Under the pieces are notes generated by a model. It did no database searches, was not told the origin of the DNA, and saw only the letters and a list, made by a program, of their open reading frames with translations. Both the position numbers and the translations under genes were made by a program. From Eledone cirrhosa (Eukaryota), in contig OZ024742.1 of NCBI GenBank assembly GCA_964016885.1, positions 294,624,001-294,688,000 of the forward strand: a stretch of 64,000 nucleotides of DNA. The letters are read 5' to 3'. This document shows positions 1-64,000 of the stretch, one piece after another. Every line of letters begins with the position of its first letter. Positions within the stretch are counted from its first letter, which is position 1.

Positions 1-189
1 AACAAACCGAACATTATAATAAATGTTCAGTAAACTGATACGTGCATATATATATGTGTGCCTGTATGTATATATATACATGCTACTGTACGTCTGTATA
101 CATATATGTATGTACGTATACATACATACTTACATTTAAGTAAGTGCCGTACTAAGAGTGAGAAATGAAATTTTGTTTCATTCTATTCC

Positions 190-236
<47 letters not shown>

Positions 237-591
237 AACACACACTTCTTAATTTAACTTCCCTTAAACTTTTGCACCTCCTTACATATAGATTACAAAA
301 TATTACATTATCCCCCTATCACACAGATAAATATCCTATTAAGATCTATAATAAATGATACTTAGTATCTTTTATATCTTCGACATTTTTTGTAGATTGA
401 TTTAGGGTAGTTAATGAATGAAATTAGATCAACAAACTATTTTGCTGCAAAAGATCAAGCAAACAGGATAGAACCTACCTTTATGGCTTTATCCATCACG
501 ACCGACTTAATAGGTATTGAACTCACTCTCTCTCTCTCACTCCCTCTCTCTCTCTTTCTCTGTGTATATTGTTGTTGTTTAGTCCTGTCCC

Positions 592-642
<51 letters not shown>

Positions 643-675
643 GTCTATTCTTTGTGATCCTGTCTCTATTTTTTG

Positions 676-712
676 TACTCCTGAAGAAGGGCTAAAGCCT
701 GACACATTGAAC
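676..712 (+). ncRNA. Degenerate minimal hammerhead-like motif in a (TA)n-flanked insert
   Basis: ACTC-CTGAAGA-AGGGC TAAA GCCT-GACA-CATTGAAC: intact CUGANGA core and stem II. GAAA reads GACA and the cleavage region is decayed. Confidence 0.4.
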
Positions 713-789
713 TTTCTTTCCCCTTTTCCATATACATATAAAGCGTATACTAATAAGACTTTTTGTATCTTTGTTTTACTGTTTCCTTG

Positions 790-827
<38 letters not shown>

Positions 828-829
<2 letters not shown>

Positions 830-933
830 CGAAGGAGATGTGGTAAGGAACCAGATGGACCATAACGCACCAGAGTCCAGTAATAGCCGTCGAAACGACT
901 TGAGCTCTGCCGTCGGGGTCATACTTTTTCCTA
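828..933. mobile_element. Fold-back mini-element family A, internally deleted copy, in (TA)n
   Basis: Matches the tail (AAGGA..GTGGTAAGGAACCAGATGGACCATAACGCACCAGAGT) and one palindrome arm of the copies at 25658 and 44391; flanked by (TA)n on both sides. Confidence 0.85.
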
Positions 934-1309
934 TATATATATATATATTTAGATTCTTACAATATGGCCATAAGTTTGTGGAAAAATGGATATTCACTAA
1001 GCATTATTATTAAAATGATATTTCGAAATGATGTTGAGTTTAGACATATTGGTTTATATATACTCCACTCACTGTTCGGAAATATGTCTTCTTTGATGGT
1101 GCTTAGCTAATATTTACTTTGTAGAAACAGTATAGCTATATCATAAGAATTGTGTAAATCTATTCTTATAATACTTTGTTTTCAATTTGTTCCTATGTAT
1201 GGATTTTTATGATTAACAGAGCAAAATTGTCCACTCACACACACACACAGACACATACACTCACACACACACACACACATATATATAGGTATATATATAT
1301 ATATATACT

Positions 1310-1585
1310 TTCTAGGTACAAATTTACGCTCAGAGTTGCTGAAGCATGGAACAAACTACCTGCATCGGTTGTTAGCTGTCGAGACACTGTATCCTTTAAG
1401 GCCTCCATGCTTCCGGAAATTCGCCAACAGTACGCCTAATGTTTCCCCTCCATACACATACACACATGTATATCATGACTCATACACTATTCACTTCCCT
1501 GACATTTGTGTATTATTCTATGTACTATACATGCACCTTTGATGAGTTGTAGTGCACCTGAGCACTTTACACAATAATTTCATTA
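1310..1585 (+). mobile_element. CR1/L2-type LINE 3' fragment
   Basis: Encodes FTLRVAEAWNKLPASVVSCRDTVSFKASM, the typical ORF2 C-terminus of CR1/L2 LINEs. The same 3' UTR recurs at about 47615-47800. Confidence 0.75.
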
Positions 1586-1596
1586 TATATATAAAA

Positions 1597-1636
<40 letters not shown>

Positions 1637-2004
1637 CTTTATACAGTACCTTAGCCATTTTTTGCTACGTGAGTTTCCCCCCCCCCCCCCCTCCCAGTTA
1701 AACAATACTTTTCTGAGCTGCAATCATTTAGGTAAACCCCCCCCCCCCCTCCAAATGGTACTGAATAAAGGTTTGACAAGAAACGTAAGTAGGACAATCA
1801 CTTAGGTCCTGTATGGAGATTACCTCAAACTTTTCAATTGTTAGTGAATTCTCTCTATCTTTTTGGATATTTACTCATCTACACACAGACACACTCACAT
1901 ACTTTCATACATATACACATACATATTTTTGTATGTATAGTTTGAAAAATTATAACCCTACAATTATGTGCACATTCACACAAACATTATCAAACATTAT
2001 CTAT

Positions 2005-2172
2005 AAACTAAATCTATAAACTAAAACTCAGCTAAACTAAGATCCATCTATACACTAAGACTCAGTTAATCTAAGACCCATCTATACACTAAGACCCAGC
2101 TAAACTAAGATCCATCTATACACTAAGACTCAGCTAAACTAAGACCCATCTATACACTAAGACCCAGCTATG
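2005..2172. repeat. Minisatellite, about 34-bp unit built of 17-bp subunits
   Basis: Repeats of TAAACTAAGATCCATCTATACACTAAGACTCAGC. Confidence 0.85.
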
Positions 2173-2330
2173 ACTAATCACTTTTCTAAAAACTTAACCC
2201 GACACAAATACTGAATGAGATAACTAACCAAATCTATCTTAATAAATGACTGGTGTGGCAGTAGCTAATCATACACCCTCAATTGAGCAACTAAACTCAT
2301 ATATTTAACCAAAGTATGTTTGGCTTCTTG

Positions 2331-2446
<116 letters not shown>

Positions 2447-2499
2447 CAAAGTAATTCAGTTACAGGAATTCTATCACACAAACACATACACACACATGC

Positions 2500-2549
<50 letters not shown>

Positions 2550-2677
2550 TATAAATATATGTGTATATATATACTTATATCTATATATGTATATATATTT
2601 ATATATCTATATACCTATCTATATATATATACACATGTATGTACGTATGTGTGTATATATATATATACACATGTATG

Positions 2678-2708
<31 letters not shown>

Positions 2709-2787
2709 GTATGTGTATATGTAGGATCTGGAAAGGGAGTCACTAACTACCTCATAGATAATCCATTCTAAATTACTATAATATGAT

Positions 2788-4398
2788 CTAGGAGGAATTA
2801 TTGCTTTCTGCACTAAAAAAGTTTTCTTCAACACTGCTGCTGTCGTTAAGAACCGGACTGCCTCCTACCGATGAAATTACACAAGCTGATGTGTAAGTTG
2901 CTGGTTCGTCTCCCACCTCCATAGGTCTTGGTCGTTCTCTTCTGCGGCGATGGTGTCGGCGGTTGATGACTGGAGAAGATTGTGGCTCGGGGGGTGTTTG
3001 TGGCTCACCGTTATTTTCTGGAGATCCTTCCTTGGAGTTGCGTTGAAGCTGATAGGTTAAACTCTGCAGGCTACGGGATCGAGTGTTTACAGCCTTTTCT
3101 TCAGTCTCCACCCTGTCTGTACTAATGGACTTATCATCAGCTTCGGGTGGGGCTGGAGGTTCCTCTACGTCCGTCTGTATTGCTGCTTCCCTCAGCTTCT
3201 CGCTCTTGTCTTCTTCTTCAGTTTGTGATGAGGTAGTAGAGGTTGACGGTGTTCTATTGGGGGACTTTTCTCTCCAGTAATCGGCCGCTGATAAAGATCG
3301 ACGAGGCTGCATTGATACCTTTTGTTTCGGCCGATCGGGATCTTCAATAGTTCCCAGTTCAATACTTCCTGGAGTGAATAATATTTGCTTGCATACGGTA
3401 CTAGGAAGTTCCTTAAGTTCAATCTCCGACAGGCATGAAAGTTTCTCTTGCACCTGATTTTTAAGCAGAAGTAGTTCAATGTCTTTCCCTTTCAGAACTA
3501 ACTCAGTTAAGTTACATGTATTTCTCAAACTTTCCAAATTTGACTGCATTTCCACTTTTCTGTTAATGTACTCCATAACCTCAGACCCATACATTGAATG
3601 CAACTCTTCAACCAAGTTTTTCTCTTTAGATCTTATCTCAGCTATAAAAGCAATAGCTACATCATGAATCTTTTGTTCAGCTTCTTTGATCAATGTGTCA
3701 CATTTGCCAAGAGTATCGATCTGAGTGTCATATACATTAATACGATCTTTGCATGACTCCAGGAGACGTTGTATACTATCCTTATATTTAATGACGGCAT
3801 CTGAGAAATTTGTAATTTCGTGGTCCTTATGTTCATTAAATGTACAGAGGACACATATGCATGCTTGGCATGGCTCACAGTAGAATCTAACCACTTCTTC
3901 CTTGTGTTCTTTGCATTCAATATCTTTTTCAATTTCCACATCGAAAAGACTGTGAGCCTTGGTGACCTTTGTTTCTTTGTGCAATTCCACACATGGTTTA
4001 CAGAGAAGTTTATTACAGTCTAGACATTTTGATGATGCCTCTCTGTGTTTACGATTTACCATCTTACAGATATCACAGAATGGAAACTTCGATGGTCTCT
4101 GTCGTGCCACCACCTCTCCTAAACTTGAAACCAGAAAGTTATCCGGAAGTTTTTTCACACCACCGATTGGAAGATTCGTACGTTTCCGACATAATGGACA
4201 TGTGAATTCACGGTAGTCACTATATTTTTTATATGTGCATTCTGACATAACATGGTTCTCGATACACTGTTCACAAAATGTATGCAAGCAATCTAAACAT
4301 TTAGGGTTTTTAAAGCCCTCCAGACAGATCTTACATGTAAGAAACTCATCATGAATTTCTTGGGCTAACTTGTTTCCAGTTGTTGTTGTGGCAGCCAT
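2788..4398 (-). CDS. Tripartite-motif (TRIM) E3 ubiquitin ligase: RING, B-box 1, B-box 2, coiled coil, low-complexity C-terminus (TRIM56/TRIM45-like N-terminal half)
   Basis: 536-aa uninterrupted ORF. C3HC4 RING (CKIC..CLDCLHTFCEQC..CPLC) followed by LPDNF; B-box 1 (CDIC..CLDC..LCKPC..H..H); B-box 2 (CKEH..FYCEPCQACICVLC..HKDH); helical coiled coil. No filamin, NHL or SPRY domain within the ORF. Confidence 0.95.
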   Translation of the reverse strand: MAATTTTGNKLAQEIHDEFLTCKICLEGFKNPKCLDCLHTFCEQCIENHVMSECTYKKYSDYREFTCPLCRKRTNLPIGGVKKLPDNFLVSSLGEVVARQRPSKFPFCDICKMVNRKHREASSKCLDCNKLLCKPCVELHKETKVTKAHSLFDVEIEKDIECKEHKEEVVRFYCEPCQACICVLCTFNEHKDHEITNFSDAVIKYKDSIQRLLESCKDRINVYDTQIDTLGKCDTLIKEAEQKIHDVAIAFIAEIRSKEKNLVEELHSMYGSEVMEYINRKVEMQSNLESLRNTCNLTELVLKGKDIELLLLKNQVQEKLSCLSEIELKELPSTVCKQILFTPGSIELGTIEDPDRPKQKVSMQPRRSLSAADYWREKSPNRTPSTSTTSSQTEEEDKSEKLREAAIQTDVEEPPAPPEADDKSISTDRVETEEKAVNTRSRSLQSLTYQLQRNSKEGSPENNGEPQTPPEPQSSPVINRRHHRRRRERPRPMEVGDEPATYTSACVISSVGGSPVLNDSSSVEENFFSAESNNSS

Positions 4399-4462
4399 GA
4401 TGTCATTAATATCAATAGCTGTTGTGTGATATCTACTTCCAACTTCAAGACGGCGGCGGTTC

Positions 4463-4482
4463 CTGAAAAGAGATCAAAATAT
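4463..4482 (-). promoter_or_regulatory. Splice acceptor of the TRIM coding exon
   Basis: Minus strand reads ATTTTGATCTCTTTTCAG|GAACCG: polypyrimidine tract plus CAG, 64 nt upstream of the ATG. Confidence 0.75.
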
Positions 4483-4760
4483 CAAAAGTTAAAACTTAGC
4501 CAACAGTAATAAAAAGAATGTACAATATAAAGAGCTGACATTAAACTTGAGTAGTAGAATCACTTTGTTAATGTACACAGATCATTTCAAGCTTTGTAAA
4601 TAATACTGAATTCTTTCTTTGAGGATATTGTTTTTAAAAAAGAAAAAACATCTTGTACATATAAACATAATTTATATAATAAATATGATTTATAAAAGAA
4701 ACAAATCAATAAAATTAGTCAGAGAAAAACAACAAAAAAAGAGAAGACATGCACATTTAA

Positions 4761-4944
4761 TTATTGTTTCTACTTTTGGCACAAGGCCAGCAATTATCCC
4801 AGGGTATTACTGGTACTTTATCAACCCTGTAAGGATGAAAGGCAAAGTTAACCTCGGCGGGATTTGAACTCAGCCCGTAAAGGGACGTAACTGTGCTGCA
4901 AAGCATGGCATCCAACCCTCTACGGATACTGCCAATCCACCGCC
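4761..4944 (-). mobile_element. tRNA-derived SINE, family S1
   Basis: Minus strand has A-box TGGCAGTATCCG, B-box GAGTTCAAATCC, central GCCTTTCATCCTT..GGG..GATAAA..GTACCAG core (resembles the Meta/MESC SINE core) and an AAACAATAATT tail. Many copies in the window. Confidence 0.9.
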
Positions 4945-6044
4945 TACAACAAGGGATGTTGGTTTGTTTTCTCTCTATTTTTTTTTAGGCAAACCAAGAC
5001 ACAGTATTGCAGCTATTGAAAGTGAGGCTGAAGACTGGAAAACCAAACACTTCTGTGAGCATCATTTGATATTTCCGTAATGCAAGCTGCCAACAATAAT
5101 AGTAGCCAATGTCTCAAATGCAACTTCAGCAATAAAAAAAAAAAAAATATTAAGAAAATTACATGTAGCATTAACTGTATCTATTTAAAAAGGGGATTTA
5201 AATGAGAAATTAATGATCAATATGGGAAATAGACGAATTATGGAGGAAATATTTCTGTTGTTGTTGTTTATCCCTTGGTTAAGAAAACCAATGATTAAAA
5301 ACATTATAGCTATCACTATCTTGTGTTTTGAGATGGTTTAACTCAGACTGTAATGTCTAATGTGTCCTTTCCTCTTTTCAAAGTTTTGTAGAATGGGATT
5401 TGAGCAGCAGATAAAGTAATCACATGGAGGCTCCCTCAATGGGTTGAAAGAAATTTCATTGCTTTTTAACCATAGGTCTGCTCTAATTGAACAGATCTAT
5501 GATCAAAAGACATTCCAGACACAAACATACCATATTTTTCTGAACATAATATATCCAGGATTACATTATCCACCATGTCATAATAATCAGTTCCTTTCCA
5601 TTTTGTTTTCTGGACTGCTATTTCTAGTTAGTTAAGTAACCAACTGGAAACTAATGTATAAGGTCGGCATAAATGCTGTTTGCTATAAAACAGGAGATGT
5701 TCAATTGTCCACGAATGTTTAAAAAAATTGAGGGATAATTGTCCAGCATATTGACTGTTATTTTCTTGAGAGGAAACACAACCTTTGTAATGCAGACTTG
5801 GCTAAAAGCCAAGGGACATAAGCAACTCGCATACAATAAATATAGAAGTGAAGAGCTCTCTTCTGAAAATATTTTACTCATAACATATTTCTTGTTTCAG
5901 AAGCATCTACTTAAAAGAATTGCGTCTCTCTTCCACATCAGTTTTGTGGCATGGAAAGCCAGTAGTCTTAGTCTCAGAGTATGAATTACTACAGTTCATT
6001 TGAGACTGAAAAAATTCTTGATTGAGGCAAGCTGACTCTTTCTT

Positions 6045-6103
<59 letters not shown>

Positions 6104-6528
6104 ACACACAAACTATCCAGAATTAAATATATATAAAATGCATAGAATCCTAGGCATGTCAAAAGCAACAAAATAGATGTTTAATCCCATTATCTATACA
6201 ATCGTTGATATTCCTTCCTCTGTCATTAGGTATTTTACCCAAAAGACAAGGAATTATAAAATATTTCCAAAATAACAGTCTGATTTCCACATTGCTTTAG
6301 AATATATATGTATATATATATATATATGTATGTATGTATGTGTGGGTGTGTGGGTGTGTGTGTGTGTGAGTTGGGCTGCTGTACTATTTCTGCCTATCAA
6401 GTTTCATGAGGCATTGGTCAAACCCTGATTTGTTTTAGTAGAGGTGATGCACAGGGGACTGAACTCAAGATTATTTGGTTGTGAAATGAGCTAGTGAGAG
6501 AGAGAGAGATAGGTTGATAGATAAATAG

Positions 6529-6562
<34 letters not shown>

Positions 6563-6996
6563 AAAACTATGGGTGATTGAAATAACCCTAGTATATTACT
6601 GGTACTTATTTCAAGTTCAAGGACAGAAATGCACTGAGAATAGAATAGATTAGATGTATATTTGTATTTATTCTATCTAATTCAATTCACCAGCTTGCTT
6701 TAATCTTCAACTCATATATTGTGTAATATTTCTAAATATACATTTTATCAGGATTATGCCACACTGAGTGACGTTGAAATTTATCATTAAGATAGGATGG
6801 TACTTGGTTGTTCCAGCACCTTAGTTTCATTATCACTTGCAGTAATACTGTGATTATTTTAGGTTGCCTCAAAGATCTTTAGAAGGGAACATCACCATTC
6901 TTTGCTTTAATTTTTAGTTGAGGGAGTATACATATCTTTTTTCTTCTTTCCAATCCATTTTTATTGTTACTGTCCATTTACTATTATTGGTTGTAT

Positions 6997-7183
6997 GTGG
7001 ATTGGCAGTATTGGTAGAGAGTCGGACGCCATGCTTTGCAGCAAAGAGTTACGTCCCTTTATGGTCTGAGTTCAAATCCTGCCGAGGTTAACTTTGCCTT
7101 TCATCCTTACGGGTCGATAAAATAAAACACAAGTAATAAACTGGGATAATTGCTGGCCTTGTGCCAAATGTAGAAACAATTAT
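6997..7183 (+). mobile_element. SINE family S1 with target-site duplication
   Basis: Same consensus as 4761. TSD ATTATTGGTTGTATGTG at 6983-6999 and 7179-7195. Confidence 0.9.
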
Positions 7184-7195
7184 TGGTTGTATGTG

Positions 7196-7445
7196 TATGT
7201 ATTTCGACAAAAAAACACACAGTCCACGCTGTAATGTGGCCGTGTAGGTAACACAGTAAAAACCTCCCAGCCCCACACTGTAAACGTGGTTGGTGTTAGG
7301 AAGGGCATCCAGCCGTAGAAAACCCGCCAGACAGTCCTATACGAGCAAGACAACCAATCTTGCCTCAAGTGGGAAAATTCCCATCCAAACCCATGCAAGC
7401 GTGAAAGCATGGAAGTTAAACGATGATGATGATGATGATGATGAT
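7196..7445 (+). mobile_element. RTE LINE 3' UTR fragment with (GAT)n tail
   Basis: GTGGTTGGTGTTAGGAAGGGCATCCAGCCGTAGAAAAC...CCCATGCAAGCGTG..GTTAAACGATGATGAT, matching the 3' ends of the RT-bearing copies. Confidence 0.85.
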
Positions 7446-9108
7446 TTCAAACTAATATGAAGTAAACTCACTTTTCATTTTTACAATAACATTTATAAGT
7501 ATAGAGTTATAATGGTTTCTGATTTTAGGCACAAGGCCAGCAGTATAGTGTTATAATAAGAATAGTATAAGTTATTATCAACCATAATAATACACCATGT
7601 GTCTTTATGTATATGATGATGATGTTGATTATATATATATATATGTAACTCTATAAAAAGAAACATATACATGCACATATTCACACAATGCATTTCCTAT
7701 CTCAGTTATGTTACTACAATAAGAAGTTCATTTTCCAATCAAAAGGTCCAAGGTTCTAACCATACATTTGTCCTTGGTGTTCTACATGATAAACGCACCC
7801 AGTACACACAGTAAAGTGGTTGGTGATGAGAAGAGCATCCAGCCATAGAAAGTTTGCCAAACAAAGGGTTTCAGTTGTGTCAAAGACATGATAACCTCTT
7901 TAGTGTTTGTGCCATGATAAAATGCACTTGATAGAGCTTGGGGACCATATGTAAAAGAAAATGCGAGCTCCCAGTCTGTTTGGTATGTCAGTAGACCAAG
8001 AGCTGGTGCTACCATATAGGCAAACTAGGCAGCTACCTAGGGCACTGATTTCAGGGGGTGCATTTCTCCAAATCAACAACAATTTTGGTGCCAGATAGGG
8101 TGATAGATAGGCTGGCGCTGGCCGTAAGTAGATCTGCTTCAATACTGACACAGTCACTAAAACCCCATCCAACACCTTGCTAGCAGGGAAAGTGAATCTT
8201 AAATGATGATCATGTATCATGATATATATCTGTAACTCTATAAAAAGAAACATACACACACATTCACACAATGCATTTCCTATCTCAGTCATATTACTAC
8301 AATAATAAGTTTACTTTCCAATCACAAGGTCCTAGCTTCTAACCCTATATTTGTCCCATTTCTCAAAAGTTACTCAGACGTTTAATCCTGTATGTCATTT
8401 GTATATAAATGCTGAATGCTCATGTAATTATATCCTAAATTAGTGAAATATTGTCCTTATTTTCAGTCACTGCTATTAACATAAAATATAGGGATTCTCT
8501 TATGCAAATCATTAATCTATTGAAATGCAAATTTTCCCAGTTTGTATGAGCACCCATATATCCAGCAATATATATGATTTAGCAATTCTTGACACTAAAA
8601 ATTAAATGATTGATGCCATTGTCATCATTATTGACAGCATGGCCCCCCCACTAGTTAGATAGAATTACTAATGGTACTTTGAATAAGCTACACAGGAATT
8701 ATCTATTATTGTGTCATGTACATACATATTTACCCTAGTTGTAGTACCCAGTTGAAGTACCCAGCTTGAAGTACCCAGCTCCTACTAGAAACAAATGAGA
8801 AGAAATCAGGGGAATGTGAGTAAGGGTTATAGGGTGGGAGAAAAGGCATTGAAATTTTAACAACCCCTAAGATGGAAATGTTCTGTTATACCTTATTTAT
8901 TTCATTACTGCTTGGATGGGGCCGATCTTTCAAGAGAGATGTGTGATGTGTGTCTCCGGCAATGAAGTGGGTAAGGGAAGATGTTAGAAGGGAGCAGGAT
9001 GGAAAAATATATGTTAAAATAGTTGTTGTTGGTCTTCTTTATTTTTATTATTATTATAATACATTCTCACCTTTCATCAGCAGCTGTGTTATAAATATAT
9101 ATATATGT

Positions 9109-9157
<49 letters not shown>

Positions 9158-9296
9158 TGTTGGGGATTCAGTATGTATGTGTGTATGTATGTGTGTATAC
9201 ATGTGTGTGCATGTGATATCTGTTGACGATTCAATATGTATGTATGTATTGTATGTATGTGTGTGTGTATACGTATGTATATATCATATATATATG

Positions 9297-9332
<36 letters not shown>

Positions 9333-9698
9333 TATATGCTGAGAATTCTATTGCGGGAAGTGGGTTCCTAAAACCATTAGCTATTAATTCTACCATACTA
9401 ATTTAATTCTATAATTTTTATTGCAATTACTGTTATTGTTATAGGTGTTCCTGTTAGTAAGTTTTCCACCTACTTCACCTCCATCCTTTCATATCTTTCA
9501 GATGTTGTTCCCTAGCAACAGCCATAACAAAACATTTATCAGGACTTAAGATAATGGGATACAAAAAAAAAAAAGATTATTTTGACCGACTTCTGAAAAC
9601 ATTCTCTCCCTGAGCCTGCTGTACAAGGGATACAGAGACTGGAGTAGTTCAGAACCTTACTTACAAACAGGACCCTTGAGCCCTACTGTATGAGGGAT

Positions 9699-10226
9699 TT
9701 TCTAACCAGGAAGGGTATGGCATGGTCAGCGTGCAATGACATGCACGCCAGATGGACATCTCAACTTATCAACAAGCTAAAACTGGAAATATTCCAAGCA
9801 ACCATTAAGCCCATATTACTTTATGGATCCGAAACTTGGACACTAACATCACAACTTGAGAGGAGATTGGATGGCACATATACCCGCCTCTTAATGAGAG
9901 TGCAAAACCTATCCTGGAAACGACATCCCACCTTGTCTAAAATCTATGGCAAACTCCCTCGAGCCTCTGCCCTTCTAAAATCCCGGAGAGCTCAATTTGC
10001 TGGCCACTGTCACCGTGCCAGCAATGAAATCATATCCGCTCTCTTGCTCTGGAACCCTGACTCCAGCCTGACTAGGAGTAGGAAGCTGTCATTCCCTGAC
10101 ATTATCTCTAGGGATACGGGAATCAGTAGACAGGACCTGGGGGCAGCGATGGGTAACAGGGAATTCTGGGGCATGAGAGTGAGATCCATCATCTCGACAG
10201 TAGTCGACGAATGATGATGATGATGA
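9699..10226 (+). mobile_element. 5'-truncated RTE-clade LINE with 12-bp TSD
   Basis: Stop-free ORF2 C-terminus (PILLYGSETWTLT..RLLMRVQNLSW..FAGHCHR); (GAT)n tail; TSD TGTATGAGGGAT at 9687-9698 and 10227-10238. Confidence 0.92.
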
Positions 10227-10288
10227 TGTATGAGGGATATGATGACTGGAGTAGTTCAGAACCTCACTTACAAACAGGGCCAGATTAA

Positions 10289-10489
10289 CCCTTTAAACCA
10301 GCCATATCCAACCAGAATTCTCTCCCCTTTTTCTGTTCAAACCGGCTATAACCAACTGCTCATACTTATGTTAAGATATTGTTCTCAAAATAAATAATAT
10401 CAAAATCTCATAGATTCGATATTCTGTGAGGTAAAGCCTTTACCATGAAAATATAATAGTAAATATAGAGTAATGTAAATTCTAAAGGG
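10289..10489. mobile_element. piggyBac-type MITE, family P1
   Basis: TTAA|CCCTTTA...TAAAGGG|TTAA. Homologous, in reverse orientation, to 15879 and 31085. Confidence 0.8.
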
Positions 10490-10766
10490 TTAAATCAACT
10501 AAAGATCCGAGGCTAGAGAATACATGGGTAGCTCAGTACCCGAATGCAAGAAACTTAATGAAACTTCAAAGTATATGAATGTAGACTGACACATAGGAAA
10601 ATGGTGAGATTCCAGCATCCAGCCATGTCAACCTCTAAAACAGCGGTGTCACTTAAAGAAAAATAAATATATTTATGATGATGATGAATCATAATATTAT
10701 AAATTTTGATAGAAATGTTATGTATCATAGCTATATTTTAATATATACTGAAAATGGAATAGAGCT

Positions 10767-11363
10767 ATAATGGAATATTCCTATATTTTACCGGCGAAGA
10801 TTCGAAACCGAATCTCAGCTTTCCCGCCTCTGGGACAATCTATCGTTGAAAGCTCTCGCCTTTGTCCTGTCAACGAAGATAAATGTACATTCCATTTCAC
10901 CTGTGACCCCAATCTCTTGGGAGATGCTAACCACAGGTCAGACCATAGATCAACCTCATATATCTATCCTTCTTACTTTAGCACTTATTTGGCTGAGATC
11001 AAAGTGTAGTACTTTAGTACTTATTATAAATACAAGGGCTTAGGGAACCAAAGAGGAGAATCGAAGCAGCAGTCAAGAAGATAACTATGTAGCATCAGTA
11101 GACCTTTCACCCTATCTTTCTCCTGGCCCTTACTGGCTTACCTTCTCAGCCAGACAGCCAGCCATGCCTGTCTGACAGATTTACCATTACTACTATGAGA
11201 ATAAGATAAGCTAAGAATAGGCACACACGCATAGTAAGTTCATATTGTTATATTATACTCTCATCCTATTCTACCTGTAATATTGTATCTGCAAGACACA
11301 ACACAACTCATACTATATAGTCTTCTCTGATACATGGATTCACGTTGGCTCGTAGAGCCAACA
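10767..11363 (+). mobile_element. Possible solo LTR
   Basis: About 600-bp more GC-rich, non-repetitive island ending ..TTGGCTCGTAGAGCCAACA (terminal hairpin, CA end). The 5' TG and a TSD are not evident. Confidence 0.3.
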
Positions 11364-11854
11364 ATTTAATGTAGCGACAGTTCATGTCATAAATTTTATT
11401 ACTCGATGTTCAAATCGAATATTGTTATTATAAACTAAACATTGTTAACAACTCAATCATGGCATTATTCATTTCATCCAAACACTCATCAAATCAACAC
11501 AACCTATCCGTTACAGAGCCCCTTGGGTTATGAGGCTCTGAACAGCATAGCACTCAAATCCCATATTAATTATAAAAAAACAGTAATGTAATTATTAATA
11601 TCTATTTTTAATACAGGTACAAATACACATATTTTGGAGGAAGCTATAGTTGATTATATCAACACCTTGAATTTATAAACGGTGAGGTTCAGTTGGTACA
11701 TCGATCAGGGCCCTGGAAGGCCAAATAGGTAATTTTTCTGGGTTGTTTCTGGGGTTTGAAAAATCTGAAAAATTAATAATCAGGTGGGTGGGGGACGATT
11801 ATTTAAAACCTGAGTGTATGAAATAGATTCTATTATTTACTTATTAGTAAATAC

Positions 11855-12363
11855 GGAATAGGCAGACCTAGAAAAACCTGGGACGAGCTGATAAACTCCG
11901 ACCTCACACACTTACACCTCTCCAAGGCAATGTCACTGGACCGAGACCTTTGGCGGTACTCAGTAACAGAGAAGACCCGCCTTGCCAGTAGGCATCTCTA
12001 ACAAAATACACCCCGTCCCACCACCACCACCCCCACCCCATCCACACCACCCCGTTCTATGTAAAGTTATGTTGGTGCCGCGCCATCCAGGCCGAAACAA
12101 ATGAGATCGTGTAGGTGTCACGGCAAAAAAACACACAGTCCACGCTGTAATGTGGCCGTGTAGGCAACACGGTAAAAACCTCCCAGACCCACACTGTAAA
12201 TGTGGTTGGTGTTAGGAAGGGCATCCAACTGTAGAAAACCTGCCAGACAGTCCTATGCGAGCAAGACAATCACTCTTGCCTCAAGTGGGACTACCCCCGT
12301 CCAAACCCATGCAAGCGTGGAACACGGACGTTAAACGTTGATGATGATGATGATGATGATGAT
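11855..12363 (+). mobile_element. RTE LINE 3' end, young subfamily
   Basis: Encodes GIGRPRKTWDELINSDL, then 3' UTR and (GAT)n; nearly identical to 19400-19903. Confidence 0.9.
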
Positions 12364-15300
12364 AATCTAAGAGTATCAGTTCAACCAGCATAATGAAGTT
12401 ATTATAAAGAAGAATCAGAAAAATGACAATTCACAGAAACACAACACTTCATAGACTAACATAAGCAGTTCTTTTAAACCTTACTCTATCATTAATTACT
12501 AAAAGAAGTTTTAGTAATTAATATAAAGATTCTCTTCCTGAGAAAATGTGTAAGTGCCCCCTGCCCCCCTTCCCCCCCCCAAAAAAAACCAACTAAAACT
12601 CTCCCCAAAAGCAATACACCAAGGTGCAAGTGCCCCCCCCCCCCAAAAAGAAACAACTAAAAACCTCCCAAAAAGCAATACACCAAGATTTAATACATTT
12701 TAGTTTTAGCTGAATAGGTTAAAAAACAGGGCTATTTATATCTTACTATTCAGCTTCTCTCTGCATTCTTTAGAATATAGCTGTGCTTATTTCAGGTGCA
12801 GAATTGGTAGACAGACAGTCCTTTTTCCTTATTCAGAACAGCAGACTGGTAATGTCATTTTACTATCCTTGCTTCTTGCTACTACTATTCTGTTTAGTAT
12901 TTCTAGCAGTTATTCCTCAAGAATAAATGTTAGGCAAACAGACACCTTGAAGATATGTTAATAATACATTAAATAAATATTTCTGTTATGTATTGTGTCT
13001 GACACGAGTCAGAATATAACCATACTCTTTTTTTTTGTTATTTTGCAGATTCCAAGATTCAATAGAATAGTTCTTGGAGTGGTCATAATAGATTTGTTCT
13101 TACTTGAAATTTGAGAAACAAATTTAACCAAGTCATATTTGGTTCTTGCAGGAACTATTTAAAATATATTCTATAGCAAAACCTACCAGGAAAACATAAA
13201 GAGAAAGACTAGCTATGATGGTATTTCAAAAATCCGTTGGTTAAGCTACTAGTCATGAGAGAAGCACTGTTTCTATAGCTACTAGCTACTGTTAGCAAGA
13301 ATGTTCCAGAACTTTGGCCTCCCATTATTTTTGCTTAATAAATCAATTTTTGCTTCAAGGATGAATATTTTAAAACATTATTGAGTGATGAATGTTATGA
13401 AGAGATTTCATGAGATGGTTTGGTCATGTGTTGAAGAAGGGTGAAAGTGACTGTGTGAGAGGAATTATGCAATTGATGTGAAATGAAATAATGGGGAAGA
13501 CCCAGAAAGATATGACCAAAAGTGATGAATAAGGAACTGAAATTCAGAGGTTTGGTGAGGGTGGATGCAGAGGATAGAGAAAAATGGAGAAGCTTATAAT
13601 GAGACCCACAATGCCAATTCCTACTTTAGCAAGGAAAGTTGCCTTAAAATGCTTGTAGTATTGAATTATAAAATTTATCTGGATTGATGTTTTAATTTTC
13701 AGAGCAATAAATAATGCAGGTGATGAATATGTTTGGATAATTCTGTTTCTGAGTAATAACCATTGTGTCTGTTATTCAACATAGAATACATTTCTTAACA
13801 GTTTAGTGGTTGTTACTAAACATAGTTTTACATATCACTACCTTCATTGCTTGTCATCAAAATGGCGTCCATACATCCATCAAGAAATACATTCAGTGAA
13901 AATGAATGTTCTGAACATACTTAGTTCTGATTGGTTGATAATACAAATGGACCATTCAGAATGAAGTTTGTTTAAGTAACAAATTCAAGGCCATTAGATT
14001 CACACTGAAATTATATGGCTGTAATTATATGGATGTAAGCACAGAATTACATGGAATCTTAGGCAAGTTTCTTTACCATAGTTTCAGTTATTAGTGAAAT
14101 TGGGTAGACAGAAACAGGCAGCATAGATAAAGAGTGAATGTCATTTTGGTGGCGGCTCTGTAAATGTTATTGTTTTTTAATGATTTGAACATAACCACCC
14201 AATTGTTCGACAAAATATATAAAAATGCAGGTCTAAAATAAGGTAGAACTGGATTGATTCTGTCTATGAAACCTGTGTCCTTAAAATAGAAAGGTTATCA
14301 TAAATAAATCCATCACATTCCTTATCCAACTCCTATCAACACATGCTGTTTCACTCACATCCCCTAACCTGACTTTATAGTGCTTAAGAAAGATAAAAGT
14401 TTTAAGGGTTGTGTAGGTGGTTATAGAAGTAGGTGGAACACAACATGTTCCATCCTTAGACTTATTATAATTCAATTCAAGTAGTCAATTGGTTGAGTGT
14501 AAGATCTCTATACTCAGAATTGAAACTTGACTTTAGCACGATTTGAACAGGGTCAATAAAATAAAGTGTGAGTCTAGGGAAGTATATTGGCAGAACTGCT
14601 AGAGCATTGGACAGGTGTTGGTGTTTGTTCCAATTGTTAGCAGGGTTGGATTTAGACCTTAGGGGGCTAGGGGCACTTCATGTTGGGGGAGGGCTCATAC
14701 ACAAAAAACTAGAATACACAGTAAATCCCCAATTTTACATATCAAAGTTGGCTTGGCACAAGTAATTGGAATTGAAAAGTTATAAATACAAGTATAAAAT
14801 TAAAAAAAATCTATCCTAAAACTAAAAAGCCCAGCAGAGGGCATAAATAAATTGCTACAGGCACCTCTGGTGCCCGCCGCCCCCTCTCCCACTGTAGGCG
14901 GCCTGGGAAATTGTCCCTTTACCCCCATTAAATCTGGCTATGTCTGTCAGCATTCTGAGTTTTGGGGTAGTAAACTTAAGCCATCATCCAATTCAGCACT
15001 ATCAGAGAGTCCTTGGGTAACTTTATCAGAGGGTAACTTTCTCCTTTCCTGACTCACATCAGCTATGGGCATTGCTCTTCCTTTTCTGAACCAACAGTAA
15101 AAAAAAAAAATCTAGATGCTTTATAGGAATATTAAATTGAACCAGTACTTAAGTACTTTATTCTATTGATCTTCAGAAAGATAACTGGTGAAATTGTTGC
15201 CGGTAGGATTTGACATCTGAACATAAAAAGTGATGACTAAACAGAGCAGACATTTTCACCAGTTTCAAAATTTTATTGATTATTTTTTTTGTAAATAATT

Positions 15301-15878
15301 TTTTAAGTTTTCATAATTATATAAATAATGAAAAAAGGGGGAAAAGGATACATAAGGGCTGTATAGGAAAGTAAAGGAAAGGACTATAAATGCCATAAAT
15401 GAGAATAAATGGAAGGAAAGAGCAGACATTTTGTCTAACATTTTAATGAATCTGCCAATCCAAGCTGTTTCTGTTCAATACAGTAAGGAGTTTATTAAAG
15501 AGATAAGTATTTCATTTTTTTTCAAATATAAAATGTAATCTAGCCCTTAATAACTCTGGTTGTGGGGATATCACAGTAGTTGATAATGGCAGAGCTAGGA
15601 AAGGGCTTCTTCGATAGCTTGAGGTTTCCTTCTTTACTCTGTTGCCTAGCAACAGTGATAGGTAGATTTTTAGAACCTTATCTAGGGTGTTGTGTACGAC
15701 TATGACTGGTTTACAGAACTCTTGACTTCTAATTTGGCAGTTAGATTAGGATGGAAACCATGGGTTGGGCTACAAATTAAGGCCAACTAAGCAGTCACCT
15801 TGGGTACAGAACCCAGAGAGGCACATTTCTGAACCTTAAAGGATCACAATTTTATAGATATTTGTATAATTAATTTAA

Positions 15879-16301
15879 CCCTTTAGCATTTACATTACTC
15901 TATATATACTATTATATTTTCATGGTAAACACTTTATCTCACCTAATTATCTCACATAATATTGAAGCTACGAGATTTTAATATTATTTATTTTGAGACA
16001 GGGCGGTGGATTGGCAGTATCGGTGGAGGGTCGGACGCCATGCTTTCCAGCATAGTTACGTCCCTTTACGATCTGAGTTCAAATCCCGCCGAGGTTGACT
16101 TTGCCTTTCATCCTTACGGGGTCGATAAAATAAAGTACCAGTAATGCACTGGGTAATTGCTGGCCTTGTGCCTAAAGTAGAAACAATTATTTATTTTGAG
16201 ACAACACCTTAACACAAGTATGAGCAGTCAGTTACAGTGAGTTTGAACAGAAAGAGGTGAGAGAATTCTGGCTGGATATGGCCAGTTTAAATGCTAAAGG
16301 A
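15879..16301. mobile_element. piggyBac-type MITE P1 interrupted by a SINE
   Basis: TTAA|CCCTTTAGCATTTA ... TAAATGCTAAAGGA|TTAA. Confidence 0.85.
16001..16190 (+). mobile_element. Full-length SINE S1 with 18-bp TSD
   Basis: A-box TGGCAGTATCGG, B-box GAGTTCAAATCC; TSD ATTATTTATTTTGAGACA at 15983-16000 and 16186-16203. Confidence 0.93.
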
Positions 16302-16310
16302 TTAAACATA

Positions 16311-16501
16311 TAATAATTGTTTCTACTTTTGGCACAAGGCCAGCAATTACCCAGTGCATTACTGGTACTTTATTTCGTCGACCCCATGAGGATGAAAGGC
16401 AAAGTTAATCTTGGCGGGCTTTGAACTCAGAATGGCAAGGGACGTAACTCTATGCGTCAAAGCATGGCGTCCGACCCTCTACCGATACTGCCAATCCACC
16501 G
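16311..16501 (-). mobile_element. SINE S1
   Basis: Reverse complement of the 16001 copy with high identity. Confidence 0.9.
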
Positions 16502-17489
16502 AATAATGTCCTATGATTAATAAATAAATCACTAAACATCTTTACCATGTAGCAGTGTTATGGGAATATCTAAAGTGGGGAAGAGGGTGCTATGACCTGT
16601 CACACCAACTGACAGAGGTGAGTGTGGACTGTGTAATGGAAAATGCAGGCTTAGTGTGGTTAAAGCTAGAAATGTCAAAATCTAGGCGTCTCTGCTTACC
16701 AAACTGTAAGTTGAAATAATGTTATTTGGGAGAATGGGGTGCATAACTGGATGAAGGAGGTGCATAACTTGATGAAAGAGTGAAAGAGGTGCATGTTATA
16801 GAACTAGCAGCCTAGGGCACTAATACCCAGGTACTGTCTCTACTAGTAGCTTGTGAACTTTGAGCTAAGTCTAGTTTCAGTTTCTGCAGCAAAGTGTAGC
16901 CAGTCAAAGCAGCTACTCGCGGGTCTCGAATAATCGCCCTCACCCCCACTTATTAATCTTTCAGATTTTTTCCACCCCCTTCCTCTTATTCCCCCCCACC
17001 CCCACCCCACCAACAGAATGTGTCTTGTTTATTTTTTGTTTTCTAGAATTAAAAATTGGTTCAGATGTACTTGGTTAATATGTTAAGTGAAAAATTATGA
17101 AGTGATGTCTTCTCGGCATTACTACATTTTAGTGTTGTTTACCTGATTTTGCACATGGCTTTGTGGTTAAAGAATTGGATTCACAATTGTGAAGTTGCAA
17201 GTTTGTTTCCCAGAATGGGCAATATGTAATGTCTTTGAACAAGACATTTATTTCATATTGCTCTTTTTGCCAAGAGTTGTGACTTGAGTTATTATCAGCA
17301 ATGGAAAAACCAATGAAAACATTATTTTCTTGATCTAATTTGACAAACTCCACCCCACTTGGTAAACAAGTCTGGTGTCTTGTTGATCAATGTAAAAAAA
17401 TTACAAAAAAAAACTGATTTGGTTTTCCCATAACTTTGTTAATAATGCGTATTTTTAAATAGAATTCATAAGAGGTTCATTTTCCATGA

Positions 17490-18511
17490 TGTAAATTATG
17501 AGTGTTGGAAGGCAGGAAGCTGAATTAAGTGAAAGAATTACAGGAGCTGGTGCAGTAATGTGCCAGCTTCAGCATACAGTAATCAGAAGAAGGGAGGTAG
17601 GTGTAAAAACTAAACTCGTTTTCTTCAATTCAGCATTCATGTCAACCTTAACCTATGGTCATGAATCTTGGGTAACGACCGAGAAAATATGATCATGAAT
17701 ACAAGCAGCCAAAATGGGGTTCCTCCGAAGTGTCTTAGGAGTAGCATTACTCGATAGAGTTCATGGCTTGGAGATCACAGAGTCACTCCAGGTAGAGCTG
17801 TTACTTCTCTGAATTGACCGATCACAGCCAAGCAAGATGGTTTGATAATATCCATGAGCTTGGCTAGTTTTACTTGTGGCTCCAACTGGAGCAGTTGGAG
17901 ACGGTTGCTTCTGATAGAACCTGCTGGAAGGAGTGTTTAAGGACTCTGCCCCCATGGCTCTCTCAGGAATAATAATAATAAGAAGAAGAAGAAGGGGGAG
18001 GAGGAGGGGGGGGGAGAAGAAGGAGGAGAAGAAGAAGAAAAAAGAGAAGAAGAAATAGAAAGAAAACCAACTGGCAAGAGACCCAGGGGTAGACCCCCAA
18101 GCAAGATGGTTGGATAATATCCATAAGCTTGGCTGGTATTGCTTCTATATCCAGTCGGATCAGTCGGAGATGGTTGCTTCTGGCAGCACTTGCTGGAAGG
18201 AGTGTTTAAGGACTCTGTTCCAACAACCCATCTCAGGCATAACTGAGAAGAAGAAGAAGAAGGAGAAGAAGAAGAAGAAGGAGAAGAAGGAGAAGGAGAA
18301 GAAGGAGAAGGAGAAGAAGAAGAAGGAGAAGGAGAAGAAGAAGAAGGAGAAGGAGAAGAAGGAGAAGGAGAAGAAGAAGAAGGAGAAGAAGGAGAAGGAG
18401 AAGAAGAAGAAGAAGAAGGAGAAGGAGAAGAAGAAGAAGGAGAAGGAGAAGAAGAAGAAGGAGAAGGAGAAGAAGGAGAAGGAGAAGAAGAAGAAGAAGA
18501 AGAAGAAGAAG
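17490..18511 (+). mobile_element. Two tandem 3' fragments of an RTE-like LINE with (GAA)n tail
   Basis: TKLVFFNSAFMSTLTYGHESWVTT..; RPRGRPQARWLDNI..; each copy ends CTCTCAGG(A/C)ATAA followed by GAA/GGAGAA repeats. Confidence 0.8.
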
Positions 18512-18929
18512 ATTACAAGTGTGTTGATATATTTAAAAAAAACAACAACCAAAATTAATCTTTTTAAAAACTTTCATTTTGTGAGTAATTCTGATTGTTA
18601 ATGTTTTCATATATTCTTTTATTCTTTTACTTGTTTCAGTCAGTCAACTGTGGCCATGCTGTAGCTCCATTTTGATTTAGTCAATCATATTGATCCCAGT
18701 ATTTGTCTTTCAAATCTGGTACTAATTCTATTATACAGTATTTCTGTAGTTTATTCTGTTTAGTTATAGATGCAGTGACCCCTACCTGCAAAAGGAGGAT
18801 CTGGTTGATGTATAGAGAAAGAAATTGTGGGGAGAAATATAGAAAACAAACTAGATAAATAGAGGGATAGATAGAGAGATAGACGGATGGATAGAGAAAT
18901 AGATACAAAGATGAAGATATATATATAGG

Positions 18930-18959
<30 letters not shown>

Positions 18960-18961
<2 letters not shown>

Positions 18962-19085
18962 GGAAAAAACGGCTTGAACTCTGCCGTCGGGGTCATACTT
19001 TTTCCTATTACCCACTCTACTACCCTAAGTATTGAGTACTCTGGTGCGTTATGGTCCATCTAGTTCCTTACCACATTTCCTTAGT

Positions 19086-19086
<1 letters not shown>
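18960..19086. mobile_element. Fold-back mini-element family A, collapsed-hairpin copy, in (TA)n
   Basis: ATAGGAAAAA|ACGGCTTGAACTCTGCCGTCGGGGTCATACTTTTTCCTAT plus the full tail. Only 10 bp of the outer arm remain. Confidence 0.88.
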
Positions 19087-19117
<31 letters not shown>

Positions 19118-19165
19118 CATATATATATATACATACATACAAATATATATATATTCATACATACA

Positions 19166-19903
19166 TTGTGTGCAGAGGATATACGCAGACTAGAGAGGAA
19201 CGAAGCTTGCATGCTCCGCTGGATGTGTAACAGTAATATACGTGAACGGCAAAGCATAAACGAACTAAGGAAAAAATTAGAGATAAGAGGGATCAGATGT
19301 TGTTTACTCGAGAGAAGGCTGCGTTGGTATGGACACGTGATGCGCATGAAAGTCGATAGCTGTATTATAAAGTGCAGGGCAATAAAGATAGACGGTAGCC
19401 ACGGAATAGGCAGACCTAGAAAAACATGGGATGAGCTGATAAACTCCGACCTCACACACTTACACCTTTCCAAGACAATGTCACTGGACCGTGACCTTTG
19501 GCGGTACTCAGTAACAGAGAAGACCCGCCTTGCCAGTAGGCATCTCTAACAAAATACACCCCTCCCGCCGCCACCCCCACCCCATCCACACCACCCCGTT
19601 CTATGTAAAGTTATGTTGGTGCCGCGCCATCCAGGCCGAAACAAATGAGATCGTGTAGGTGTCACGACAAAAAAACACACAGTCCACGCTGTAATGTGGC
19701 CGTGTAGGCAACACGGTAAAAACCTCCCAGACCCACACTGTAAATGTGGTTGGTGTTAGGAAGGGCATCCAACTGTAGAAAACCTGCCAGACAGTCCTAT
19801 GCGAGCAAGACAATCACTCTTGCCTCAAGTGGGACTACCCCCGTCCAAACCCATGCAAGCGTGGAACACGGACGTTAAACGTTGATGATGATGATGATGA
19901 TGA
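19166..19903 (+). mobile_element. RTE LINE 3' end
   Basis: ORF 19166-19549 (RRLERNEACMLRWMC..RRLRWYGHVMR..GRPRKTW), 3' UTR, (GAT)n. Confidence 0.93.
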
Positions 19904-19907
19904 TATA

Positions 19908-20006
19908 CATCGTCATCATCATCATCGTTTAACATCTATCTTCCACGCTAGCATGGGTTTAGACGGGAATTGTCCCACTTGAAGCAAGATTGGTCGTATA
20001 GGACTG
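19908..20006 (-). mobile_element. Short RTE 3' tail, inverted and abutting the previous copy
   Basis: (CAT)n-CGTTTAACATC..CCACGCTAGCATGGGTTT..CCCACTTGAAGCAAG. Confidence 0.8.
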
Positions 20007-20044
<38 letters not shown>

Positions 20045-20204
20045 GATAGATAGATATTTATTAAAATAATAGATTAAAATTTAAACAAAGAATTGCTGCT
20101 TTGACCCTCTTCTGAAACTCTACGATTTTTATATATATTTATATATATATTATCCTTATCGAGCCCTCTTCAGATTTTAGTCTTCACATTTATTATTATT
20201 ACTA

Positions 20205-21845
20205 TCATCATCATCATCATCATCATCATTTTACGTCCGCTTTTCCCTGCTTGCAAGGGTGGGACGGGTCTTATTCAGCACAGCATCTCTCCACTCGTCA
20301 CGGTCCTTTGTCATCTCCACCGTGAACTTCAATGATCTGAGGTCTGTTCTCACCACCTCCGCCCATGTTTTTTGTAGTCTACCTCTACCACGTCTTCCTT
20401 CAACTGGCATTTCCTGGCACTTCTTCACCCATCGGTCATCCTCCATGCGCATCACATGTCCATACCACCTCAGTCTCCTCTCCTGTACACTACATTCTAC
20501 CCCTCTCAGACACAGTTTCTCTCTCAACACATTTATGCTGGGTCGTTCACGCACATTTACACTGCACATCCAACGGAGCATGCTTGCCTCATTTCTCTCC
20601 AGCCGTCGCATATCCTCTGCAGTTGCTGCCCATGTCTCACTACCATGCAGCATCGCGCTCCTCACACAGGCATCATACAACCGGCCTTTCATAAGCAGGG
20701 AGAAACCCTTCTTCGTCAGCAGAGGAAGCAGCTCCCTAAACTATGGCCTCGGAACACCCTCCTCCCATGCTAATCTGATCTCCTAGGTACCGGAAGCTAT
20801 CCACCACTTCTATAGCGCCCTCCTGCATTTGAAAAATGTGTCTATCAATGCAACTTCTACTGTCTAATTTCCCTGTACATCTACTGCATACATATTTCTC
20901 CCTACTTGTTAGTTTGCCTGCTATCCCGCTACATCTCTTGTGTACCCAGGATCTGCATTGTGTGCATTTTATAGAATTTATGCCAGTTCCTTTTCTGCAT
21001 ATCGAACATGGCCATTTCCCTGACAGAATCAGAGTTTTGTCCTCTTTTCTACTCATCAACACTTTTGTCTTAGCTAGGTTCACTCTCAGTCCTCTTGCTT
21101 CCAACTGCTGTTTCCATAGCCAGAATTTATTCTCTAGCCCCTCTACTGATTCTGCTATAAGAACCAGATCGTCAGCATAGAGAAGTTCCCATGGACAGCC
21201 AGTCTTAAACTCCTCTGTTATGGCTTGGAGGACTATAATGAACAAGAGCGGGCTGAGGACCAAACCTTGATGTACTCCTACTTGTATCTGGAATTCCTCA
21301 CTAAACTCCATTCCTACCCTGACTTTACTGAGAGTACCTCTGTACAAAGTTTGCACTGTCCTCACAAGCCATTCCTCAACACCTAGCTTCCTTAGGGACC
21401 ACCAGATGACAGATCGGAGTACCCTATCAAAGGCCTTCTCTAAGTCAACAAAGGCTAAGTATAGTGGCTTATTCTTCTCTAAGAACCTCTCTTGCAATTG
21501 TCTCACCAAGAAGAGGGCATCTGTTGTACTTTTCCCAGGCACAAAACCAAACTGCATCTCATCTAGTTTGACCCTTTCTCTAATTAGTTGTGCTAATATC
21601 CTTTCTGCCATTTTCATAACCTGATCCATCAGTTTTATACCCCTATAATTGCTCCTCTCCAGAGCATCCCCTTTACCTTTGTAGCAATTTATGAGAATAC
21701 TGCTGCACCAGTCTTTGGGTATGACACCACCATATATAGCCTGATTGATGATGTGTGCAACCAGTTTAGTGCCTACGTCCCCTGATGCCTTCAGCATCTC
21801 AGCAACTATTCCCGATGGTCCAGCAGCCTTACCATTTTTCATTTC
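20205..21845 (-). pseudogene. RTE LINE ORF2 fragment: RT, PHD-like finger and C-terminus; frameshifted or deleted near 20735
   Basis: GKAAGPSG, YKGKGD..NYRGIKL, QFGF, FVDLEKAFDRV, GVHQG..LSPLLF, LLYADDL; (CAT)n tail at 20205-20229. Confidence 0.95.
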
Positions 21846-22163
21846 CTATTATATATATATATGTATATATATACATACATATATATATTGTCGCATCACC
21901 AGTCTGAGGAGCAGATTGATACTGGAGTCAGGTCCATAACTCCTATGGGTCACCTTGAAATGCACGTAATACACAATAAATATTTTTCATATGTAAACAA
22001 AACTTCCTCGATTTTTCTATTATATACACTCTGCCTGTGTATAGAGGGCTTGATTTGGTACCAACACCAGTATTTCACTGTACTACCTACACTATATGTA
22101 TTTATATATATATCATCATCATCGTTTAACGTCCATCTTCCACGCTAGCATCGGTTAGACGGG

Positions 22164-22203
<40 letters not shown>

Positions 22204-22371
22204 GGGGGGGAGAAAAAGAGAAGGAGAGGTGATATCGAAATTAAGACAGATAGATAGGAGAGGGATAGAGGAATATATGGATAACAAGAATAATAGAGAA
22301 AAGTGGGAGAAAGAGGGAGGAGGAGAGTGAGGGAGAGATAGATAGATAGATAGTTATATATATATATATAC

Positions 22372-22805
22372 AGAAGACCCGCCTTGCCTATGTACAAAGC
22401 GAAGCCTACAGTCAGTAAGCACCTCTTAACCAAATACACACCCCAATCCACTACCCCTACCCTATCCTCCCACCAACACCACCCCCTCTCTATAAAGTTA
22501 GTACCACAACATCCAGTCCAAATAAATGAGATAATGAGATCGAGATCGTGTAGGTGTCACAAGAAAAAAAACACACACAGTCCACACTGTAATGTGGCCG
22601 TGTAGGTAACACGGTAAAAAGTTCCCAGTTCCATACTGTAAATGTGGTTGGTGTTAGGAAGGGCATCCAGCTGTAGAATACCTGCCAGATAGTCCTATAT
22701 GAGCGAGACACGGTCACCCAACCAACCTTGCCTCAAGTGGTACAACTCCCATCTAACCCATGCTAGCGTGGAAGATGGACGTTAAACGAAGATGATGATG
22801 ATGAT
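22372..22805 (+). mobile_element. RTE LINE 3' UTR fragment
   Basis: Same 3' UTR blocks and (GAT)n tail as the other copies. Confidence 0.85.
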
Positions 22806-23437
22806 ATATATATATAGAGAGAGAGGGAGGGAGGAAGTGAGGGAGATATAGATGAGTGAAAGAAGGTGAAGAAATAAGGTAGAGCTTGAGGTTGCATAGG
22901 TACACATGCACATATACTTCCACCCAGACAGACTTAGATACACACACACACAGACAGACTCTCATACACACAGATATGTATAAACACACAGATACACACA
23001 TGTACATGCATACATATACATGCATACATACATACATATGTCATATATACGTACATACACATAAATACATACATACATATACACGCATATACAAATGTTT
23101 GTCATACCCCAACTAAAAAGTAAGAACAACAAAACACACACACATCCCCCACACACGTATTCTAAGGTTGCTAGCTAGGGCTGTATAAGACAGAGAAACA
23201 GTGATAAAAGGTACAGATGTGAAAATGGTAGCTAAATATAGCTACATATAGAGGCAGTTATATCAGTTAGGATAGCTTCCATTACTCTTCTACCCCCCTT
23301 TCTTATCATGTCTCAACATTCTTGATAATTCAGAGAAGATAACAACCTTTATAGAAACCCACCGAAGACATCAGAAAAGAATCTACAACATCATGTCATC
23401 GTCTCCTTTCGAGACACTGCTAAATACCGACCAACAT

Positions 23438-23684
23438 TTAGCTGTTTTGCTACCAAACTGCCTGAAACCACCTTTGGTTCTATGATACAAAGCTGTCTCT
23501 TTTTAAAGTGTTTTAAAAATCTCCCATCCTAATTTGTGCAAGAACCTTTGTTATGTTCCAAACAACAGCATAATAATGAGACAGTTAGTTATATTACTAA
23601 ATCCCTTAAAAGCCTTAATTATTTTCAAAATTATTTGAAAATCATCGGTAGTAACTTTCTATTAAAAATATGGGAATGAAAGGG
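23438..23684. mobile_element. piggyBac-type MITE, family P2 (related copies at about 32728-33000 and 39835-40080)
   Basis: Ends AAAGGG|TTAA; shared internal CCTGAAAC..CTATGATA..GTTAGTTATATTACTAAATCCC. Confidence 0.6.
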
Positions 23685-23777
23685 TTAAAAAAATCATTCC
23701 TAGATTCAAACGATATTGTTGGAGTAAATAGTTTTGGTGAGAGATGTGATTTGATGGAGCAGCATCAAGAGCATACA

Positions 23778-24256
23778 AGATGTATTAACTCTGATGTAGC
23801 AACAACAGCAGATGAGATGTATTGACTCTGGTGTAGCAACAACAGCAGATGAGATGTATTGACTTTCATGTAGCAACAACAGATGAGATGTATTGACTCT
23901 GGTGTAGCAATAACAGATGAGATGTATTGACTTTCATGTAGCAACAACAGATGAGATGTATGGACTTTCATGTAGCAACAACAGATGAGATGTATTGACT
24001 TTCATGTAACAACAACAGATGAGATGTATTGACTTTCATGTAGCAACAACAGATGAGATGTATGGACTTTCATGTAGCAACAACAGATGAGATGTATTGA
24101 CTTTCATGTAACAACAACAGATGAGATGTATTGACTTTCATGTAACAACAACAGATGAGATGTATTGACTTTCATGTAGCAACAACAGATGAGATGTATG
24201 GACTTTCATGTAGCAACAACATATGAGATATATGGACTTTCATGTAGCAACAACAG
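23778..24256. repeat. Minisatellite, 34-bp unit, about 14 copies
   Basis: AGATGAGATGTATTGACTTTCATGTAGCAACAAC head-to-tail, no spacers. Confidence 0.95.
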
Positions 24257-24747
24257 CAGCAGCAGCAGTCGTAAATAAAACACACTACCAATGATTTTCA
24301 ATTGATTTTGAAAATAATAAATATTTCTCAGGGATTTAATAAAATAAATAACTTTTTCATTATTAAGCTGGTATCTTAACAAAATTTCTGTACATAATAT
24401 TATGATGGAAGGTTTAAATTTAAATATAAACACTTTAAAATAAATACCATTGTAGAACCAGGGCAAATTTCAGGTAATCAAAGGCATTAAAAGCACATTT
24501 ATTTTAATGTTTTAATAAATTATGTTTGTATGTTATCACAGGTAAGATTATTTACAAATATAATCACAGATAAGATTATTTCCAAATACTATTTTACATG
24601 AGTGTGACTCGTTTCTCTCTTTACAAAATAGAAGTTGCTGTGGCAGATTGATTTGTCCACAGCAACAACAATAACAGTTGAGGGATACTTCAGTTAAAAT
24701 AGGGGGTGGGATAATGTTACTTGGCTTCAGTGACTGCAGTAGTGATA

Positions 24748-24926
24748 ATATAATTGTTTCTACTTTTGGCACAAGGCCAGCAATTACCCAGTACATTACT
24801 GGTACTTTTATTTTATCAACCCCGTAAGGATGAAAGGCAAAGTTAACCTCGGCGGGATTTGAACTCAGAACTCAGGGACGTAACTATGCTGGAAAGCATG
24901 TCCAACCCTCTACCGATACTGCCAAT
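24748..24926 (-). mobile_element. SINE S1
   Basis: Matches the S1 consensus. Confidence 0.88.
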
Positions 24927-25657
24927 ATAATAAAATATAACCGGTGTCACATTTATGTAGTACAATACACACAGAGTGAGAATTAGTATTGATATATAGA
25001 AATAAAATAAGATAGAATAAAATAAAATTAAGGTTGAAGATAGATTAATGACCATTAAATAAATAAGGAATAGATCACAATTGGAAAAGTAGGAGTAAAT
25101 GGTACAGAAGTAGAAACAAAAGACAAAAAAACATCAGATGTGTACAGACAGGGAGGAGAAGAGTATTCCTAGTAATATTAGCTAAAGAAAATGAATTTTC
25201 CCATTCATTTTCTTTAGAATTTCTTCTCTAATTCTGCCATAGATTCAGCTATAAGTGTTAGATCATCTACATAGCGGAGTTCCCATGGGCAGCCAGTCTT
25301 AAACTCTTCTGTTATAGCATGCAGGATGATAATAAACAGGAAAGGGCTAAAAACAGAGCTCTGGTGTGGCCTGACTCTTTCAACATGCAAGTTTATACGT
25401 GCAATATATATATTTATATACAGTATATATATATACAGTATATATATGTATATAAATAGGGAGCCACAAAGCAGGCTTTGTTTTACAAACGGCTAGCAAA
25501 TTTGAAAATTAGGTAGTAACATGTGCTTATGCCGTATTTGACTTCATATAATTAGTCTGTTGGTTGGGATTTTATAAAACCCTCTGAATGAAAAAAAGGA
25601 TGAATATCGATGTACATGGGACATGAACCCACATCTTATATATATATACATATATAT

Positions 25658-25851
25658 ATAGGAAAAAGTATGACTCCGACAGCAGAGCTCAAGCCATTTC
25701 GACGGCTGTTTCAGTCCAGAAATAGCCGTCGAAACGGCTTGAGCTCTGCCGTCGGGGTCATACTTTTTCCTATTACCCACTCTACTACCCTAAGTATTGA
25801 GTACTCTGGTGCGTTATGGTCCATCTGGTTCCTTACCACAATTCCTTCGTT
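25658..25851. mobile_element. Fold-back mini-element family A (palindrome 25658-25773 plus tail), in (TA)n
   Basis: Inverted arms ATAGGAAAAAGTATGAC..TTTCGACGGCT / AGCCGTCGAAACGGCTTGAGCTCTGCCGTCGGGGTCATACTTTTTCCTAT, then a 78-nt tail. Confidence 0.92.
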
Positions 25852-26159
25852 ATACATATATATATATATACGTGCAATATATACATCTATATATATATAT
25901 TAGTTTTGCGAGGTTTTTTATATGAAATCGTGTGTCGAAACAGATATTGTTATATTTGGGGAGGGTCATATTTGCGTAATATTGCCAGAATTAATAACAG
26001 AACACACTCACTGTTTGGTTGGTTTTCGCTTCTCGCTGTCTTTTATATATATATATCTGCGATCTAACTTACTCGGTCCTCAATGTTGCCATTGACTGAC
26101 CGGTGGTCAAAAATAAAATAATACAGATACAATATAGACAAACACATATATATATAGTT

Positions 26160-26202
26160 TACATAAATCTTTCGTTGCACATCTGCAACATCGTCAGTGG
26201 TG
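26160..26202 (-). ncRNA. Minimal type I hammerhead motif in the PLE1 3' pseudo-LTR
   Basis: CA-CTGACGA-T-GTTGCA GATG TGCAAC-GAAA-GATT-TA-TG: core, 6-bp stem II and near-palindromic minimal stem III. Stem I is very short. Confidence 0.7.
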
Positions 26203-26453
26203 TTATATTCATTGTTCCTCCTGTTGTGTTGTATGTCTACGCCATTTTTTTTGTTCAGTCCGTCTATATATTTATTTATTTGTTTGCTTGTTTGTTTATC
26301 TTATTTTATTTTGTCTTCTTTGCGCATGCGTTTGCGTGTGTGATGTGTGACTAGTGTGTATAGTGTTGTGTCTGCTGGGTGACTAGTGTGTGTTTATGTG
26401 CTTGTGTATGTATTTATTTATCTTATTTTATTTAATTTAATTTACTTATTTAT

Positions 26454-28329
26454 TTATACTTCTCTTAGGTCAGTGTTGTTTGTTTGGGTGTTGTTGTTGT
26501 TCCACTCATTCTTTCTGTTTAGCTTTGGTCTTCTAATTTCTATTTCACTGGCCTCTCTGATTTGCCTATCTGCTGGGTCATTCCTATGTTTAGATATTAT
26601 TCTAATTTCTATGTTGTCTATGTTACCGTCATGATGTTGTCTAGCATGTTCGTATAGTACTGACCCGTTTTTTCGTCCTTTTAGTTCCCCCCAGTGTTGG
26701 TCTATCCTTTCACCTATGCTACGAGCTGTCTCACCTATGTATGTTGTTGTCGTGTTTCTACAAGTACCCTCTGTACATCTTATGCTATAGACTACGTTTC
26801 TAGTTTTACAGTTTATCCGGGGGTTCACCTTACATATGATACATTTCCTATTGGTACAGTGGGTTTTCTTAAAAGGGTAGGTTTTGCTGATCAGGGATTT
26901 TATGGTGGTTCCTGGCTTTTCTACCACCTTTATTTTTAAGTGGGTCTTTCTCAGGGCCTTTCTACACTGGTTAGCTAATTTCCCTCCAGGGGTGGCGTCC
27001 ACAAACATGACACTCTGATATCTCTGGTTGTCGTACCATGATGTGGCCTTCCCTATCTTATGTCTAGCCCTATCTAAGCTATTCCATGATTTGCTCCTGT
27101 ATAGTGGGCAAATTCCTTTCATGTCCAGTTCTATGAGGGTCTTATACTTTTCCATGGCTCCTTCGTATACTCTGACTCTGTCTCTTTGGTTGTAGCCAGA
27201 GAACTGCATGCGGTTGATGAAGTGTTGGATGTGTCCTTCCATTTCTGTTGGGTCGCACATGCTGGACACATTCTTCATCACTCGTACCAAATCTGCGATC
27301 AGAATATTAAACTTAGCACTACTGGACATTGCTGAGTTTTTGAGTATCAGGTATTTGGAGGCCATGGGTTTAGCATAGTGTGAGTGGAGAATTTGGGCTC
27401 TCTCGTCTATAGTGTTAATCCAGAGTTCTGTGTCTAATACAGGTAGTCTATTGTTAGGGTGTTTGGAAGGGAAGTCTATAGTTACAGTTATACTCTGGTG
27501 TATGGAATTAGCTATCTGCTGGATGCTTTCCATCGTGCTACGTTCTAAATCAAACTTGTTAGTGCTCTCTAGTGGGGGTGTTCTTATAACTATATTGATA
27601 TCGTCTACATAACGAGAGTACATGATGAGGTCTATGGAGCTTTCATTAAGGAGATCTTTAAGTCTCCTTTCCCACCATACCATGAAAAGGTTGGCAACAT
27701 CGCCAGCTATGCTGACGCCGATGGCTGCTCCCTCATTTTGGGTGTAGATTTTCTCATTGAACTTAAATATGTGGCCCTTTAGGGTAGTTTTGATACTAGC
27801 CCCTATTGCATGTGCGACCATTTTTCTTACCTGATCAGTGTTTTGGGGGGTCCGTATAGCTTTGGTCCACCCAATCCACCTTCCTATGGGAGTCTTTTTA
27901 GCCATTGAGGTTATGGTGGGGGGTCTACCTCTTATAGGTCTACTAGGGCAGAAACATCTAAGGTCATGGCTGTCTAGGTAGTCAGTGTCGTAGGTAAGTC
28001 TAAGTAGGAGGCCCAGTTCGTCTGTGTCGACGTCGCAGAACTCCACCTCACTCTCAATGATCATCTCCACACATCTTTTCACAGCAAAATCAATGTTAAT
28101 GGATGGGTACAGTGACACCACATCCATGCTGCCTATTATGCAGTTGGATAGGCTCCTGTTTTTGTTGCACTCACTGATTCTGCTGAGGAGGTCCTCTGTA
28201 CTTTCACATACATCTGGGGACATCTTGATTATGGGGCGTATAACCATTGAGAGGAAGTAGGAGATCCTGTAGTTGCTAGCTATATTAGCTCCGCATACAG
28301 GTCTTGTTGGTGGTCCTGTTGTCGGGTCG
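26454..28329 (-). CDS. Penelope-like reverse transcriptase plus GIY-YIG endonuclease (N-terminally truncated)
   Basis: RPVC (RT motif 2), SMDVVSLYPSI, QNEGAAIG..VANLFM, RYVDD, LPVLD; Zn-finger-like CTNRKCIIC; VVYSIRC..YIGET.RSI.ERI.QH..E. No stops over about 624 codons. Confidence 0.95.
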
Positions 28330-28393
28330 TAGACGGACTGAACAAAAAAAATGGCGTAGACATACAACACAACAGGAGGAACAATGAATATAA

Positions 28394-28436
28394 CACCACT
28401 GACGATGTTGCAGATGTGCAACGAAAGATTTATGTA
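28394..28436 (+). ncRNA. Same hammerhead motif in the inverted 5' pseudo-LTR of PLE1
   Basis: CTGACGA at 28399-28405, GAAA at 28423-28426, predicted cleavage after 28432. Confidence 0.7.
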
Positions 28437-28730
28437 AACTATATATATATGTGTTTGTCTATATTGTATCTGTATTATTTTATTTTTGACCACCGGTCAG
28501 TCAATGGCAACATTGAGGACCGAGTAAGTTAGATCGCAGATATATATATATAAAAGACAGCGAGAAGCGAAAACCAACCAAACAGTGAGTGTGTTCTGTT
28601 ATTAATTCTGGCAATATTACGCAAATATGACCCTCCCCAAATATAACAATATATATATATATATAAATGAAAAGTATAGAAATTATTATGAGCAAGAAGC
28701 ACACAGTATTTCATAATATATATATACATC

Positions 28731-28764
<34 letters not shown>

Positions 28765-28785
28765 GTATAATAAAACAATACAATA

Positions 28786-28860
28786 TAATTACCTCATTAC
28801 CAGAGGTTTCCCGAATAAGACGAATACAAGAAACGTCCTCATTCGTTCGTCAGACAAGGC
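28786..28860 (-). ncRNA. Hammerhead motif in a (TA)n-flanked 150-bp insert
   Basis: CTGACGA-A-CGAATGAGGACG..CGTCTTATTCG-G-GAAA-CCTC TGGTAAT GAGG-TA: 11-bp stem II, 5-bp stem III, GUA site; stem I poorly paired. Confidence 0.7.
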
Positions 28861-28926
28861 AATTTTTCAATTGACTTTTTCAATTTTCAATGAAAACTTC
28901 AATACTTTTATATATATATATATATA

Positions 28927-29839
28927 TTTCGTTTCTGAATTTGTTTAGCAAGATTCTTTATCTGAAATCGTGTGTTGAAACCGATATTGTTATACTTAGG
29001 GAGGGTCATGTTGACAATAAGAAACACACGCACCAGTTGCTTTCACTTCAATTTATTATAATAAATTTATAATAAATTTATAAATTTCTAAATTTCTGGT
29101 TGGTTGGTTGGTTCCACAACCAGATAGTTGTTTATATATTGTCATAGTTCTTTCGTCACACACTCTGTGACCTCTTCAGTGACTGGGGATTCCTTTCTTT
29201 GTTTCTGTGCCTCTCCTTTGTTCTGTCCTACGCCATTTTGTTTCTGTGTGTGTGTTGTGTGCTCAGTCTGCGCATGCGCCACATCCGGGTGTCTGTGTGT
29301 GTTTATGTTCATTTATTTATTTGTTTATTTACATGTTACTGGTTGGTTGTTTGTTCTATGTGTGTGTGTGTTTTCATTTTGTCCTTAATTGTAAGTTGTG
29401 ATGTTGCTGTTCCACTCATATTTTCTATTTAATTTTGGTTGTAATTCTTTTATGTTTATTGCCTCTGTAATTTGTCTAAACATTGCGTCTTTTCTGTATG
29501 TAGATTCTATTTTTATTTCTATGTTCTCTAATTTACCCTTGTGTTCTATTTTAGCATGTTGGTAGAGTACAGATGATTCTTTACTATCTTGAAGGTCTCG
29601 CCAGTGTTCATTTATCCGTTCTCCTACACTACGAGCTGTCTCACCTATGTACACTATATTTTTGTCTCTACATTGTCCTTCAGTACATCTTATGCTATAC
29701 ACTACATTTCTAGTTTTGCAGTTAATATGGGGGCTTATTTTACAGGTTATACATTTCTTATCTATACATGAGGGTCTTTGAAAAGTCTTGCTAATAAGTG
29801 TTTTTCTTGAGGTACCATAAAAACACTTATTAGCAAGAC
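28927..29839 (-). mobile_element. Second Penelope-like element (PLE2): GIY-YIG fragment plus pseudo-LTR
   Basis: ORF 29385-29702 (VYSIRCTEGQC..YIGETARSVGERINEH..QITEA..PKLNRKYEW) is paralogous to PLE1; the pLTR end GAAATCGTGTG..GATATTGTTATA..GGGAGGGTCAT is shared with PLE1. Confidence 0.92.
29141..29183 (-). ncRNA. Minimal type I hammerhead in the PLE2 pseudo-LTR
   Basis: GTCA-CTGAAGA-G-GTCACA GAGTG TGTGAC-GAAA-GAAC-TA-TGAC: stem I 4 bp, stem II 6 bp, CUA site. Confidence 0.8.
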
Positions 29840-29871
29840 ATAGACGTTAAACGATGATGATGATGATGATG

Positions 29872-29979
<108 letters not shown>

Positions 29980-30004
29980 ATATATATATATATCATATCA
30001 TCAT

Positions 30005-30038
<34 letters not shown>

Positions 30039-30484
30039 CCTCCCTTGCTAAACCTCTCTAATACCTAAGATACCCACTGACCAAACATGGCTGACAGAAT
30101 ACACAAGTGTCCAAAACGTAAAGATTCTTTCTCTATCAAGAGTTAAATTAAAATATTATTCCTTGTATTGTGTTGTTTGCTCTGTTGTTTCCGTTTACCT
30201 TTTACACACACATACGCATGCACACACACACACACATATATATATATAGAGAGAGAGAGTGAGTGGGAGGGAGTGAGACAGAGTGAGAGAGAAGGGAAAG
30301 AGAGTAGAAGAGTGATGCAATCATCAAGTTATCTGAGCTTATAACTGGTGTTATCAGTAAGGTGAAATGTCAAATAGTTGGTTCTATACCAGTGGTTTCC
30401 AACCTTTTGCACACCATGCCCCACCTCAATATCTGTACTGCCCCCCCCCCCCCACACACACACACACATTTGGATATGAAAACA

Positions 30485-30820
30485 GTGATACTCAAATTGG
30501 TGTATAGATGGTGCCAGATGCACAGTAACATGAGAGAGGTGAGACAGCGAGGCAGGAGTTTCCGACAGACATGTGATGTGCATGGAGGATGATCGATGGG
30601 TGAAGAAGTGCCTGGAAGCACTAGTGGAAGGAAACTGCAGTAGTGGTAGACCAAGAAAGTCCTGGGCAGAGGTAGTGAGAGCTGATCACAAATAGCTGAG
30701 ACACACAGAGGAGATGACAAAGGAATGCGACGAGTGGAGAGATGCTGTGCTGAGAAGGACCCATTCGACCCATGCAAGTGTGGAAAAGTGGACGTAAAAA
30801 CGATGATAATGATGATGATG
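30485..30820 (+). mobile_element. Decayed RTE LINE 3' end
   Basis: GACATGTGATGTGCATGGAGGATGATCGATGGGTGAAGAAGTG..CCATGCAAGTGTGGAAAAGTGGACGTAAAAACGATGAT. Confidence 0.8.
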
Positions 30821-31084
30821 ATAGTTATTGTTGTTGAACCAACAATACATGTTTCAGTTGTCTGAATAACGCAACCGCCCACTTGGGAAATTGGGCAACT
30901 GCCTGAGCATTCTACAAATACATGTACCAATAACATAATTATCAGAGAGAATCAGTGTAATCCATTTTTCCAGGTGAGTGGATTGAAGCAATGTGAAATA
31001 ATATATCTTTCTCGATTACTCAATGTGTCACTGATAATCCAACTCACTCCCTTATGATCATAAACTAAACACTCTCACCGTTAA

Positions 31085-31304
31085 CCCTTTAGCATTTACA
31101 TTATTCTATATTTATTATTGTATTTTCACGGTAAAGGCTTTATTTCACATAATTATCTCATATAATGTTGAATCTATGAGATTTAAAAAAAATTATTTTG
31201 AGAAGAATACCCTAATGTCAGTATGAGCAGCAAGTTATGGCTGGTTTGAACAGAAAGCAGTGAGAGAATTCTGGCCAGATACGGCTGGTTTAAATGCTTA
31301 AGTG
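31085..31304. mobile_element. piggyBac-type MITE P1 (uninterrupted)
   Basis: TTAA|CCCTTTAGCATTTA...TAAATGCTTAAGTG|TTAA; colinear with 15879-16301 once the SINE is removed. Confidence 0.82.
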
Positions 31305-31824
31305 TTAAACCATATGCCTTCACTAATGGATTGGTATGTCAAAGAATTCTAACTTTCTGTTCGTGGGTTGCACAAATAAACTAAATTTCAAAGTCAAACG
31401 GAAGTTTTAGCTTTTAATTTCTGTTTGCTTGCCAAATTTGGTTGAGTTGCTTCTTAATAATCTCATATTACCTGGTGCTGTTTACAAGTCACCATAGCAA
31501 CGTTAGTAATAGATTAGCTGAGATAGAAAACTCTTCTTTATTTCAGACTAGTGAAACAATATTCCTTGGTAAATAAAAACAAACAAAATTTAGCTTAGTA
31601 GTGCCTGTGTGTATCTGAGTATGTGTGTAGTGGCTATAGTGCCTGTGTATATTCTAGTATGTATGTATATAATGGCTAACAGTAACAGCATGAACCAGTC
31701 GATGAAAGGCTATCATCCCCCCCCCCCCCCCCCCCACAATTTCATTCTCTTTTTGCCTCATTGACATGTAAAACCCCAGTTGTATGATGTCACATGGTTC
31801 AAATAAACAGATTGTAGATACAGC

Positions 31825-32150
31825 AGGGTTGAATGGTTAAGAAGTTCATTTTGCAATCATAAGGTTGTGGGTTCAATCCCACTGTGTGGAATCTTGGGCA
31901 AGTGTTATTTACCATAGCTTTAGGTTAATCCAAACCTTGTGAGTGAAATTGGGCAGATAGAAACTGTTTGGAAGCTCATTGGATGGATTGTATTTATAAT
32001 TGAAAAGGTTAGCCTTGTCACACAGTGTCATGCTGAATCTCCCTGAGAATTATATTATAGGTACACATATTTGTGAAATGATGAGCTACTTGCATGTTAA
32101 TTTAATGAGCAAGCTGTTTTGTTGATCAAACAACTGGAACACTCATCGAA
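31825..32150 (+). mobile_element. Old tRNA-derived SINE, family S3 (related copies at about 37005-37110 on minus and 58634-58940)
   Basis: B-box GGTTCAATCCC, CORE-like TCTTGGGCAAG, shared CTGAATCTCCCTGAGAA..CAACTGGAACACTCAT. Confidence 0.65.
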
Positions 32151-32530
32151 TCAATGAAGATTTATTCTATTGAGTAGGTGGTTTTAATATAACTATATTG
32201 TATATTGCTAGCACTTCTTTTATCAACCTTTGGGGGAAGAAATGCAAAGACTGCCCAGGTGCAATTTAAAATCATAACGTAATGGAACAATTCTCCAGAT
32301 TTTCATATGTGGTGGTGGTGTTGCTGGTAAAATCATGTTGTTTTGAATATAATCACATAAAAATAATGAATTTGAAGAGATACTTGAGTGTCGCACAGAC
32401 AGCTTTGTAGTATTTGTTCTAGATTTTTGTGAACTGAGTTCAAATTCCATTGAGGCCAACTGTACCTTTCATTCTTCCAGGGATGATAAATAAGATAACA
32501 GTCAAATACTGGTGTAGATTCTGCTCAATC

Positions 32531-32580
<50 letters not shown>

Positions 32581-33857
32581 GGTTATATTGCACTGTGAGA
32601 AAGGTCGTGAAAGACCACCTACAGCATCCCTTTCTCTAGAAACAGTGAAGAGTTGAGCGGGTGGCTAGCAACTTCTCATAGAAAAACTGATATCCTATTG
32701 AAACCACCCAAGGGATGATTATAGTTATTAGCCCTTTTGATACCAGACCACCTGAAATCACCTATGATATAAAACTATTTGTTTCAATGTATTTATTTAT
32801 ATTTATCTAAAAATCTTCCATCGTAATTTTATGTAAGAAGTTTTGTTATTGAGAATGTTAGTTATATTATTATTACCCCCAAATTCTTGATTATTTTCAA
32901 TTAAAAAAATAATGCATTGGTAGAATCTTTCATTAGAAATCATCATCATCACCACCATTTAATGCCTATTTTTCCATGCTTGCATAGAAAAATAAAAGAG
33001 TTAAAAAGAAGAATATAATGAAAAAATGTGAAGATAAGTTTGAGAAGTCTCCAACAATCTCTGAGTGTAGAATCCTTATATTTTAAACACAGTACTTGTC
33101 ATTGGTTAGATGTCCCACTTTGTGGTGAATGATGGGTGAGTGACTAGGTTATAGCCAGGGACATACAATATTTAAAGGACCTCAAAATTATTATTTTTTT
33201 GGCTATCAAGGGCGCCAATGAAATTTTCAGTCAGGAGGGCCCTATGCAAGCTTAACTTACTCCAAGCCCCTCAAGTATCACAGTGATTAGATGCTGCACC
33301 AATTCACTAGATTTATGTGCCAAAGAGCACACAGCTATTTGAGGAAGTTCTATATCTCACTGGGGGTGCCAACATATAAAGATAAACTTGATAAACTATG
33401 ATGCACTTCTCCAAGTGTATCTTCTTTATCTTGTAGTACAGCAACATTCTCTATGAACTAACATGAGAGAACCTCAACATGGTTGCTTGACTTATTCAAA
33501 ATAGCAGCCAAATCTCACTTAAATCTCACACAAATCACACTCCGCCATTTCTAAACATAAAAGTAGGACATACTAGATAATATAACCTGAGATAAACTAT
33601 GTTTAAAAAGATGGGTTGTTCACAACTGGAATGGCTTTGAATGCAAGTCTGATTGACCAAATCTGACGGGGAAGGAGGGGGGGGGGGTAAGCACCAACAG
33701 CAGCAGCAGCAACAACAAAAGCAAAAACAAGAATAGAAACAACATCAACAACAACATCGATATGAAGAAGAACAACAATAAGTAAAACAACATCATCATC
33801 AACAACAAGAATAGTAGCAACAACATCAACAATAGAGACAATGACAACAATCACAAG

Positions 33858-34149
<292 letters not shown>

Positions 34150-34879
34150 TTCCCCTGCAATTTTTACTACCCCCAGTCAACGTTATATTTCTATTTCTAT
34201 AAAGGAACCTTACTACAACATCTCCAATCCCCAATCCCAGATGTAACGTTGGTAAACCTAAATAACACAATATTGCTGGGAATAATACAGTGAAGCATTA
34301 TCAATAGTTCTACCATTGGTGGACTCTGAATCAGTAGAGCATCAAATGAAATGTTTTGTGACTCTTTACATCCTCAGTCTATATCTCCGAACAACTAATG
34401 ACCCTTTACAAGGTTCAGGTGAGACCTACATCTGGGGTAGTGCTGTTCTCATTCATACTGACATCTTAGACCACATCCAGAAAAAGGACACTTAGCTAAT
34501 CAGTATAAAGTCACTCTCTAACACTTCCCAGCCTCTGGCTCATAAATCTGTTGTCTCCTCTCTCTGCTACTTCTACTGTTACTACAATGGCCTCTGCTTT
34601 TTGGAGTTTACTGGATTAATGTCATCTCCCCTCAGGCATCCTCATCTCATTTGTCTATCCTCCATGCCCCACACTAACCACTTTCATAAAAAAGATTGAG
34701 GGATAATTTATTCATAAAGTGACATTAAATAAAAACGTGTCTCTGATTATTTACAAAGTTTGTAAAAATTTTGGAAGTTATATTTTTATGAAATAAATTA
34801 ATTTTCAAACAATAAAACCGAAATCCTAAGTTGATGAAATTTATCACTGGTGAATAATGAGAGTTTTTAACGATACAAA

Positions 34880-35600
34880 GTTAAATGTAGCAATAGATGT
34901 TTTTAATAGAATAATGAAGGTTTTAAGCACAAGAACTGATTTCAACTGAACAATGTGTGTTTAATAGAACAATTTGATGTTTTAACAGGCGTTTTTGACA
35001 CAACAATGAGTGTTTTAACTGAATAATGGATGTTTTAAACATAACAATAGGTGTTTATAATAGAATAATATGTGTTTTTAATAGAATGATACATGTTTTT
35101 AATAGAATAATATGTGTTTTTAATAGAATAATATGTTTTTAATAGAATAATATGTGTTTTTTAATAGAATAATACGTGTTTTTAATAGAATAATATGTGT
35201 TTTTAGTAGAATGTTTTTAATAGAATAATTGTTTCTACTTTAGGCACAAGGCCAGCAATTATCCAGTGCATTACTGGTACTTTATTTTATCGACCCCCAT
35301 AAGGATGAAAGGCAAAGTCAACCTCGGCGGGATTTGAACTCAGATCGTAAAGGGACGTAACTATGCTGGAAAGCATGGCGTCCGACCCTCTACCGATACT
35401 GCCAATACACCGCCCTGTTTTTAATAGAATAATATGTGTTTTTAAAGGAACAGTGGATGTTTTAAATAAAGCAGTGAATGTTTTAAACAGAACAATGGCT
35501 GTTTAATAGAAAGATAGTTAATTCAACAGAACAGTGGGTATTTTTAACAAACAATGGATGATTTAACTGAACAAAATAGGTTTTTAACAAAACAATGGTT
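34880..35600. repeat. Degenerate 21-22-bp minisatellite (TTTTTAATAGAATAATATGTG) with a SINE inserted
   Basis: Repeated units visible; most homogeneous at 35050-35225. Confidence 0.8.
35225..35415 (-). mobile_element. Young SINE S1
   Basis: Nearly identical to the 16001 copy; flanked by duplicated TGTTTTTAATAGAATAAT. Confidence 0.92.
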
Positions 35601-36224
35601 GTAAAAGAATTATAGGTATTGTACAGAATAAAGCATTAATCTTGCTTAAGAAATGATGTGTTTTTTTAACATGAAATAATTATTTCATCTGAATATGTTT
35701 GTATTGATAAGTAATGTTTATTTTCAGTCAAACTAATGAATCCCATCTCATGTATTTCTTTTTATATAATGTTTCAATAGATTTGATTTTCAATTGTCAC
35801 AAGGTGTCCTATTTATGAATAAATATATTGTCTCAGAAAGATTTGTTTGTGGCGTTCAAAATGTTCTGGGGAGCTGGGCTGTTAACAATGAGGTACTTGT
35901 TATTGTTGGCAACTCACCTTACCGGCGTATAAGATGATGGTCCTAAGGGTGCTTAGTTATTCCAGCATTGTAGCCACATTATCACCCATGACAAGGTTGT
36001 GAGTGTGTTGCCTCGCCTCAAGGACACTCCAGTGTCCCATTATGTGACACATGATTGAGTGTATCAGTCTTTGCCCCTCTTTTATTTTATTTTTTTTCTA
36101 TATGAATTTTATTTATTTGTATGCAATGGACTGGCGTCCTGTCCAGGGGGGGGGGGGTGAGTCTTGTACTCTCAGTCGCTTTACGCCATGAAACCTGCCT
36201 TGAGACAGACTTTAAACTTTAAAC

Positions 36225-36538
36225 CAGGGGTGTGCAACATATTCCATTGGCGGGCCACTTTTGAACATTGGAACAACTATTGGGGCCATTAATATTTATT
36301 CAGCACTATTCCAAAGATTCACCACAACTTCTTTCCATAACATGGAACTGGGAAATTATAACACACATGACCCTATCAGCCCTTTAGTATAGGTCAACTA
36401 ACAGAAAATTGTATTACAGTTACGAAAACAATTCTAAATAAGTCTACAAGGTAAAAATTAAAAACAGCCATCATGGGCCACTCTAACTAATCTGGCGGGC
36501 CGGATTGTGGCCTGTGGGCCACCTGTTGCACGCCCCTG
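36225..36538. mobile_element. hAT (Charlie/Buster-type) MITE
   Basis: TIRs CAGGGGTGTGCAACA / TGTTGCACGCCCCTG; 8-bp TSD CTTTAAAC / CTTTAGAC; subterminal GCGGGCC motifs. Confidence 0.92.
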
Positions 36539-37114
36539 CTTTAGACCATTGAAATATATATTTTATTTGTAAATGCAAGAGATGAGCATCTAAACCCCAG
36601 GTCGGTATATATGCAAAGGTGGGTGTCTTAATAGATTAGACACTGTTATGATTCAATCAGAAATAAAGGTTATTAATTGAAACCTGACTACAGTTAACAT
36701 GTATATTCAGCAGACAGGTATTCAGGTGATCAAACTGAATATTCATCGTTGAAACCGACAGAGGAGCCATTGTTAGCATACATAGACTATATTGGATGGT
36801 ATATTGTCAGTACAAGCTAGAACATAGATAAGATAACACCAAGAAATAGTAAAGCATGATATTTGGTCATTTCTGGAGAGTGTCGAGATTAAGAAATGTC
36901 TGGAATTAATCAGAACATTAAAAGACGTGTCCTACAATTTCTTCATAGTTTAGAAATAAGTAAATTTAAGTTGCTGAACCATTGATGGATCTAATGATAA
37001 CTGATCCAGTTGTTCAATCAACAGAACAGCCTGCTTGTAAAATTAACGTACAAATAGCTGAATATTCCACAGATATGTGAGCCTTTAATGGAGCTCTCAG
37101 GGAGATTCAACATC

Positions 37115-37442
37115 GGCACGGTAAAAAGCACCCAGCCCACACTGTAAAGTGGTCATGATGGCAACAACAAAAAGCAGCCCAGCTCATATTGTAAAGTGGT
37201 CATGTAGGTGACATGACAAAAAGTGCCCAGCCCACACTGTAAAGTGGTCGTATAGATGTCATGACAAAAAACACCCAGTACTCACTGTAAATGTAGTTGG
37301 CATAAGGAAGGGCATCCAGCTGTAAAAACCAGTTCTGTATGAGCAAAACATAACCTGGCATTGCTTATAACAGGATAACTCATTTAATCCATGCCAGCGT
37401 GGAAAAATGGACGTTAAATGGTGATGATGATGATGATGATGA
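37115..37442 (+). mobile_element. RTE-derived 3' UTR fragment with internal tandem repeats
   Basis: Four AAAAGCACCCAGCCCACACTGTAAAGTGGT-like units, GGAAGGGCATCCAGCTGTA, (GAT)n tail. Confidence 0.8.
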
Positions 37443-37711
37443 CAGTGTGTGACAAAGCTGGACCATGATGATGACAGTGTGTGACACAGCTGGACTTTTG
37501 AATCACAGGTACAACTCACTTTTAAAGCTGAGTGAACTGGAGCAATGTAAAGTAAAGTCTCTTGATCACTGAGAATTGAACTCATGACAGTGAGCCAAAT
37601 ATGACAGTATGCCTTTGCTAAAGATAACATACATCCAGTCAAACTATACTATGTGTGTTATATCAAGGTTTATAGTTTAATAAGAAATAACTCTCAATAA
37701 AGGACAAATAT

Positions 37712-37905
37712 ATAATAGTTTCTGATTTAGGCCAACGATATTTGGGAGAGGGGAAGTTGATTAAATCGACCCCAGTGCATTACTGGTACTTTTTTTTATC
37801 CAATAAGGAAAGGCAAAGCTAACCGCAGTGGGATTTGAACTCAGAGTGTAAAGAGATGTAACTCTATGCTGCAAAGCATGTTGACTGACGCTCTACCGAT
37901 TCAGC
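37712..37905 (-). mobile_element. Older SINE of the S1 group
   Basis: CCCAGTGCATTACTGGTAC..AAAGGCAAAG..GGATTTGAACTCAG. Confidence 0.75.
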
Positions 37906-38794
37906 CTATCCCCCACCCTAGGACAAATATATAATGACAAGGTATTACATTGGAAATAGATGTTATAGAATTTTAAAAAAATTAATCGCGAGTGGGTGTA
38001 GGGGATAGGAATCAATGGAAGAGTAACAAATGTGTTTAAATGTGAGAATGGAATTGGTAAATTGGTGTAATTGACAACTGTGAGGATAAGACACTGGATA
38101 ACTAACAAAGGATCAACTATTGACATCCTAGCTACTGGCAATGTGCTGCAACTATGGTCAACACATGATGCCATGATGAAAAGCACCCAGTCCACACTGT
38201 AAGTGTGGTTAGTTTTAGGAAGGGAATCCAACCATAGAAACCAAGCCAGAAACAGTTCTTGACAAACCTCAAAATCTCTGTTGGCTCTACATTGATGAGT
38301 TATAGCAACTAAGTGGTTGATTGACTTCTTAGAAATAGAAACCGAATCTCCCTCTAATTACACTCTGTTTTTTTGAATCTACAGTATCAATAGCAACAAA
38401 AACAACAATAAGATCAACAACATCAACAACAATATCAACAGCAAAAAACATCATCACTATCATTATCATTAACAGCAACAAAAAAACAACAAAAATAACA
38501 CCAACAACATCAATGATATCAACACCAACAACAACAACAGCAAAAGCCATCATCATCACCATTATCATCAACAGCAACAACAATAACATCAACAACATCA
38601 ACGATATCAACATTAACAACATCATCAACAACATCAATAGCAAAAAAAAAAACATCATCACCATCATTATCATCAATATCAACATCAACAACAACATCAA
38701 CGATGCACATCAGCTCTCGCTATAAGACATTGGTGCACATCAGATTGGAATACAGCTCAAATGTCAAGGGTGGCACCAAGTTTCAGTTGATGCC

Positions 38795-38842
<48 letters not shown>

Positions 38843-38904
38843 TACACACACACACTTGAAACTACACATAACATCAACAACAATATTTACTTTGTAATTT
38901 TCCT

Positions 38905-39325
38905 ATCACTACATCAGAATATGTCCAGCTTGTTTCAGGTACCTTTCAGCAATGGTGTCAGTCAATAGCCTCTGTTTACTTCTCTTCAGCACCTCTACAT
39001 TAGTAATCCAGTCTTGATAAGTGATTTTCAGGATTTTCCGGATTTTCCTTAGGCATCTTTGTTGGAAAGACCCCTGAAACTGGCTGGACACATTCTGTAT
39101 ATGTCTGAGTATCGGAACCCCTCTGTGGCAATGAGATGGATTCCAATCGGTGGTAAGCAGAAAAATGGGAGACCCAACAAAACCTAGCATTCAACTTTCA
39201 AAGAAGATCTCTAGAGGATTGGAATGGACTGGGAAACCACGCAAGATGCCGCAGCTGATCATGTAAATTGGAGAAGACTCATTGCCCAATATACCCCAGG
39301 GCATAGGAGGATCTAAGACTAAGAT
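38905..39325 (+). mobile_element. RTE-type LINE 3' fragment with 5' inversion
   Basis: Minus part encodes FQQRCLRKI..WITNVEVL..AGHILM; plus part continues SVAMRWIPIGGKQKNGRP.. and ends in a CTAAGACTAAG tail. Confidence 0.75.
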
Positions 39326-39649
39326 TTTAACATGTACAATGAAGGCTATGCTTTATTAACAAGGTCTTGATATGATTGAAACATATTCAGAGTTGACTGC
39401 CTTATTTGCAGAAACAATCAAATTAATATTTATATATTTTCTCTCCTCCCAGAATATTTATTGCTACATAATTATTTCTATAGCCCAGTCTGTAAAGGGG
39501 ATGGTCATTCACCTGTAGAAATCATGCCAAAACTGGAATGAATGTATGTGAAAAATGTCCTCTAGAAAGACAGTAGCACCAATTAAGTACATATTTGATC
39601 TCTAACATCTTGACCGAGCCATGCCAGCATTGGAAAAAATGGACATTAA

Positions 39650-39729
<80 letters not shown>

Positions 39730-40381
39730 GGTGATAATGATGATGATGATGGTGATGATTCTTTTTAATTCCAGCTCCCTGCACCACATTAAGATATGTT
39801 ACAACTAACTTAACTAACATGTAATTTGATGAACATTGTTACCATATTTCTTATGAGAGATATTGCCTATGATTTTAAAATAATTCTAAATATAATGAAA
39901 AATTTAAAGGGATTTAGTAATATAACTAACTTGTTCATAATTAAACTGATACTTGGAATACAGTTTAATAAATGTTCTGACATACTAAAATTATGATGGA
40001 AAGATAAACACTTTAAAACAAACAATTTTGTATCATAGAACCATGGCCAGTTTCAGGCAGTTTGGTATCAAAAAGCTGAAAGTATCTGTAGCTATTTTTC
40101 TTTCAATGCCTGAAGTATAAAGAGAGTGTAGGAAGATGATGAACATTAGAACTGAGTCAGTTTCTAGAAAAGATATCGAATGATTAAATAACATGGAAAT
40201 GCCACCAGAAAATGGTAATGTGTTACTGTCATTATACTATAGAACCAGCGAGGGGGCAACTTGCTAAATGTGGCTAGCAAAAGATTCCCATTCAAGCCAT
40301 TATGAATATCAAATAAACACACACTCATCAGCAATAGTACACAAACACACAGATATATACATCCACAGCACATACAAGTAC

Positions 40382-40412
<31 letters not shown>

Positions 40413-40811
40413 TACATATACATTTACACACTCAAACTCACACACATATAAATATATATATACATCTATATGTGTGTCTGTGATGGTATGTTAATGCATC
40501 TACATGAAACTGCTATACAATTCATGATATTTTGTTTCAGGTATGAAGCAATCTTTGCTTCTTCTGCATCTATACCTATGATGTTTTCTTTCTCCTCTCC
40601 TCATTTCAAGTATAGTGTATGTAGAGAGAAGATAATGGGAAGATATACTTTATGCTATAAATACATAAAACAAACGTTATTCTTGAATGTTCTGCAACTT
40701 CTAATCTACAAAATATCTCTTGTCCTGATGAAATACTAAGATTCTCACTCACTTTTATATGTGGTGTGGATTAAATGTAACTAAACATATATGATGATGA
40801 TGATGATGACA

Positions 40812-42940
40812 TATGAAGACGGGTAAGGCGGCTGGGCCTTTGGAAATAGCTGCTGAAATGCTGAAAGCATCTGGAATGGTGGGACACACTATGGTCACCC
40901 GGATAGTAACCAAGTCATACAGAATGGGGTCGTTCTGAAGGACTGGCATAGCAGCATCTTCATTAACTGCTACAAGTGTAAAGGAGATGCCCTAGATAGG
41001 GGTAACTATAGAGGCATTAAATTAATCAACCAGGTCATGAAGGTCACAGAAAAAGTAATAGCGCAACTAATCAGAGAGCGAATTGATTTAGATGAAATGC
41101 AGTTCGGGTTTGTGTCAGGTAAAAGTACCACAGACGCTCTTTTCATTGTACGACAACTACAGGAGAAGTACCTAGCTAAAAGTAAACTCCTATACTTAGC
41201 TTTTGTCGACTTGGAGAAAGCCTTTGACAAAGTCCCCCGCTCCATTAGCTGGTGGGCTCTTAGAAAACTAGGTGTTGATGAATGGCTTGTGAGAGCTATA
41301 CAAGCCATGTATAAAGAAACAGTCAGCAAGGTTAGAATTAACAACGAATATAGTGAAGAGTTTAGCGTAAAAGTTGGTGTTCATCAGGGCTCCTTTCTTA
41401 GCCCCTTACTATTTATTATTGCCCTTCAGGCTATAACAGAGGAGTTCAAGACCGGCTGCCCATGGGAACTCCTATATGCAGATGATCTAACGCTCATAGC
41501 TGAATCAATGGCTGAACTAGAGAAGAAATTCCAAACATGGAAGCATGGCCTAGAATCAAAAGACCTTAAAGTTAACTTGTCTAAGACTAAAGTTCTAGTT
41601 TGTAGGAAGGAAAATAGGGCACTGGTCCCATCTGGGAAATGACCATGCTCAGTGTGTAGGAAAGGAGTAGGCAGAAACTCCATTTTATGTCTCAAATGCA
41701 AAGTATGGGTGCATAAAAGATGTAGTGGGATCACAGGTAAGCTAACTAAGAATATAGATTTTATATGCGGCCGGTGCTCTGGTGCAATAAGTAGCAGCAA
41801 GTGTCCACAGAATACTAGTTCATTCCATTGCACAGATGGTTCTATAGAAATAGTGGACACCTTCCGTTACCTGGGTGACAAAATCAGCAGTGGAGGAGGG
41901 TGCTCTGAAAGTACTGTAGCTAGAGTCCGAACGGGATGGAAAAAGTTCAGAGAGCTTATACCACTATTGGCCGCTAAAAATGAAAGGCAGGCTGTATGAT
42001 GCCTGCATACGAACAGCAATGTTACATGGCAGTGAGATATATGCAGACTGGAGAGGAACGAAGCTTGCATGCTCCGTTGTATGTGTAATAGTAATATACG
42101 TGAACGGCAAAGCATAAATGAACTAAGGGAGAAATTAGGAATAAGAGGGATCAGATGTTGTTTACTCGAGAGAAGACTACGTTGGTACGGTCACATGATG
42201 CGCATGAAAGACGACAGCTGTATAAAAAAGTGCAGGGCGATAAAAATAGACGGTAGCCACGGAGTAGGCAGACCCAGAAAAGCCTGGGACGACTTGATAA
42301 ATTCCGACCTCACACACTTACACCTCTCCAAGACAATGTCACTGGACCGAGATCTTTGGCGCTACACAGTAATACAGAAGACCCACCTTGCCTAAGTACA
42401 AAGCGAAACCTACAGTCAGCAGGTACCTCTAACAAAAATACACCCCTGTCCCACTACCCCCACCCTATCCACACCACCCCCTTAAATGTGAAGTTATGTT
42501 GGCACCACAACATCCAGTCCGAAACAAATGAGGTTGTGTAGGTGTCACGACAAAAAAACACACAGTCCACGCTGTAATGTGGCCATGTAGGTAACATGGT
42601 AAAAACCTCCCAGTCCACACTGTAAACATGGTTGGTGTTAGGAAGAGCACCCAGCCGTAGAAAACCCACCAGACATGTAGGTGTCACGACAAAAAAACAC
42701 ACGGTCCACGCTGTAATGTGGCCGTGTAGGTAGCATGGTAAAAACCTCCCAGTCCACACTGTAAATGTGGTTGGTGTTAGGAAGGGCATCCAACCGTAGA
42801 AAACCCGCCAGACAGTTCTATACGAGCAGGACAACCAATCTTGCCTCAAGTGGGAAAACTCCCGTCCAAACCCATGCAAGTGTGGAAGATGGACGTTAAA
42901 CGAAGATGATAATGATGATGATGATGATGATGATGATGAC
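40812..42940 (+). pseudogene. RTE LINE, 5'-truncated ORF2 (RT, PHD-like finger, C-terminus) plus 3' UTR with a tandem duplication of about 139 bp
   Basis: ORFs 41037-41642, 41652-41999 and 42069-42395 with QFGF, FVDLEKAFD, GVHQG, LLYADDL; stops and frameshifts; (GAT)n tail. Confidence 0.95.
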
Positions 42941-43101
42941 AATGATTACGATACATACACACACAAATATACAGTGACTGATCAGCCTGATTCGCATATT
43001 AGCAGATCCACTGATCAACCAGATTTGCATATCAGCAGACTGGCCAGTCAGTTTCCTGTATACAAGCGATAAATGACCGGCTTTGTCAGATTCAAATAAA
43101 G

Positions 43102-43336
43102 AAAGAAAATGTTTGCTCTACATGGTTGAATGCAATAAATGTAATCTGAGTTTTTCGAATATTAATAACATTCGATTTGTTTGCAATTATGCAAACAAGC
43201 CTCATTTTTATAGCCATGAGATGGCTATAAAAATTAGGCTTGTTTGCATAATTGCAAACGAATTGAATGTTATTAATATTCGAAAAACTCAGATTACATT
43301 TATTGCATTCAGCCATGTAGAGCGAAAATTTTCTTT
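43102..43336. repeat. 235-bp near-perfect palindrome (3-nt loop) abutting (TA)n
   Basis: Arms of about 116 bp centred on TAGCCAT-GAG-ATGGCTA. Confidence 0.95.
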
Positions 43337-43729
43337 ATATATATATATATATATTTATATTCACCTCTCTCCAGCATGTAAAAATTATTTTTAAGGCCTG
43401 TTATGATCTTGCTATAATAATACAATCCCACCCTAAGATATGAAATTGTATTTCCAGGGAGTGGCTGAAGAGGAGAATAGATGGTTGTATTTCTTTGTCT
43501 TTTTTGTTTTGTTTTGTTCTTTCAAAATGAAAAGTGGATTCATAGCAGTTGTCAATAAAATAGATATTTGCAAATGTGTACTTGGAAAAACAAAACAAAG
43601 CCCCAAAAAGACAGCAATACAACCATCTGGTAAAATACAGCGAGGTTATATTGGTAGTAAGTAGAGCACTTAGTCCATTGGACAAGTATGGTTTGCTAAT
43701 TTATTGTGGTATTAACTTCATTTTTATAT

Positions 43730-44167
43730 TTGTTTTGCAGAATTCTTGATATGAAATTGTGTGCTGAAACCAATATTATTATACTTTGGGAGGATCATGT
43801 TGCCAATACAAACACTTGCACTAGTTGAGTTTCACCATTTCTCAGTTTGCTGGTAACCAGATCGTTAGTTAACTGTCATATTTAATTATTAAAGCTCTTT
43901 TGTCACATATAGTGTGACCTTCTCAATGGCTATTTTTAATCCTGTGTGCCTCCTCTTTGTTTTTATCTTGTAGTAAATAGAACAAGATAAAGACAAAAAG
44001 GAGACACAGAGAAGCAATAATAGTTATTGAGAAAGTAAAAGAATGTGTGACAAAAGTGTCTGATAATTAAATAACTATCTGGTTGCTAACCTAACTAAGG
44101 AATGGCTAACAAATAATAACATGGAAGTGGAACTTAACTGGTGCATGTCTTTTTATTGGCAACATGA
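43730..44167. mobile_element. Decayed solo inverted pseudo-LTR pair of the PLE2 group
   Basis: Left end ATGAAATTGTGTGCTGAAACCAATATT..TTGGGAGGATCATGTTGCCAATA is homologous to the PLE2 pLTR; degenerate palindrome 43795-44167; remnant GGTCACA..TGTGAC stem II in the arms. Confidence 0.8.
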
Positions 44168-44390
44168 ATATGTTTGCATATATATATATATACCCTTGCA
44201 AGCATGGAAAAGCGGATGTAAAATGATGATGATGATATATATATATATATATATACATGTGTGTATCTGTGTGTTCTCATATATTACAAGATTTATATAA
44301 ATGCCACATATTACATGTTTCAAGGCTGGGTGAGCCCAACTTTTCACCAGGCAAAGTTTTGTTGATATATATACATATATATATATATAT

Positions 44391-44584
44391 AAAACAAAGG
44401 AAATGTGGTAAGGAACCAGATGAACCATAACGCACCAGAGTACTCAATACTTAGGGTAGTAGAGTGGGAAATAGGAAAAAGTATGACCCCGACGGCAGAG
44501 CTCAAGCCGTTTCGACGGCTATTTCTGGACTCCAGAAATAGCTGTCAAAACGGCTTGAGCTCTGCCGTCGGGGTCATACTTTTT

Positions 44585-44589
<5 letters not shown>
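44391..44589. mobile_element. Fold-back mini-element family A, most complete copy, in (TA)n
   Basis: 80-nt tail plus 59-bp arms (44471-44529 and 44531-44589), 1-nt loop, two mismatches, both at CpG sites. Confidence 0.95.
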
Positions 44590-44622
<33 letters not shown>

Positions 44623-45913
44623 TAAATTGTTGATATATATATATATACACGTACATAAATTTATTAAAAAAGTAGGTCATGCTGGACTAGTTTTGAATTC
44701 ATAGTTGCGCCACCTTTTCAATAAAAGAATATACCCTCTCTATATGATATATTAAGTAGTGCATTTCAATTGTGGTCCCTTTTCATTCATAATGAAATAC
44801 TTTGCAACAATTATACATATAATAGAATACTGCTTGTCAAAAATAATAGGGCTTATAGGTAACAAATATTTAATTTACTAATTACTCTTGGGTCCCAAAT
44901 AATAGATGGGGAATTGGAATAAGCGGGGATTGGACATTTGCTTAAATTTTTATAAGCAGGTAGGCGTGGATAAACAGGAGGTGGATCGGTAATTGTATAG
45001 TGTTCATAACTATGGGATTTCTTGTAATGTTCTTTTTTTTGGTCATATATAATGTTTTTTTTTTAATGTAAAATAAAATAATTATTAGATTCTCCAACTG
45101 CTGTATCAGTATGAATCACTTCCAATAAAACTTCGATGGAGAGAGATTATGAAAATTTAATAAGCGGGGGTGAGAGTGGATGGGTATAAACGTGTGAGAT
45201 TGGGGGGTGTAAAAGTGTTTTGTTGTTGTTAATGTTCTTCTTGTCTAGAGGTAGATACATAAGTAAGTATACATAAATAGCTATGGATAGACACTCAGAC
45301 AGATAGATGGGAAAACAGACACATAGATAGACAGATAGATAGATAGACAAACGGACAGATAGATATATAAGTAGATAGATAGATTGGTAGATAGATAGAT
45401 TGACAGACACATAAAAAGAGAGATAGACAGATAGAAAGATGGATAGATAGTCAGATATATAGAGAAATAGACACACAAACAAATAGTTAGGCAGGTAAAT
45501 AGATAAATAGATATATTTCTTTATTTGCCACAAGGGCGCACAAGAAAAGGGGACAATACAAAGACACATGCCGGGATTTTACATACAGTTGTGTAAAAAT
45601 ATTGAAACAAACAATTATAACAATTGAAATCCCCAATAGGGGGGAGGTGCCACAAATGGGTTGTTTAATACCCCATCGATAGAACAACCCTCAACTTCAG
45701 GAGTGTATTGTGCAAGTGCTCCTTTCTTCCTTTTGCTCTCTTCTTTAACCTATGTTGTTTTTATTGTCCAAAGATAAATGAATACCTTGGTAGATAGCTG
45801 TAGTGATACCACTGGCCATCTAGAAGATTGTTGTCTTTGTTGGTGTTGTAAACAAATACCCAGGCACACAGACACACACATACACACACAATTACACATG
45901 AACACACATGCAC

Positions 45914-45945
<32 letters not shown>

Positions 45946-46437
45946 TGTTTGCTATCATGATCTGGGTGGATGTATGACTGGTCAACACTGTATGTGTGTG
46001 AGAGAAGGAGGGAGGCAGTATCAAAGAACATGCACACATTACAACTTCCCAGACTATAACACAATGTGGTCACATGATTATGAATATTATTATAATGATA
46101 TACTTACATAGATTACCCCCTCCTTCCTCCATAAACAAACACAGACAGATAGACATATATGTTTGTTTGAAGCTGATAACTCACTCCATTGCAACTCTGA
46201 TTTTCTTAATGTTGTGCATTTATCCGAAGAAATAAATGAAATTCTATTACATGTTTCAGCACTGTTCTCCTGATTGTAGCACATAAATGTCATTTAATAC
46301 GCATTTTTGTGGTTAACACAAACCAAGTCATAACTTAATTGGAGCTACAGATCATGTCTTGCTTATATACATTCCAGTTTTGGAATGGTTTTACAGCTGC
46401 ATACCTTTCCTGTCCCTAACCATTTTACAGAGTTTAT

Positions 46438-46477
<40 letters not shown>

Positions 46478-46516
46478 CATACATATATATACATACATAT
46501 ATAGGTATATATACAT

Positions 46517-47117
46517 AAAGCATAAAGGAATTGAGAGAGAGACTGAGCATAAGAGGAATCAAATGCTGCGTGCAGGAGAGGCGGTTACGCTGGTATGGAC
46601 ATGTGATGCGTATGAAGGATGACAGCTGCATAAAAAGGTGCAGAGCACTACAAGTTGATGGAAACCGCGGAGTGGGGAGACCCAAGATGACTTGGGATGA
46701 GGTGATAAAAGCCGACCTTACCCAACTACACCTCTCAAAGACAATGACACACGACCGTGACTTCTGGCGTCACGCAGTAATACAGGGTACCCGACCTCCC
46801 ATGGGTACATGCTGAAGCATAAACAATATGCCCCCACTCCCCCCACCGCAAGGTGGTCGTGGAGGTGCCACGGCAAAAAAGCACCCAGCCCACACTGTAA
46901 AGTGGACGTGTAGGCGCCACGAAAAAGCACCCAGCACTCACTGTAAATGAGGTTGGTGTTAGGAAGGGCATCCAGCTGTAGAAATCAAGCCAGATCAGTT
47001 CCTGTATGAGCAAGGCATGGTCAGCCGACCAGATACTGCCCACAACAGGACAACCCGTCTAACCCATGCTAGCGTGGAAGAACGGACGTAAAACGGTGAT
47101 GATGATGATGATGATGA
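46517..47117 (+). mobile_element. RTE LINE 3' end
   Basis: LRERLSIRGIKCCVQERRLRWYGHVMR..GRPKMTW; 3' UTR; (GAT)n. Confidence 0.92.
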
Positions 47118-47176
47118 TACATACATATAGTGGAAAAATTAAAATATGAGGGTTTCTTTACAACTCATGTTTTATA

Positions 47177-47610
47177 GGGAAAATAGGGTTTAAAAATGGA
47201 ATGACTAACCTTTTGGTTATTTAGAAGGTTTCTGTATTACTGTGCTGAGTAATTTGATGATTATTTATATATTTTTTATATATCTTTGTTTACTTTTACC
47301 GGTTTCAGCTGTGTTTACAGCCTTTTCAAAAAAGCTTTTCGTTGCAGTCTTTCGAAGAATGTTTTTCATTTCTAATTATTCCCCAATAAGGGGCTAACCA
47401 CATCAGATAAATAGAAATGAAAAGCATTCTTCGAAAGACTGCAATGAAAATATTTTTTGAAAAGGTTGTAAACACAGCTGAAACCGGTAAAAGTAAACAA
47501 AAATATATAAGAATATATAAATAATCATCAAATTCCTTGGCACAGTAATACAGAAACCTTCTAAATAACCAAAAGGTCAGTTATTGTTTTTCTTAAACCC
47601 CATTTTTCCC
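47177..47610. mobile_element. Palindromic element of about 430 bp with a hammerhead-variant motif in each arm
   Basis: Arms of about 200 bp, spacer about 30 bp. Each arm carries TTTT-TTGAAAA-GG(C/T)TGT AAAC ACAGCT-GAAA-CCGG-TA-AAAG (47293-47334 minus, 47453-47493 plus). Confidence 0.85.
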
Positions 47611-49119
47611 ACATATTTCGCCAAAACTACACCTGATGTACCCCTTCCATAGACATGCACACATGTGTATATCATGACTCATGCACTGTTCATTTTCTTG
47701 ACGTTTGTACATTACCCTATGTACTATACATACACTTTTGATGAGTTGTAGTGCACCTGAGCACTGTACACAATATTTTCATTATTATTTTCATTATTAT
47801 TATATATACACATACATATATACATATATATATATACATATATATACAGACATGTATATAAATGACAGACACCAACCACTTGCTCCATGGCCACCCCACT
47901 ATGATCTCCACCTTCCCATAAGCAGTACCTATATAGATGCTAAATAGTGAGTTTTGCATGTTTATCACAGGGTCATGCTGAGCTATGGAGGTAAAAAAGT
48001 GGCGGGGACCATTATTCAAGACTCAAGAGTACCCACAGAGTTTCTTGTTACTGATCCTCAGGTGTCTCACAAACACACATGTAAACAAAACACACATAAA
48101 TTAACAGAGATTTCCAGTTTAAGATAGCTAAGAGAAAGTTTCAATACACTCTGGGAAGTAGTTGGTGTTAGGAAGTGCATCTTGCCAGAGAACATTTGGA
48201 ATGTACAGGTATAGTGTAAAACCACAAGTCATCTGAGCGGGGAGTAACGCCAAGTATGAAGGGACTTAGACTCTAATGACCCGTCCAACCCATGCCAGTA
48301 TTCAGGGCAGATGTAAATTGATGATGCCACACATATGATAAACTATGCAAGTACTTGCTGCACCAAGCTGACAATATGGTTGTGATTCTTGTGTGAATTA
48401 TTTCACTTACATCACTAATGTTTTTGAGTAATCATTGAACATCATTGCTTCCTATGATCAAATATGAAAAATTTAGGGCTTTATGCTATTGTAAAAAACA
48501 TATGATACCATGTCAATAAAGTGGAGATGACTTGAGGAGATCCTGTAAGAGATTCAGAGCTATAGAAGGACCTGTGAATACTTAACACATTCCAGTAAAA
48601 ATATTTTTTAAAAAAGCACTCTTAGGGGTCCCTATTAATTTTGAAAGGAGTTGCCCCTTGCCACTCCAACCCTCAAACAGACTTGCTTCATTTTGGAAAA
48701 TATATCTCAGAAGTCCTCAATTGAGTACATCTACATTTATAACGACAGTGTGGGCTGTTATATAAGTGTGATACAATAGGTGTCAGATAACAGGCTTACA
48801 ACCAATTGACTATAAAAAGCGACACAAAAGTTGTTATCAAGTTAATAGAAATGCTTATTACACAATATAAGACATATGAAGGATTACTAGTCTAAAATCT
48901 ACTTAGATTATTTAAGATACTAATTATCTATAGTTTAGTTAGGCTAGAAGCTTTTGAGTGATTCATTTAGTTTTGTAGAAAAATATGAAAACTAGTTAAG
49001 AGATGAAAGATGTGTGGGTTTGTGGGCAGAATTAGTTAAGATTTTAGATGAAGATTAGATAGATAGAAGTATAGAACAAGGATTATTCTTGGAGAGGACT
49101 ATGTGTATGTGAGTTGCTT

Positions 49120-49965
49120 TTCAGTATGTTTGTGTTTCCAAGTGTGTGTTTGTGTTTCCAAGTGTGGGCTTATGTTTCCAAGTGTGCTCTTGTGTTTCCG
49201 AGTGTGTGTTTGTGTTTTCGAGTGTGTGTTTGTGTTTCCAAGTGTGTGTTTGTGTTTCCAAGTGTGTGTTTGTGTTTCCAAGTGTGTGTATGTGTTTTTG
49301 AGTGTGTGTTTGTATTTCCAAGTATGTGTTTGTATTTCCAATAGTTTGTGTTTGCATTTCTGTGTGTGAGTGCGTGTTTCCGAGCATATGTGTCTGAATT
49401 TCTGAGTATGTGTTTTGTTGTTTTCATGAGTGTATATTTGTGTTCCTGAGTGTGTTAATGCTTCCAAGTGTGTGCAAGTGTGTTTGAGTGTGTGTTGATC
49501 TTTCTAAGTGTGTGTATGTGTTTCCAAGTGTGTTTGAGTGTGTGTTCCTCTTTCCAGGTGTGTGTGTTGATCTTTCCAAGTGTGTGTACGTGTGTTTGAG
49601 TGTGTGTTCCTCTTTCCAGGTGTGTGTGTTGATCTTTCCAAGTGTGTGTACATGTTTCTAAGTGTGTTTTAGTGTGTGTTGATCTTTCCAAGTGTGTGTA
49701 TGTTTCCAAGAGCATGCATCTGTGTTTCTGAGTATGTGTGTTTGTGTGTCAAAGAGTGTGTCTATGTTAATAATAATAATGAAATTATTGTGTACAATGT
49801 TTCAAAGAGTGTGTCCATGCTTCGTAGTGTGTTGTTTCTAAGAGTATGTGTTTGTGTTTCCATTTCTGAGTGTATGTGTGTGTTTCCAAGAGTACAGGTT
49901 TGTGTTTTGAAATGTGTGTGTTTGTGTTTATTAGTGTATGCTTGTGTTTCTGAGTGTGTTTGTGT
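49120..49965. repeat. GT-rich minisatellite, 20-bp unit (AGTGTGTGTTTGTGTTTCCA), diverging rightwards
   Basis: Direct tandem repetition. Confidence 0.9.
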
Positions 49966-50839
49966 GGTTATGGGACTGTCAATGTGTGAGGCATTTATCA
50001 TTATATTTTATTTACTATTTAGTAAGGGAAAGACAGGCCTCCAAAACTGGTTGGGTGGGGGGAGACAGGAGAAAATTATATCCTCAAACCCGAGAGACCT
50101 GGCCTGAATACTTAGACTCAGCTAAAGACTCCCAAGGGACAGGTGGTGGCGTTAAACCAGGTGACAGATTAAGTCTACAACACCAATGTAAACATTTTTA
50201 TATATATTAGAATATTGCGTTTATTGTTGTTGTTGTTGGTGGTGGTGGTGGTGGTGATAGTGGTAGTGTTGTTGTTTTGTCCCAGGTCAGCCATGACTGC
50301 AGACCTCTGAGTAAAGGTGTTCAAGCTATGGCTATCCATCATTTTTTTGTGGGTATTGTGTATCTAGGACTAAATTATCCAAGGAGTATTTCTTATTTGC
50401 AAGATGGTAAAATGTGATGTGAGGGAGATTTGGCTGCTATTCTTAGCAAATTGAGTGACCATGCAGAAGTTCTCTCATTGCTTTGCTGTATAAATGCATG
50501 TATAAGTGCATATGTACTTACATGTAAATATGTGTGTAAATGTGCAAGTATCTGTACAGCATATGTGCACAGCATGTGTGTTCACAAGCAAATGTGTATA
50601 AGTGCAAATGCACGTGCATTTATTATGCAAGCACACATACTTGTGTGCATATTTGTATATGCATGTGTACATAAGGGTACACGTATGTAGTTAGGTATGA
50701 TGTAGTGTGTGATTATACACAACTATAAAATTGCACACCTTTGCATATGTATGTGTACATGCATGTGTGTGTGTGTGCTCGCATGCACATTTATGTATGT
50801 GTGTGTGTGTGTGTGTGTGTGAATAGGTGTGAGAAAGAA

Positions 50840-50889
<50 letters not shown>

Positions 50890-51788
50890 GGGGAGATTGA
50901 TTCCATGAAATTATAGTTGAAGAATACTGGTGAAATGTTTGGAATAAATCTAGTAAAGTTATGAAAGTTAGTGAAAAAGTTTCAGCCAGTAGGTGGCGTC
51001 CAGTTATGGTCTTCTGGACAAATCAGGCTAAGCTATGGTGATGTTGTTGGTAATGGTGATGGTGATGGTGATGTTAAAATGACCAAAGCTTCATTACACT
51101 GAGGATTGGTTCTATGAACTAGTACTGAAAAATAATGGTGAAAAGTGTAGAATAAATCTGCTAGGCAAGACGAGTTAGTGAAGAAGTCAGTAATTAGATT
51201 CTAGTTTTAGTCTCTGTGTACACATCTAGCTAAGCAATGGTGATGTTGGTGTTAAAATGACAGGGATGGAGGGGCTGGTTAGATGGAGGAGATACACACG
51301 AGTTAAGACCTACCTTAGTTGTCATCCCTGAAGCGAAACTACCAGTAAAAAAATCCACAATATAGCGACGAAAATTTACTACTGCCAAGAGTGGCAGCCT
51401 TTCGCCAACGAAAGGCTGTATGAGGGAGCTCCTAGGTGGGATGTCGAAAGACTGAAGGCTGAGAGATGGCAACAAGAAAAGAGAGAGAGATAGAGAGATA
51501 TAGAGAGATATAGAGAGATTGAGAGAGGATGTAGAGATAGATGTGTGGGAGAGAGATAGAAAGGGGGAAAAGATATATAGATAGGAGCGAGAGGGGAGAA
51601 GGTGGAGGAAAAAAAAATAGGAATAACTGTGTAAAAATGTGAGAAGAAGAAGAGAAAAAGAGTCAGACCGACAGAGGGAGGGAGCTAGTGAGAGGGAGAG
51701 AGATAGGTATGAGGTAGAGAGTGGGGGGGGGGAGAGAAGCGAAATGTGAATATCTGTGTGGGAGAAAGAAAAGAAAGATATAAAGATT

Positions 51789-51819
<31 letters not shown>

Positions 51820-52158
51820 GAGATAGAGAGAGGGGGAGGGGGAGTGAGGGAGAGAGAAAGAGGTGTATATAATACTGGTTGTTGCATCTTGAAATAGGGG
51901 GAGACAGAAAGGTGTGGTAGAAATGGTGAGAAAGAGAGAAGGGGGGTAAGAAGAAGGGTGATTCTAATAGATACAGTGCTTCTACTGAGAAATACAGAGA
52001 TTCTTTGAGGAAGAATATATGGAGTGGGTGGGGCGTGAGGGAGGGGGAGCAGCAGATGAGACTAGCAGAATGAGATTTTTTTGAAACATACACACACACA
52101 TATATACATACATATATATATATACATACATATATACATACATATATATATATATGTG

Positions 52159-52433
52159 AAGGCACATGGCCTAGTGGTAAGGGTGTTGGACTTATGATCA
52201 TAATGTCGTGGGCTCGATTCCTGGGTTGCGTGCTGTGTTCTTGAGCAAAACACTTCATTTCATGTTGCTCCAGTATACACAGCTGAAAAGGAGTACCAGC
52301 AATAGCTGGGGGTTTAACCCTGCGATGGACTGGTGTCCTGTCCAGGGGGGAGTCTTGTACTCTCAGTCGCTTCACGCCATGAAACCGGGATAATCACCGG
52401 ACAAATGAGCCTTCTGGCTTAAGACAGACTTTA
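52159..52433 (+). mobile_element. tRNA-derived SINE, family S2 (3' part also at 36120-36216)
   Basis: A-box TGGCCTAGTGG, B-box GGCTCGATTCC, CORE-like TGTGTTCTTGAGCAAAACACTT, V-domain-like GATGGACTGGTGTCCTGTCCAGGG. Confidence 0.85.
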
Positions 52434-52548
52434 GATATATATATATATATATATACATACATACATATATATATATATACATACAAACATATATGCATAC
52501 ATACATATATATATACATACATACATACATATATACATACATACATAT

Positions 52549-52596
<48 letters not shown>

Positions 52597-52679
52597 GTTA
52601 TTCCGGGTTGAATCGGAGGTAACCACAGTAAGTAAGGTACTCAATACATTGCAGAGTATAAAAGTTTTAATATAGATGA

Positions 52680-52728
52680 GATTCTACAGGACTAGAACTG
52701 TTTCATTCTTTAGAAATCCTCAGGAATC
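52680..52728 (-). ncRNA. Complete type I hammerhead motif
   Basis: GATTC-CTGAGGA-T TTC TAAA GAA T-GAAA-CAG TTCTAGTC CTG-TA-GAATC. Confidence 0.85.
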
Positions 52729-52732
52729 TCAT

Positions 52733-52781
52733 GATTCCTGATGATTTCTAAAGAATGAAACAGTTCTAGTCCTGTAGAATC
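52733..52781 (+). ncRNA. Complete type I hammerhead motif
   Basis: GATTC-CTGATGA-T TTC TAAA GAA T-GAAA-CAG TTCTAGTC CTG-TA-GAATC; predicted cleavage after GUA at 52776. Confidence 0.85.
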
Positions 52782-52784
52782 TCA

Positions 52785-52832
<48 letters not shown>

Positions 52833-53964
52833 CACATATATACATACATACATATATACACACATACACACACATGTATATATATATAGTATATATCTTG
52901 CTGTGTTCTTTCAGTTTCTTCTGTAACTTTATCCTCTCTCCATTTTACCTTGTCTTGCCTTCTCACCCATATCATACTCACTTTCCATCCCAATTCATCT
53001 CATCCTCTCACTCTGCCATATCCTTCTTTTTCCCCTCTCTCATCTATCTTCATATCTCCCCTCTTTCCCTCTCTCTTCTCTATCCTCCTCCCCATCACCC
53101 CTTTCTCCCGCATTCTATCTACCCCCTCCCTCTCTTTCTAGTCTATCTTCACATCTCCCCTCACCCTTCCTCCACTCCAGTTTATCTATTCACTTCTCTC
53201 TCCTCCTCCTCTCATGCCTGATTTTATATCTCTCCCATTTTTCTCCCCCCCCCCTCTCTTTCTCTTCTTTCTCGACCTCTTTCTCATCTATGTTAATATT
53301 CTCTTCCCCTTCTGCTCTTTCTTAACTCTCATCATTCCATATAAAATATTTATAAATCTAAGTTTTTTTCCCATCTTATGAAAAACTTTCCATGAAGTAT
53401 AAATTCTGTAGTTGTATATTCCCAGACTGGAAATCTCCAACATTGTTGATAATTAATGACGGGTGAGAGTAAAATGTCTGCTGATAATTGGTACCAGGTG
53501 AGACTTATTAGTGTCAGGTAAAAATATGAAAGGAACCAATTGTCGAATGAGACCAAAGAAACAATGTTTCCTTTGGGCCTTCCATTGTTGATACTAACTG
53601 CTGGTTGTAAAATTCTGGTAGAAAGGGGTGATACATGAATTAAGAATGCACAAAGCCAGATTAGATACTGCCAAGCATCTTGTCTGACTTTTTAACAATT
53701 CCACCAATCCACCACCTCCAAATACTTACTTTATTGACCCCCAAAAGAATAAAAGGTAAAGTTAGCCTCAGTGGAATTTGAACTGTGAGTACAGGAACCG
53801 CCTTCAAGGAATTTAGTTGATCGAGTACTTATTTTTTAAAGTCTGGAACTTAGTTTATCAAGCTCTTTTGTTGAACTGTTAGGTTATGGGACACAAACAA
53901 ATAGTAAATGTAAACTTAGACCTGATCACACCGATATACATACATACATATATATATATATATA

Positions 53965-54500
53965 TCATCATCATCATCATCGTTTAACGTCCATCTTCCA
54001 CGCTTGCATGGGTTTGGACGGGAGTTTTCCCACTTGAGGCAAGATTGGTTGTCTTGCTCGTATAGGACTGTCTGGCAGGTTTTCTACGGCTGGATGCCCT
54101 TCCTAACACCAACCACGTTTACAGTGTGGACTGGGAGGTTTTTACCGTGTTACCTACACGGTCAGATTACAGCGTGGACTGTGTGTTTTTTTTTTCCGTG
54201 ACACCTACACGACCTCATTTATTTCGGACTGAATGTTGTGGTACCAACATAACTTTACATCGATGGGGTGGGGGTGGTGGGACGGGGGTGTATTTTTGTT
54301 AGAGGTGCCTACTGACTGTAGGTTTCGCTTTGTACTTAGGCAAGGCGGGTCTTCTGTATTACTGTGTAGCGCCAAAGATCTCGGTCCAGTGACAGTGTCT
54401 TGGAGAGGTGTAAGTGTGTGAGGTCGGAATTTATCAAGTCGTCCCAGGTTTTTCTGGGTCTGCCTACACCGTGGCTACCGTCTATTTTTATTGCCCTGCA
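53965..54500 (-). mobile_element. RTE LINE 3' end
   Basis: CRAIKIDGSHGVGRPRKTWDDLINSDL; 3' UTR; (CAT)n at 53965. Confidence 0.92.
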
Positions 54501-54527
54501 CATATATATATATATATGTTGCAGATC

Positions 54528-54579
<52 letters not shown>

Positions 54580-54693
54580 GATAAATCTACCAAAAGTTTA
54601 CGGTAGTGTCCAATCCGTATATATATATATATCATATATATATATCATATATATATATCATAAATATATATCATAAATATATATCATATATAT

Positions 54694-54744
<51 letters not shown>

Positions 54745-55073
54745 CAGATCATAGGGTTAGGGGCAAATTTGCTATTATTTGTAAATGGTTGTTAAGACTA
54801 TCGTCTTGTCCTTTGCCCATTTGTTACTGTCACTTGTGCACCAGAGCCAGTTGTATTGACCTTAAAGCATTGAAACAATGTATCTGAAACAGTCAACTGA
54901 TGAGATGGGACAACTGTCTGTATTCTTGACGACATTGGTTTGAGAATCACCATGCAGGAGTTTTAATGAAAAAACAATTTAACCTAATAACAAATGTTTT
55001 GATAATCCAAAATGGAGAAAGTAGGGTTTATTAACATCAATTTTTAACACCAATTTTTGTATGTTATAAAACC

Positions 55074-55116
<43 letters not shown>

Positions 55117-55725
55117 AGGGGTAGATAGAGAGAGAGAGATAGTGTGTGTGTGTGTGAGAGAGAGAGATAATTGACTCCAGTACTGGACTAGTACTGTACT
55201 TTATCGCCACCTCAAAAACAAAAATGACCTTGGTGCAATTTGAACACAGAATGCCAAGAACTGTAACAAATTTCACAATGCATCCTCTCGGCCAGCTTGC
55301 TGGTTATTTTACAACTTGAAGTAGTTGTTGATATATCTGACAACTGTGTAGATTTAGGTGGCCTCATATGAGATGCAATCATAGGAGGTTCCTTGTGTTT
55401 TAATAATAGGGATCCCAGTAATATCATGTCATAATATTTTCTCAGGTGACAAAAGGCAGGATTTGAACTCAGAACACAAAGAACCAGAGCAAGATATTTC
55501 AAAGCTTCTTGTCTGATAATTTAGCAATTCTGCCAGTTCACCAGCCTGAAATAATGAAAGGCATAAGTTGATTTTGGTGGGATTTGAACTCAGAGCACAG
55601 TAGAAATGGAAGATATATTGCTTTAATCTGTTGACTGCCGCATATATTTTACGCAGCTACAGTTACTGTGTCAAATGACTATTTTGATTGAAAAATGTCA
55701 CATCAATAAACCCGTAACCCTATCT

Positions 55726-55870
55726 AACTTTGAAGTTATAAACTGTTGGAAATGAGTTCATAACTTTGAAATTATGAATTGTTGGAAACGAGTTCATTAC
55801 TTTGAACTTATAAACTATCTGAAACTAGTTCATAACTTTGAAGTTATGAACTGTTGGAAATGAGCTCAAA
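55726..55870. repeat. 36-bp tandem repeat x4
   Basis: AACTTTGAAGTTATAAACTGTTGGAAATGAGTTCAT. Confidence 0.85.
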
Positions 55871-55984
55871 CATGTTAGGACAAATTTTCTTCTCTGTGGT
55901 ACTGGAATGCATCCATGTTAGGATGATTTATCTCGTCTATGGCATGGAAAAAGTTAATGACTCTACTAATTTGCTGATTCAAAA

Positions 55985-56335
55985 TTTAAGAGATCACAGC
56001 TCTGGTACTATGGGCATGTGGTTAGAATGACTCAGGAAAGATTTTATGGGCAAAACCAACTGGCAGGAGACCCAGGGCTAGACTCCTAGCAAGATGGTTG
56101 GATAACAGCCATGAGTTTGGCTGGTCTTGCTTGGGGATCCAGCCAGATCAATTGGTGATGGTTGCTTCTGACAGGGCCTGCTTGAAGGAATGTTTGAGGA
56201 CTTTGTGCCAAGACCCTCTCAGGAATAAGTGGGAGAAGAAGAAGAAGAAGAAGAAGAAGAAGAAGAAGAAGAAGAAGAAGAAGAAGAAGAAGAAGAAGAA
56301 GAAGAAGAAGAAGAAGAAGAAGAAGAAGAAGAAGG
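55985..56335 (+). mobile_element. LINE 3' fragment with (GAA)n tail (same family as 17490; another copy at about 61145-61515)
   Basis: AAACCAACTGGCAGGAGACCCAGGG..CAAGATGGTTGGATAA..CTCTCAGGAATAAGTGGG(AGA)n. Confidence 0.85.
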
Positions 56336-56457
56336 AAATATAAATAGAGAAAGAGAGAGAAAGAGAGTTAAAGATTCAAAGTGAAAGAGAGAGAGAGAGA
56401 GAGAGAGAGATGATAGTTATTTTAGTGGTTGCTTGTTAAATACTCCACCTGTGTTCT

Positions 56458-56548
56458 TCAAAGGTAACACTCCTTATATCCTTACATTCAAAGGTAACAC
56501 TCCTTATATCCTTACATTCAAAGGTAACACTCCTTATATCCTTACATT
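56458..56548. repeat. Perfect 30-bp tandem repeat x3
   Basis: TCAAAGGTAACACTCCTTATATCCTTACAT. Confidence 0.95.
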
Positions 56549-57881
56549 AACTGTGAGTCAACACTATTGCCCCACCTTGGTTGATGGCCATGAGTTTTAA
56601 CACCTGGATCTTGATTGCCTTTAGCAGAGTACATTTTAGTCCAATGATAATATCCTTTCTATCCCAGTCTCAGATGCCCTAAAAGAGGGTCAGATGTGCC
56701 TTTAGCAAAGAACTCTCTGGTGTGATGGTAACTTCCTCCATATTTACCACTTGCCTTAGAGGTCCTGAGCAGGGCTGTGGACACCACCCTTCCTTCTCTG
56801 ACTAAGCAATGTAGGAAACTGACTAAGCAATGTAGGAAAGAGATTATTTATTTCATACCAGCCAATCAAACAATGTAAAATATATATTTAAATAGCTTCC
56901 TGGGGTAGAAAATACCTCATCAGACCTGACAAGAGGGGATCTAGTGGCCAGTTGGCACAGACATATGATTTTGAGGGGGCCTACTCCTCTTAAGTCCTTC
57001 TTATGTTCTGTTTAGTTACATGTAAGTATATCCTGTACAATACACGTATATGTATACACATTTAACAAACACATACATACTTAATAAACAGTTTTAAATG
57101 GGGCCTATATTTTGCATCTAAACTTGACCCTTGGGAGCCAACCTTTTTATGCCTGGCCTGGGTCAATTACCAGCCTTTGTGGTGGTAGGGAGCTACATTT
57201 TATAGCAGGGTTTAGCCTATTTGAATGAACCTGTTTCCCACATATTAAATCTTTATGTCAAGTATTGCATGAATCTATATTAGGAAGACATGTTTAAAAA
57301 GTACAAAACAGCATTATGATTGTATCATCATCATCATTTAATGTCCATTTTTTCCCTGTTAAATGATGATGATGATACAATCATGATGTATCATATTAAA
57401 TATTAAAGTCATTACTCTAATACCACAAATTTCCACAAAATCAGTCCTAACAAAGTTACTTTTAGATATTGTCTGCTAAATCAGCACAGAAAGTTATGAG
57501 TCAATTAGCATCATTGTATACGCAACAATTAGAAAACAAATCACTTCATTACACATTATAAACATTTGAATTAACAAACCTTTTTTTAGATATTTTCTAC
57601 TAAATCATTACAGGATGTTATGAGTTAAATATATCCTAATCTTTTACCTATATAGATAATCCTCTATTTTAACAACTTCCTCTGCTGGCCAAACAAAGAG
57701 CTATTCTAACAACACAGCTTCACACCTACCTGTTCATCCTCTCTCTCTCTCCAAACCTCATTTACTGCTCTCAGCCCACAGAAGAACAAAAAAGAAAGCT
57801 GCCTGTAACTAAATCAATGAAGCTTTATACATCAGGGATGATATGACTCTTGTTGATATTGGTTGGCCTTTTACTTTGAAT

Positions 57882-58260
57882 AACAGTTTCTACATTTGGC
57901 ATAAGCAAGTAATTTGTAGGGAAATGGGAAGTCAACTAAATTAACCCCAGTGTGTTACTGGTGCTTTACTTTATCAACCTTATAGGGATGAAAGGCAAAG
58001 CTAACCTCGATGGAATTTGGACTCAGAACATAAAGGGCCATAACTATATGCCACAAAGCATGTTGTCCAATGCTTCACTGATACTCCCAATCCACTGCTC
58101 TTAGGCACAAGTCCAGCAAGTTTTGGGGAGGGGAAAGTCAATTAAATTGACTCCAACACATTACTGGTTCTTTATTTTATCGATCCTGTAAGGATAAAAG
58201 GTAAAGCTGACCTCTGCATGATTTGAACTTAAGAATGAAAAAGGCTGCAACTATATGCCA
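57882..58260 (-). mobile_element. Two tandem older S1-group SINEs
   Basis: Two GGGAAGTCAA..TTACTGG..AAAGG(C/T)AAAGCT..ATTTG(G/A)ACT..AACTATATGCCA blocks. Confidence 0.75.
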
Positions 58261-58424
58261 TAAAGAAGAAGAAGAAGAAGAAGGAGGAGAAGGAGGAGAA
58301 GAAGAAGAAGAAGAAGAAGAAGAAGAAGAAGAAGAAGAAGAAGAAGAAGAAGAAGAAGAAGAAGAAGAAGAAGAAGAAGAAGAAGAAGAAGAAGAAGAAG
58401 AAGAAGAAGAAGAAGAAGAAGAAG

Positions 58425-58455
<31 letters not shown>

Positions 58456-59796
58456 GGTGGTGAGGAAAGAGGAGTAAGGTGAAAATGGAAGATATATCAC
58501 TCCCAAACTATATTGGGAATATAAAAATCTGTTGTTTTCTTGTTGAAGCAAAGATGCTGTTTCACTAGATACTGTATGTATTGTTTAACAACAATGAACT
58601 TCACATACAGGAGGGAGATATATATCTTTAAATGGTGCATGGCTTAGTGTTTAGTATACTTGGCTTGTGATCATAAGGTTTTGAGTTTGATTCCTGGAGG
58701 AACATTGAGCCATGGAACAAGAAACTTTTTCCAAAACTATTTCCCATTGCTCCAGTTCAGTCAATTGGCAAAAATGAGTTGTACCTGTAATTCAAATGGC
58801 CGGCCTTTTACATACTGTGTCTTACTGAATCTCCCTGAGAACTATGTTAAGGGTACACGTGTCTGGAATGTTCAGCCATTTACACATTAATTTCATGAGT
58901 AAGCTGTTCCATTGATTGCATCAACTGGAACACTCATTGTGATCGATGGAGGTTCAATAAACATTAAACACAGATAATTCTTCTAATAAATATCTCTTGT
59001 CATCCATTTAAGAAAAAAACAAAAGCTATGGGTAGCAACTTGACCTTTGGTCTCAAACATGGGATATGTTATAGTATCTTGCATCATATATGTATTTTAC
59101 ATACATGATACTGGATACAACCACAGGTATTTTAAAGTCCCTTGTATCAGATTCAAAAGATTGTTAGACCAAATGCCATGTACAGTTTAATCACAGTCAA
59201 CTACAACTTTTTTACTTTTCTTTTAAGGTAAAACTTCATTCTCCCTTATATACACATATATACATCAGGTCCGAACACAAAAGGACCAAACTCCCATTGT
59301 CACTGCCCCCATCTCTCCCACTCTCCCCATTCCAGCTCTATAGCATGAATAAGCCATTTGAGCCTTTTGGCAGACTTCACTCTCATCACGGAGGTTCTTT
59401 TTCAGGTAATCTTTTACAGCTAGATGCTCTTCCTAGTCTCAACGTTTTTAGTTGTCTCTTACAACATGCCAGAATACGATATATCTATTCTAAACTGGAT
59501 AGACACAGGATATTATGTAAGAGTATATGCTGTTTATATCAGTGGGTGATGATTATAAAGAGTATGTAGAGTGTGGGTTGTGTTATCTTCTGGGATGGTA
59601 AATGTGAGTTGGTGGTGTTATATTATTAGGTGCTGATTATGTAAGAGAATGTGTTGTTTATATTATTAGGTGGTGATTGAGTTCCATATGTATTGTGTGG
59701 GTTGTGTTGTATTAATGAAGAGTGATTGAGTTTCATGTATATTGTGTTGGATGTCTTAATAGTATCAGGTGGTGATTGTGTAGTAATTGTACAGAG

Positions 59797-60249
59797 TACT
59801 CTTGGGTCCCAAATAATAGGGGGGGGGGGGGGGATAAACGGAGGAATTGGAATAAGCATGGAGTGGTAGTGGTGGTGGAATAAGAGGGGGTGGGCCGTGT
59901 GGCGTTGAGAGGGTGGGGAATCGGTAGTTTTTCTAGGTTGTCTCCGTTGGTTTTTTTTAAAACCAGAATTAGTCGTTTAGTTTACATATTGAGACTCCAA
60001 CCCATCCTATTTATTTTATAATGTATGAGATTTCTACTAATGTACTTTTTTGTCTTGTATAATGTTTATTAATGTCTAAAGAAAATTAATTGTCACAGGA
60101 ATGGTACCACATAAAATAAAATATTGTTGGAAATAGATTAGCAAAGTTCAATAAGCAGGGATATGGGTGAAATAAGAGTGGGAGTGTTGGAAAAAATCTG
60201 AAAAATTAATAAGCAGGGGGTGGGGACGATTATTCGAGATCCAAGAGTA
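59797..60249. mobile_element. MITE with TIRs of about 21 bp (partial relatives at about 11690-11818, 16915-17050 and 44883-45200)
   Basis: TACTCTTGGGTCCCAAATAAT ... ATTATTCGAGATCCAAGAGTA; terminal TA is compatible with a Tc1/mariner/pogo-type TSD. Confidence 0.8.
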
Positions 60250-60479
60250 TGTATTGTAATATGTATTATAGTGTGAAGTGGTGATTGTGTAGTGTATGTG
60301 TTGAGTGAATTGTATTATGTTGTTTGGTGGTGATCGTATATTATATGTTTTGTGGGTTGGGTTATATTTCAGCTCACTGGTTGCAAAGAAAAAAGTGGCA
60401 TCAACGGCAGAAGTCAACTGCATTTGGATTCCTTTGATGGTGTGTCTGGAAGAAGCCTCATATCCCACTAAGGACCAAA

Positions 60480-60960
60480 ATTCGTCTTTTCCATATGTTA
60501 GTCCTACCTGTCCTCCTCTACAGTGCTGAAACCTGTACCATCCTCAAACAAGACCTGAACAAGCTCGAGGTGTTCCAAATGCAATGACTTCATCAGATTC
60601 TTGGTGTCTCTCTATGCGACTGAATCTCAAACAACATCTGAGACCAATGCCAGCCACAGCTGCCCATTGAAGACCAAATCTGGCAACACAGGTTACAATG
60701 GTTTGGCCATATCTGCAGGATGAGCACCGGAAGACTACCAGACAAATTTTTGTCATGACAGCGACCCATGCACTGAGGAAGACATGGGCGAAACAAATCG
60801 AGGAGGACGTGAAATTGCAGCATCTCGACCCCGACGATGTTAAGGTCAATGCCATTGATGGAAAAGCATGGAAGAACATCATCATCAAAGCCCATCATCC
60901 AACAGCACTCGCAGCAGCATATTGGTTGCGAGGACAGCCTCTCCTAATCATCAGCTAGGG
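60480..60960 (+). mobile_element. Decayed RTE-type LINE 3' fragment
   Basis: LNKLEVFQM..ILGVS; RLQWFGHICRM; RKTWAKQIEEDV..AWKNII. Confidence 0.7.
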
Positions 60961-61717
60961 ATCAAAGAAGAAGTGTTGTGTGTTTTAATATCAGCTGGTG
61001 ATAGTGCAGAGTTTGTTTTGTGTGGATTGTATTATGTATTATTGAGTGGTTAAAACTCAAACTTGTTAGCTTCAATTTTGATTTATACTAACCCTTACAT
61101 ATGGTCATAAATCTAGATAATGATATAAAGAATATGATTGTGAATATGAGCAGCCAAAATGGGGTTCCTCTGAAGGGTCTTTGGAGTAATGTTACTCCAT
61201 AGGATGCAAACCTTGGAGATCAGGGAATTATTCCATGTAGAGCTGCTACTTCTCTACATCAAGAGATTACAGCTCTAGTACTATGGACATGTGGTTAGAA
61301 AGTCTAAAGAAAGAAATGCTGGACAGATTTTATGGGCAAAGCTAACCAGCTGGAATCCCAGCAGTAAACCATGAGCAAGATGGTTTGATAACATCGATAA
61401 GCTTGATTGGTCTTGCTAGATCTTTTGGGGATGATTGAACTCTGTAGAATGTGTGTCTGATGACTCTGCTCTGACGACACTCTCCGGAATAAGTGGGTGA
61501 AGCAGAAACAGAAGATGATGAAAGTCACATAACAAAAATCTCAAGCACTTGATTCATTTTTTTGCTGATATTTAAATACTTCACTGACACTCACACGCAT
61601 ACACAAACATAAATACACACAAAAACAGACAGACAAACACACAACACTCAGACTCATAGACAAACACAGATATATATACAGAGACACTGACACACATGCT
61701 CCCACACACACACACAT

Positions 61718-61755
<38 letters not shown>

Positions 61756-62040
61756 TGACACATGTGCTCCCACACAGGCACTCACACAAAGCCATGCAAT
61801 GCTACTTGTGAGTTTCCACATGTATACGCTTCATATACGTTTCGTCAGATAGCATCTGTTGAATATGACAGGAAAACTAACAACAGATGTTTATATAAAA
61901 CGATATTATTAATATAGAAAAACTATTAACTTACCTGGACCTAAAGTAATAAGTGTGGGAAATATCACATGATTCACTCCTCTTAAAAAGAAAAAAATCC
62001 CCCCAAAATTTATGGAATTAAGGAGGATGGGCTGATATAT

Positions 62041-62128
62041 ATATTTTTCATTCAACCATTTTTTGTTTTCATTTCAAGCTGCCCGGTAACTTGAAACGAA
62101 AACAAAAAATGGTTGAATAAAAAAATAT
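62041..62128. repeat. 88-bp palindrome next to a short TA run
   Basis: ATATTTTT..ATTCAACCATTTTTTGTTTTC.TTTCAAG / CTTGAAACGAAAACAAAAAATGGTTGAAT..AAAAATAT. Confidence 0.9.
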
Positions 62129-62719
62129 TGTGAGTTATTTAGTATGGTACTATATCAGTCCAGTCTTCTGCAGTATTTGGCAGAGCTAATAATAATTTAT
62201 TAGATTACTGATCACATGATAAATATACCCAGTACACTCTGTAAAGTGTTGGTGCTAGTGCCATGATAAAATGCATTCAATACACTTCAGGAATTTGCAT
62301 TACAACCACCTAGTTTCAAGTTCAATCCACCTGCATGTCAGTTTAGGCAGGAGTCTTCTTCTATATTCTTATGATGACCAATGCCTTATAAATAGAATTT
62401 GGTAGGCAAAAACTATTGAAAAGCCACATATATGTGTGAGTGTATATATATATACAACTAGCTTCCCAACAGATTTTTGCCTCCAAGATTTTACTTATAA
62501 GACATTGGTCATCATAAGAAAAAGACAACTGCTGTGTATATGTTTACTTTTTTATGTCCCATAACTTAACAGTCTGACAAAATGAGATGGATAAAATAAG
62601 TACCAAACTTTAAAAAAATAAGTATTGAGGTTGATATGATTGACTAAATCACTTCAACATAATGTTTATATACTCAACACTGAAAATCCAACAAAGGAGC
62701 CTCTATATAGTCTCTTAAA

Positions 62720-63060
62720 CCAAAGGTTCTCAACGGGGCGCATATGCACCGGGGGGGGGGGGGCGTTTCGGAACTCCAGGGGGCGTTTGGGAGCAAGGTC
62801 GTGTTAGGGGAGGCATTTGGAGCTTGAAGGGTGGGGGTGGGGGTGGGGCTAGGGTGGGGGGTCATTGGAAGGCACTTTACTTTGGTAAGTTTTATAAGCC
62901 ATATTTGTATGTCTTTGAGACAGCCAGTGTGAATGCATTTGAATGAGCTTGCAGACAGCATAACTATAGTCTGACCACAGCTGTGAGCATGTGTGCAGGC
63001 GTGTCCGGTAAAAATGGAAAAACCCACAGTCAACTGTGTCAAGGACACTTTGAGCGCAGC
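62720..63060 (+). mobile_element. Probable left end of a hAT element
   Basis: TTAAAC|CAAAGGTTCTCAAC resembles a Charlie-type TIR; GC-rich subterminal region upstream of the transposase remnant. Confidence 0.5.
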
Positions 63061-63226
63061 AAGTTAGAATCTTATCTTTCCTTCACCGATAACAATGTAT
63101 TTCATGTCTGAAATTATTGATTCAACAGTAACGAGTTAACACTATGTAGATCTATTTTATTCCCTACTGTATAAATAATATTACAAATAAAAAAAAGAAA
63201 AGAAAAAAATAGAAAAAAACATAATC

Positions 63227-63382
63227 AGATAATACACACATCTAGGGCCACATACAACACACAAGCAGGTAATACATACAGCTGGGACCACATGCAATAC
63301 ATAAGCAGGTAATACATACATCAGGACTACATACAACACACAGGCAGGTAATACATACATCTGGGACTACATACAACACACA
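63227..63382. repeat. 40-bp tandem repeat x4
   Basis: AGGTAATACATACATCTGGGACTACATACAACACACAGGC. Confidence 0.9.
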
Positions 63383-64000
63383 TTGTATCATGTGCTACGG
63401 ACGACGCAAGGCCAACATAAGGGCTTTGTCACTCTTCCGAAGAGAGAAAATCTATCTGTATTTGCTGTTCATTTTGTCATTCATCGACAATACTTGGCTG
63501 CGAAGAAACTCAGCAAGCCGCTGAACAAGTCCTTGTAGGTGGCCATTGATGTCATAAATTTTATCAAACGGCATTCCCTCAATGAACGAATTTTCCAGCA
63601 ACTGTGCCAAGATAATGACAAAGAATTCGTCAAGTTGCTCCTTCATACTGAAGTGAGGTGGCTTTCAAAGGGCAAGTGCTTTACTCACTTCTTTGAACTC
63701 TTCGACTCTATCATTGAGTTTCTGTGAGGATGCAACACAGAACTGTATAAAAAACCCTCGATGTGAAGCAAGACTGCGCCTACCTCACCGACATCTTCGA
63801 CAAATGCAATAGCGTCATTTTGGCTTTACAGGGGAAGAAGATCACCTTGCTTAAAGCAAGGAATGCTGTGAAAACATTCCTGGCCAAATTGAATGTCATC
63901 GAAAGGAATCTTTGTTGACGGGAATTCTATAATTTTCCTAATGTTCAAAACATTGTAAGCGATGACCAACTCCAAATTTATATCACTCACCTCTGTGCGC
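63383..64000 (+). pseudogene. hAT (Buster/Charlie, ZBED5/ZBED8/SCAND3-like) transposase remnant, running off the window
   Basis: SCATDD; VHFVIHRQYLAAK; VINFIKRHSLNERIFQQLC; LLLHTEVRWLSKG; AYLTDIFDK..LALQGK; stops and frameshifts. Confidence 0.9.

Follow-up and report, generated by a model that had tools for sequence, protein, structure and literature searches.

Results

Structure of the locus

The window (the whole 64,000-nucleotide stretch of the Eledone cirrhosa genome analysed here) contains a 122-bp palindrome, which consists of two 59-bp arms (52670–52728 and 52733–52791) and a 4-nt centre (52729–52732). The original prediction had placed a complete hammerhead motif on each strand of this palindrome, and our motif scan bore this out: each strand had CUGANGA, GAAA, a GUA cleavage triplet, and a stem III of 4 bp counting A15.1-U16.1, with predicted cuts after 52776 on the plus strand and between 52685 and 52684 on the minus strand. 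Stem II, which the prediction had itself cautioned was short and closed by U-U, had 3 bp and a loop of 4 nt, the U-U lying at 10.1/11.1; the loop of stem III was 8 nt. The conserved core of the type I hammerhead (CUGANGA, GAAA, and UH) was found, and the G10.1-C11.1 pair closing stem II in this type was absent, U-U taking its place in 19 of 19 aligned rows. The stem lengths proposed earlier (5 bp for stem I and 4 bp for stem III) held for stem III on both strands and for stem I on the plus strand; stem I on the minus strand is 9 bp, of which 6 bp are as in the parent element and 3 bp are supplied by the junction.

The long arm (52596–52729, sense on the minus strand) corresponds to +1 to +134 of the parent, i.e., the hammerhead and then a 3' extension, and shows 97% identity to the 5' end of the intact parent copy L109 described below. 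Its hammerhead motif lies at 52676–52732 on the minus strand, with the core CUGAGGA at 52723–52717, and a one-sided 74-nt "tail" at 52596–52669 (minus strand; +61 to +134) spans the interval between the two outer end points that recur in the family. The short arm (52733–52791, plus strand) corresponds to +2 to +60 and carries the second type I motif, with the core CUGAUGA at 52738–52744. At the head-to-head junction (52729–52732), 52729 is parent +1, the predicted transcription start; the other three bases, 52730–52732, are absent from the upstream DNA of the parent and comprise a G at −1 and two further bases. The sole mismatch between the 59-bp arms was confirmed at 52719/52742, which is position N7. 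The G at 52719 on the minus strand is a mutation private to this copy (1 of 109 palindromes and 1 of the 30 closest copies). N7 was U in both arms of 107 of the 109 palindromes, and a meaning of the mismatch was not supported.

The (TA)n flanks claimed previously were found at 52435–52595, a (TA)n/(TACA)n microsatellite beside the long end, and at 52787–52896, where the flank beside the short end proper begins at 52792. Copies of the family are inserted in (TA)n, and TA runs flank the element at the 30 closest-copy loci viewed. Because the insertion lies inside (TA)n, a target-site duplication is unreadable. A tRNA-derived SINE-like stretch, judged by eye, directly adjoins the TA flank at 52155–52430.

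A search of 50000–56000 against Rfam (E up to 5) yielded 74 matches, none of them to a hammerhead; those over the palindrome were to miRNA-hairpin and snoRNA models, below the gathering score. Hence, the hammerhead call is based on the motif scan and the covariation described below.

Read support for the palindrome, named earlier as a point on which it could fail, was obtained at the level of the family. Short-read contigs of two public runs bridge a centre of the family (X4 record 14 and X5 record 24), and no contig spans the whole locus with this exact junction. An assembly artefact was considered unlikely given the varied centres, the asymmetric arms, and these bridging contigs. Contigs from two other organisms (runs X5 and X6) were also seen to carry pieces of the family, one of them bridging a head-to-head centre.

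Other elements in the window

A second, unrelated Penelope-like element (PLE) was found in partial tandem at 26457–29846 on the minus strand. It comprises a GIY-YIG end (29388–29846; Pfam E 7.8e-05), its own type I hammerhead at about 28787–28864 with an 11-bp stem I and a long stem II, and, after the hammerhead, a 680-codon open frame with a reverse transcriptase (RT) match (E 1.2e-04). Its hammerhead region gave 1,631 candidates in the genome. The window further contains an open frame of 561 codons (2791–4473, minus strand) that has RING and B-box domains and is an exon of a TRIM-type E3 ligase, and pieces of LINE-type reverse transcriptase genes at 19085–21845, 40857–42392, and 9648–10211, which we take to be RTE-like.

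Family size and arrangement of copies

A search of the 3.0-Gb genome with the 196-base element gave 1,034 candidates, and 36 of the 40 that were scored matched over 195–196 bases at 97–100%. Exact patterns for the main subfamilies detected 1,043 forward and 1,042 reverse centres, and family-wide the whole genome held 4,798 head-to-head ribozyme pairs. Pattern counts also gave 20,402 ribozyme cores, 9,300 exact copies of a 26-nt piece of the tail, and 4,975 copies retaining the natural upstream sequence. The reversed-pattern controls gave 0 matches for every one of these counts; a chance origin of the palindrome is therefore excluded.

An inverted arm adjoined 56 of 100 tail loci, which thus combine an inverted 5'-truncated copy with a one-sided tail, the arrangement expected of inverted PLE pLTRs. 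The original interpretation of the element as a fold-back PLE pLTR was supported in this sense, as an inverted (fold-back-like) pLTR. Among 62 unique loci that were not picked for likeness to the present one, 37 different centres were counted, and the copies therefore did not share the single centre that had been envisaged. A palindromic master amplified as a unit, in the manner of a MITE, was ruled out by this diversity and by the many subfamilies, each with matched arms.

Two rarer arrangements were observed. Rare variants (L078–L107) have the ribozyme core as the loop of an inverted repeat joined at a 6-bp stem I. The extended-stem-I pattern had 64 matches, and many of the 30 viewed were junctions made at stem I itself. 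In addition, a head-to-tail array of an ORF-less unit of 1.03–1.11 kb from the same PLE family was found at L274 (G000:C1:83679000-83688999). The unit consists of ribozyme, tail, 3' UTR end, and promoter; 9 units were present in the stretch examined and 12 by the genome pattern count. This array fits the definition of a PLE-derived non-LTR retrozyme given in bioRxiv 10.64898/2026.07.22.740005. The present locus was also considered as a non-LTR retrozyme, and this was rejected, as it is head-to-head and single and has no head-to-tail tandem.

The parent element

Loci sampled by their tail included copies extending upstream into a promoter-like stretch and others extending downstream into coding sequence. 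L109 is an intact copy, in which a ribozyme, the tail, a 713-aa ORF starting at +182, a 3' UTR, CCAAT, TATA, and a second ribozyme follow one another. The ribozyme is the same at both ends, and the second one ends in (TA)n at about +67. A (TA/TG)n microsatellite of about 3 kb (2250–5250 of L109) lies in the 3' UTR between two conserved parts, and its length varies among copies.

The 713-aa protein combines RT and GIY-YIG in a single ORF, with YRDDG at 347 and VY..YIG at 585–604. It has RWR at 38 (a conservative change from RWK), DKT at 116, CxCX5C at 566, CxxC at 666 and 691, and CxH at 694; a single Cys lies between VY and YIG, without an internal CCHH. These features, together with the canonical hammerhead in the pLTR and the insertion in (TA)n, are those of the Hydra clade, whose motif set and (TA)n targets are defined in section 11 of PMC8557442. 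By its protein motifs, the parent is accordingly assigned to the Hydra-clade PLEs. In Pfam, the 713-aa ORF gave GIY-YIG below the cut-off (E 0.012) and no RT match, and three frame pieces of a broken copy (L108) matched 0 families; the best E value in a PDB search with the intact ORF was 0.078. The genome has many frames of 758 codons from stop to stop.

Inner ends, predicted start site, and centres

The 5' ends of tail matches piled up near +1. In a sample made up of the 100 tail matches that come first on contig C1, which is not a random draw and in which a few end calls depend on the method, 38 ends fell at −3 to +10 and 1 at −11 to −4; 29 matches continued into the promoter, and 32 stopped further in or diverged. 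Relative to +1, TATAAATA is located at −30 and CCAAT at −84. The TATA of the pLTR has one mismatch to TATAWAAR, its spacing recurs in two other subfamilies, and +1 lies within a match to the initiator consensus YYANWYY as given in PMC1475891. Core-promoter motifs are known to have a high false-discovery rate (PMC1475891); with this in mind, we predict from the motifs and the insertion ends that +1 is the transcription start. Cleavage by the ribozyme was rejected as what sets the inner boundary, since the cut lies at +45/+46 and not at +1. About 5 of the 100 ends fell at +42 to +46, and at least one of these lies on stem I microhomology.

Of the 36 arms extending to +1, 27 had G at −1, a position at which C stands in the parent (binomial p 4e-10 relative to 25%, on arms that are not fully independent). 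An untemplated G in L1 and SVA has been read as reverse transcription of the cap (PMC4859970). The centres of the 62 loci were divided equally: 31 had 0–2 unpaired bases and 31 had at least 3. A centre with 0–2 unpaired bases would be too tight for simple fold-back priming.

The outer ends recurred at two points, +60/+67 and about +134. A short arm was paired with a long arm at 54 of the 62 loci, and the short arm mostly ended at +60 or +67. The same two points were seen in promoter-side copies (n=39), of which 8 ended at +60 to +73 and 27 at the long end, while 4 ran on.

Selection, decay, and folding of the ribozyme

The two arms of a palindrome matched each other closely in loop II, which was identical in 111 of 118 pairs, whereas random pairing would give 42%. 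No pair combined the two most frequent loop II types (71 and 28 pairs), and the 7 discordant pairs are consistent with later mutation. This concordance suggests that both arms go back to a single RNA, a single source locus, or the one subfamily then active.

Variants common to both arms numbered 36 in loop II, 2 in loop III, and 0 in the 7 scored core sites or stems II–III, a count that omits the two main loop II types and in which many loci were chosen by exact patterns favouring intact cores. Mutations of one arm alone hit the core at 16 of 826 sites (1.9%) and the remainder at 63 of 3,186 (about 2%; p=1.0). This background rate speaks against the functional ambisense pair that the original prediction had proposed. 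Across subfamilies, stem I showed covariation: 3 of its 6 pairs change on both sides, 96% of the cells are paired, and 0 of 500 shuffles reached this. Stems II and III were nearly invariant and hence uninformative on covariation in the 19 hand-picked related rows. A distal extension of stem I via the upstream sequence was examined; it appeared possible in the main subfamily, with no sign of it in two others.

The two ribozymes face away from the centre. The antisense arm would therefore be transcribed first in either direction, and the hairpin would form. The hairpin was predicted at −110 and −106 kcal/mol, about 73 kcal/mol better than the ribozyme fold, in agreement with the earlier idea that each ribozyme could be masked by its antisense arm. 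Single arms were also predicted to favour other folds, by 5.2 kcal/mol (plus) and 9.6 kcal/mol (minus). Loop III is self-complementary, with predicted energies of −12.8 kcal/mol for the dimer and −1.4 kcal/mol for the monomer; judging from these energies, it could form the dimer known from PLE hammerheads (PMC4209133). We consider it likely that selection maintained the ribozyme in the source elements and that the stubs carry it as a passenger, and likewise that the present locus is a neutral stub, inert as a ribozyme, rather than a two-way RNA switch.

Discussion

Formation of the stubs

Here, we propose that the locus is an insertion of a Hydra-clade PLE in a TA repeat, likely composed of two head-to-head cDNAs of the first 60 and the first 134 RNA bases, and likely ribozyme-inert; we put the probability of this reading at roughly 0.8. 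The endonuclease of the element would nick both (TA)n strands, and each 3' end would serve as the primer for reverse transcription from either of two internal sites close to the RNA 5' end, the template being uncleaved, capped sense RNA. Each cDNA would extend past the capped end of the template, in many cases gaining a base copied from the cap, and the two cDNA ends would be joined by template jumping or end-joining. The purified protein of a PLE is reported to extend both target strands, to use two internal start sites that define the tail, and to act on uncleaved RNA (PMC11167929), although this two-strand in vitro evidence comes from a Poseidon-clade element and the present family belongs to the Hydra clade.

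In a more specific version, the stubs would be a fossil record of how PLE integration ends: two target-primed "strong-stop" cDNAs, one per cut TA strand, extend to the capped end of a sense RNA starting exactly at the first stem of the hammerhead and then serve as mutual second-strand templates. To this version we give even odds.

The main alternative keeps the same family and the passenger status and derives the second arm from one cDNA, or an antisense RNA, that folds back and primes itself, the outer end of the short arm being made by endonuclease cutting or TA microhomology. Such folding back is the published proposal for head-to-head PLE palindromes (PMC3846280, Discussion), and it accounts at once for the near-total concordance of the arms. 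The +60 end, moreover, falls in TATAT, which matches the target. The present copy itself fits it and counts against two cDNAs: the three extra bases of its 4-nt centre are also what copying the 3' strand of stem I would give, which makes fold-back possible for this copy, a pattern shared by 2 of the 27 arms with G. The junctions at stem I among the 64 extended-stem-I matches likewise indicate that a second route exists, and the 31 centres with 3 or more unpaired bases also count against two cDNAs. However, the tight half of the 62 centres (31 with 0–2 unpaired bases) is difficult to obtain by folding back, and in a centre that ranks with the commonest (5 of 62), each arm is complete to +1 and carries an extra G, with a single base separating the two. 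Under an antisense template, ends at a sense initiator with a cap-like G would be left unaccounted for. Ordinary direct copies, including the full-length L109, also have their 3' end at the short end point. Two cDNAs are therefore favoured over antisense self-priming, because of the ends at the predicted start, the extra G, the tight centres, and the subfamily variant shared by both arms, and we regard fold-back as an unlikely general origin of the stubs.

It is very unlikely that the palindromes are a selected working element, either a cassette that cleaves itself in both directions or a hairpin retained as an ADAR/Dicer substrate. Both cores are intact here, there are thousands of copies, any read-through transcript would form a 59-bp duplex, and small RNAs against PLEs have been reported in a rotifer (PMC3846280). 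Nevertheless, one-arm mutations reach the core as often as other sites despite sampling that favours intact cores, the antisense arm always comes first, the ribozyme fold costs about 73 kcal/mol, most stubs have no promoter, and in many of them the centre removes part of one core. Equally improbable is that +1 is a splice acceptor, or a stop of the reverse transcriptase at stem I, instead of a transcription start: a T-rich tract lies upstream and ends in CAG at −1 to +2, and in Drosophila virilis the intron of Penelope terminates at the 5' end of helix I (PMC4209133), but the varied centres contain no common upstream exon sequence, one subfamily (L255) without AG at +1/+2 retains the TATA spacing, and TATA at −30 and the initiator match fit a start.

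Comparison with known systems

The parent resembles the Hydra-clade EN+ PLEs described by Craig et al. 2021 (PMC8557442), including Hydra-1_Obim, in having a single ORF with a C-terminal GIY-YIG, RW[K/R], DKT, a CxCX5C linker, CxxC, and CxH, and no internal CCHH. The likeness to the Hydra-clade PLEs of that paper extends to the canonical type I hammerhead, the use of (TA)n as target, the inverted copy truncated at its 5' end, and the tail on one side only. Several differences were found. The tail is approximately 70–75 nt here and 30–40 nt in the Hydra-clade PLEs, and a pLTR with TATA and CCAAT is evident in the present family, whereas Hydra-1_Obim is noted as "no pLTR" (PMC8557442). Hydra-1_Obim, the only cephalopod Hydra row among the supplement entries of PMC8557442 that were covered, also differs from the present family in its hammerhead and protein in an unaligned comparison by eye. 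On that by-eye comparison, the family is considered new, of a known kind of PLE.

The Penelope elements of Adineta vaga (Arkhipova et al. 2013, PMC3846280) similarly have head-to-head inverted pLTRs, a junction palindrome, an optional tail on one side, and a putative TATA and initiator. They were described from a handful of copies, for which antisense self-priming was proposed and left open; here, in contrast, there are thousands of ORF-less stubs whose centres lie at a predicted sense start with an extra G. PAc, a Poseidon PLE of Anolis analysed in vitro (Frangieh et al. 2024, PMC11167929), likewise starts reverse transcription at two internal sites, which define the tail, and has an AT-rich target.

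Minimal and dimeric PLE hammerheads (Cervera and de la Pena 2014, PMC4209133) share the type I motif in pLTRs and a palindromic loop III capable of dimerization. Compared with those described there, the present motif has a 3-bp stem II with U-U replacing the usual G-C, a 4-bp stem III, and an 8-nt loop. In Schistosoma, dual hammerhead motifs occur on opposite strands 100–700 bp apart (PMC4209133). The original prediction had contrasted an ambisense arrangement with the direct tandem of PLEs; this contrast fails, since head-to-head palindromes at inverted pLTR junctions have already been described (PMC3846280, PMC8557442).

Avsunviroidae and viroid-like RNAs also carry a hammerhead on each strand, as two distinct ribozymes on a replicating circle (PMC11722881), whereas the present locus has one ribozyme copied twice in a near-perfect chromosomal inverted repeat that decays neutrally. 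A viroid-like ambisense RNA was accordingly rejected for this locus, as the arms are copies of one motif, their decay is at the background rate, and the insertion in (TA)n is linear.

Significance

Published descriptions already cover inverted pLTRs, a tail on one side, and the targeting of (TA)n (PMC8557442), as well as head-to-head junction palindromes (PMC3846280), and the origin of the head-to-head inverted ends is called unresolved in both papers. In the literature examined, whose coverage leaves out most subscription papers, there was no tie between the inversion centre and a capped start. The population anatomy of the stubs, namely, the 5' pile-up at +1, the extra G, the tight centres, and the matched arms, may be new.

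By itself, the locus is ordinary, one stub among thousands; it is the family that bears on how PLE inversions form. The approximately 4,800 near-perfect hairpins of 50–70 bp constitute a large passive source of double-stranded RNA, which may be relevant to cephalopod RNA editing. The intact ORF and the many 758-codon frames make the protein testable in vitro. If the two strong-stop cDNAs did serve as templates for each other, the head-to-head inversion, the tail on one side, and the palindrome at the junction would all follow with no need of an antisense template. The thousands of young copies together with the intact ORFs make this directly testable.
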